A stretch of 64,000 bases of DNA from Auanema rhodensis (taxonomy: Eukaryota; Animalia; Nematoda). This document shows positions 1 through 64,000 of the stretch, one piece after another. Both the position numbers and the translations under genes were made by a program. The notes beneath the pieces were generated by a model. That model saw only the letters and a program-made list of their open reading frames with translations, had not been told where the DNA came from and searched no databases. The stretch covers positions 9,176,001-9,240,000 of the forward strand of contig OZ059897.1 of the NCBI GenBank assembly GCA_964057225.1, written 5' to 3'. Within the stretch, counting starts at the first letter, position 1. Each line of letters begins with the position of its first letter.

Positions 1-2592
1 ACTCAGCAGCATGTGAACTTTTAGTTAAAACATCTCAAGAACAATAAATAATAAATCGCTTTAAATCTCTTTGTTCATAGTAGAAAAAGGCTTCTAGTCT
101 CTATATAGTGTAGTATTACGTGTATAAATATATTCTTATAATAATTATTATAAGAAAAATATGTATTTATATATAGAATTACAAGAGATGAAAAGTAAAA
201 TGAAAATGAGGAAAATCGCATCATGTTCGATAGCAAAAAGCTTAGAATAGATGGCAGAAGCATGTGCATAACATTCAGATTCAGAAATACATAAATATGT
301 AGTAATCATAGTTTTGAGAATATATATTTTTTCTTTTTTTAAAACTTGAAATGAAGAGTTAGATTTAGAAAAAAAATGAGTTGAGTTCTTCTTTCTAATC
401 TTCTTTCTCGACCATGTTCAAAAGTCCAAAAACCGAAAAAAAATAAGAGAGAGAGAGAGAGAATGAGAGAGAGAGATTCGTTTTCCAGACAACTATGAGT
501 AGACTGCATAATATAGAAAGCGGGTGGCCTTTTAAAAATAATTGCTAGTTAATGATATGGCTTGTATGCAGTATAGGTTCGAATTTACACGAAGAAAACT
601 GCAGAATATCTATCTCTTCAAGTAGATTGGTATTCACACGAAAAGGGAATTAATGAAGCAACCTCAGAATGTGTAGCTGAAGTACAAATGGAGAAGGTAG
701 CTGAAGCTTGAATTTTCGCCGCAGGGTTTCAAGCTTCTGTTTCTCATCTCTATGTAAGAAAATCATATTAGTCAAGCTCATGTGGATCAGATGCAGAAAG
801 ATATGTATATGTATGTCCATCAGATCTTAACTTTTGCTTTTTCGCAAAATAAAATGAAAGAAAGTGTAATTAAGAGACCAAGGCGAATTGTCAATGCTTT
901 TGAGTCATAGTCTATTAACTTCATATTGTCACTTTCGTAGTTAAGCTCGGAGATCTAACTCTAAAAAGGGGCTCTGGCTGTACACAACTCAAAAGCTCAT
1001 TCGATCTTAAAGCCTCCCCCGCTTTTGCTTTAGCTCTGCTCCGCCCTAAGTTACCTTTCTCATGTATTTTCAAGTATTTTTGGTTGATCAGAAATTTTTT
1101 CATTCACATAGAATAACGAACACAGTTTTGTGAGTCTATTCAACTCAACTTTTCATTATAATTTGCTCAAATTTTTCCATTTTTTTGAAAATATCAAGAA
1201 ACAGCCGACAAACATTCTAATGCAACCTTCTTTTCTTTTCTTTGTTCTTTTCAAGATAGGAAAAGCAGAAAAGCCAGACAATCGGAAGTGGTTCAAGCGC
1301 AAGCCACACAACATGCAGATGAGTTTTATGAACTTACTTTGATTGAAACATTTAGAAAAAAATGTTTACAAAAGAGAGGAAGGATCAGTGAAACAAACTA
1401 AAGAAAAACATCAAAAAAGAAAGTTGGAAATGTTTTTTTTGAAACATCATAAGAGAGGATTACCAACCTTAAAAAAACGAATATTCATGATACAACTCAA
1501 AATATATTTTGTTCGAAAACTATATTGTTAGTCGATATAATCGATATTTGTTGAAACACAAAACTACTAAATCAGAAAGATATAGAAATTCACTGAATGA
1601 ACAGCTCGTAAATCGAAAATAAATTCAGATAATACACCATACGGAGATGTAGAAGCTAACTGATGACGATGGTAAAGATAAGGACGATGATAACAATGTC
1701 GTTAGATGATGATTACAAGAAACGAAGAGAAGATGTAAGCCTGAGACACGGCAATGAAGTTTAAAACTAGAAACAACCGAGCTTTCTTCCTTTTTTTTTT
1801 TCAAAAAAAAAAAAATAAAATTGAAAATAGAATAAGTAAGTATGAGAGATGAGAAACATAAACAGTTTGTTTCTTGTTCATCTGTTAAAAGAATTTCATT
1901 TTTCAGTACTTCCAAGAAATAGAAAAAATTATTTTCGCGAAAAAAAGTTTTGATGAAGAAGAAGAAGAAGAAGAGTTTGACTTCAAGTTCTTCTTTTTTT
2001 CATTTTTTTTTCTAATTGACAACTGAAGGACAACCATGAAACAATAAAATTTTAAGAAAAAATATCTGAAGGGGACCTGGTAGAGGATGGAAGTGGAAAG
2101 GAAAAGAAATTGAAGAAGAGGTTGAAGCTTCTGAGATTATGGAAAAGAAAAAAAAAGAAACGAGAGAGAAGAAGAGAAAGATTAAGATGATGTGAACATG
2201 AAAATTACTGAAGAAACGCATAGTAAATGACAATAAGAATTTCTTAATATCAAAGAAGCTGTGAATTTTTTTTTCATTTATTTGATGAAGCAATTAAATG
2301 AACTAATCGTACACGATTATCCACAACGATAAACACAGCTGTTATATAGTTAAGATAAATAAAAATCTCATTCATTTGTGATTAGAAATGAATAGAAAAC
2401 AAGAAGAAGAAAAAGAAAAAGAAATACTGTTTAGAGAATTCAAGTAAATTCGATTTTGAGAGTTATTGAGGAAGAAGAAGAAGCATGGTCATTCATGATT
2501 CACATTCAGTTTTTCTTTTGTTAAATTGAACCCAGATGAGGAAGTTTGTTATCTGTTATGGTAGCCTGTGCGGAGGTCTTGTCTACAATTGT

Positions 2593-2826
2593 TCATACTT
2601 CATCTGGAGAAAAAAAGAAAAAAAGACAAAAACGAGAAAAGAAATGCAAGACTAGATGGAAAACTCTGCTTCTGCTTCAATAAGTTTGCATTCGGTGATT
2701 GAAATAGCAAAAAAAGAGCTGTGTTGAGCTCACCTTCTTGCAGAAATCCAAAGCTAATTGTAAAGCCCCAAGGGGCAACCGAGACGGACGCGGTTGAGAA
2801 CAGAGAGTTAGGATTACAAGATGAAC
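2593..2826 (-). CDS. Possible alternative terminal exons giving a short RBD-only isoform
   Basis: Exon 2826-2734 (taag|GT...GAAG|gtgag; GSSCNPNSLFSTASVSVAPWGFTISFGFLQE) is in phase with the RBD exon. The next strong acceptor (ttttctccag, exon starting 2603) reads D-E-V-stop (TGA 2595-2593). Confidence 0.35.
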
Positions 2827-4729
2827 CTTAGAACTAAGTGAAAATGGAAGAAAAAATAAATGAAAGTTGAATTAGAAGATGAGATCAGAAAGATTACAAA
2901 GCACTTTATATAGCATTACGTTTTGCTTTTGTTATTTTTGTTGGATGGTTGAGAAGATATTGAGGAATATTGCCTTAGGGAATAAAGAGGACGCCAGGAC
3001 TTTCACATATTTACTTAATAGAAGTCATGGGCTTAGGGGTACACATAAGAATATCTCATCATATCAATGCTTTGATGAAAAGTTCTGAAGAAACGATATG
3101 CCGATAACTGGCGACGGAGAGCTTGAAGTTGCGAAAAGATAGTTGAAAATCGGATAAAACGACATTATATTAATGGAACTGTCATATACATTTAAATAAA
3201 AATTCACCATCAACAACGACTACTTTGTGAAGTCTTTGTGTCATCAGAATCATTTTGGCTCCTTCATAAACAATGTCGTTGTGGTATCCCTCCTCTTTCC
3301 ACCCCCTCTTCCTCTCCTTCTCTATTGCTATTGCGTCGGCCCATTATAAAGAGATCGGCTTGACAGACTTCATGTCAATCTCTCGGCCTTCTCTCCCTTT
3401 GTAATAATCTATCGGTGTATGTGGTCTGACGGTAATTTTCAATCCACAGTTATATTCAGAGCACAGCATTCGTTGACGGACAACGAGATTGAACATCAGC
3501 TCACAGATGATTGTTATGATTTTGCTTTCGTTCTACTGTTCTCTCCGTCTATCCGTCTGTTCAGCTCACCATGTCTAGAATGAACATCTCGTTCGTTTGC
3601 CTGTCCCGCAATATGTTCCGTACCCTTTTTAAATCGTTTTTAACCGACAATAACTAACGAACGAATGGATCGACTAACTGATCGACCGGTTGTCCCACAG
3701 CCTGGCCTCAGCCTAATCGACGAGGCCAACTCATATCCGGATTAGCCATGCAAAACGGGCGACAAAAGAGTTGAAGGGCACATGGGTGATGTATGCTTTA
3801 AAGAGTCGTCATTAGAACATCTCATCATTTGCGTATGTGTGCATGAAGCATCGTGAGTGCTTGACGTATGAAGAAGTAACAATTCAAAACTTTAATTCCG
3901 TTGACGACATATGAATTGAAATGATGATGCAAACGATGACACAGTGATGATATATCGTTTTCATGACGTTGATCATTGAAAATCAGTTCGTTTCACTCAT
4001 TTTCCAACTCAAAAATTGAAAAAAAAGTTTATTTTCTTCTATATGTATGTATATACATATGTATATAATACGTAAAAACGACAATATTTGAAGAAAAAGG
4101 GAGTTACAGCTGAATCTAATGATTCTGAAGCTTTACATGTATCTTTCTCGTTAGCCCTCAATGCAAAAAACGCTAATCCAGTCAGTCTTGACTCTCACAT
4201 CACCGAGCTGTATAATCTTTGAAATACGAGAAAAAAATTTTCTTGGTCAGATTCGAGAATGTCAACAGATGGCTGAGCATTTCAGATCTTTTTTTTTCTT
4301 TCCATTCCCATCAAATATCTCATGATATATCATCAAGAAAATCTAATAGAATGAGAAAATAAGCAATGTGTCAAAAGCAGATGCGATGTAACGAAATTGA
4401 AACAAAAATTAGAAAAAAAACAAAGAATACTTTGATGAAAATGGAAGTAGCCAAAATTCTAAATGAAGGTTTCAGCAGTTAGTTCAGCGTAAACTTTGAA
4501 AGTACTGATCTGACAGTTGTAAATGAGATGCTGAGTTCCTTTTTAGGATATGAGAAGCAATGTATAAACTTTACTTGAACGTTCAAATTTTTCTTCGAAA
4601 AAGAGAAAAGTAAAGATAAACTAATGAATTTTTTTGTTTTTTTTTTCTTTCAAACAACTAAAACTGCTGTCGTCCTATATCAAACAACAGCATTTCTTGC
4701 ATGAATGAGGAAGTTAGAAAGTGACGTAC

Positions 4730-7720
4730 CTCGTATAAGAACCTTCTGACCAATGAGATAACGTGTATCAGATGTTTCCGGAATAGGAGTATTGCTTTTA
4801 TCAACATAGAACTGCATATCGTTTATGTTCATACCCTTTGATCGAAGCAATCCTGTAATTTCCTTTTCATTTTCAGTGTTACATCACTAATTATTCAAAT
4901 TATTTGAATTTAGAGTTTTAAAAGTTGAAAAGTTAATTTCTGATTTCTGAATAAGCATGGTGACAAACCGTCTACAGCTTCATAAAGTGGTACACCAGGC
5001 TCGACGAGCAATGCCGTTTCCTGGCCTCCATCATCGATTTCCTGCAAATATAAATACATTAATATTGGAATTTATTAGAGTAAAGCTAAGGCAGTTTAAG
5101 GGGGAAAAGCTTTAATACAGGGCTACGTACAAGAGACTAAAGTAGCGCTGAAAAGAGGATATGATCAGAAAAATTTTTCTTTCTTCAAAAAACTATAAAG
5201 CAGTGTTGAAGAGAGGAATAGAACCATGAACAAGTTAACGAGGACATTCGAGTGACAGAATAAATCAGAATTGGAGAGATATTCTTGAAGCACAGAGCGA
5301 TACACGGCACTTCAAAACCTTGATTTGTTCATTCTATCTCTGACAATCTTACTTCACTGCCCACAAGTTCGGAAAAAAAATAGAGAGGGACTGATGCAGA
5401 GAAGACAAGACGAGAATGGAAGAGAAGAGAGTTGAAAAGTAGAGCAAAAGAAAGAAAGAAAGAGAGAAAAAGGATAGAGAGAAAGAGAACGAAGAGAGGG
5501 AGCGCAAGAGTGTGGGTGTGAATAAGGAAGAAGCAGATAATGAGCATGCTCATGAAGGTATGTTGAGTATCTTCTGGCGAGATTGGAGTACAATTGAGCA
5601 AGTGAAGCCCGGAGTTATATGGAGATGAATGAAAAGATGGTAGCCTGAAGCCATAAATAGTTTTAAAAGAAAATGAACAAGCTTGGCGAAAGTTTGAAAT
5701 TTTTTTTTCATAAACGAAACCTATCGATAGACATCGAAGTGAATTTAAGGCTATAATTATAATAGTAATACGCAAAGATTATGCATTTTTTGCTTCAAAA
5801 ATACAAACTTTGGCATGAAAAGCAAGAAAAAAACATGGCTATTTTCACAAAAACGACATGGATGATAATCAAGTTACAACTATTTCATGAAAATGCTCTA
5901 AAAAAAACCAGAAAATAGTTAGTATGTCTAAAGTTACTAAACGATTAGAATGTAGAAAAACATGATTTTTAGTAGAAACTTAAAGTTTGCTTTCCATCCG
6001 AATACATGTGTGCGTATGAGGGTCAAAGCAACTTTGAACGGCAACGAAAGTGACAAGCAAACGGGAGATTGAGAAGCAAGCCATTTTCCATATGAAACAG
6101 AACCGAAAAAAATTGTTTTTCTTATCATGCAAATACATGAAAAGCTAAAAATGAATGAATGGGACTTAAAATAATTGAAAAAGGATAAAGATTAAAAAAA
6201 AAAAGAAAAAGAAGAAGAAAAAGGAGAAGTGTTAAAAATGTAATTCGAATAAATAAAAAAAAGACAACCGAATCTCGTATTCAAGAAAATTTAAATGAAA
6301 TTAAGTTTTCACGTGAATTACGTGAACTACATATAGTATGATAAATACAGTACAAAGTGAACTAATATGAAATGAGAATAACAAAAAGAATTTTATTATT
6401 AAAAAAATAATTTTTTTTATTTGTTCTGCACTTTATTCTTTTATATTTAACTATGAGGAACTATTTCAGTTTGAGAATTTTCTAAAAAAAAATTCTCATT
6501 TTCTAAGTAAAATTAAAAGAAAAAAAATGAAAAAACGATAAGCAAGAGGAGAGAAATCGTTCATTCATTTCTATTTTTTTCTCATTCTTTTAATTTTTTT
6601 TCTCCTTCATCCTGAAAATATACTTGAAGAAGAATGTGATCGAAGATGTTTTGGAACAAACAAGGTTTCATTTCAACGTATATCTAGCATATATACATAT
6701 GATTTGACTACAAATACATTTATGCTTAATAATATCATTTTTGATCTATGTATTATATATTATATGGTATAGTTAGATATATTCTTGATAACTATATACC
6801 TTTTATTCTCTTTCTTATTTTATCTATTTTCTATTTATGTATACATAGATATACTCTACTTCTGCTACTACTAACTACAATTATTCATCATCATTCGACT
6901 TTCAATGTTTTTTTTATCTTTGTATTCCTCTTTCTCATTTTTTTTGCCATTTATAACTTTTTGGCATAACTTGAAAAAGAAATATAAAAAGAAAAAAATC
7001 TAATACAAATGCATTTTCAAAATGATTTGCATTCAATGAGAGATTGTAATAAATATAAAAATGAGATGAACATGTTACTATACATAGAAATCTATATAGT
7101 ATACTATATTCTGCATTACAAAGTTAAAAAAACTATTAAAATCACTTATGGTTTCTAGGATTGTACTCTTTTTCATCTATTTTGCTCAATCTCTCTCCCT
7201 CTCTCTCCCTCACTCTCTCTCTCTCTCTCTCTCATTTACTCTCTCTTTCCCCTCTCTCTATCTTTTTCTGCTTCAAAAAAATGAAAACATTCTAATTTAA
7301 ACTATGTATACGATTTGCTTGTATACGAGAAATGATGCAAATAAACCCATGTATCTCTATCTACATGTATGTATCTCTAGAATATTTTTCTTTCAATTCA
7401 ATAAAGACACTTATTAAGCGTCTTTGAATTGTAGATAAATTTATGTTTTCTTCATTCTTTTAAATAAAAAATTGAGCTTTACGGGGGTGTTGAAAGGGAG
7501 AATGATCAATACTGTATATTTCATTGGAATATGTATATATATAGAGAGAAAACAAACGATGAAAATATTTAAAAAATGAGATGTTTAATGGGTATTCTTG
7601 TCTCCTACTACTCTCTCTCTCTCTCTTTCTCCAACAGTTTTTGCTCTTCGTTTTCGTTCTCTCCGCTGCTTCTTCTATCTTTCTTTACATCTTTTCTACT
7701 CTGCTTCCACCCTTTCTCTC

Positions 7721-7775
<55 letters not shown>

Positions 7776-8816
7776 CTTTTTGTGTTTCTATCTATTCCAT
7801 TTGATATTAATTATTTTCTCTTTTATATTTGGTAATAATAGTAAAAAAAATGTGTATATAATTAGAGAAATATGGAATTCTTAAGAAGCGAGGGTGGGTT
7901 TCAAGAATTATAATGCCAAATCGAAGCAACAGCATACTACTTCTGGGTATTTGCTTTTTGCATTCCAGAAAAAAACAGAAAAAATATACAAAGTTGCTTA
8001 TTCAAGTTGAAAAAATACGAAAAAAATATGTTTCCTGACTCGAACATGATTTTAGACATTGGTGGTTTGATTGATCAAACAGGGAAATAAATGAAAAAGT
8101 AGAAAATTGGTATAACCTTCTATGTTTGTTCGATAGATTTGAGGACAACAAAGTGAGGAGATCCTATATATAGCATAAGGAAGCAATAGATTGAATTTGA
8201 TGAAATAGCAAACGAGTGAAGATGATTAAGGGAGGTGAATCTGTCATTGCAATCCTCAAATTGATTATTTCAACTTGTTTTTTTTTCGTAGAATAAACTA
8301 CTATTTCCAATAATTATGCTCAAAACGAAACTAGCAGTTCGAAAAAAAAATTGGAGAACCGGATCATGGAGAGACATTTGGAATGGAAGCCAAATGATCA
8401 GCATAGGGATGCTTTGTGATGTTTTATGAATGAAGTTTTAACAGAAACTGTTGAACTTAATACAATACAAAGTGATTGAATTGAAACAATGAATAGGTTC
8501 AAGCTATAGTTATTTCAAAGGTAGAACTGTACAACTAATAAGTAAAGAAAGATAATAGAAAGAAAATTGATAGATAAATAACTGGCAAGATGATGATGAA
8601 AAGAAAAAAAAGATGAATTGAAGATGAGAAAACAGAAAAAAAACAAAAAAGAACGGAATTTAAAAAAAAAAAGAAAATTAAAAATAAAGGCAAATCAGTC
8701 TTTTTTCAGCATATAAGTTCAGAGTAGTAAAAATTGGAAAAAGATCTTACCGGAAATGAAACGTAGATGAAATTCTGATTTGTAGCTGCATCAATGTCAA
8801 CGCTATGATAACGATT
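4730..8816 (-). CDS. Ras-binding (RBD, PLEKHG5-type) domain exons
   Basis: Three exons (8816-8751, 5041-4969, 4852-4730) with canonical splice sites join in frame to FIYVSFPEIDDGGQETALLVEPGVPLYEAVDGLLRSKGMNINDMQFYVDKSNTPIPETSDTRYLIGQKVLIR. Confidence 0.78.
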
Positions 8817-9718
8817 CTGAAAGAAAAAAACATTTGAATTCTCTAATTATATTTATAATTTTCTTTTTTTAAATATAAATTAACATATATTATTATATAA
8901 TTATAATAATAATAATTATTATTATATTATATAAATTATTTAATTTCATAGTTTATCGAACTATAACAACTAGTTTATGATTGACATCTAATAATAGTTC
9001 GTTCAATTTCGACAGTTATTGATTGATTTTTTTAAAAATATTTTTTGAAACAACTTGATTAAAAGTTAAATAACAATAAATATATAATATAATATATATA
9101 TACAAATACAATATAATATTATATAAACTATATAAACTATATGTATCAACAGTATTAATGTTTTTTTAGGATTTGTTGATAGAAATTAAAAATAATAAAC
9201 TAATAAAGTAAAGATTGTTAATCACTATATATATATATATATATATATTTGTTTTTTGTGTGAAATATTTGGAATTATTTCATAGAAATAAACATAGAAA
9301 TTCTTATTTCATCATATGTTATTTGATTTTAATTTTGTATATATGAAATTGTAAAATATTCAGAAAATTAGATTTATTCCAATCATGTCCCTGATTCAAA
9401 AAAAAAATATTTCAATTAAGTTTGTTGTGTATGATGTTGATGATGATGATTCATATTAAGAAGATAGAGAGATTGCCTACGGGCAAATATTATATTTACG
9501 ATATTATCTTAATGTAATATCTTCTTCTTCTTCTTCTTCTTTACTATATATGTATATATTCTATTGAATATCCTATAATATATAGATGTGGATCATTATG
9601 TTTGATTGGACCACATGGGATGTTTGTTGTTATCAGAAGAACGTTTGCTATTTGACCCCAATCCCAAAATTTGAAACAGATACTCTAAAGGTAGCATCAA
9701 AGGAGGATTTATCGTACT

Positions 9719-9785
<67 letters not shown>

Positions 9786-12700
9786 GTTTTTCTCACGATG
9801 ATCTCTCTATATATCAGATGAATACCTTATATGGTTTGTATTCATGTTATGCAATTGTCTTCTAGCTCGAAGAGAAGATACATCAATTTCAATGAAATAA
9901 ATCAAATATGAAGCAGATATTCATGTTTTTCTTCTGCTTATCTTAAGATAATTGTATGTTTTACTTCATTCAGTTTGAAAAGAAAACTAAGCTAAAACGT
10001 GAAAAAGTAAAAAAATAAGAAAATGTTAGTTCAGACTCACAGAAAAGTCGCTGAGCACTGAAGCTGATTTTTGTCGCCTAAGCGACTTTTTTTTTACCGA
10101 AGGCATACAGCAGACTTATTTCCGAATAAACTGTCTTTCGTTGACGCTTTTCAAAGAAAATCTCGTTTTTCTAAGAAAATTATATGATGAAAAGCATGAA
10201 GAAAAATGATAAAATGAATAATATATAATGATAGAAGATAAATAATATTTCAAAAAGAGACAAATTTTTACAACAAAAAAAAACGAACATTGAACAGTTA
10301 AAAGCATAAATTTGAACATTGTCTCTTAAGATAAGAGGTGAGAACAGTGTATCGTCAAAGAGTTACAAGCATTTGTAGTTGTGGTCAAAACGATTATTAT
10401 CTATAGATAGGTGTTAAATAGACAGAAATATGAATATATGTTTGATGAAACTAAATAAAAGAAAATAAAAAAGAAAATAATTGATTAAACTTGTATTTTC
10501 AATGCTCTTGACATTGAAACAAAGATAAATCTGTAATAGATACATGACATACACAAGATCTTTTTCCAAATAAAGTGATGAAAATGTGTGATTAGAGGAT
10601 TGTATATGAGAAGTATGAATCAGAAATCAGTTGTATAACTAACTTTAACATCATCTGTCTATCACAATTCTTGATTTTCAAAGAAAAATTTGTGATAAGA
10701 AGAAGATGAAAAAGAAGGAAGAAAATGTTGAACTGAGAGAGAGAGAGGGAGACAGAGAGAGAGAGAAAGAGAAAGAGAGAGAGAGAAAGAGAAAAATTTT
10801 TCAAAGCTAAGCAATAATATGACATTAACAAGTAATTTTCAGAACATAAAAATTCTAAAAATAAAATTTGAAAGAAGTTTAATCATATTTCAACCAGATA
10901 GTTTTAGAAAATGATAAGAAATATCTGAAAAATAAATATAATAAGATAGCTCATATGATTACAGTATAAACGAATTGAGTGATATAATTCTCAAAGAATG
11001 AGAGAGAGAGAGAGAATAGAAGAATATCGTCAATTGGAAATTGAAACTACTCTCAGTCAATTTGAAAAATCAGCTCATATTGTCTGTAAAGCTTGATGAG
11101 AAGACGGGGGTAATGATGGCACAACAAGGGGCTAACCGTATATCGTTCAACGAAACGCAATTGACGTGTTTCAGTTTGAAAAATCTTTTTGTGACTGACA
11201 ACAGAAAAAAAAAGAAGAAGAAGCGCGTGTTGCTGCTGATGCATGCTACTGCTAATGCTTTTTACTTGATTTCTGACTACTCATTGGTGATTTTTCGATC
11301 AAAAACGTAGTCTGTTAACAGCTCGTTCAGCATATTTTCACAAATTATAAGAACGAAATAAGAAATAAAAGAGTATCAAAATGATAAAAAGATGTAGTTA
11401 AGTGAATGTCTTAGAAATGAAAAGGAAGTTGCAAAGACGGTTTCTTTCTTTTTTTTGCGAAAAAAAATGTTTTTAACCAAGTTTCGTGTTGTCAATATTG
11501 ATGTCGTCGGGTTCTAATAAAACTTCTAAAATGATTGGTCAATTGGCTTCAGGTTTTCACTAAAGAAATGGACATTGTATTGAGGAAAAGAAGAAATTAA
11601 GTATTTCGCATTGGAACTGCTAGGTATTGACCGTCGGGAAACTTATCTGTTCTGATTCACCCCGAAAAATGTTCAAACATTGATTAGACATGAAAAAAAA
11701 TGAAAAAATAGGCTGCTAGTTGATGAAGTAAAAAATGAGCGGAATAGCTTGTGTGCAGGAGTTTTGAAACTACTATGTCCCTGTGGCAAAGTGGACATGC
11801 AGTTAAAGCAGCATCATTGACAAGGTTACCAAGTTGTATGACACAGCTTACAATGACAATGAAATAATAAAGACTATAAGCGAGAGAGACTGAGAGAGAG
11901 TGAGAGACAAAACGAGAAAGAGTAGTAGAGAGAGGGGGGAGACGTAGGAAAGACGAATAAGAAGAAGTAAAATATCAATAAAAGAAAGAAAATGATGTTA
12001 AAGCTGTAAGATTGTAACTATAGGACATATTCATTCGAAGACAATGGCAACGATGGACATATCATCAAGGAACTGAGTACATTGATCTTTAAGAAAGTTC
12101 ATGATGAAATCAATCGTGAGCGATGCACTGTGAATTGACGACCAAAAATTGAAAGGAAAACATGTCTATGTACGTTAGGATGCTAAGGTTTGCTGAACAA
12201 TTGCCTCCGGAATTCAGGATGAAGCATCGAAATGACTCACAGCAATCCGTATTGCTTAAAACAAATGACTGCAAAATTTGTGAGAAATTGCTTGAAACAG
12301 CTAGCATACAAGAGAGTGACAATGGCGTATGGGTCAATGTCAATGGGACTGTTCGAACTTTTCTTGCTCGACGTAATCATAGGTCTACGACTGCGATCAG
12401 GCTGTGATGATGGCCCGAAGAGTTTCAGGCTATAGTTGAAACGAACTGACCCTGAATCTGACTATAGAATGAAAGTATGACTTTGTATACGTGGTTGTCG
12501 AGGACGCATACAAACATAGACATGAAGACATACTTGATGATACCCTGATCGAACTGATGTTCTCGGCATAACCTTAGCCATTTATCACTTGCTGTTTATC
12601 TAAGCAAGAATGCAAAAAAACGAGAAAAATTGTAAAACACCCTGAAGATACCAATGAAAGGAGCTAGACGATACTACAGCAGGTTTATATTCGAGAGAAT

Positions 12701-15700
12701 TTTCTCTTTAGAAGGAAATGAGAGCAAAAGAAAAAGAAAAATTTAATTGATACTATGAAAAAGAGGCGAATGAAACAGGTAATAAGTGTGTGTGTAAGAG
12801 AGAGACAAAGATAATGATAATATGAGATGAGCAGAGAAGAAGATAGCGAAACAGGGTAAGAGAGAGAGGGAAGTTGGATCTAATTGCCATGAATGTCTCG
12901 TGAATTCATATCACATATGATAGTAGAATACCGTCGAGACACGTGAACATCTCATGTAAGCTGCATAACATGCTTCTTCACAACTTTCCTTCTTTCTCTG
13001 CTTCAGCTTCTCTTTTTACCTCAAAACCGGCATTTCTCGCTAAGGACTATAGAATGTCTGAGCCATGAGATAACAATCGTTCCTAGAACTTGAGAAAAGC
13101 TTGACCAACAAGCGCAAGCGGACGTGCCCACATAACGGAAAAGCTAATCAGAAAAAACAACATTAGAAGAAAAAAAACTGAAGAGGCGTGCGTTCCAGTT
13201 ACAGAAAAATTAACTTGGAAAATGAATTGTCTACCGATGACAGTTTAAAATTTATCATTCTTTTACAAGCTTTTTTCGTGTCTTTCTCTCTCATTCATTT
13301 TCTTTTTTTTTGTAATTTTCTTATATCTGGACTCTTACTCTTCCTCGTTCTTTCTTTTAGAAAATTAAAAAAAACTACAAGGAAATTAGAAGAATTATTG
13401 AAATATATAGTATAAAATATAAATTATATACACGAATATACCATATAATTCTAATAAACTATATATAGAAAAGCCAAAATATGTTTTTATTCATCCATCT
13501 CATCTTTTCTCTTAACTCTCGTAGTAGTAGGACTGTTCCTGCTAATTCGGATAATAGGTACGTGTCCCTAATCGACGACATTTTTTTTTGTCCAAAAGAT
13601 GGTCAATCGTCATCATAAAAAACTTGAATTCAATCTCAAGTTTGCATAAAGAAAAAGCTTCAAAAATGTTTTTAAGAATATCAATCATCGGATAAGTTTC
13701 TTATAAAGTTGATAAAGTTTCAATGCACACGAAAACTTTATTTCTTTTTGTTTAGTCAAGCTATTCTATTTCTTCTATTCTTTTCTCTAGTTTATATAAA
13801 TATATTATATATTTAACTTATAAGAAAGATGTTTTCTTCTTTTTTTTCTTTATTTTTCAATAATTTTCATAAAATTGTTTGATTATATGTATATAAGATA
13901 ACAAAATATTTTGAATTGTGAGAATACAAAAGAGTTGCTATTCAGTCTATTAACTGGATAACATATGAAAGATGAACGAACATACTTAAGTAGACTCTAT
14001 CTTCTAAAATCTTTTTGTTGTCATTCATTTTGTACTTTGTTGAAAGCCCACCCAAGATCAAAGAAAATTCAAAAATGAACATCAACAAAGAGAGAAGAAA
14101 GAGATAGAGAGAGAAGGGGATAAGGGAGAGAGAGAGGAATAAGGAGAGAGAGAGAATATTAGAGTGATGAATGATTAAAGAAAATAAAAGAAAATATCAA
14201 GGAAAAGGCAACATCCAAGCCTTGCTAATGAAATCACAAGTAGATAAGACATCATAGCTTGTCACTCTGATAATCTCTTACACATTTTTTGGTGAAGCAT
14301 GTCAGGTGAGTAATCAATTTTAAAGGAGAGTGAACTAGATAATGGATGATTTTAACCTGACCATAGGTGCAACGGCCCGGAACAACAACTGAACGGGGCT
14401 AATCAAGTGAAAAAGTATCAGAAGGAAAGAAAGAAATTGATGAAAGACACAAAAAAAGTAAAGAGAGAGAGATATAGAGAGAAAGAGAAAGAACAGAAAC
14501 TGATAAAAATGAAAAGGAACTATTCCTTTTTGGAAAAGACAGTAGTTAAGATCATCCAGAATACTACTTCTTTCCCTTTCTCTCATAGTGACCATGGCAC
14601 AATTTCTGTTAAATCATCATGTGTGATTGTTCTTTTTACCCATTTTCAATTATTATTGATACTTAAACATACATAGAAAAAAATGGTGAATTTATCATTA
14701 TATTAGATATATTTTCTGTTCTTTAAGAAGTTTCAATAAGTCTTTGAAAATTAATACATTTAGTTCACTTTCTCTCTCAACGGCTTTTCTCTCTCTCTTT
14801 CTCTCTCTCTTATTTCTGCGAACTTTGTTTTATTGTTCATTTTTTGTATTCTACGTCAAGATAAGTTCATAAATTTGCAAAAGAAGTGAAAAGGAAAAGC
14901 TTTTTCATAAGACCGGCTGAATAAACAAAGCTGGTTCATAACATTTATGAAGCCGGGCAACCGACAAATCCTCCATTGTTCATTTCAACTACTTGGTTTT
15001 TTCAAGATTCTCTATGTTTTTTCCTTTTACTTTCTCCTCCTTGTATGTATGTTTCTCTTCTTTCTATTATTTACTTGAAACATAATAATCATCTCATTCA
15101 AACTATATACTTAACTATATGTATATATACATATAAGAAGATGATGTGATATCTTAGAAAAAAGAAAAGAAATCTTTCAAATATAAATATTCTATAAGCT
15201 ATACATATAGTTAAATATATTTGAATCTTTATAAATTTCTTTTCTTTCAAATTATTCTCATATTTCATCACATATGCTGATGATTATATTGTTTGAAAGA
15301 TAAAACTCAAACGGAGCATTTCGATAAAACAAAAAAAAAATTGCCGTACCATGGCGTCATTCCAATCAGCAAGAGACGGTCGTCGACCTCGTTGGTGTCC
15401 GATGGATGTAGATGTCATCTCTAGAATATCTTCTTGTGGTATAGCCGGCAGCGACGGCCGGCGAAAACGTGATAGCGGAAGATGCTCCCGTAGACAACTG
15501 AAATACAATCACATAAATTAAAATAAAAATTGATGAAAACTATAAGAATAATTTTATTTTTTGATATTACTGTTTCATTAAAGGTCGATTTTTGTAATTG
15601 CACATTCTCTGTCTACTGATATAATCAGTGTTAGTGATCATCCTGGATGGTATACTTGTCAATTCCGTTGCAAAAGTAACCATTGAGTTGTGTGTGGATC

Positions 15701-18700
15701 CATTTTTCTGTGTTTTTTTAACAATCTCATTGGATATTGATTTGATATACTGATGAGAAAAAAAAGTCAAAGAAATAAATATAAAACAATAAAATTTGCA
15801 GCAGAAATCAAACGAAAATGAAAGAAATCATTGAAAAGTGGTGGGAAAACAGAGAGATAACTTCAAAATCAAAATGTGTTGACTTTTTGAGTTTTTTTTC
15901 TTCTGTTTCTTGTGTCTTTTTTTTCTGATACTTTTAGAAATGAAATTGATTATAAAAAAAATAAAACACAGAATGAATATATATATATATATGAAACAAA
16001 AAAAATCTTTTTTTTTGCCGGCTAACAATCAAACAATAGATTTTAAGCAAAAGAAAATTGCAAATTCATACTCTCACTTCCTGAATAGAAAACAAGTTGA
16101 AGAAAAGTTTTATTTTTCTTTTGGCTTTTATCGTCATATGAAGTAGTTTTGTATTCTTTTATTTTACAAAATGACCGTCAATGTAATGTTCCAATTGGTT
16201 CAAAACAAGTACTTAAAGTAGTTTGATAAGCAAGAAATATGTTCTTAATGACTTGATGAATATTTTATCTATCTATCTATCTATAAGAAGAATTAATATT
16301 TAAATCTCATAACTGATTTGATTAAAACAAAAAAAATGAAAAAGGAATGAATAATATGTGTGAAATAATGAAAAATGAAGAATGAAGATGAAGAAACTAT
16401 TGAATTTGCGACGAATGTGCTCCTGGAAGTTTTGGTTAAAAAGTGTCTAAGTTTCATAAGGCTACTGGCAAGCAGCATAACGTCATTCTTGGTTGAATGA
16501 CAAAAAAAAAAGAATTTTTGTGGCCGTAAATAGAAAGAATATGACTTGACATAGGATTTCATGAAACAAGAATCTATCTAGCTATCTATCTATATACGTA
16601 TATACATATGTATGTACATACATGTATGTATATGTGTGAGAGCAAGAGACATTAAACGAAAAAAATCTTTCATATCCATATATAGATAGATGACAGACAG
16701 TCAAATTGAGAAGATTATTGAAAGGAATAAAAAAAGAGGAAAAAGCGGAAGACATGGCACTCAGTAGCTAGTATTCAGATGAGCGGAAGCAGAATTATGG
16801 ATTCGGAAAGACCAATAACGAGTCCGAATTGAGAACACTTTTAGAATGAAAATTGAAAGATGATCTCCAAATATATAAATGACAAAAAAGGCTTGTGATA
16901 TGCTCATTTCATTTCATTTAGATAACTCTTCTAGTTTTGAGTCATACCCTTGTGAGCAGTTGCGTTTGTAGAGCATCCTCATGATTTAGATGTGGTTTGA
17001 ATAATAGATTGAATATGCAGAGAATTTTTATAGAAAAATAGAAAAAAAGTTTCAAAATATGTTTAATATCTCCAGAATTTTAAACTTGAAACTTTTGGCC
17101 ACTGCTTACGTACAAGCAGTATGGATGCTTGAACCGTCTCAACTGATGAAAAGAATGGAAAGAGGCGACGGAAGAAGGATGAAGCGGTGAAGTTGAGGTG
17201 CCGATGATTAGAATAGAGATGCTATCGAGTTATGCAGACGTTTGAAAGAATGAATCCGGAAGTGGATGAAGAAGTCTGAGCGGGGCACGTCAAGCTAGGT
17301 TGGACGACCAGAGCAGACAATAGCCGAAAGGCTTGATGTTAGTTCTTGAACGGAGCAGCCTATTCTGGCAGTGAGGCGACGAAGAAGAGACGAAGCTGAA
17401 AATCTGCAGCAGCACACAACTACTTTGCCAACAAGACAAAAAGACGTTCGAACCACTGGTATTCGTGTAGTGCTTAGCAATGAACGATCAAAAATAGAAA
17501 TGTCGATGTTAATGAGCAATGCTCAAATTTGTGAAAGCAGCCAGGACGTTGAAGACGAAGACAAATCGAAATGGCAGTGATGGGTGAAGCAGCAGATTGC
17601 CAAAAGCTCGTTCGCCGTCGCTGTCCTCTTCAACGTCGTGAATGGATTGCCAAACTACTGGTAAGTTTTTGGGCAATTCAAACTATACCCTGGGGGCAAA
17701 TATAGCTCAGGCTCGCGTTTGGTGTATGTATGTGTGCTTTAGGTTATGAGTTGAAATAGCAATCTGGAGTTGTAGTTCAGCAGTGCTGGAACTCACACGT
17801 GAAGTTAAAGCTATTGACGCAGGAATTAAATTCTTTAGAAAAGAAAAAAAATGTGTAGAGCTGTGAGAGAGCAACTGGCTGGAACTGACTACAGCTCAAT
17901 GCCAAACGAGACACACACAGACACACACTAGGTATCTGCCAAGAGCTTTCTCCGCTTAACAAAATGATAGCTGAGGGCTTTGAAAGGCAGTCGGTTGAGA
18001 CGAATACTAAATCAGCAGTTGAAACAGCAACTAGTGATCTGCATGTGAGCTTGATGACGAAATAGGGTGAGGAAGAGAGAAGAGATGAAGACTGATCTTC
18101 TGTTGTCAGATGATGCTCCTTTCGCCTCCTCCTGCTTAACTTCCTTGCCTTTCAATTCTGATTTCGAATTCTGAGAAAATGAAGCGAGATAAACGATGAA
18201 ATGGATGACAAAAAGTCGGACAATCTTGACAATGATGATGATGCTCTTGGTAAGACCAAAGAGGGCAGTGTAGACAATGATGAAAACGTCAACGCTGACA
18301 TTCACAGCTTCGAGACTTCCAAATACATAAACACAATTCGTCTAATTGAGCTCAAACAGTTGGACTACGTTCGCAACTCCAATGCTTCAAAATCGAATTA
18401 GCATCTGACCCAGGCATACATGCACGACGTCTAACAAGTATCAAAAGATAATCTTTCCATAATCCAATTATCTCAACACGTTGCTGTTGGCAGTTTTTCT
18501 TTTTCTTTTCTTTTTTTTCGAAAAAAAAATCTGAGCGAAAGTCAATTGGTCGTACATCCAGAAATATGATGGAAGATTCAATTGGCTTTGTCTATTCTAT
18601 TCTATTTCTAATCAAAGTCTTAATCATTGAACGAACATAACGCGACTAGAACGAATACGAAATCATTCAAATGCAAGCAACTTGAAACTTCAGTTGAAAC

Positions 18701-18827
18701 TTTTTTTTGTCTGGACGTGAAGGAAACTGATCAAAAATTGAGATAATCTCTTTATTTTTTTTCTTCATTCGAAAATGTTCTGCATTTTAGTTATTTTCGG
18801 AGATTGATTGAAACTTAGGAATGATTG

Positions 18828-18899
<72 letters not shown>

Positions 18900-21800
18900 A
18901 ATGAAAGGTTTGAAATGTATCCTACGAATGTTGCAGAATGATTGGCGTAAAAACAGGTTACTAACATCAAAAGCTTACAAACACAATAACAAACTACAAC
19001 GTTTGGTTGTCTTTAATTTTAGATTGAGAAACTGATTCAATAAAGATGATGTTATGTTTATGTGTTGTTGATGTTTTTGGCATTCATACTTTTCTATTTA
19101 AACAAAAAAAAAAGATTTTCAAAAAATTTGTAAAGAACTTCTGAAATGATGAGAACAAGAATATTGAACAGTAAAAGAGATTAGTGGCAGAAAAATGAAA
19201 AAAAGAGAAAAAAAAATTCATTTTTAGATTCAAGCATTGTTTGTTCGAAAAAACATGATGCCCTCTACTGATTTTCCACTGTTTCTCTCTTTTTCAAGCT
19301 CTTTCAAGCTCTAGTTAAATTTCTCTAGAAGAAACAATTATCAGCTGGGACTGTCTAAAGAACAACGATTCAGAATGAACAGGCAGAATTCATTGATATG
19401 CTTCTGAATTCTCCTCTCATTCAAAAATTCAATTTTTTCAGCTGAGATGTGCAGCAGAAATCACAGCCAAACCATTAATATCACCACAGACATGATATTG
19501 TGTATCGTGAAATTTGAAATTAGATAGATAACAATAAGCATGCTGTCTCGTAGAAACAAGACTAGGGGGGGGGGGGAGAGAAGTAAAATCGGGAGAAGTA
19601 GGGAGGGAGTGAGGGGGTCTTTGAAAACAGACAAGCTATTTTAAAAAAAGTTTTCTCCTTCTCTCAAAAAAAGCCTTTCCTCTGTTGCTTTCTCATATCA
19701 ATAGCCTAGCTTGTCACATAACTCATGAGAAGATTTGAAGAAAATTTTATATTCTAACTACTACAACTAAGCTATACTATGCTATGCTATGTGTATATGC
19801 CTAAATCTATACTTTTTTTCATTTTTTTAGAGATATTTTGACTTATTTTGTTTCATTTTTTGCTTTCTTTTCCGCTTTTTATTGTGTTTCCACGCATATT
19901 CTTCAACAATGTTGATTCAAACTTGACGTATTAGTATGTATTCCATCTCTTACTTCAACTTTTTTTTACTTTTATTATTTTGTTTTGCTTATAATATTTA
20001 CAAAATCTTTATTCGCACTTGATTGAACCCTTTTTCGGTTTTACTCTTATTTCTTCTATCGTTTTCAACTTTTATTCTAGCGCTCTATTACAAATCTTTC
20101 TCTTTTTTTTTTCTGATTTTCAATCTCATACTAAGTCTTCTTCCTTTTTTGCTTCACTTTTTCTAATTCCAGCTTATAAACTTGGTTAAAAGAATAAAGG
20201 AAAGAATAGATGTAGGGATCATGAATCCAAAAATTAAAGAATTTAAATGAAATTATGAGTAAATGTAATTCGATTATCGGGTAATAAACTACTATTGAAT
20301 ACTTAAGATAAAGGGTTTAAAGGCTAATTGCTGAAACCTCCAACTTTTTCTCATTTTGATCATCTTTAATAGGATCTCATAAAATAAAGATGTACTTTCT
20401 AAAGGATATATCACACAACGGATAATTCAAATAGAAGATTCAAAATTCTGATGATCATCTAAAGAATCAAAATCAGTAAGAGACCAAGGAACTGAATCTG
20501 ATAGCTTTGTATGAGGAGTTTCATGGATGTTATCAAATTGAAAATTCAAAATATTGAAAACGTTTTTCATCTTTTGGACTGCTACACCATTTGAATAACT
20601 AATTTTATACCATTCGCTTTCATTCAAATTGTTAAAATTTGTAAATGAGAGAAAGAAAACAATGATGTAATGTCATATAGACATAGAAGAAATATTATAA
20701 TTGGATAACGATGTATAACTTGCAAATTGGTCGAAACTAGTCGAGAAGTCAACGGCAACCAAACAGATATTGTCGTCCGAACGATTTTTGTCGAGGTAAT
20801 TAGTTGACTACATATGGTTCATCATCGTAACGACGACAGTAGATGGAATAGAGACTGTACAAAATGATAGGAGAATTGCTGAGAGAAGACAATAAGAGAA
20901 CGAATATAGCAAACAGAGGTCAACAGCCAGAGGCAATTGCATCTAAATACGTGCTACTGATCACTCTCTTCATTAGAGACAATTATCCAGCAAAAAAAAG
21001 AAGAGAAAACGAAGACGAATAGGTAAACTAAACTGAAAATGGATCTAACTGCAACTTATGCATAAAAAAAATTTTTTTTCAGATGCAACACTGGAAATAA
21101 AAAAAAAGGAAAAACTGAGCATAGATAAAAGCAATCCTAAAAATTTTGGATATATGTATATACTAGAGTTCTGGGCGTTGTCAGTTATGCGAAAAAAAAT
21201 TGTGAAAAAACAACAATAAATTGTCAAATACACAACATGATCCAAGTGAAGTATACCAGTAGACAGTTTGTAGGCAACGTTACATTATTTTCATGAGAAA
21301 AAAAAATATTTTAAAGAAACTAACCTGTCTCGGTCACTTCAGTTTGAGATTAAAATTCGTGGAATTTGGTGTACAGCTCTCTCTTACAATCTGAAGTATT
21401 AGATGATCAATATAGATATGAACGACGGCAGAATCATCAACATTGTTGCGAGACAAAAGCAAAAATATTAAATATATAACATGATCAAGTAATTATATAA
21501 ACTATAAGATTTTGTAAAAAAAAAATTAAGCTGGTTATAGCAAACGAACTTGATGGGTTCGCATAAATTGGATGGTGGAGGAGACATGATCAGGAATCAA
21601 ATACATAGATGGATGTATATAGATGTTGTGATATGATACATTTACGTGTATATATCATGGCATGATTGATAGGTACGATAGGTAATTCAGAAAATTGGCT
21701 TTATGTATGTATCAATTAATTCAAAACAATCGTTGAAATACATGAAAATCACTGGATTGTACATGACAAGCCAATTGAGATCAGTCATCTACACAGATGA

Positions 21801-22010
21801 ACTACCTGAATCTCACTTCAGAAAGATGCATGTATGTATGTTTAGGTCGTTTCAACATAAAAACGGAAATTGCCCAATTAGGCTTTTTTTTTTGGAAAAA
21901 GACAATTAAGTGAAATAAGTTGTGATGAGAGAAAGAAAGTATTCATTAATGAAAGTAAGATACATTGAAATGAGATAAAGAGAGAAAAAGGACGAAGAGG
22001 AGGGAGGGTA

Positions 22011-22042
<32 letters not shown>

Positions 22043-25000
22043 CAAATGTTGAAAATGATTAAAACGATCAGAATAATGAAAGGATTAAAGAAATACAGGA
22101 AGTGTTAGAGAGTTAAAGAAAGAAGAAAGATGATGAGAATGATTGAAAAAGAGGTAATGGATATGGGTGAAAATAGTATAACATCATCAATGAGTCAAAA
22201 AGCTATAAGATATTCTAGAAGGACATATCTATTTATGGGTGTATTTATAGTTAAACATAGTTAAACATCTTTCATCATAACATATTTTTTGAATATTAAT
22301 TAAAAACAAATTAAGATTAAAATTATTTAAGAAACGAGAGGAGGGTGAAGGAGAAAGTTGCTGGTATTATGACTATTACCTCAACCGGATAATTTACGTC
22401 TGCTAATTCAAATGATATTCAAATTTCACGCCTATTTCACGTGAATAAGTTAGTTATGTAAATTGCAAGATAAACAAGAAATTGTCATAATGAATTATAA
22501 GAATAAGAGACAAGAATATGAAGTTTCGAAGTTTTTCTTGAAGTCTGGTTTGAACAGAACAGGTTGAATCCAGTTAAGCTATTCGAGAAGCCATTAACAG
22601 AATGATGCTATATGAGTAAAACAGATGAGTTTCCGGTTACCTGTCAACTGTAACTGGAAATAGAAGAGCAAAAAGGATGAATACAACGAAAAAGGAACAA
22701 GAATAACTATTTTAAAATTATGTTAATTCAATGAATATGGTATAAACATAATTAATAGAAAATGATGTATTAAAACTTTTTTGGTCGTTTTTTTGTTTGA
22801 AAAATGGAAAGACAAAGCAAGCGTCGGAACGTTTCAGAAGTTTTTTTCCCTTAATTCTTATAATTGCATCTACATGAATGAAAATTGAGGAATAAAAGAT
22901 TTAGAACTGATAGACTTATGAAAAACGATTCGTGAGAATTAGAAGGAAATTGGCTTGACAGTTGAGCAGAATTGGATATGAAGTGACTAGGGAAAATGAG
23001 CAACAATCTGATAGCTTGAACAATCAATTGGAAGACATGGTTGTTGAAAAGAGTTGTGAACGGGAACGATGAGTCGACTCAAGTTGCTTTGCTTTTTTCT
23101 TCAAACAACAAAAGTTTCTGAGGACAAGACAAGAATGAGTATGTTGAGAATAGACTGCAAACAAGCTGTGGATCTGGTGAGGATCGGCTTTGTTTGGCAT
23201 AAAGATTTCCTCCTAAGGGTGAGGGTTTACAATCAGCAACCTAAAGGTTTGCAAGCAAAAGAGAAAAAAAAAGAAAAAAAAACAAGATTTACATGGTGAT
23301 ATGATGAAACGAAAACATGAAATAAATATTAAATGCTAAAGAAATAGTAGCAATGAAGTATGAAGAATGGAAATAGTGACTTTTGGGAGGGGGATATTGA
23401 GATAATATAAGAAATATAGGATAAATAGGAATAGGTAGGACATTTGTATGTATAATATCTGGAAGAGATGGAATGTATAACATGGGTTGTGTATGGAATG
23501 AAGGATTGAGAAATGGAAAAGACCGTGAAAGATAGAATACAAATGGGAGAGAAAAAGACAAGAAGGAAAGAAAACGGTGAGAGAGGAGATCCGAGGGGTC
23601 AATGGAGTCTTGACGATAGTTTAGGGGTTCACGAATTTGACGGAGATGATGGCGACGCCGAACGAAGACGACGACGACGACGACGGAGAAGAAGAAGATG
23701 ATGATGATGAAGAAGAATAAGGCGAATGAGAAGAAAGAGAAGAAGATATGAGTAGAAATGAGAATGGAATGAAAATACGTTAAGATCGTGGCCGTCCACA
23801 CGACAATGATGACAACGGTTTATAGAGAGAATGAAATATAGATGGCAGAAGAGGATAAGGTATATCGTAACTTATTGTCTGTATATTCATTTTGAATAAA
23901 GGAAAAGTAAGGTAAACAAGTTCAAAACAAAGTTAAAACAAGATTATTATGTACGAAATGCTGAAAATGAGAAAGAAATATTCAGTTAATACGTGTACAA
24001 TTCGTGGAAATGCTCTCTAAATGATGGAATGTTGAGATTATGTTGTCAACTATCAGTTTTTGACTAGAAATCGTTTAAGAACAAGTTGAACTTAATGAAT
24101 CAGCATAACTTGTCCTTTTACGATTTCTCTACATTTGAATACCTTCAGGGCATTATACTTAAACGAAGACCAGAGGTCTGGAATGCTGGTCCGATAAGCA
24201 TCATTTCTAGTTCTCGAACATCTCACACAAAGTGATGGTCAACCTTTTGAAAGGAGTGAAATTGGAGTTCTTATGAAAATATAAATATTTCAACTAACTA
24301 TATATATGTGTATATATATATACATCAAACTATATCTATATATAATATATAAAATATGAAGTAATTCTAGAAAATTTTAAAAATCTAAATGTTGAATATG
24401 AAGTAAGAAATAAAAAAAATGAAAAGAAGATATGTTCAAAATAAATAAAAGAACTATTTGAGTGAAAAAATGTACTTGAACATATTCTTTGAAGTATAAA
24501 TACACATTTAAAAGTGTTATAATCAAAAAATTATAATATTTTAGTTTTTTACTAACAAAATATGAAAAATTCTAAAAAAAATTTTAATTTTATTGTCGAA
24601 AATTTTATTTATTTCGGTTTTTTTTGGTGAAGAGGTAATGGTTGGTGCTGTTGTGAAGATGAGGATAAGCATGAATTCATGGTGGAGTACTTAGCTTCTT
24701 CTCACATTTCTATAAGGTCTTCTAACTAGTTATATATCTTGGAAATCATGAGACAAAGGTAAGTGAGAACAAGAAGAATGAAGTGAATTGAAGGAAAGTT
24801 TTACCGTCAGATAATTATATTAAACTAGATTTTTAAGTTGAAAAAGATGAATAGCGTTTAAATAAATATTATGCCAATGTATGCTTTCAGGCATAGTTTC
24901 GAGCATAAGTTGGTTAAATCAAAAAGAATATCTATTAATTAGAAATAAGATAATGAAGAAAAGATGAAGAAAACTAAAACAGAAAAGAAATTGCAACGAT

Positions 25001-26144
25001 ACAATATGTTGAGAATGAATTTTTTTTGTCGTAGGTTTGAGCTAACAAACAAGGGTGGGGCACATACAACATATGAATCTTTTGAGCCGATTGACACGAA
25101 ATGAGATATAAGTAACCAACAAGATCACTTTGCTTAGTCTTGAGGCTAAAATCAACAAAGAAGTGTGGCAAATAAGGTTTGCGGTGGAAAACATGGGATA
25201 AAACGGATTTTAAACATCACACCGATACTTACTGATGCAGAAGAAATATGAAAATTGGGAAGATCGTCTACCTAAATGGAATGAACAGGAGGAGATGAGG
25301 ATGAGGATGAGGTTGGTGTTCAAAGAGGTAGACATTCTGATGAGAAGGAAGGATAGTGATGAAGAGTGGCGGTCTGGACTAAAACCAGTTAATGAGAGAT
25401 GCCATACGGTCCAACTGGACAGGATATAAATGAAACTGTGCTGGTCAACCCTAACCAGGATGATGGTCTTAAGATAGGGAGTGACATCTGGTCCTGAAAC
25501 ATCAATCAGAAGGTGGGAAAATTATCGAAATCACGCTATGAGGCTTTAATGCAGATGTACCTTCACCGAGAACGAATGGAGGAAAGATGAACATAGTATT
25601 CAGAGAGAAATTGGGAGAATTAAAAGATTTAATAACGGAGTTTGATCTTTGAAATGGACAACAGTTTTTCATTGAGACGTGAACTTTCACACAGAGTTGT
25701 GCGAAATCAAAAGCCGGAGACTATACTAACATTAGAAAAACATTAGATAGATTGTTCAGCTTTTATGCAAAGATTTAACCTTAGAACATGATATTATTTG
25801 TATATTACAATGAAATAGTATCCATAGGTTATTCCATTTGTAATATATCTACCATGTATGTATGATATAATTTTGAAAATCTATATTTTCAGATGATGCT
25901 TATACAATTTCGAATGCTCAAACTTAAAACTCGTTGAAATCGATTCACCAAAAACCATCCACCTCCGATCATCCTTTCGGCAAAGAATATAAAGTTCGAA
26001 ACTCGTCTCGCCACCTTCTATTAAAACCAAACAACCATTTTTTCATTCTTTCATACATATGTACTTCGTAAGTAGATAGGTAGGTAGATAGGTAGGTAGG
26101 TAGGTAGGTGAAAGAACGGAGGAAAGGAGACAGAGAGAGAGAAG

Positions 26145-26236
<92 letters not shown>

Positions 26237-27057
26237 GGTAAAGGTAAGTATCTTATGAAAAAAACATCTCTATATATTTATCTTCTTTGGCTCAAGAATA
26301 ATTTTTTCAATTTTTATTCTGAAAGAACTTCAATTGTAGCAAATTTGACTGAAGAAAAGTGATGTTTACCAAAAGATACTATATTATACCATATTAGATA
26401 CTATATAGAAAAGGGATTAAGCATTTGTCATCATAAGCAACACTTTTTTTTCCAAAAAATATTTTTGAAGCAAATAATCTTCTTAATAGCAGTCAGTAAA
26501 TCAGAATAAGCATAGATATACATACATCTAGCTATATGGACAGCTTTGACAGACAATCTGTAAGATTTATGTGTACAGAAGCACCAATTCTCTCTGCGTT
26601 GCTAGATGGCTAGATAGTCCGGAAAGACAAGAAATACGTGAAGTTCGAATACGAAGAGTTCGATTTTTCGCCTTTTTGGTTACCTAAATAAAGAACGGAG
26701 AACGTTTAAACGTTTCGTAACTTTTGTATTTGATTGGATAAGGAAAATATTTTTTTCTCATTTTTCTTCTTTTTTTTTTTGCAAAAATTTGGTAAAATTG
26801 AAAGAATGAGGAACAACTGATACAAGTTGATTATAGCTAATCAGATGTTATAATATAGCATATTTAATATAAAATTAAGCTGATGATGATGAATCATAGA
26901 CTGAACATCATAAATGACCAGAAATCTGTAGAAAAATCCTCGTTTTTTCAATCTCTCTCTCTCTCTCTCTCCCTCTCTCTCTTTGATGTTCATGGAAGAG
27001 AGGAAAGAAAAAAGCATTTGTAGAGAAATATAGAATTATAAAAAATTATTGTCGAAA

Positions 27058-27110
<53 letters not shown>

Positions 27111-30100
27111 GAGAGAAATATAATAGTAACAGGCTTGTCAGTTCATATGTAAGTATCCAGAATGTTTTGGAAATTCTAGGTCAACTGAACTTCCGATGGT
27201 AAGTACCAAAAAAAATTCTGAAATAGTTGAAATATATAAATAATAATAATAATAGTATTATGAAACGAATACGACAGGTATGATAAAGAGGACAAGTAAC
27301 AATACTAATTATAAAATATAATTATATACATAAATATAGTTATAAATCTAGATCAAAATAAAGAAATTGAATTCATAGAAATACAATATAAGATCAGTTA
27401 GTTAGTTAGTTTGTTTTATATTTTGTTCAGTTTTTAAGGTTGAAACAACAAAATAAGAATGATGTATTGAAGTGATCACAAAGTTCTATGTACTACTGTT
27501 TGAGCTTTGAAGTCACGAAAAATTATAAAAAACTTTAAGAATAAAGAGAAAATAGAGGGAAGACAAAAAATGAAAAGGAATGAGAAGAAGAAGGTACAAA
27601 ACGGAAAAAAAGGATGTTGAAAATTCAATTTCTGCCTGTAGATTGGATAATGATGCAAGGTTAGAAGTAGTTCTATTACGAAAGTCACGAAATTATCTGT
27701 ACGGCACGACTGGATTTGGGACTAAGCAACGTCGTCTGTAATTTGCTTCTGTCACGATACTATCCATTTCTACTTTCCGTATATGCAACCTGACCATAAT
27801 GACTCTACAAGCATGTTAGTGATGGCCTAAGGCAATTTCACCTTCTTTGGCATCAACACTTTCTAGATTACCCCGTTATTCAGACATCACCACTACGTCG
27901 ACGACGGAGAAGACGACGACGACGTCTTCATTGTGAGGATGTTGTTCGTCCAACCACAAAAGGAAACGAAGGAGCGAGTCCAAGGACGAATTATGATTAA
28001 CGAGCGACCGATTTGCGACGAACATTTCCCTCTATCCAGCTGTCTCCCTCATCTGTTTCCCGTTGCCGTCATACTCGTTGTTAACATCGTATGCATTATC
28101 CTCACGTTGTTCTCATACAGAATAGCCTCGGTCGAACATGTAGGCATAATGCTACGCTCATTAGATTGGATTGAAGACGAAAGACTTGAAGAACATCAAG
28201 TAAATCCAATCTCTGATGTAGGATCTCCGGATAAACCGGGAGGTATTTCGGACTATATTCAGCACATTCACCGTAATTTTCTGTAACCGACGGGAAAAAC
28301 AATTGATGGAAGATGGAAAGGGGATGAATAAGGTCATGAGTTTCGGATAAATGTTGCAGAAAGTTCATGTGACGGGCATACGATATTCATGACGACTATC
28401 ATGACATAAGCTTACTAATAGCATGAGTGAACTAGATGAGAAAGGAATAATATTAAATGAGAAAAAACGAATATTTATATCAAAAATTAGAAAGATTATA
28501 TGAATATAAGTTATAGTTATTAGTAGAATATAGGGTTTTTAGGAATGTATTCATGCAAAATATAGCATATCATATGGATATAACCATAGACAATTATCGA
28601 ATAGATGCTATCAAGTCAGTAGAAAGACGCCAATTACTATTTACAGAAGAAGGGCAAATAAGGGCACAAGGTGGACTAAAGAGTTGAGCTGAGAAAAGAA
28701 GAAAGTTTGAGAGGTTGAGAGAGAAAACAGTATTGAGATTGGCTTTGTAATATAGAGAAGTAGAGAACAAAGCCCAATTGGAGAGCTTGACCAATCATTT
28801 TCTTCAAACTGAGAGTCATGATGATGACTTATAACATCTCTCTTTGAGATATTAGCATTAAAAGCAGATATAACCATGCCCACATAGTTAACATAGACAG
28901 ATATTATCACATCATAGTTTGAAAGTGATGTTGTCAGCCTAGGAGCAATCTTAAATTCCTTCACGTTATTTCACCCTCTCATTCGAGCTAATCCTGAGCT
29001 CAAATAGATTTTCAGTTCAAGTTAATCACTTTTGTCATGAGTCATGTAGCTGTCCACTACATTCCTTATATTCTTATCTGCTGTGTAATCAGCTCGTGTG
29101 AACTCAAACATCTTATCTTTTCTTTAAAAGTTGAAATAAAAAGAGAACCATACATACTTCAAATTATATTTTATGTGATTGTTAGTAAGTTTTCAATCAA
29201 GTTTTCATTTGTATAAACAAAGTTTATTTAACTTGTCTTGTTTCTATCTTATTCATATATTTGAATTCAATTTCAAGTTATATAGATGAAGTCTTTCTTT
29301 ACAAAATTTCCAAAATCTTCCGTTTCATGAAAAATATGAATAATTAACTGATGAAATAATGGTATATCATCATCATATTGAATTAATCTGAAGGAACTGT
29401 CAGTCGGACGTTCGAGTCTAATAACACGTTGATGACCTTTTGCTGACAGCAGAGGACACGTGCCTTGCGAGAGAGAGGACAGATTAGGGGACGAAAAGTC
29501 ATAATTGAATAAAAGAAAAATATTTGGATAAAGCCATGTGAAATCTGAGAGAAAATGAATAATTACAAAGAGATAATGTACATACTGTGTACCAATACTA
29601 TAGGTTATGTTGAAGTTTTGTATAATTTGGACATAAACTGAGGTAAATATAATCAATTTGACTCAAAAGTTTAAATGAAATTCTTATATTTATTAATTTC
29701 TGTGTATATTCATGTGTCAAATTGATATTATTCTTTGAGCCATGGTCTTAAAGAAACTGAAATCAGGTATAGATACATGTTTCTCCCGTACATGTATGTA
29801 TGTATGTATGTATGTATGAAGCCATAAGTCATGTCAATTTAACTTAAATGAAATATGCTTTAAAGATCATAGCTCATTAAAATCGAAAATTATATTTCTC
29901 GAATATTCTGTTTTAGAAGACAAAAAAAGGGGGAAAACTACATGTTCAGTGGTGGGCCAGTGGGCAGGATCAAAAATCACAAAAGCATATTCGGTTGAAT
30001 AGAAGTGAGTTGTATCTCATCCGGAAAAGGGATAGGGATGTTATGCCTGTGTTGTTGGCTGGTTGTCGGATTGGAGACTAGTCAAATATCTCGTTATCTT

Positions 30101-33100
30101 TCCAGGTCATATCTTGCATCATCGTGTACATTCAACAGACGATTATAAAATTGGTAAGTTGTCAGGACATACATATACCGACTGAGAGAAATAACAATTC
30201 AGATGATAAAATAATATATTTCATGTTTTATAAGTTTTGAATTTGAAGAAAAACTTTTTTATTTTGATTTCAAAGGAAAAGCCAATTGTTCTCAAGTTGA
30301 CATATTAAGCATGAGAAATATAAAGAATTAGCTAGTTGATATTATATGAATATATTCAACAATTTTGATAAAATAACAAGAGAGTATGTTATAAATAGAA
30401 AATGAAATATTAGAAAAAGACTTGCATATCTGTAAAAACTTGAACATTCCTTAGAAAATTTGTTGTAAACACCAGCTACAAACTGTTGTTTGGTGAGCAA
30501 ATGATATGCAAGATGTGGGATGAAAAGTAAAATATAAACGAATATATCACTGGGATGTATAGAATATCAATAAAAAATTAAATAATAAAGCTTTGATATC
30601 TCCTCATTAGGACAATCAGATCTATAGTTGTCTTATAGATGGTGTATAGTAATATAGTAATCGTTGACAGTAGTATGATTTTGTTGTTATGAACTTTTAA
30701 TTGCTCCATCTGATGATGAACGTCGGAGATTCTGCGCATTAGGTGAGAGAATGAAAGGATAGGATACTTTGTTGAGGTGGCGAGAATTCATAAAAAGGAT
30801 GGAGACGATGACTGTGACGACGACAACGACCAACGACGTCGAAGAAGAAGAAGAAGATGAATAAGAAGAATGAGAAGAAGAACAAGAAGAAGAAGATGGT
30901 AATGAAGAAGAAGAAAGGCTGGGCAGAGACTCAGGCCGAAGGGGCAGCCAGCCGACGGAGGTCATCGGAAACCTATGTCAACAATACATAGAAGGAGACG
31001 ACATGTCACAGTCAACTGTCTCAGACTGTCCATAGAATGAGAGTCAATCAACTGGACCGAAAGATGAAGCCGACTTAACTAGTCATCACAATATTTGACA
31101 TATCATTGAGAGCAAGCTGAGAATTTTCTCGGCTTTTTAGGGGGAAAAGAAGATATTCAAAGCATTGTTGAGAACATAATGTGCTAAATAAATATATTTT
31201 ACTACTTCTATGTTAGAGCATGTAGCTTAAGTAAATGAGAAATTTAGAAATTATATGCCAAAGAACGATATGTAAAGAAGCAAATCAACTATGTATATCT
31301 GCTTTTCATTTGAAAACATTTTTTTAACTTTTTTAACAGGGAAAAGAGAGCAAATTGTATTTTGTGGGTGAAGCTCCGAAAGAAAACCCAAAGTGTTATG
31401 ATCTCGTTGAACTTAAAAACTTGGAAAGAGCAAGAAAGATAGTAAACGAATTGAATAAAGCACTCAAGGCAGTTAGTTCGATTTGAAACTACCTTTGTTT
31501 GAGATTTGAAACGAAATATGAAGATTCATCTGATATTTGAAGAAAATCAATGGATCACATAGGTTTGAAGAAAAGAACAAAACATTGGAATGTTGGAAAG
31601 CAATGTTCATCGTAAATACATATACTCCAGGAGTGTTCGGATAAGAAATTAATGATTAAGAAAGGAGAAATATAATCTTTTAGTCTATTTCATACAAAGA
31701 AAAATAATAATAAAATCGAAATGGATGATGATTGATCCTTGAAGACTTGATGAAACGATGGCAATCATTGGTTTTGATGGTATATATTGCCTGGCTTTCA
31801 GTCATTTCAGGACAGGAACCCGAAAATATCTGAGGGTGAAGGTTGGACCTGGCACGACCAGTTCATGAATGACTATATAAATTCATTTACAGATAATAGC
31901 CTGAAGAATATGGTTCGGACACCTAACGGGCAGGTTTAATTGTCAAACAAAAAAACGAGTAAAATGGATGAGAATTAAGAAGAAGAAGAAGTCGGTAAGA
32001 AGAGAAAATGGAATCGTAAACGTTTGGCAAAACATAATTTGAGAGTGTTAAGCGATATTTTGAAGAATGAGAATGCAATGATTAAATAGAAAATGTTGTC
32101 TTTTTATTAGAATTAAACCAAGATTGATTGTAGGGAAGTTCAATATATTTTTGGATTTGAAAATGCTAAAAACTTTCCAGAAAAATAGGAAACGTTTGGA
32201 GGTTTAATAGGATAAGAAAAGGACAAACAAATGTACAAACATACTATATTTGCAAGTGAAAATGCCGAAATGTTGAAGAAAAAACAACTGAAAATGGCAA
32301 AAGTTCCGGAAAAAGTGTGAGAAAAGATAAAAACGACAAAAGAAAGGTGAGTAAAGGAGTATAGTTAGTATAGTTATTATTACTCGCGATAGAAGAATAA
32401 AAAATGTCTGAAAGGAGATTTTTCCATAAAGTTATTGCAAACTTGAAGAATTGTAATGAAATAATTCAGAATTTGCAGTGAACTATAACAGATAATGAAA
32501 GATGTTCATGGTCATATCAAACTATATTGAAAAGGAATGCGATAAAGGCTATGAAATATCTTCCTCGGGGGGATATTTATCCTAATATAGTAAGTTGGAT
32601 TAGACACAGGAGATGATACAAGAATGCCCTAAGAAGTTTCGAATAGCGTTCCACAGCAGTATGAAGAAGGATAACCATATATGATTGGGAAGAGAGAATA
32701 ATGTGAATATGAATGATGATACATATACATACGAATTGAGGAGAGAACAGATATGAAGAGTAGAAAAGCGAACACCTTCAAGCGGATTGACCAGAGAGTC
32801 ACAGACAGCTAGAGAATGAATAGACAACGTGAGATCGCATTGTTTACCTGGTCAACTATGTGGTTGAGAGATTGTACCATCTATGGAGGGATGAACTGAA
32901 CTGGAGACAACAACAGTCAGTCTTGACTGAAACATCGTTCTCTACCAGCCAACAGCCATTAACTCTCAACATCAGCAAAACAAGGAATAAGACTAATGAT
33001 GAAGAAAAGAAGAGAAAATAAGATATGAACTGTTTCTAAGAAAAATAAAAAGAACGAGAAGATGTTAGGGGATGAAAGAGGTTAGAGGAGAGGTTGGGGG

Positions 33101-35815
33101 GAGTTTGGCTACTATGAGAGTTAAAGAGAAAAATGATGAGCATATATTAGTCGAAGATGAGATCATATGAAATAACGAAAAAATTCAGAATATATTGAAA
33201 AATCAAAGAGAATTTCTTCTTAAAATCATAATGAGTTCATGGAAGAATATCTTGATATGTAGATATGAGAATAAGAATCGTCGGAAACTACATAGGAGGA
33301 TGATAAGAGAAGATGTGATTTTAGGAAAAACGAGTTATTTTCCTTAAAGTTTTAACTATATCATAGATGTTGTTGCTTTTCTATTATCTAACAATGATAT
33401 TGTTTCAAAAACAAAGAGGCTTGGCATCTGAAACATGTAAATTTGTATCTTAGTCTGCTAAGATATACGATGTCTTTCTAGCCATCAGTTTTAAGAGAAA
33501 CAAATAAAATTATTTGAAAACTTGAAAAAAAAAAGATTTTGTTTATATTCCCATGTCACATGAAACAACTTGTGTCAACTTTTTTACCTCCTGAGCAGCA
33601 TGAGCATTTCTCTGTTTTCATAGCTAAAATGAAATGAGACTCCTGGAAGAGTTTGTAATGATGCAACACTTCATCAGTTGGAAAACAAAGTAGAATGAGG
33701 ATAATGTTTCAGAACCAGGTTCAAAGTTAAGTTGCAAAAAAATAATTTAAAACATTTGCTTCATGTTTGTAAGGTTTTTTTTAAACAACAGAATAACATG
33801 AAGAATGATTTTAGTTAGAGAAAAGCAGACGGTTTGAAGATCGAGTACATAGCTGGGCAGGAATTGAACCCATAAGTAGTACTTCAGTCGATTCAGGTCA
33901 ATGTTTTTCCAGACTACCTTTCGTTATCGTCCTCGTGTCGGCATTTGAAGCTGTTATTGCATGGGAGACAAAAGTCTATGGCATCTATGATCTTCGAATA
34001 CGACGATGAGGTCAAATGTAAAAATTGAATTTTGAAGATGTAAGCTTACAGTGAATCGGAGTGAATAACATGAATAGATGAGAGATTCTCGTGTACTTTC
34101 AAATAAAATATTTGGATTCAACTCTGTTCAGCTCAAAAGTTGTTGTTGATGGAATAGATTAATATGATTTTCTATATATGTATATACACATAATAGACAA
34201 AATAGATTGAATATAGGCAGAGAAGAGAACGATGTTAGAAGATCATAAGATATCAGATAAAGGTAGTAGAATAAGGTATTGGATTGCACAAATGGAAAAC
34301 AAGAAAATAAGAGAAAAACTATGTATTTTCCTTGTTTATCTGATGCACAAGTGTCTGAATAGTAGAATAAGAAGAGTAATTTGAAGGAATGATTTCCTGA
34401 AATGTGAAAGAATGGCAGCTTATGTGTGGAAAGATCTATAACATTTGATTACATCTGCAAATCATCTGAGGCCAATAGCGCAGTTTAGTAATGTGTAATA
34501 GGATTTGATGAGAAATATATATACATATAGTCGATGTAAATGCTGAAAATATGATATCAAAAAAAGATTTTTCTCCAATTTTTGATAAAGAAAATTCTGA
34601 TTTTCTCACATTTAGCTGAGAAAAATACTCACTTACTCATTTTATTTTTCTTTTCTGATAAGAAAAAGTAAAATACATAAAGTAGATGAGATTTGAGATT
34701 GGAGTTAAGCGAAGGTGAAAGAAAGAGAAATGATGATGTGATAGGTGAACTCAATCATCATCTAGGTCAGAAAAATAGGAAAGAAGTTAATGTTGTGATG
34801 TTTCAATACATTGAACATGGCTAATGCTAGAGCCTGTAAAAGCTCGTAAGTCAGCAAAGGATAATCTTATGAAGAAAGAAGGAAGTGATTGACACATACA
34901 GAGACAGCTATACAGAAAACGAGAGAGGATAGCTAGAAGAAAATTGAGAACGATATGATGAGTGAGAGGGTATAAACGAGAAAGGGAAAAGTTGTTCAAC
35001 CGATGAGGAAATCGAGACGATTCATCTATACTCTTCTGGCCGGTTCTTACGTTTGTTCTGACCGTTTGTGTCCACCTTCACACACTGTCCGCTTCAGCTT
35101 TCTGAGCCGTTTCGTCTTGAAACTTTGCGATGCTCACTAACGTTTTTTTCTAAAATGCCTGTGTGCCCTATCCCATACAGGAACTGTTTTGATTTGAAAA
35201 TCGGCAAACGAAGAAAAAACAAAAAAAAAGAAAAGAAAGAGAAGAAGAAGAAGCTTTCAGTAATCTTCAAGCTTCTGGGGAAAGAAATCTCAAAAAAAAA
35301 TTCTGAAAATATATCATAACAAGTAACAGTTTAAAAATCGAATTTTATAAAAGTATAATTAATTAATCTAATTTTATATATAAAATGAATAAAAATAATA
35401 TAAATTTCAAAAGACTGCAAACGAAGAATTTTTAATTATGAAAAAAAAAATAATTGCAAATAATTATTCCAACTCAAAGAATTTAATTTGCATATAATTC
35501 ATCCAAAATTATAATGATTATCTGATTTAACTTCAACAAAAATAACAGTATATTGTATTTTCATTAATTTTCATTTTGGTTGTAAATTTATCCATTTTTT
35601 CTCTGTAGGTTTCCTTTTCCACGATCTTATTCTTACCTTTCTTTCTCTTTCTCCCTCTCTCTCTTTTTCAATCTTTCTATACTTCTCTCCTCTTTTCCCC
35701 TCTTATTCTTCTTTCCTGCAAATTGGAACGCGCTGACCGGCTTTTGAGTTTGCATAGTCGTCAGCGCGAATGAACAATATGAATAAGCTTCATATGTAAT
35801 CCACCCAGTGCTCAT
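4730..35815 (-). CDS. rhgf-2: N-terminal part of a PLEKHG5/Syx-type RhoGEF gene (RHGF-2-like) with very long introns; DH-PH exons not seen in the window, presumably beyond the left edge
   Basis: Phase-consistent GT-AG exons on the minus strand: 35815-35637 (MSTGW...MQTQKPVSAFQFAGKKNKRGKEERSIERLKKREREKEKE, AG|gtaag; tentative first exon), 15497-15350 (CLREHLPLSRFRRPSLPAIPQEDILEMTSTSIGHQRGRRPSLADWNDAM), 8816-8751 (NRYHSVDIDAATNQNFIYVSFP), 5041-4969 (EIDDGGQETALLVEPGVPLYEAVD), 4852-4730 (GLLRSKGMNINDMQFYVDKSNTPIPETSDTRYLIGQKVLIR). The last three form a ubiquitin-fold RBD; YVDKSNTPIP resembles the YLDQSNTPL motif I recall from PLEKHG5. The symbol is tentative because no DH domain is visible. Confidence 0.6.
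7728..7770. repeat. (CT)n microsatellite
   Basis: Pure CT dinucleotide run. Confidence 0.95.
9723..9780. repeat. (TC)n microsatellite
   Basis: Pure TC run of 58 bp. Confidence 0.95.
18832..18898. repeat. (GA)n microsatellite
   Basis: Pure GA run of about 67 bp. Confidence 0.95.
26072..26232. repeat. Compound (TAGR)n + (GA)n microsatellite
   Basis: tagataggtagg... run followed by interrupted GA runs. Confidence 0.9.
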
Positions 35816-35968
35816 TTACAACAATACATCTTCATTTTTGTATTGTCTGTAGTATAATTCAGTGACTATGGCTTTAAAACTATTGATATAAATCTTGGAA
35901 AAGCTGACACTTCGTTTATAGTCTGAATATTTCTGTTGGTAATTCTCAAATGTAACATTTGTATCTGC

Positions 35969-35971
<3 letters not shown>

Positions 35972-36048
<77 letters not shown>
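35972..36048. repeat. (AG)n microsatellite abutting the left direct repeat
   Basis: Pure AG run of about 77 bp ending where the duplicated segment begins. Confidence 0.95.
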
Positions 36049-36049
<1 letters not shown>

Positions 36050-36533
36050 GAGGATAACCATACGAAGGTAACAACAAAAGAACAAAACGTATGTCTGCGG
36101 TTCTACTATCGAAGATACCAAATTACGACGGAATCTCAAACGCAATTCCTTCTCGACAATGTTTATGATACTGAACCTTTTCTCTTCATTTTCTTCGTCT
36201 CACCATATATTCACATCCATCCTATCTGTTTTTCTCTCCACATACATACAATCACCACTTTCTGAGTTTACATGAATATCCCGAAGGTTATCTGACCTTG
36301 CAACCAGCGTAGGATTCATCTGAACGACGACGCATATTTTCCATCCACAAATTGACTACTGATCAATATCTATAGATCAGTGTTTGTTTTTTAATTTTCA
36401 TATAAGATTTAAAGATATTTATTTTGTAAGATGTTAACTTATTTTATTCATTTGCTATGTATTTTACAAATAAATTATATATAGACTGACATGTAAGCTA
36501 AATGAAAGAAGCAGTATAATACTTACTTACAAT
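36047..36533. repeat. Left copy of the ~487-bp direct repeat flanking the Maverick/protease insert
   Basis: gacgaggataaccatacg...acttacttacaat recurs at 43396-43884. The only difference I see is gatatttattttgtaag vs gatatttatatgttgtaag. Confidence 0.95.
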
Positions 36534-36535
36534 TT

Positions 36536-37000
36536 TTTGATGTTCAAATTCAACCTATTATTTGTACTGCTGACGCTCCAGTTCAATAGTTTAGATTACC
36601 GAAATTACACAAATGTAATTATCATAGACAATTATCGCCTCAATCAGAAGTAGTAAGGTATGAAGTCTTCAAACCCAACATCATTGAATACTCAAGTACG
36701 GCTAAATTGTATAAGAAATTAATTAGTGATGTAACAATGTTTACTGATTTTTCTGGATATGAACACTTACTAGAAAAGGAATTGAATCATCGTTACTTAA
36801 GTCTTGCAGAATGTAGAGAATGGAATGCAAATAAGAAGTGTGAATATAGAACACTTGTTAATTCTGGAGGTATGTCAGATTTAAAGAATCCTAGAACCTC
36901 TGGATTGTGGAGTACAAACAATAAAGTCGAAGTAGATTATTCAAATAGATTTTCGAGTTTATTCTCAGCAAAAAGATATTACAAAGAAAATCAATTTTAA
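36536..37000 (+). pseudogene. Class III (herpes gB-like) fusogen N-terminal fragment, MFUS/Tas-env-like
   Basis: One frame reads QPIICTADAPVQ*FRLPKLHKC...EVVRYEVFKPNIIEYSSTAKLYKKLISDVTMFTDFSGYEHLLEKELNHRYLSLAECREWNANKKCEYRTLV...GLWSTNNKVEVDY. This follows the P-x-x-C...WRLP...C...YRPN...FTNFxG...VSxEEC...KC...TxN pattern I recall for nematode gB-like envelope proteins. Internal TAG at 36587-36589 (probably from TGG); truncated. Confidence 0.7.
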
Positions 37001-37005
37001 TTAAC

Positions 37006-37369
37006 ATGGAGAAATTAATTGAAACTTGTGATCAATACCTCTTTCTTCATAAATCTTATATTTATTTAGAAGCATCATTGACTAAATTAGACTTTAGTGC
37101 ATTAACTGATACAGATGAAGTCTCTCTGACTAACAATAGTCCTATCTTCTTATTTGATAGAACAACTTATAGTATAGATAGTATGCAAGTTGAGAAATGT
37201 CATTGATCCTGGAAGAGCATCGCTGATGAAAGGACTTCTCACTTATAGTTCAACAATGAATAAACAAAATACTTTTGGTTGATTTTTAGAAACTAAAAAC
37301 ATCCCATTAATTCATATTTTCAGATTTGTTGAATGTTACAATCGAATAATTTATGGAAGGAAACATCTC
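37006..37369 (+). pseudogene. Maverick major capsid protein fragment
   Basis: DQYLFLHKSYIYLEASLTKLD...DEVSLTNNSPIFLFDRTTYSIDSMQVE / +1 frameshift / NVIDPGRASLMKGLLTYS...FG*FL... IPLIHIFRFVECYNRIIYGRKH. Matches Polinton MCP motifs (SYLYIEG, L-x-NN, PGxATxMKGLL, IPLxHIFGFxEDYxKIIYGxKH). Carries a frameshift, a stop and an internal deletion. Confidence 0.85.
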
Positions 37370-37524
37370 AATGCTGTAAAGTTCGATAATTGTGGGCTTG
37401 AAGGAAATTTATGTTAAACTCGATAGACCAGATGTCACAATAAAGGCAAGTTTCAATGCTTAATTTTGAGTCAAACATTATTGAAGTCAATGATAATAGA
37501 GTTAAGGTTGTTAGTGCTTAATTC

Positions 37525-37660
37525 TTAAAATTTCAAATCTTCAGCAGGAATCCAAGAATTAAACTTATCCGGATATCCATAACCTTTGTCAAAAATAGCT
37601 GTAGATTTAGTTATTCTAACAGTGTCCCGTACTTTGAATTTTTGTAAAACCAGAGGTTTT
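37525..37660 (-). pseudogene. Maverick integrase C-terminal fragment (SH3-like/chromodomain tail)
   Basis: KFKVRDTVRITKSTAIFDKGY fused by internal deletion to GYPDKFNSWIPAEDL, matching the KFKVGDxVRISK...FxKGY and GYPxxFNSWI motifs of Maverick integrases. Confidence 0.85.
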
Positions 37661-37875
37661 AGAAATGTTTGATTTTTCTTCAATGAGACCATCAAGAATA
37701 GGCGCTTTTTTAAAATACTCAAACTAACATATTGATGATCAGTCAATAAATCATAACATTTATAATAGGAACGGGGCAAATTACACATAAAACAAATTTC
37801 AGCATATCTTTTAGAATTTTTGAATATATTAAATCAGTTTTTCTCCGAAATTAATGAAATTTTTTGCTTATAGCA

Positions 37876-39165
37876 ATGCAACAACTATCTGTGAAAGGAA
37901 TATTTGAACTTACAAATACAGAAGAGAAGTCTCCTAAATTTTTAGGAGAAAAAGGAATTTTACCGAAAGAAAAAGTAAATTCATTCAAACTTCTTAATAT
38001 TAAATTTTTTATTTCCTTTTCTCTGAAGAATTGCTCTCAATTAGGTCTTCTATGTTCTTAAAAACTAATTTAAAGCGATGGAGATGTAGCTCTAAAAGAT
38101 GCCAAAAGGAAACAGGAATGTTAGAAGAAACATGGCTTCAAAATGCTAAGCTACCTTTATCTAAAATTATTCAATTTATTTACTGCTGGGCCGCTGAATA
38201 TAATTCCGTTAAAATTGCAAAAGAGCAACTAAACATCAGTTGCAAAACTTATGTTGATTGGACTAGCATGATCCAAGAAATATGTACTTTTTAAAAAAAC
38301 TCTTTAAATGTCCAGTTGAAATAGGTGGACCTAGTAAAACAGTTGAAATCGATGATAGTGTATTTTATCATCGAAAATATGATAGAGGAAGGATGCGAAA
38401 CGAAAACTGGGAATCGTTTAGCTTGCTAGGATATTCTATATGCAAATGCTGTTGCGCTTCCACGTGCACGATAATTTCAAAACATACATAGTTTAAAATT
38501 TTATCAATAATTCGAAAAATGAAATGAAATAACATTTTACCTAAAAAAAAAGATGTGCTGTGCTGAAAACATGAGGTTCATGATGGGTGGAAGAGCTAGA
38601 TTTCGTTGTAGAATTTAAAATCGATTAAATGTTTATATTTTGATGTTTAAGTATGTTTCTATACATCAGGGGGGGACACCCCGAAATTTCTTATAAAATC
38701 TAAACTTTTTCATCTTCTTATCTTATTCAGATAACTTTAATTATTCTGTTAACATTTTGAGCCAACACATTAGCATAAGGATGCACCACAGAGGAGGGTG
38801 GCAACTAATAAACAAGCGCCCATGCTTCATGTATATTATTTCTAATAGAACTGCCAAAATTCTCAACTCATGTGTGATAGCGTCTGTTGAAGCTGGTTTA
38901 ACCATTGTAAATGTTGGAAAGTGTTTTTGTATTTAAATTATTTTAACCATGCTTATACTCATATATCTGTCTAACCATAATGACAACTTTGTGAACCCCG
39001 TAAATGGAGCTTGCACAAACTGAAATGAAGGATTGTGGAGTCGAAAAAAAATTAGTAAAAACAGAAATGGCTGCCAAACTAGTAGTTCAGAATCGCACAT
39101 AGTTGACTTTGTAAATAGAAGACGATTAAAAAAGCCAATATTTTCGAACAATTTTTGAATGATAC
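37876..39165 (+). mobile_element. Merlin/IS1016 (ISXO2-like) DDE transposase relic in two pieces
   Basis: N-part 37876-38410: FLGEKGILPK...WRCSSKRCQKE...TWLQNAKLPLSKIIQFIYCWA...TYVDW...IGGPSKTVEIDDSVFYHRKYDRGR. C-part 38820-39165: CFMYIISNRTAKIL...YTHISV/NHNDNFVNPVNGACTN*NEGLWS...HIVDFVNRRR. Frameshifts and stops present; no TIR pair identified. Confidence 0.85.
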
Positions 39166-39170
39166 ACATA

Positions 39171-39864
39171 CAGTCCTGTGCAATGAAGGTTGCACATCCC
39201 TATGTTAGAGGCTCCAGAAAACCCCTTCAAACTACAAAAACAAATTTTTTTTTAATTTCAAAAATTTTGCGAGTTTATATAGTATATATTCAGTCAAAAT
39301 ATATGTTAATATAACTAAAACTGATTTCAATATTATTTTCTAAATTTATAAAGAAAAATAGTGTTTTTTGACTATTTTGAATAATTCATCTTAATATAAC
39401 AAAATTTGAGATTAGGAAAGAAGTTAATTTATTAGAAATATCTTTAAATCATTCTGAGCACAGAGCTCGATCAATAACCAAGTTTTTCCTATGGCATAGC
39501 TTCAAACAAGTAAGCTTCATCATCTGAATCTTACTGAATATCTATGAAGAGAACTTGGTTGACGTACAACCAAATTCTCCCGTTTAAAAGAAAAATTGAC
39601 GTTTAGTGTGTTCCTAACATTCTATTAAAAGATTATATCTGAAGTTTTTATGAAACTCATGAAATTCATGAAAGAAGACTTCAAGCAGTTTATGAAAATT
39701 TCGGAGACTTCAGAAAATACTTTTAAACATGATTTTTAAAACTTTAAAGATTTTTTCTGAATTCATTATCGTTTTTTAACATCCAAAATATATTTTTTCT
39801 GATTTTTTGTAGTTTGTCCGAAAAGGAGTTCTTGTGGGTGTGCAACCTTCACCGCTTAGGACCG
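39171..39864 (+). mobile_element. ~694-bp non-autonomous Tc1/mariner-type element (MITE), copy 1
   Basis: TA|CAGTCCTGTGCAATGAAGGTTGCACATCCC at the left end, degenerate right TIR GGGTGTGCAACCTTCACCGCTTAGGACCG|CA, no coding capacity. 39171-39818 is the reverse complement of 40277-40924. Confidence 0.85.
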
Positions 39865-39869
39865 CATGT

Positions 39870-40190
39870 GAATTTACTACTGATTATAATGATGTAAACG
39901 CTAAAAGCCTTGATGAGCAAACACCTTCCACGTCTTTTCTTTCGAAGTTCTGTTAAATCTTAGTACTACTGAAGCTTTCATATTAGAATAAGTCGAAAAA
40001 TGATTAATTCTTAATGATTTAAAAAAAACTTGCATATAAGAATTGTAGTATTCCTTACCATTATCATTCTGCATCTTCTGTAGTTTTCTTTTGCTCTGGG
40101 AAAACATTGAAGAAAGAGCATCTTCACCACAATTACTCTCAAGAGGTACTACCTCAGCATACTTTGAACAACAATCAATAAGTTCAAATT
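39870..40190 (-). pseudogene. Maverick rve integrase catalytic-core fragment
   Basis: IDCCSKYAEVVPLESNCG...KLQKMQNDNGKEYYN...INHFSTYSNMKASVVLRFNRTSKEKTWK corresponds to IDxFSKYAW...QxDxGKEF...KASxVERFNRTLK of Maverick integrases. The third catalytic residue reads L instead of E. Confidence 0.9.
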
Positions 40191-40223
40191 TAAAAAAATA
40201 TAAATATAAAAAAAAAAAATATA

Positions 40224-40924
40224 CAGTCCTGTGCGATGAAGGTTGCACACCCACTAGAATCCCTTATACCTTCTCAGACAAACTACAAAAAATCAGAAAA
40301 AATATATTTTGGATGTTAAAAAACGATAATGAATTCAGAAAAAATCTTTAAAGTTTTAAAAATCATGTTTAAAAGTATTTTCTGAAGTCTCCGAAATTTT
40401 CATAAACTGCTTGAAGTCTTCTTTCATGAATTTCATGAGTTTCATAAAAACTTCAGATATAATCTTTTAATAGAATGTTAGGAACACACTAAACGTCAAT
40501 TTTTCTTTTAAACGGGAGAATTTGGTTGTACGTCAACCAAGTTCTCTTCATAGATATTCAGTAAGATTCAGATGATGAAGCTTACTTGTTTGAAGCTATG
40601 CCATAGGAAAAACTTGGTTATTGATCGAGCTCTGTGCTCAGAATGATTTAAAGATATTTCTAATAAATTAACTTCTTTCCTAATCTCAAATTTTGTTATA
40701 TTAAGATGAATTATTCAAAATAGTCAAAAAACACTATTTTTCTTTATAAATTTAGAAAATAATATTGAAATCAGTTTTAGTTATATTAACATATATTTTG
40801 ACTGAATATATACTATATAAACTCGCAAAATTTTTGAAATTAAAAAAAAATTTGTTTTTGTAGTTTGAAGGGGTTTTCTGGAGCCTCTAACATAGGGATG
40901 TGCAACCTTCATTGCACAGGACTG
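40224..40924 (-). mobile_element. 701-bp Tc1/mariner-type MITE, copy 2, inserted in the Maverick integrase
   Basis: TA|CAGTCCTGTGCGATGAAGGTTGCACACCC ... GGGATGTGCAACCTTCATTGCACAGGACTG|TA: ~30-bp TIRs, TA on both sides and CAGT termini. Confidence 0.92.
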
Positions 40925-41060
40925 TATATCTAAAACCTTCATTCTCACCAACATAAGGAATCATTTCTACTAAATCAGATGGCCATTGTTCATCTATTGC
41001 ATTGACGTAGACTCTTTGGTTCGGGTAATTCTTGCGAACTGGTTTGTGTAACCTACTTTT
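40925..41060 (-). pseudogene. Maverick integrase N-terminal fragment
   Basis: LHKPVRKNYPNQRVYVNAIDEQWPSDLVEMIPYVGENEGFRY matches the LHKPVRxxF...V...IDxQWQADLVEM...NxGYRY segment and is collinear with the core across MITE copy 2. Confidence 0.9.
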
Positions 41061-41365
41061 CTCTTCCTTACTGTGGCCGAACACAATCACACATGCTCCA
41101 GTTGAACTAGGCGCACGCGACGCGACACGCAAACGCGTTTGAATTCTTCCACTACCTTTGGTTATTAGAAAAGAGACTTCATTTTATTCTGCAGTTCGCG
41201 TCGATTTCGTGATTTCCTATCCGTGATTATCATTGTTTCTTTTTCCGTAACTTTGAGTTAAAAATGCTAACAACTTTTCGTAGTTTGCCTTTTCTTCGAA
41301 TAATTTGAATATGTTAACAGGATGCACGTTGCAATTAATTCTTATTTTTCACATTTCTTTTCAGA

Positions 41366-42775
41366 ATGACTAGTACCATTCATATTAAAATGATAGACAA
41401 GGAGGTGGAAGTAGAATTGTCGAGCAATGTTTTGACTCAAAACACCATCAAAAGCCAGTTTCTTCTTCCTTGGAATGCAGTTGTGTCATTGAGCTATGAA
41501 ATTCACGGCCGTCGGAAAGGATGCCCGTAAGTCATATTTTGAATTTTTTCTGATTTATTCCAATGAATAAAGAATGAACGAAGCTGGAACGGCATTTTTA
41601 CTTCCGGACAATCTCCAAGAGATGCACTTTTTTGTTGACTCCAACAAAATGCCTTCTCGACCAGCTTCTTCACTAAGTAAAGAAGGTTTGTATGATATAC
41701 GCTTGAATTTATTATCTTTCATTAGCAACATTAATTTGTGTGTTTGGTACAAAAGGGATTTTTACTTAAAATATTCATTTTAGCACAATTTTCTGACTAC
41801 GATCGGGATCGACCTTTGTCGCCTTACGTTTTTGATGGTATTATATTATATTTTGAATAGCTTAACAATTTATTGCTGGTTTTTAGAGAAACTAGCGGAC
41901 GGACTTCGCAAACTTCTCTTCTATGTTCCTCGAGCACAAATAGCTCTACAAGATCCTAAGAAAACTTTTGCTAAACCTATAGAAGATTGTCTCATTGAAG
42001 GTGGTTGCGTATCCCCAATTTCATCGAGAGCTGCTGTGACATTTGCTCACAAATCGCATAAAATTCTCCGTGAGTACGAAGAAGGACAGAATGATGAAAT
42101 CAATCAGCACAGTCTTGTGGAAATACGAAATTGTCAGGATCATACTATTCGACATATGATGAAGGTATCTTAAAAGAATTTTTTTATAATTAATTCAATA
42201 TATTGTAGGTCGTTGTAGTCGACGCTCATCACGACTTTGTGATTCTTCACTCAATGGACGGAAGCGAGATTTTCAAAGACTATCCGTCTGCTAAGCGTTC
42301 CCCTAAGAATTTCGAATGGTTTCTTGGGTTTGGTCTGAGTCATGAAACTCAAGCTGGGCAGCAAATTACTCATCGAACTGGTCGGATCTGTTCTGACACC
42401 GTGGACTATAAAGGACGTTATTTGGCCAGTTCTTCGATTGATGGGGGTGATTCCGGAGGCCCATGCTACTCTGCTGATCGCTCTCTTATCGGTATTATGG
42501 TATCCTCAAGAACAACAGAACCAAGGCTCACAAAGGAATATGATTGTGACATCACTGAAGAAGAAATCATAGACGCTTCTGCTAATCCAGCTGATACGTG
42601 GATTACTCCCGGCAATTTATTCATGGAAGCTTATAAAGTAATTTATCGTAAAACTCATAAATTCACATATAGTATTTTTTAGATTTATTTGATAAAGCAT
42701 GGTATTCTACAAGCTCGTCGAGAGAGAGAGTTAGGGGAACCAAAATCAAAGCGTCGAGCGGTTGCAACATTGTAA
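41366..42775 (+). CDS. Intact WOSP-like intracellular serine protease (N-terminal ubiquitin/TDP-43-NTD-like domain + trypsin-fold protease), 375 aa, 6 exons; probable Maverick cargo
   Basis: ttttcag|A ATG at 41366. Exons 41366-41526, 41573-41685, 41784-41837, 41887-42164, 42209-42637 and 42683-42775 are all GT-AG and sum to 1128 nt = 375 aa + TAA. Catalytic triad motifs AAVTFAH, HHDFVIL, GGDSGGP. No signal peptide; basic tail PKSKRR. Confidence 0.88.
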
Positions 42776-43329
42776 CGCTCATCACGACTTTGTGATTCTT
42801 CACTCAATGGACGGAAGCGAGATTTTCAAAGACTATCCGTCTGCTAAGCGTTCCCCTAAGAATTTCGAATGGTTTCTTGGGTTTGGTCTGAGTCATGAAA
42901 CTCAAGCTGGGCAGCAAATTACTCATCGAACTGGTCGGATCTGTTCTGACACCGTGGACTATAGAGGACGTTATTTGGCCAGTTCTTCGATTGATGGGGG
43001 TGATTCCGGAGGCCCATGCTACTCTGCTGATCGCTCTCTTATCGGTATTATGGTATCCTCAAGAACAACAGAACCAAGGCTCACAAAGGAATATGATTGT
43101 GACATCATTGAAGAAGAAATCATAGACGCTTCTGCTAATCCAGCTGATACGTGGATTACTCCCGGCAATTTATTCATGGAAGCTTATAAAGTAATTTATC
43201 GTAAAACTCATAAATTCACATATAGTATTTTTTAGATTTATTTGATAAAGCATGGTATTCTACAAGCTCGTCGAGAGAGAGAGTTAGGGGAACCAAAATC
43301 AAAGCGTCGAGCGGTTGCAACATTGTAAC
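42222..43329 (+). repeat. 553-bp tandem duplication of the protease 3' half (exon 5 to the stop codon)
   Basis: 42222-42776 is repeated at 42775-43329 with AC microhomology at the junction. Two visible substitutions (YKG>YRG, DIT>DII). The second copy lacks the His motif and an upstream acceptor. Confidence 0.95.
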
Positions 43330-43395
43330 CATTTAAGAATTGTTTCCGATTTTTTAATAATTTGTTTGTAAAATTTTTAATTTATTGTGTTAAAG

Positions 43396-43884
43396 GACGA
43401 GGATAACCATACGAAGGTAACAACAAAAGAACAAAACGTATGTCTGCGGTTCTACTATCGAAGATACCAAATTACGACGGAATCTCAAACGCAATTCCTT
43501 CTCGACAATGTTTATGATACTGAACCTTTTCTCTTCATTTTCTTCGTCTCACCATATATTCACATCCATCCTATCTGTTTTTCTCTCCACATACATACAA
43601 TCACCACTTTCTGAGTTTACATGAATATCCCGAAGGTTATCTGACCTTGCAACCAGCGTAGGATTCATCTGAACGACGACGCATATTTTCCATCCACAAA
43701 TTGACTACTGATCAATATCTATAGATCAGTGTTTGTTTTTTAATTTTCATATAAGATTTAAAGATATTTATATGTTGTAAGATGTTAACTTATTTTATTC
43801 ATTTGCTATGTATTTTACAAATAAATTATATATAGACTGACATGTAAGCTAAATGAAAGAAGCAGTATAATACTTACTTACAAT
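43396..43884. repeat. Right copy of the ~489-bp direct repeat
   Basis: Near-identical to 36047-36533 in the same orientation. Confidence 0.95.
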
Positions 43885-44129
43885 ACTATTAAAGAGAATC
43901 ATAAATTAAAACAATGAATTGAAACTCTGAATAAGTACAAGAATATTAATTTAGCAAGTATTATATATAATATAATTTGTAGAACAATATATCAAATAGT
44001 TGGAATACCAGTATATTAGAACCTGTATAGTTAATAATTGCTTCAAGATATTTTAAATATTTTAATTATTGACTAGAATCTATTGAGTATCAAGCTTGAT
44101 AGTTACATTTGTAATTGGCTTCAACTATT

Positions 44130-47100
44130 TCAAATTATTTCAGCAAACCATTCAGCAAGTTGCTTATCACATGCTGGGTCTATGCTAACTATATGTAAAT
44201 TGGGATAAATGAGAAAATAGAATAAACAGAATATGATGAAGCCAAAGAAGAAAAGCATCTGAAATTTTTGGAATAAAAATAATATTGTTTGTAGATTGGT
44301 GTAGAGCATACCTGCGAAATCCATTGAAATCGGTGCATTGATCTCTTTGTGAAACGGAATTCCATTCCAGCTAACAATCGTTCCACTGAAATTAATAGAA
44401 GAAATAATATTTTTTCTTTTTTAATCAGATACATTTTCCTTTATATTGTTCTTCTGATACTGAATCGGCTTCATCTCCAATTGAAACTGTTTGATATTCG
44501 CATTTGTGTTTTCTATAAGCATTTCATTTATATTTTTTTCATTATAAAATATATTAATCAGACAAAAAGAAAATGGAATGCAACCCATATTCTTATAAAA
44601 TTATTTAAAAATTAAAATTTTGTTTTCAAATCTTTCACGTGATATTCACGTGAACATAAATATAAACTTACTTTCCGTTACGTAGAATAACATTGTTATT
44701 CCCACGTGCTGCTGGAACTATAAGTCCATTTACTGTACGCGTATGTAACATCATTTGATTAACAAGATTGTGTGGTGATTCACTTAAATTTAAATTTATG
44801 AAAAAAAAAGAAAAAAATAACATTGCAACTTACTCTGCAACCTTAATGCGTTGTCTCATATATTTCACGAATGCTAATTTAATTAGTGATAAAAAAACAA
44901 TCATGAAGCATACTCCTGAAAGAAAATGAAAATATTTTTTAACTCCAAAATGAAAGAAAAATATATGATATAGTTAGTTACCTAAATAGATATCCATAGC
45001 TTTGATATAGCTTACTCTCGGCATCATCTCATTGTATGAGAATATCAAAAAGGTTATTGCGAGAATTATTGAAATCATATCCTAATTAATAATGCTCAAA
45101 AATGTTTTAAGCTTGATTAACAAACTTGAAACTCTGTTTCACTTTCCATCCATAATGATACCCATGATGTTATAACGACAGCTGTTGATGGTATAATTAG
45201 TTGCAAGAAACAAAATCCTGATGAACGTGAAAAAACAAAACATACATATAGTCGAGAATAATTTCCTAAAAAGATGTAAAAGGAGTATAAGCACTTAGAC
45301 AACACAAACGATTGTGAACTAACCCGTAGCATAAACTTCTGTTTGACTTGTTACATAAGCTTCTTTGATTGTGAAGTCAGGTAATCGTATTTTCATCAGT
45401 TTCAGTGCACTTCTAGATCCCGTTGACCATTTATACATGACTTGATCAGCAGTATATCCATCTGAATAACATCAAAAGTTTATTTAAATTTGATTATTCT
45501 CAATTATATACGTACAACTTTCGATTCCAAGTTTACATAGTTGTTTATCAAACGGAAATAAAGTTAAATCCATGGCTAAAATTAGAAATTTCATGACAAT
45601 TCTTATGATAATGATGCTTAGAAACTTAAAACATAATTAAAACTTACTACATTCACAAATTAATGAAATTCTACGACTATATAACAATTGACCATTTTCT
45701 TCCAATCTTAATTATATTTATTATTAACTTTGATTGATTTCAGATTAACCTTAATAAAGATCTATGTGATATACTATTCTTTTGTGGATTCTTAGATGCT
45801 ATAGCATTTGGTACAAATGTATCCGGAAACCAAAGAAAGTTTGTATAACTCTCATGTAATGCTAATTTCGTTTTATTTTTGAATAAAGTTTTATCAAATT
45901 GAAGACGTGAATCAAGCCATGATTCACGATAAAACAGCTCAAGTGCATAATCCTAAATTTGTCAGATTGATTAGAGTATCTACTGTCTACGAAACAGTAC
46001 CATAGTAACTTCTGAAACAGCTCGAATATTGCTTACAACTACAGAAACTTCAACAGTTACAGCTTCTGAAACATACTATGTACTCACATAAACATAGATC
46101 ATTGACTCAATAATCATTTTTAAACTTACGTCCATTATTGTTTTCAGGACATTGTCTATGATCATACTTGATTCGACGAAGGAATTGTAGAAAATCACGT
46201 GTTTCACTGCAATTATAAAGTTTTATATAATAATTTTAACTTTACAAAAGAAAAAGCTTATTGTTGTTATTATTAGTTAAAATCAAAGAATTATACTTCA
46301 TTCTATAATTCTGAAATTAATAGCTAAATAGCTTTCATGCAAACGCTTCATGCAATTATTTATTTAGATGTTACACTACACGCTTTTCTAGAACTGTCAG
46401 GCTAACATACCCAAATGTTCTGACGTCCCTGAAATTGATGAATATCGTTTAGATTTTACCTTTATTTCATTAACACCGAACGATATGTTAAAAAACATTC
46501 ATATACATTATACTTTAGAAGGAAATCAACTAGACTTACTTAACTAGAGTCGTCTTTTCAAAGTTGAAAATCAAGTTCTTTAAAAATTAAAGAAGTCGAA
46601 CTCTTTTTACTTTTTGTTCCACTTTTTCTTCAATATCGTTTTATGCTTTCAATTCATTTCCTCAATCTCTATGATCCCAACATCAACAAACTTAAACTCG
46701 ACTGTCCAGTCATACTTCGCCCTGCCATCTGGTTTGCTCTAGCTCTCACGTCGCGTTCCTGATGAATGGACGACTTATTCTCATCAATTTAGAATGGATA
46801 GTGAATGAAAACAAGCTCGACGACGTCAAAAGTTTGAATGTGACAATGTCCCGTTCGATCATGAACATCAAACTAATCCAGTCATTGTTCACTCAAATTC
46901 AGCAGCTCAAAGTACTGCCTTGTAACGATTCTTAAGTTTTGTTAGCTCATTTGTCAATGATAAATCGCTCTCTTTAAGATACAATAGAATTGAAATAGCC
47001 TTCTAATAATACATATAAGTATGTATGTATATACATCAATTAGTTTAAGTTTGTTACCATTTAAAGCAATTTTTATGTTACTTTTTATATTTTAGTTTTT

Positions 47101-47818
47101 CATTTTTTTCAGTCATTTTTAGGTAACTTTTGTTGATTTTATTACAAAAATACTATTTCAAAATTCATAAAATGTGTACACATTTCTTAAGACTATTTAC
47201 AAAATTACTTCAGGTTTTTGTAGATTTTTTCTTTAATATACTACTATTTGAAGTTCAAAACTCATACCTACATACATACACGTATGTATGTTTCATCAAA
47301 ATATATATAATTTTTATAAAATGGTTATACATACCCATAACTCTGAGCGAAAACACTATCACCACCCATAGCATGATGTTGCTGCATGACGTCTTCACGG
47401 TGATGAGATCTCATTGGAAAGCCACGTCTGAAGAAATGAATTAATTTTTTGAATTTTCCTCTTTTTTTTTCATTTCTGTTTGATAAATACCTCAAACTTC
47501 TAGAGCTATGAATTGGATCATCATCTTCCATTATCTCATCCAAGTCATAATCAATTCCAGGAACATATAAATTATTTTGTTTATTTTCATATAGTGGTTG
47601 CTGGTATTGTTTTTGTTTTTGTTGTTGTTGTTGTTGTTGTTGTTGATGATGTTGGTGTTGTTGATGAACATTACTGTCTTCAGGCTTAATATAGAATAAA
47701 TATAATGAGAAAATAAGCTGGAAGTAAGTTTGATACATACCGTTTTCCTAGCGTATCCACCAGTTTTCGTACTGGCTTCACTTATTGCCAATAATGTTAT
47801 TAACAAGAAAATAATCAT
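44130..47818 (-). CDS. exp-1: GABA-gated cation channel subunit EXP-1 (Cys-loop ligand-gated ion channel)
   Basis: About 15 phase-consistent exons: signal peptide 47818-47741, Q-rich exon 47684-47335, [18 protein letters not shown] 46206-46130, [27 protein letters not shown], Cys loop [17 protein letters not shown]1 [21 protein letters not shown], then [37 protein letters not shown] (ETE motif instead of PAR), and a TM4 exon ending [16 protein letters not shown] at 44130. Confidence 0.92.
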
Positions 47819-50800
47819 GGAACTAAAGAAATATCAAATAAATAAATAAATAAATAAAAAGAAAATTCAAAGAAATCAACAAGGATCGAAAAACAACGAA
47901 AGAAATCAGAAGGAATGCAACCAACGATCAGGTTGCGCTATCCGAAAGTAAGCTGACATCATATGCAAATATATGTAATTCATTGAATTACATATACATA
48001 TATGTTTAGAAAGTTTGAAATTTAAGTTAATTTTCCTAAAAAAATAAAAATAAAAACTTTTATTCACAAGTAAATGTTTTCGTTTGTTATGCTATATGTA
48101 TGTATAGTTAATGTCTGTTTCCTGAAGAAACATAGGGTGAAACGAATAAAATTTTTTTTTTCGAAAAAGAAAGAACATGGTTCAGATACGAAAGTTCTTT
48201 CATCGAAAAGCTGTGTGATTTCACATTCATCGCATTGCTCGATAAAGTGGCTATTGGAGACATCTGTTTGAGTACGTTATCACCAAAAAAAAGGCAAAAA
48301 ACCAAATAAAATGTTGTTGAACAAGAGAAAACGATGACTTAACACCTTAAAATAGTTCTTTGTTTAGTCTAATGTTTAAAACAGCTTTTTTTTTGTTTTA
48401 AAATAATGTAAACGAAATACAAAATCGTATTGATTGTATGATCAAGAATTCATGAAAAGTTTCGAATCATATGTTAATTTATAAAAAAAATAAGTTGAAA
48501 AGTCAAGTTGCATGTTATATATTCAAATTTTCAATAGTTATAAAAGATTTTGACATTGAGAAAAGTTTTTTTTTTGAAAATTATAAAGGATTTTTTATTT
48601 CCGTAACATGTTTTCTGTGAATTATAGATAAAATTGACAATAGCTGAATGTCTAATCAACTTTGTGAGTGTCAACGTTGCCATATAGATGAACAAGAACG
48701 GTGGCTTAGTGAAAATTTTTAAAAATTCCGCTTTCAAAAGCTTATATAACGAGTTAGGATGAGATTTTCTATTCTTGAAGCTTTTAAGTTGAATACAAAC
48801 TTCATATATATCAAGTCTCTGAGTCTAATTCAGTAAATGAGCTCTATAGAGTTTGGCTCAGTAAGAAAGTTTCAGTCAAATGTACCAATTTTTGAAAATT
48901 TATGACCAAAATTAAAAAAAAGTAAATGAGACCTTATGCGGCTATAAAGTGAAAAGATAATAATGAGGTAGAATAGAAATAGCTTTTGTGTGAATAGTTT
49001 GATTTTGCAACATTACATTGAAGAAGTGAAAGAGATAAGGAAAGGAAGGGAAGGAGGGAGTGAGGGAGGGAGAGAGAGAAATGGGACGGAGGGAAGAAGA
49101 AGCAAAAAATTAAAATTTGCAGAAAAGACGAAGCAAAACGTTAATGTTCCTAAACACAACAAGATCATTCGAAATTGATGATGGAAAATTAGTAAATGAG
49201 TCCAGAACCAATAAGAACGAAGAAAGAATAAATAGGAAAGCCTAATTTAGTTATAAGCTAAGGACAAGTGAACGAAAACTTGTCGAATAGATAAAAGAGA
49301 CATTTGGAAAGATCAACGTTTCAGAAAAAGTTATAATTGAATAATTTTTTAAAAAATTATAAGTTAAAGAGAAATCTTTTAACTATGTGAACTGAATAGT
49401 AAGCATTTTACAATTGACTTTTTTTCATCTGATTATATAGAAGGATGACGGAACGAAAAGATGAAACCTTAAAGCATTTTAGAGGAACTGGATGACTACA
49501 TACACATGGTTTCAATATCTCAGATCGATTGATCTAAATTCATAAAAAAGATTTAGAAGATTGAGAAAGTATCTTAAAAGAAGAGAAAGAATATATATAT
49601 ATATTCATATTGAAATATTTTATTATAGAAAAATATAAATTAAAAGTTGTAGTTAAACGTCATGTAAATATAATAAATATATATGTTTTTGTGTTATAAT
49701 ACATCCAAGAAAAAAAAAAGAAAATATTCCAAGTCTTTTCATTTTATTTTTTTTTTCAAAAATAGTAGTAAGAACATATAAAATAATTTGGAAAATAGCT
49801 GCATATTACAACTTCTATATAACTATATTTACATAATATTTCATATTAATATATGTTATATTGCCTATAAATATCTTAAAAGATCTTCAAAAGTTCATTT
49901 GTAAGAAAATATATTGCGGAGGTTTAGGGCCATTAAGCCAGCATAGAGCTTGGAGGGTGGAGATGAAAAAATTATTTTTTTTTTGCACAAAAACTCAAGA
50001 ATTTTTCAGTTGAAACTTCAAATAGCAAAATTCGGAGAAGCTTATATTAGAGTTTTTAATTTCTTTTTTTTTTGTCTTTTAGAAGCTTGGTCAAGAACAG
50101 ATCCATACATATATGTACAGGATTAACTTTCTTTTATTGTTCTAATAGACAAGACTTTCGAAATAAGCAATAGAAAGAAGTAAAAAACGAGAACAAAAAC
50201 CATAATTACTTCTGAAATCATAAAGTAAATGTTTTAAGGATTTTTCAAGACTAAATACATACGTATGCATGTCAGAATTTGTCAAAAACCTCGTTTTTTT
50301 TTCAAAAATCAGGACATTGTTCATTCGTTTAACAGATGTACATGGAAACTTAAAATAATTCCGGCGACTGCAAGACGGAAGCTTAGTTCTTGCCATTTTT
50401 CTAATTTTTATTGTGAGTTTTGCAAAGAAAAAAGTTTTGAATTTAAAAACTACTCGCACAATACAATATATTTAATTTCATGTATTATACATTAATTTGT
50501 TTAAGAAATGCTGGCGAAAATAATGAAAGAAAGAGAAATTTCTTCAGAAAATGAATGGACAGTAGTTTTTGTTTAGAATTAAAAAAAAACAAAAAAGGAA
50601 GTATAAACAAATTTAAAATATTTTGAGTTAATGAAAGTTTTCTGAATTTCGAACTGGTACATGATACCGAGTAATGAATAATACAAGGAAATTCTTCGAA
50701 ATTCAATGTCATTTGTTAGTTTTTCATTAAGAAACACTTGAGAATAAAAAGAAAAAAAGCATTGAGATTATGTAAAGTAAAGATCAGATAGAAATATTTT

Positions 50801-52066
50801 CAAATATATGATATGAATAGAAATTAGGAATTGAAAAGATTGCAATGTTAGATGACCAATGCTTCATATGACTTTAGGTAGGAAGTTGTATGTCTCAGAA
50901 AGGAACTTATTCAACGTTTAGATGACGAGAGAATATGCTCAGACTTAACAACTTGAGAACTTTTGATCTCAATTTACAGCTGAAAATAACTTTTTTTTTT
51001 GTTTGACTAAAAGGAATGTATATTCACATAGAAATACTGAATGATATAAAGTACTCTCGGGAGTCTTCCTATATTCTCATTTCAAACGATATGTATCGAA
51101 TATAACTTCATGTATCTAAAATCAACCTGAAACATTCGAAAGATTGAAGGAGCCAACTAAGGAATAACGACAGATTTGAACTAAGCAGAAGAACATGTTT
51201 CCCTCAGTCTCACTGATTTTTGTCCATGAAACCAGAGAGTTTTAAAGAAAATTAGGCGGATCTTTCAGATTTCAGTGATGTCTTTGTGTTCGGATTCTCC
51301 TTGTTATAGTACTAACATGTCCAAAAAAGTTCAACAAGAAAGTGCTCATAAAATACAGAAAATTATAAATAATTTATAAATTGAATTAACTAATTTTACC
51401 CTTTAGAAGTAGTATGTTCTATGAAATTATTTTTGATTTAAGTTCTTCAGTACTTATTAACAAAAGAAAATTTTTTAAAGCAACTCACTTGATCATTCAT
51501 CTAATATTTTTGACCAAAAAATATGAAATTCATTGTTTTTCTTTCATTTAAAGTCTTTTTTTTTGTTTCTTTGATGTGCTAGAAAATTACCAAATTTTTA
51601 AGAAATTGTTTGAAAAAATAGACATCAGAAATGAGAATATTTTATTTTAAAAACAAATAATGAAATGAAAACAATAAAGCTTATATAGTATAGTAAACCC
51701 GTGTGTTGAAAATTAATTACAACCGATATTTTTTTCTTTTTTTTTTCTTTTTAGAAATACATATGTATAAATGATCTTAAAGAGCATTGACCAAAAAACT
51801 AGAATGATTGAAAGATGAAAAACTAAATTAGAAATCAGAAGGCTAATATCCGAAAAAAATAAAAAACATCAAAATTTCTTTTCTTTTTTTTTTGATCGGA
51901 AATACTTTATCACATGTGCAGAAAAAATGATTAAGAAGTCAAATATACATACATCTACATGGATGTATCAAGTGAACTTTAGACGATAGATTATAGCTAT
52001 ATCATTTCTTAGAATATCTTAAATGAATACATCTCTATTTATCTATCTAGCTATCTATCTATCTAT

Positions 52067-53322
52067 CTACCAGCTATACATTCGGTTAATTTGACGGAAA
52101 AATATCTTATTATGTGGTATTAAACGTTCTCTTAATCTTTCTAAAGTACTACTAGATATCTGACGATGTGTTCGTCCTTTACTATTGCCTAAACATCTCA
52201 ATGAACTGGTAGGTGTCTTAAGAAAACAGAAAAATCCTTTTTTCTCATTGAAAACCAGCTGATCAATGGATACTGATGCTGGTAAACTTAAAAATGTTTC
52301 AACTTGGCGAATCTGTAAAAGGATGATGAAAATGATTATTCAGCATTATTCTTCAATGCATACCTCGTTCAATGGATTTCCACGAAATACATCACCATTC
52401 ACCAGCAATATCTGATTTGAAGGAAAATATTTCAACCAATTATCCAAATGCATATGATATATTGAGTTTCTGATTGGTTTGTAAGATAAATTCAATTCTG
52501 TTGTTCCAGGAATGAATACTTCTTTTTCAAATATCGGTAAACTTTTATTTGTTTTCATCTTATTATAATAAACCTGAAAAAAGTTTTAATTAGCATATTA
52601 TATAAAAAAAATTTAACTACGTCATATCCGTTATTTCAAATTTCAAGTAAATTTCAAAACTTTTTTGCTTACGTGAAATACGATTGTAATTTCACTATTT
52701 GTTCTCATCTCTTTCATTTTAGATTAAGATTCTATTTAACATTACCTGGGTAAAATCACTAACAGTTCTTTGAACTGGATCACGGATAATCAAAATTATT
52801 TTCATGTTGGGGTTAAGCTCAAATACTCGTTTAGGAGCTAGCGGACTCGTAAAATATCCCGGAGTTTTTTCTATTACAATCTGTAAAATAGAATTTTAAT
52901 AAACTATATAAATAAAAATCAATTTTTACTTGTTTGTCATTAGTTATAGGCATACATTTCTTGTACCAATCCAAGCCTTTTTCATAATTTAAATCAAAGA
53001 AATGAGTTTCTTTTACAACGGTTTGAATATTTGGATGAAGACTTAAAGCATCTAAGAGAGCTCTTGTGCCACCTTTCCGCACGCCAATGATCAAAGCTGA
53101 CGGAAGTTGGCCAGAAATATTCCTAAACAATCAAAATTTGGGTTCAAAAATGAATAAAAGCAAACAAAACCTATATGGATATACACGTCGACCTATATAA
53201 GCTTCTTGTATTACATCATTTCGAAGATTTTTATATGAAATAATGAATATAGAAACTTGAATGGCCACAAATAGAGCTAATGCTACACAGGCTGTTAATA
53301 AAGTTTCTCGGTTACAGATCAT
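52067..53322 (-). CDS. hst-3.1: Heparan sulfate glucosamine 3-O-sulfotransferase (HS3ST1/5-like)
   Basis: Five exons. N-terminal TM anchor; 5'-PSB motif LPSALIIGVRKGGTRALL; ETHFFD; IEKTPGYF; 3'-PB motif IIRDPVQRTVSDFTQ; KKGFFC...CLGNSKGRTH; stop TAG at 52069-52067. A possible 35-bp 5'-UTR exon lies at 57912-57878. Confidence 0.92.
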
Positions 53323-56300
53323 GACATCTAAAAATTGAAGAAATTGAATTGTAATATAAAGAGAAATGGATATAAATATGTATTACATCAAGAAGATTTA
53401 GACAAATTAAACATGAAATGATGTGAAATAATATTGTTTGTCATTTTCAAAAAGAATAAACACAAAAAAAGTTATAAACATTGAAGCTTAAAATACTGAA
53501 AATGGTGGAACATGCTACTCGCATGAGCTCAGAAAAAGATTTACCAATGCTAAGACCATCATGTTTTCAATAAACACAATGTTTATAATCCATAACTATA
53601 TATGTAGATAGATGTATTAAGTATATGATATAGTTATATATTTAAGATGAAAAAACGCTTTTTTGCTAATAAATTTTGAATTATTCCAAGTTTTTTTCAC
53701 ACAAAAGGAATAAGGAAGAAAGAGATATTTATAATGAACAAGTGCATATAAGATACATATAGTATAGGAAGACGAGTGAAATATGAATATCATGAAGATA
53801 GAAGAGGAATATGAATGATGTGAAACTTTGTAATTAGATACTGAGAAAGTTGAAACGAGAACGGCTTCCCTTATGTAAATGGAGCAATAACTTGAAAATA
53901 AGCTTAAAAGATAATTCACATTTTAGCTACGCACGAATAGAAAAGAAACAATTGTTGAATGATATTATTACAGATAAAAGTTTAAAAAAAATCGGAGTTT
54001 AATATTCATTTTACACATGTACTATTAAAATTTTTATTTAAAATGATGAAATGTAAAAGAAGAAAATTTCATATTTTTTATCAAAAAAAAAGCTGCACAA
54101 TGAAGTATACCGCATAAATACATTTAGATCAAAACAGATTAAAAGCTTTGAGTATGTGTAAGATGGAGCTTGGATTGAAGAAGAATATGAGAGATACTAA
54201 AGGGGTCATTTAGATTCAAATAAGAGCCATCAGAGTACTTTAAGATCAAGCCGCTAATGAGCAAAATATGCAATATTACAAACCTATCTTTAAGGCACAT
54301 AAAACTATCACTTAATGTAACTATATTTTATAAATTATTTATTACTTAATTATATATTTTTAAGATTAAAATGCGATGAAATTGAATTAAAATAATTTTA
54401 TTGAAGTTTAAGTTCTATATTAGAATAGCAATTAGCATATAATTAGATGAGATGTGAGGTATAGTTACGTGAATTTCACGTTACTTTTCATATTTTATTG
54501 ATAAAAGCAATGAACCGGTTGATTTTACTATCGAGAATCTGCATTTGTAGTTACGAATTTATTTCTAAAAACTCATTGAAATCGTAGAACATATTCAATG
54601 AAAATCATTTATATCTTAAAGAAATTAAACTGAAGATAAATGAAGAAAGAAAAGTAGTAAACATTGAAACTAAAAAGATGTTCAATTCAATTATTAGTAA
54701 AGCTGATCTGATACATTTCAAATAAACTCAATGAAACTGCTCTCTCAATTCAGCCGGAGCTCTAAGCAAACACTTGATGATGAAGACTGGTAAGTGATAC
54801 TACTAGTATAGAAGACAAGTAAAACAAGTCATCTACTGAATAGTAAGAATAGAATTTAATATAATATTTTAAATATAAGAAATAGTTAATGAAAGAATAG
54901 CAATATGGCATATATTAAAATCTTAATATATAATAAAATTTTATAAATTGTTAGTTAGCTATGATATTCAGAAAAAATATTATAATATAGATAACTATAT
55001 GAATATAACGTTTTAACTATTCATATTTGATAGATGAATGAACTAATAGCATTAGAAGGATTATGCATGACTAATATAAATTGTTTTGAAAATTAAAGAA
55101 ATAGTCATAAACTCTAAATAACTTTCCTTATACTAGAATGAAGATTAAGATAATTATTATTAGAATTTGAAATTGATTGGGATTCATAACATTTAAAAGA
55201 AGAAATTATGGTTTTGAAGTTATTATGTGTGTATGTAATCAGCCATTATGGTTTGAACACATTCACATAGTTATGTTGCTCGGGCAACAAATCTCATCTG
55301 CCTGTCAGATGCTTCTGTTTTTCTTCAATTTGATCGTAATTTGGAACAAACTACCGACAAAAGAAAAACCTTTTTGAATATAAGATAAATCATGAGGAAA
55401 TAAAGGTTTGATTGAAGAATAATGTAGAAATAGATTAAATTGAAATTAATAGAAAAAAAAACATATCATTGTCATTGAGGTCAAACAGAAGCCATGTAAT
55501 AGGGAATCAAATACAAAAAACGGATTGAATTGAATAGGAATGTAAAATAGAACTGCTTCAACCACAATAATATGAAAAGTAATCGAAAGCAGAGATTGAG
55601 GCGATTGGTATTATATGATATGCATGTATACTACGTGATTTATACTATATGGTTAGGATGATAGCTCTGTCAAGTTCAATACAACCCACTTAGCATGTTA
55701 CAATCGTCTAAGAAATCTATCAACAACGGAAGTTGTCATAAAGGAATTGTATTTGAATATGTGAATGTTTGAGGCCGTTCATAATAGTTTTTCCTTTTAA
55801 TGAATGATCTCTCACCATCTTTCTCTCTATATCTCTCTCGCTCTCTCTTTCTCCCTGCCTCTATTTCTCTTTATGAATATATATGACATACCGTTTTCAT
55901 ATCAAAAGATTCTTTTTGGGTTGTTGTTCACCGTCTCACTTAACCTCAAAATGCCTTTTAGGCTCTTTATACCTGTATGCTATCCTATTCTACTAGTGTT
56001 ATCTCTTTGCTCTCTCATATTCTCTTTCTATATCTCTCTCTTCTTTACTTTATTCTTGTCAAGAGAACATTAGCTCATGAATACAACTGACCTTGCAGAT
56101 TTTAGCACTCATGGCTGTCAACTTTTCACTATAATCTATGTTTAAATATGCTATAATAATAAAACTTTCTTTCTCTTTCTTCATTATAATATTTCAATAA
56201 ACTATACATATCATCATATATACATAGATCTTCATAAATAAAGATTTAAAAACAAAATAAAAGATATAAATTAAACGAAAGAATCAAAAGAAATGGAATT

Positions 56301-58127
56301 AATCTATGACCTAGACTAATATACAATAATAATATATTTCATTCATATTATAATTTCTTTTCAATTCTTACTCACATTGTTCACATTTTTTCTTCAATTT
56401 ATTACAAAAAAGCTACAAAGCTGGGCAATTTATAAAACAAAATTAACAAAACAAATATCGACGACGGCTGTTTTCAATTGAAGAAAAATACTTTTCGTTT
56501 CGAATTTGTGACCATGTAGTCGGTGCAATCACACAAAAATATTATATTTAAGGTGGTAGAAATAATAAAAATAAAGAAAAGATGAATAAACATATTAGGA
56601 AAAATAGCTGCTATAGCGACAGCACGAATATCTGATTCAATAGTCTATGACGAGGGTCTGGAAGGGCTGTGTATGGTCAGCAGACGGTCAGGCGCCATTT
56701 GTTGGTTAGTTGAAACAATTGTAACACTCAGGTCAAAAGAAACAATTATAATTCAAGAATAGAGTTGTTGTATGAAAAGAAGAATAAAGGGCGCAAAAAC
56801 ATAGAGCAATATGTTGAGAACGATTTAATGAGTTTTGAAAGGTGAAGATGGAATCGTAAAATTGAGAGAAATTGAAATAAAAATTAGTTAGCTATTAACT
56901 TAAAGAGAAGTTGTGAAGCTTTTAAAACTTTGCAAATGATTTCTGAGTGGAGCGTAGGAGCATGTTTACTGGCTGGCTTAGCTGTAAAACCTATTGCGCA
57001 TCTGGGGACAATGGGAGGATTGCAGAGAATGCTGTGAAATGAAGATGGCGAAGACGTGAACTACGACGACGATAGATGGATGGCTGATACGATGAACTAT
57101 ACATTGCTCAACAGATTGTCCATCTTTTCTTTCTGTTCTTAAGAAAATTGAATGACAAGTGTATTAAAGCAAAAGCTTAAAGCCTAGAATTGTCTAGATA
57201 AACGATTACAAGTCGGTGATAAATAAGCAGTTGAAGATTGAAAGTTCTGAGAGAGCTAAAGACATTTCAAAACTTGAAGCTTAGCGCCTTCATCTGAGTA
57301 GCCAACAGGTGATAACGATAAATGAGGATTTTGAAGAGCAGGCGGCAAAGTTGTTGTGAAATGCAGAAAAAATTGGAAAAAGGCGACAACGCTGCAACAA
57401 TTAGCTTTGGCCGGTATTTTGAGACGATTGGATGAAAAATTAGGAGTCAGCTGTTGGCTGTCAGCTGTCCAACGCTATATTGAAAAGTTCAAAGAAAAGG
57501 CTTAGGACTGATGAAAGAAAAAATACTAAAGAGTTACAGATAAAGTAAGACAAAAGAGCAGAAGTAAAGATTAGAGAGGTGACGGAAATAAGACAGAAAT
57601 ATAGATATACAAGGGTCATCATTAGTCTTAGATTAAGAACAATAAGTCTGCTGGTGCTCTTAAAACAACTGGCGATTAGAGCAATAACTCTTATAGATCT
57701 ATTAAACGATAACTAACTAATAAATCATTCAAAATCAAAAAAAATTAACTTTTTAATGATTTTACTGTTAAAATGAAATGCTGCTAACAATAATGTTTTT
57801 ATCTAAAATCTAAATTAAATAAATATATACATAGGCATATATGTATGTATATGTATGGATTTGATCTAAATACTCACGGTGATTAAGTTGTCACGTAACT
57901 AAGCTAGCTGACCTGGAGATATGAACATGTCCAATTAAGATTACAAGATAACAAGAGCAAGAGTTTAAATATATTTCGCTTATGAAACTTATCTCTTTTT
58001 TTTTACTGTAATTTCTATTTTTTACTTTCTTTTTATAAGTTCTACTTTCGATATCTTTCTTCCTGTTTTTTGAAATCAAAACATGATAATGTGAAAGTTC
58101 AACCCTATTACCATTTAAAATATTATT

Positions 58128-58245
58128 ATCCCGCTCTTTCGAGGGGATTCCAAAAAATGAATTTACTCATATGCGTCCCTATGCACGGAAATCTTTAGTA
58201 AAAGGCGAAAGATTTTCACGGAGAATTGCAAAGGAACCAGAGGAT
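58128..58245 (-). ncRNA. U5 spliceosomal snRNA
   Basis: Minus strand ATCCTCTGGTTCCTTTGCA...GTGAAAATCTTTCGCCTTTTACTAAAGATTTCCGTG has the invariant loop I GCCTTTTAC, an Sm site ATTTTTTGG and a 3' stem-loop ATCCC-CTC GAAA GAG-CGGGAT. Confidence 0.93.
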
Positions 58246-58337
58246 ACATAACTTTGGTACGTAAAGACACTTGGTGTAAAGTTGTACCGTATCTAATATG
58301 GGTGTACTAATATTGTCGGTTTTTAAAGAAAACAAAA

Positions 58338-58456
58338 AGCTTACGGCACCCGGGATTCCCAAGCCGTCTCCGATCCAAGTACTAACCGGGCCCAACGTTG
58401 CTTGACTTGCCAGATCGGACGGGATGGCGTACTTTCAACGTGGTATGGTCGTAAGC
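58338..58456 (-). rRNA. 5S rRNA (single dispersed copy)
   Basis: 119 nt, GCTTACGACCATACCACGTTGAA...GTTAGTACTTGGATCGGAGACGGCTTGGGAATCCCGGGTGCCGTAAGCT, followed by a T-run Pol III terminator. Confidence 0.97.
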
Positions 58457-58714
58457 GATGCTGTGCAATTGTTCTGTCATTATATAAAGTGTCGTACAAT
58501 GCTATTGAATTTTTCAAAAAAATATTTTTTATTTCAAAAATGTCAAAAATGTCCATTTCGAAATTTGAAATAAATAAATCTTCTTATTTGAAATCGAGAG
58601 ATAAATCTTATGAGGAACTGAACGAATTCTCACTTGTTGTGAAATAGGAAATTTCAAACATTTCATAAAAAATTTTCTTATCAGTAATAATTGTTTCTGG
58701 TTTCTAAAAGAGAT

Positions 58715-58786
58715 AGGTCCCGGGGAGATTTGAACTCCCGTCGCAGGATTCAGAGTCCTGAGTGCTAACCGCTACACCACGGGACC
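58715..58786 (-). tRNA. tRNA-Gln(CTG)
   Basis: GGTCCCGTGGTGTAGCGGTTAGCACTCAGGACTCTGAATCCTGCGACGGGAGTTCAAATCTCCCCGGGACCT: intact cloverleaf, anticodon CTG. Confidence 0.96.
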
Positions 58787-59452
58787 GCTGAGCTTATACG
58801 AATGGTCGTGATTGATGTCTTAAAGTGACGATGATGAGAGAGTGAGAGATACGTTCCGTTTTAAAAGACGTTCATCATAAGACCTTCTTTCAGTAGTTTG
58901 TCGATCTGATCTTAACGCCAAATGTTGTGATAAGTCTCGTTTATTTGCCCATAGAAAGATTCCGTTTTGATACAATTCTTCAGGAAATAATGCATTTTTG
59001 TGATAAGAATACACAACTTGAAGTATATTTTCTTTATGAGAAATAAAAAGTTATTATAAACCAAATATAGATGTCGTAAGTAAGTGGATGCCAACATGAT
59101 CAAGAACTATCTATTGAAGTTTGAATCACACTTTAAGCTTAAGTATCTGAGTCTGAGTCTATTGAATGAGATGTATATACATATCTATATGTTCATACTC
59201 TATTCACGTCCTCCTTTCAATAGTAACAGATAATCGGCAAAAATAGCCACAATTCCTGTATAAACTTCATTGAATCCAGCATTCCAAACGATTATATTCG
59301 TCAAAGAAGATTCGCCTTGCTTCATCAGTCAGGCCCAACATCAACATAGTCAGTCTTAGCCTGGCTCGTGTACCTGGCTATATCTCTCTTTGGCTATTTT
59401 CGTCAGTCAGATCCACAGCAATTGAAATTGGTGTATTGATTCCACAACAGAT

Positions 59453-60165
59453 ATGCGTTTCATCCTATTCACTGCAATTATCTTCAGTGAAGTTTGTATA
59501 GGTATTTCTTGAAATATATTCTCTCGTGCATGAAGATAAACTATTTTCTATTTTAGCTCAAATCTTTAACATCCCATTGCCATTCGGTGGCTTGGGATTC
59601 AAGAAAAGAGATGACGGCAAGGTATAAAGAAATGTTTCATAAGCATCATATGACCTTTTCAATTGAATAGGTTGAAATCATTGGCGGACAAGATGTTAAC
59701 ATTTTCGGATGGGGTGGCAGACGAAATGTCAAACTTGTAGCTGGTGATGGCACATTTAATATACAAAGTTGGTTGTGAAAAAAAACTTTTCTTTTCACAT
59801 TAAACGTTATTGCAACATCGTTTCAGAAGAAGATGCTGCCTATGTGAATGGGTCTGAATATGGTGGAGCAAATTCTTTTGAATTTGACAAACAACGAGGA
59901 ATCGATGTTGGAACGAATCTGACCTTAGCGAATCAGAAAGCTGTTGTGAGTTTTTTTTCATTTTTGAAACAAACATCAAAATCAAAAAATTGCTATACGG
60001 CTTATCAAATAAGAAAAAGTTGTTCAATGATGATAATTGGAGATTAAAAAACCAAATAACTTATCAACGTTTCAGGGTGGAATTGGAAAAGAAGTTGGAT
60101 TTCTAGAAGGGTTATTCTCTGCTATACGTGGTTTTGGAGCACCAATACCATCAAAACCTCAATAA
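59453..60165 (+). CDS. Small secreted Gly-rich protein of unknown function (~140 aa, 5 exons)
   Basis: Signal peptide MRFILFTAIIFSEVCIA, then QIFNIPLPFGGLGFKKRDDGK / VEIIGGQDVNIFGWGGRRNVKLVAGDGTFNIQ / KEDAAYVNGSEYGGANSFEFDKQRGIDVGTNLTLANQKAV / GGIGKEVGFLEGLFSAIRGFGAPIPSKPQ*. All introns GT-AG and in phase. Confidence 0.85.
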
Positions 60166-61529
60166 ATTATAATAAATCTTATATTTAACTATATTTCTGT
60201 CTGAACATTTGATGTTTTTTTCTTCAAAATAAATATAAACAATAGCTCTTGAGAATCGAACATCATTCAATACAACTCTTCCAATTTTTTTTATCAAAAT
60301 TTTTTAACCAAATGAAGTAGAATAGTTATCAGAGGGTAAAACTAGTTTCAATTCTCAGAAAAAAAGAAGCCAAGTGGACGACACAAATTGGCTTTCCTAG
60401 TATTGTCTGCCATTTAGCGATACTCGAGAAATAGCCTTGTTTTCAAGGTCTCTCCATAGTCCGTCCGATTACCAGTTGCCACGATGATGTCTCTTCATTT
60501 CATTTGTTATTTGAGATAGTTTGAGATTTCTGTATCTGTATCTATATCTGAAAAATATATATTGTGAATATGATTTTCATTGAAAATGCGGTTAATTTAT
60601 GAGTGTGATTAAGTGAGAAATTCGAAAAAATTGAAATATAAACTTCGTTGATCATGCCAGTCATGACGGTGACCGGAACAATAAGATCAAGAACTGGGTT
60701 AAGCAGTTGCCAAACATGCCAATGTTTGATTTATTAGTTTTCAGCTAAAACTGCTTAAACTACATTCAACTGTTTTAAAGAAAAAAAGAATCAGAAGCCT
60801 CATCTGCTAATGATTTCTGGCAAAAACTCAATATGACAAGTTAAAACAGAACATTGTTAATGCTACTATATTCCAGCTTGGTCTAAGTTTTATTTAGGTT
60901 TTTATAACTTCATGCTCGAGAAATGTTATACTGAATCTTATAATAAACTATTATTTCGTTACAGTAACTAGTAGAATTCAATATTTTTTTTTCGTCTCAA
61001 CATCTGATGACATTGGAATGAAATAAAGTGTTATAAATGACGACAAACTAACTTTTTTAGATCAATTGACCTAAGATGAACTATTTTAATTTGACTTTCT
61101 GTTCCTGAACAGTTTATCTGGAAATTGGTTCATCCAATTATCGTACTACTTATATGTTTCATGACAAGAAAGGGCGTGATTTGGCAAATTCAAAGTTTAG
61201 TTCTGGGCGCATCTTCGACGTCGTCAATTGACGTCGTTTCTTCATCCCTGAACAAAAATGTTTCCTATACATTCTCAATAATAAAACTTTCTGATTTTTT
61301 ACTATGCTTTACCATTACCGCTATGAGTTTTTTTAGTTTTTTCCAAGTAATTAAAGACTTCAACAAACTTTTATCTGAGAGTACTATCACATGGCAACAG
61401 AAAAGTTATCACAATATTTCAGTTTTTTCAAATTTCGTTTCGTTTTTTTCTAAAATTCTTCTTATTTTATTCATGTTTTTATAGAAAATTATATTATTTA
61501 GTTAGTAATTTCATTTTCAGAGCTAAAAC

Positions 61530-62209
61530 ATGAGATCATTAATTGTATTTGTTGGTTTATGCTGTCTGGCTTTTGCCCTTCAAGGATCTGAAAATCAAGA
61601 ATTTGAGGTTATCATTTGAATTTTGATCTAAACCTTATGATTTGATTATTTTGAAAAAAAATTGAAAAAAAGTATTAAAGCTTATCAATTCAAACGGTAT
61701 GTCCTTGGATGTCACGATCTTTGACCAAGAGTTAGTAGTGGCCCATGCAAGGACAAAATATTTTTATTTTATTTCGTTTGATCGTGATCATTTTAACTTT
61801 TTACTAGTGAAAACGAAAACAACGATTTGAAATTCAAGTAGTGAATTAAGTTTTCTTGACTTAGAATGACGACAACCTGAGGCTTGTACATGCTCCTCCA
61901 TTAGCTCCATTACCAGATATGACTAGTCTTCATAACTCCGGACCACCAGGTTTCATTCAAGTTTCTGAATCAGAACAAAAAAAGAGAATTCATGAAATTC
62001 ACACCTTAAAATACGTGTTACAGGTTTTGCCCCACCACATGACATCATGGTCAAAATTAGAGAAAGTTATTTGAAAAGAGTTAGTTACACTACAATAAAA
62101 AACATTTATCGTGACACTGAATTATCTCAAATGATTTCAGAAGAGAGTTCATGGACTATCAAGAAGAAAGCAAGCTGGTGATGATGATTTTGTTGCCAAG
62201 CAGCTATAG
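61530..62209 (+). CDS. Small secreted protein (95 aa, 4 exons) with multibasic sites; possible peptide precursor
   Basis: ttttcag acceptor just upstream of the ATG. Exons 61530-61607, 61865-61949, 62024-62079 and 62141-62209 sum to 288 nt: MRSLIVFVGLCCLAFA...HAPPLAPLPDM...GPPGFAPPHDIMVKIRESYLKRKRVHGLSRRKQAGDDDFVAKQL*. Confidence 0.8.
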
Positions 62210-63281
62210 ATCTGAGATACATTATCTAAACTATACATATAATCAATTGACTGAATTTAACCTTTGTCGGTTTCATTCTCCATACACATTGTCAGGTTTT
62301 TATGCTTTTTTTGCTCTCTCTTTTCCGTATTTCGCATCGTTTGTAATCACTTCAACCTTTTTTTTTCTTTCAAAATTTGTCATCCTCAATGATTCTTCGA
62401 AAGCTAGCATGATTCAATAGACACACTAGATCTTCAAATACATTATCTTCAATATTATTCCGTCAGAAACATAAAACGTTTGACAAATTTGTGCACTTTT
62501 CTGCTTTTTATATACATGTATGTATGTATCTTCAACTTTTCTCGATGATTCTTTTTGCTAACATTCAGACCGTTTCTAGAAAAACTTGTTTTAAATATTC
62601 GTTTGACTTTCATAAAAAAATTTATTTTCCATTTTCCTGTTTGTTTTGGCTATTTGTCAACTTGGTCAATGTACAGTTGAATCCTATTGAATTATAACCT
62701 GATTATCTAACATGTCTCTTTTCTTTTTTATTTTTTTCTGAGCATAAAAATCAAAGGGAATACCTAGAAAAAAAGAAAGAAAAAGCAAATGCGTCAAAGA
62801 CAAGAGCTTATACGTTCACGTCAAATGAAATCACAATTATCAATAAACAACTTGAATAATACCATAGTAAATAGTAGTAAATCGCTTTATTTTATTCATA
62901 ATATTTAATTTATTTTCATTATTAAACTGTAATAAATAAATCTTTTTTTTAATAATAATTGGATAATCATATTTTATAATTATAAAAAAACTTCTGACGA
63001 TGACGTCATTATATAGAGCAACCTGAAAAGTAAAAAAACGAGCGCAAAGTTGTCCTAAGCTGGACGAGGCAGCTCAAAAGTTCGATTTTGCTCTCTTCTA
63101 GTCTTCATTGGCTTCAGTCGTCACTAGAGGTCATTGTAACGGCTCAACGAGCGTCACAGTATGCTCAATGACCGGTCTTCAACTGACCATAATACAAGGA
63201 GCAGTATGTTAGCAGATATATAAAGGAAAATGAGGTATCTTGTCGTGTTGTGTGGTCAATTTTTCCCTTTTTCGTCTCAAC

Positions 63282-64000
63282 ATGATTCGAATAATCTTGC
63301 CTATTTCCTTCCTGTTTTTACATACATACGTAGCGTTAGCTGATGCTGAGATAGGAATCAAGGTAAATATCTTTTGCTCAATTTCAGAGATTTATCAGCT
63401 GTAACATGTGCTCAACTCGTCAATAAGTATTCGTATTTTAGAATTCTACAATAGCTCATACTCGTACAAAACGACAATGTTGTAATGCATTTCAAACGTC
63501 TTGCTGTCCAGCCCGACCACCTGTAAGTTTCTGAATATAGAATCTAACAGTTAATGATATATCCTAAAGCCATGTCTTCCAACATGTATTCAACAATGCC
63601 AATCAACATGTACTGTTATGCCTTGTAGAAGTAACTGTATGAATAGTTGCCGAATGCAATGTGGTTTCAATACTCAGGTAATATTATATTCTCATTTAAT
63701 TGATTCTGATGTTTTTGAGTATGAGGAAGTATATTCAGGTAATGCCAACATGTAATCAATGCCAAAATAACTGCATGCAAACATGCAGGACACAAATATG
63801 CTTTAGCACTTGTCAGCAGAACAATTGTGGAAATATATGCCGATCGGTAAATTTTCTAAGCAATAACATCCGCAAATACTGTTGAATATACTTCAGAACC
63901 CAACATCTTGCTCTCCCAATTGTGTCAACCAATGTCAATCCCGATGTGCAACTCCGATTTGTACTCAAGGCACGTCTAAGTTTTATAAAGTTCGAAGATG
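63282..64000 (+). CDS. Secreted Cys/Gln-rich CxxxC-repeat protein (ABU/PQN-like); 3' end outside the window
   Basis: TATA-like TATATAAAG near 63217; signal peptide MIRIILPISFLFLHTYVALA; RTKR|QCC furin-type site; repeats such as CLPTCIQQCQSTC, CNQCQNNCMQTC, CSPNCVNQCQSRC. The exon 2 donor is uncertain (it requires a 36-bp intron). Confidence 0.8.

Follow-up and report, generated by a model that had tools for sequence, protein, structure and literature searches.

The window that we analysed is a 64,000-nucleotide stretch of Auanema rhodensis DNA, and all positions are counted from its first letter. At 36534-43395 lies a block that holds a whole protease gene together with the broken remnants of an integrase and a fusogen-like gene. 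The block is bracketed exactly by two copies of a direct duplication, which we call R. From left to right, the features are as follows.

35973-36046, no strand: (GA)n microsatellite, abutting the left R copy
36047-36533, no strand: left copy of R, 487 nt
36537-37203, plus strand: putative remnant of a gB-like Maverick fusogen at the left edge of the block, N-terminal quarter only, broken
37204-37527, no strand: unassigned spacer without a family match, separating the fusogen stump from the integrase 3' end
37528-41183, minus strand: candidate rve-type integrase remnant, broken, with three nested transposon insertions inside
41184-41365: short divergent intergenic stretch, from the integrase start to the protease ATG
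41366-42775, plus strand: intact WASP/WOSP gene, 372 codons plus TAA
41366-41526, 41573-41676, 41784-41837, 41887-42164, 42209-42637, and 42683-42775, plus strand: exons of this gene
42775-43327, plus strand: copy 2 of a tandem duplication of 553 bp, with copy 1 at 42222-42774
43328-43395, no strand: AT-rich tail after the gene, 68 nt, with a poly(A)-signal-like hexamer and no terminal inverted repeat (TIR)
43396-43884, no strand: right copy of R, 489 nt
44977-45952, minus strand: exons of a Cys-loop ligand-gated ion channel (exp-1-like), with the 3' end facing R

The protease gene has six exons, all GT-AG, and a reading frame without stops. Its five introns are 44-107 nt long, and TTTCAG immediately precedes the ATG. 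An earlier note on this DNA, made from the sequence alone, had described an unbroken multi-exon gene for a serine protease with a ubiquitin-like (Ubl) module; this holds up, except that the frame has 372 codons instead of 375. When the protein is aligned with its relatives, the His column falls in exon 4 and the Asp and Ser columns (the latter within GDSGGP) fall in exon 5.

The best match of the window protease is CRE_26055 from Caenorhabditis remanei (73% identity over exon 5, E = 2e-65). CRE_26055 is listed as C.REM-WASP-4 in Data S1 of Widen et al. (bioRxiv 10.1101/2022.07.12.499685, Science 2023; hereafter, Widen et al.), and by this match the window gene is a member of the WASP/WOSP family, as had been proposed. 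Only 20 relatives were found among the 1.84 billion representatives searched, and every named one is from a nematode. All six exons align with nematode proteins and together cover the relatives over their full length, with the catalytic columns conserved. Exons 1-2 are 47-73% identical to the N-termini of relatives from C. japonica, C. bovis, C. auriculariae, and M. belari. The closest protease domains (69-73% identity) belong to CRE_26055 and to the group of C. briggsae CBG25657 and P. pacificus WASP-1; the N-terminal exons of these genes do not match the Ubl exons of the window gene. The positions of introns 3 and 4 are common to the window gene and these relatives, and intron 4 can still be aligned.

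For exon 5, the comparison with CRE_26055 gives a dN/dS of 0.12, so the protease gene has evolved under purifying selection. No relative in the databases searched is more than 76% identical to the window protease. Near-identical relatives, which would point to recent transfer, were not found, and recent horizontal movement is therefore unsupported. The relatives in C. remanei and C. briggsae sit in neighborhoods that are unrelated to this one (aquaporin/TRAPP and MFS transporter/SNAPC1), so neither of these close named relatives is an orthologue by position. Nor did R or the non-coding parts of the block match the C. remanei or C. briggsae loci.

Within the window protein, Pfam's Trypsin_2 matches exon 5 below its cut-off, and a profile search aligns the Asp and Ser with those of Deg1, marginally (E = 0.5). 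We found no match to a PDZ domain, and the protein ends 30 residues past the protease domain. An AlphaFold2 (AF2) model of the C. bovis relative (and not of the window protein itself) matches HtrA/Deg proteases only, with a probability of 1.0 and target-normalised TM scores of 0.6-0.76; a small alpha/beta module is also present in this model. With the fold taken from the modelled relative, that is, at the level of the family, the window protease is an S1C HtrA-like domain without a PDZ. The whole protein is predicted to consist of an N-terminal ubiquitin-like module followed by this serine protease domain, which retains its His, Asp, and Ser.

The neighbors of the protease gene within the block are both dead, while the protease gene is whole. 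The fusogen stump opens with a signal-peptide-like start, and no frame is open from end to end. Its match to Pfam's Glycoprot_B_PH1 (E = 0.003) scores 17.6 bits, below the cut-off of 27. The stump has one homologue, a protein of 151 amino acids from H. bacteriophora (59% identity over 73 columns), and H. bacteriophora carries a largely complete Maverick (Widen et al.). A sequence search of the PDB with the fusogen piece was empty even at E = 10, and an AF2 model of this piece, built with its single homologue, was unusable (pLDDT of 34.9). The fusogen fragment of the earlier note is thus retained as a stump at the left edge whose gB PH1 match is sub-threshold. For the integrase, the core piece matches Pfam's rve (E = 7e-4) and NCBIfam's IS481-type DDE family (E = 9e-5). 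Both matches are below the cut-offs because the core piece is a fragment. The core piece also found nothing in the PDB by sequence, even at E = 10, and the N- and C-terminal pieces of the integrase were assigned by eye. The nested transposons comprise two copies of a TIR-bounded element of ~0.7 kb and a weak IS1595/Merlin-like piece. About 180-230 bp separate the integrase start from the protease ATG, and the two genes are divergently oriented. Both the nested elements and the broken integrase near the start of the protease gene were correctly noted before.

Among the 24,736 models scanned, gB PH1 and rve were the top sub-threshold families for precisely the pieces in which they had been predicted. 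We infer from these matches that the fusogen and integrase pieces come from a Maverick. In nematode Mavericks, the cargo lies beside the integrase and divergent from it, is GC-richer, and contains introns (Widen et al.). In the block, an intron-bearing cargo region adjoins the integrase and has a GC content of 0.38-0.42, compared with about 0.29-0.31. The position and the GC content of the window gene are consistent with those of Maverick cargo.

Other Maverick hallmarks were not found. The earlier note had reported a fragment of a Polinton major capsid protein; when all open stretches of at least 41 codons in 36.5-41.2 kb were compared with Pfam, and eight of them with NCBIfam as well, none matched a capsid protein family. 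There is little room for a capsid gene, and the spacer at 37204-37527 is one of only two places for a capsid fragment. Searches of the block's open stretches against distant-family libraries gave no match to a protein-primed PolB, packaging ATPase, maturation protease, or major or minor capsid protein. Mavericks are expected to end in TIRs of 100-1500 bp with a 5-8-bp target site duplication (PMC10748475). At the ends of the block, we found no inverted match, just seeds at the level of chance, and in place of a 5-8-bp target site duplication there is the direct duplication of 487/489 bp.

The copies of R differ by two mismatches and two one-base gaps, and there are no further copies elsewhere in the 64-kb window. 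The ends of R are not TG..CA, and no short target duplication is present. Given that the borders are direct duplications, the present boundaries of the insert were not made by a Maverick integrase. R has diverged by less than 1%, yet the Maverick genes are heavily decayed, which means either that the duplication arose long after the insertion or that its copies are being homogenised. The 553-bp tandem duplication repeats most of exon 5, intron 5, and exon 6, 3' of the protease stop codon. Its copies differ at two positions, and there is a 2-nt microhomology at the junction. Neither the R bracket nor this tandem duplication appears in the earlier note.

Outside the block, the channel gene on the right is identified at the level of the family (Pfam Neur_chan_LBD, E = 3e-8; Neur_chan_memb, E = 5e-7), in agreement with the exp-1-like gene that had been proposed. 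The rhgf-2-like left neighbor did not gain such support: about 20 stretches there gave no match to RhoGEF, PH, or PDZ domains. Scanning 34-46 kb for Rfam families and tRNAs gave no hits.

Overall, the block is likely to be what remains of a nematode Maverick/Polinton at its cargo end, with a cargo gene that is now an ordinary host gene and borders that arose by repair or duplication. Three parts would be retained in this stump: the cargo gene, the divergent integrase, and the initial quarter of the gB-like fusogen. At least one large internal deletion would lie between the integrase and the fusogen stump, and the polymerase, ATPase, maturation protease, and capsid genes would have been lost, along with both TIRs. 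The insertion may be old and vertically shared. The cargo gene, which has outlived its vector as the earlier note had supposed, would most likely be a selectively maintained host gene for a putative intracellular protease. Its Ubl module would tune the abundance of the protease, by analogy with MSFT-1, for which such tuning has been reported. The borders would be a 487-bp direct duplication of flanking DNA that arose via break repair or a local duplication event.

This configuration is expected: among 235 family members, about 20% have Maverick genes within 6 kb, and nematode Mavericks are mostly pseudogenised (Widen et al.). Two close parallels are C. auriculariae WASP-5 and C. parvicauda WASP-1, which lie inside pseudogenised Mavericks. 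Like the block, they have an intron-bearing Ubl and HtrA-like cargo gene adjoining the integrase, a GC-richer cargo region, and decayed Maverick genes. Unlike them, the block keeps just a stump of ~4 kb without TIRs, and it has the 487-bp direct-duplication bracket and a tandemly duplicated 3' end of the gene.

The other 80% of family members are not linked to Mavericks (Widen et al.), and the window gene could instead be a host-born WOSP gene amid unrelated transposon debris, with an integrase from another DDE or retro-type element and a gB match that is due to chance. That the rve and gB matches are under the Pfam cut-offs, and that a capsid, a polymerase, and TIRs were all not found in the block, would fit such an origin. 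We nevertheless consider it unlikely: both predicted families were the top match for the predicted pieces, the fusogen piece has a specific homologue in Maverick-bearing H. bacteriophora, and the divergent integrase-cargo layout and the GC step agree with the published architecture. Also, no reverse transcriptase, gag, or other transposase domains were seen.

The arrangement of the two R copies around the block might also be an artefact of assembly, in which a mis-join of haplotypes or repeats falsely doubled 487 bp around a heterozygous insertion. The R copies are nearly identical, as alleles would be, and the bracket has no known signature of transposition. On the other hand, the window contains no runs of N, the sequence runs on into host genes on both sides, and the independent, young 553-bp duplication inside the block makes local duplication plausible as biology. 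We regard an artefact as improbable.

There is also a small chance that the block and one R, together a unit of 7.3 kb, were already dead when they arrived, or arrived anew, at this site, either because a circular or concatemeric copy was re-integrated or because break repair copied the unit. A comparable circle is the Maverick scaffold with a single TIR in C. bovis (Widen et al.), where the 3' end of the cargo gene meets the opposite end of the element at one copy of the repeat. Read as a circle, the window unit would likewise have R between the 3' end of the cargo and the 5' end of the fusogen. Unlike that scaffold, the window unit is integrated, decayed, and 7.3 kb long, and we found no relation of R to a TIR. 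If this did happen, then a live WOSP gene moved on within or between genomes without working Maverick machinery, and the contrast between R, diverged by under 1%, and the heavily decayed viral genes would give a date for a second, non-viral move.

The earlier note had also raised selfish behavior, and the protease could in principle be the toxin of an active toxin-antidote (gene-drive-like) element in the style of msft-1. It is in the same family as MSFT-1, its catalytic triad is intact, and it persists though its vector has decayed. Like msft-1/tlpr-1 of C. briggsae, it would be a Maverick-delivered gene that outlived its Maverick; msft-1 differs from the window gene in having an antidote linked to it and in its capture by a MULE whose TIRs are 870 bp long. 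We found no linked antidote candidate, no match to a MULE transposase, and no long inverted repeats flanking the gene. Furthermore, most family members are not toxins (Widen et al.), and the purifying selection is just as compatible with an ordinary host function, so we view a toxin as very unlikely. Finally, direct terminal repeats of ~0.5 kb around a 6.9-kb unit with an integrase and an envelope-like gene recall an LTR retroelement with a gB-like env and R as its LTRs, but we rejected this reading as scarcely credible because the fusogen and integrase are on opposite strands, five introns interrupt the protease gene, the repeats lack both TG..CA ends and a short target duplication, and reverse transcriptase, RNase H, and gag gave no match.

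The initial observation is therefore partly confirmed and mostly ordinary, in that the pattern has already been published for many nematodes; the unusual part is that a 487-bp direct duplication, in place of Maverick ends, encloses the entire block. If the block is a Maverick stump, as we think likely, then it documents another cargo gene that was kept whole under purifying selection after the breakdown of its virus-like carrier. The keeping of cargo after the carrier has decayed would be the step that turns horizontally delivered genes into host genes. The R borders and the young tandem duplication at the 3' end of the gene suggest that ordinary break repair keeps reshaping such stumps, which would matter when the ages of insertions or the routes of transfer are inferred from the ends of elements.

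The protease gene is a member of the WASP family of nematode serine proteases, which appears as WOSP in the printed version of Widen et al., because its top match, CRE_26055 from C. remanei, carries the name C.REM-WASP-4 in that paper's Data S1; the wosp-type identity proposed in the earlier note is therefore correct. The gene lies in a block whose ends coincide with the inner edges of two copies of a direct duplication, R (487/489 bp). The main features are as follows.

Features of the block and its surroundings (coordinates in the window).
35973-36046: (GA)n tract, the exact left boundary of R
36047-36533: left copy of R, abutting the (GA)n tract
36534-43395: the block
36537-37203, + strand: fusogen remnant; Pfam Glycoprot_B_PH1 (below cut-off) and one H. 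bacteriophora homologue
37528-41183, - strand: integrase remnant; rve and IS481-type DDE matches on its core piece
41366-41526, + strand: protease exon 1, GT..AG model
41573-41676, + strand: protease exon 2, GT..AG model
41784-41837, + strand: protease exon 3, GT..AG model
41887-42164, + strand: protease exon 4, GT..AG model
42209-42637, + strand: protease exon 5, GT..AG model
42683-42775, + strand: protease exon 6, GT..AG model, with the TAA stop
42222-42774 and 42775-43327, + strand: 553-bp tandem duplication, two differences, 2-nt junction microhomology
43396-43884: right copy of R, running into the 3' side of the channel gene
Right of the right R copy, - strand, 3' side facing R: Cys-loop ligand-gated channel gene (Neur_chan_LBD, E = 3e-8; Neur_chan_memb, E = 5e-7)

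We searched and aligned the protease model exon by exon. The introns are 44–107 nt long, every border is GT..AG, and the split codons give no stop. The six-exon, unbroken gene that the earlier note described is thus present, with 372 codons plus TAA, close to the 375 claimed. The exon products cover the relatives in order from N- to C-terminus. With exon 5 as the query, only 20 proteins matched among 1.84 billion representatives, and the named ones are all from nematodes (C. remanei, C. japonica, C. briggsae, P. pacificus, C. bovis, C. auriculariae, C. nigoni, Mesorhabditis, and Acrobeloides); CRE_26055 was 73% identical (E = 2e-65). In the family alignment, the gene retains the catalytic His column in exon 4 and the Asp and GDSGGP Ser columns in exon 5, consistent with the full H/D/S triad claimed for it. 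At the serine column, a C. japonica relative (P0002) lacks the serine that the window gene and most relatives have, so some family members may be inactive. The family profile matched HtrA/Deg proteases marginally in sequence (E = 0.5–0.9). For the C. bovis relative (not the window protein), an AlphaFold2 model (pLDDT 70.9) matched HtrA/Deg structures only (Deg9, DegS, and HTRA1; probability 1.0, target-normalised TM 0.6–0.76).

Comparison of exon 5 with C. remanei (dN 0.18, dS about 1.5, which is near saturation, and dN/dS 0.12) indicates that the gene has been under long-term purifying selection. Introns 3 and 4 have positions common to the window gene and the C. remanei and C. briggsae genes. 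These introns (41838-41886 and 42165-42208) still align with introns of C. remanei (L001:6485-6845, in the CRE_26055 locus) and C. briggsae (L002:6822-6868, in the CBG25657 locus). For intron 4, 40 of 44 bases are identical to C. briggsae, which was matched by none of 500 composition-kept shuffles. In this small sample, short introns remain alignable while synonymous sites in exon 5 approach saturation; low-complexity bias, or constraint acting on short introns, may explain this.

The two domains differ in their nearest relatives. For the protease exons (41887-42775), these are C. remanei, C. briggsae, and P. pacificus, three species at much the same distance in that domain. For the Ubl exons (41366-41676), the matches were proteins from C. 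japonica, C. bovis, C. auriculariae, and M. belari, and the C. remanei, C. briggsae, and P. pacificus genes gave no match. This is the discordance usual for the family, and Widen et al. describe modularity of a similar kind.

The 553-bp tandem duplication, which the earlier note did not mention, is young and contains most of exon 5, intron 5, and exon 6. Because the first copy retains its own TAA, the encoded protein stays as it was; the second copy falls past this stop and probably extends the 3' UTR with an intron-bearing copy.

Both putative viral genes are broken, as had been claimed. The fusogen remnant opens with a signal-peptide-like stretch at most 6 bases from the block's left border. 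The top Pfam family for its main open stretch was Glycoprot_B_PH1 (E = 0.003; 17.6 bits versus a cut-off of 27), so its gB-like identity is suggested by a sub-threshold match. Its sole homologue is a 151-residue fragment (59% over 73 columns) from H. bacteriophora, which carries a largely complete Maverick (Widen et al.); there is at least one in-frame stop within the homologous stretch. No frame is open throughout (nine stops in the best frame), and three consecutive open stretches each use a different frame, which implies two or more frame changes. No more than about 220 codons are left, while intact fusogens have at least 730 residues (PMC10748475), so about three quarters of the gene would have been deleted.

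The core piece of the integrase matched rve (E = 7e-4) and an IS481-type DDE model (E = 9e-5), below cut-offs; the N- and C-terminal pieces were assigned by eye only. Three nested insertions interrupt the remnant, which also contains at least four stops and one or more frame changes. The longest stretch that is open in it spans 120 codons, whereas an intact integrase has 360 residues or more (PMC10748475). Two of the insertions are opposite-orientation copies (10 mismatches and 3 indels in 707 columns) of a non-autonomous element of ~0.7 kb bounded by TIRs of about 35 bp. These copies are 98–99% alike and may belong to a young MITE family of this genome. The third insertion is a fragment that weakly matches an IS1595/Merlin-type transposase (E = 0.03).

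Family-profile searches of the block's open stretches found no polymerase, ATPase, maturation protease, or minor or major capsid protein, so the Polinton major capsid fragment reported earlier has no family match here. The only DNA still unassigned, 37204-37527 (about 0.3 kb) and a few hundred bases within the integrase span, compares with at least 1.2 kb for an intact capsid gene. DNA derived from the element comes to about 4 kb, versus 13–25 kb for a whole Polinton (PMC10748475). In nematode Mavericks, a GC-richer cargo region of 2–5 kb, with intron-bearing genes such as wasp-2, lies between one TIR and the integrase (Widen et al.). The block shares this layout: the protease gene and the integrase are divergent and about 180 bp apart, and GC is 0.38–0.42 in the cargo gene versus about 0.29–0.31 across most other parts of the block (the integrase N-terminal piece, at 0.42, is an exception). 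However, the TIR expected past the cargo's 3' end is missing. Just a 68-nt AT-rich tail separates the protease gene region from R, and the two block ends share no inverted repeat.

The duplication R was absent from the earlier note. Its copies differ by two mismatches and two one-base gaps in 489 columns, and the window contains no further copies. Because Maverick integration produces TIRs and a 5–8-bp target duplication (PMC10748475), the integrase did not make the present borders. The R copies are under 1% divergent while the viral genes are heavily decayed, so either R was duplicated after the original insertion or its copies are undergoing homogenisation. The borders could have arisen in several ways: through break repair in which R was copied, perhaps with stalling at the (GA)n tract; through a templated insertion; through a circular or concatemeric copy that re-integrated over more than one unit length, for which the single-TIR circular C. 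bovis scaffold of Widen et al. offers a comparison; or through mis-joining of haplotypes in the assembly.

The window as a whole is nematode-like in character: it is eukaryotic DNA, rich in AT (GC 0.315), and its GT-AG introns are short and end in TTTCAG acceptors. Long (GA)n/(TC)n microsatellites are frequent throughout (e.g., 18833-18900 and 26140-26240), and sulfotransferase exons lie further right (52349-53130, - strand; Sulfotransfer_1, E = 1e-5). Domain searches of the left-hand stretches gave no support for the "rhgf-2-like" left neighbour.

Neither protein collection contains a relative with over 76% identity, and thus neither a recent donor nor a recent recipient is apparent. The window has no antidote-like gene or MULE TIRs. 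We inspected two relatives' loci with 6-kb flanks, both marked as non-Maverick-associated by Widen et al. CRE_26055 has aquaporin and TRAPP genes on one side and a DNApol_Exo-bearing gene on the other; CBG25657, on chromosome II, lies alongside an MFS transporter and SNAPC1. As neither adjoins a ligand-gated channel, they are not positional orthologues of the window gene. Outside the protease gene range, blastn of the window against the C. remanei locus found no match. The gene in that locus with the Pfam DNApol_Exo match (L001:9483-11234) could be a Maverick polymerase remnant, despite the paper's label.

Overall, the window holds a real, correctly named WOSP gene beside a probable Maverick stump. 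About 20% of the 235 WASP/WOSP family members are Maverick-linked and nematode Mavericks are mostly pseudogenised (Widen et al.), so a WOSP gene with a dead Maverick is the expected configuration. The repair-type borders of the block are unusual, and are a modest extra beyond it.
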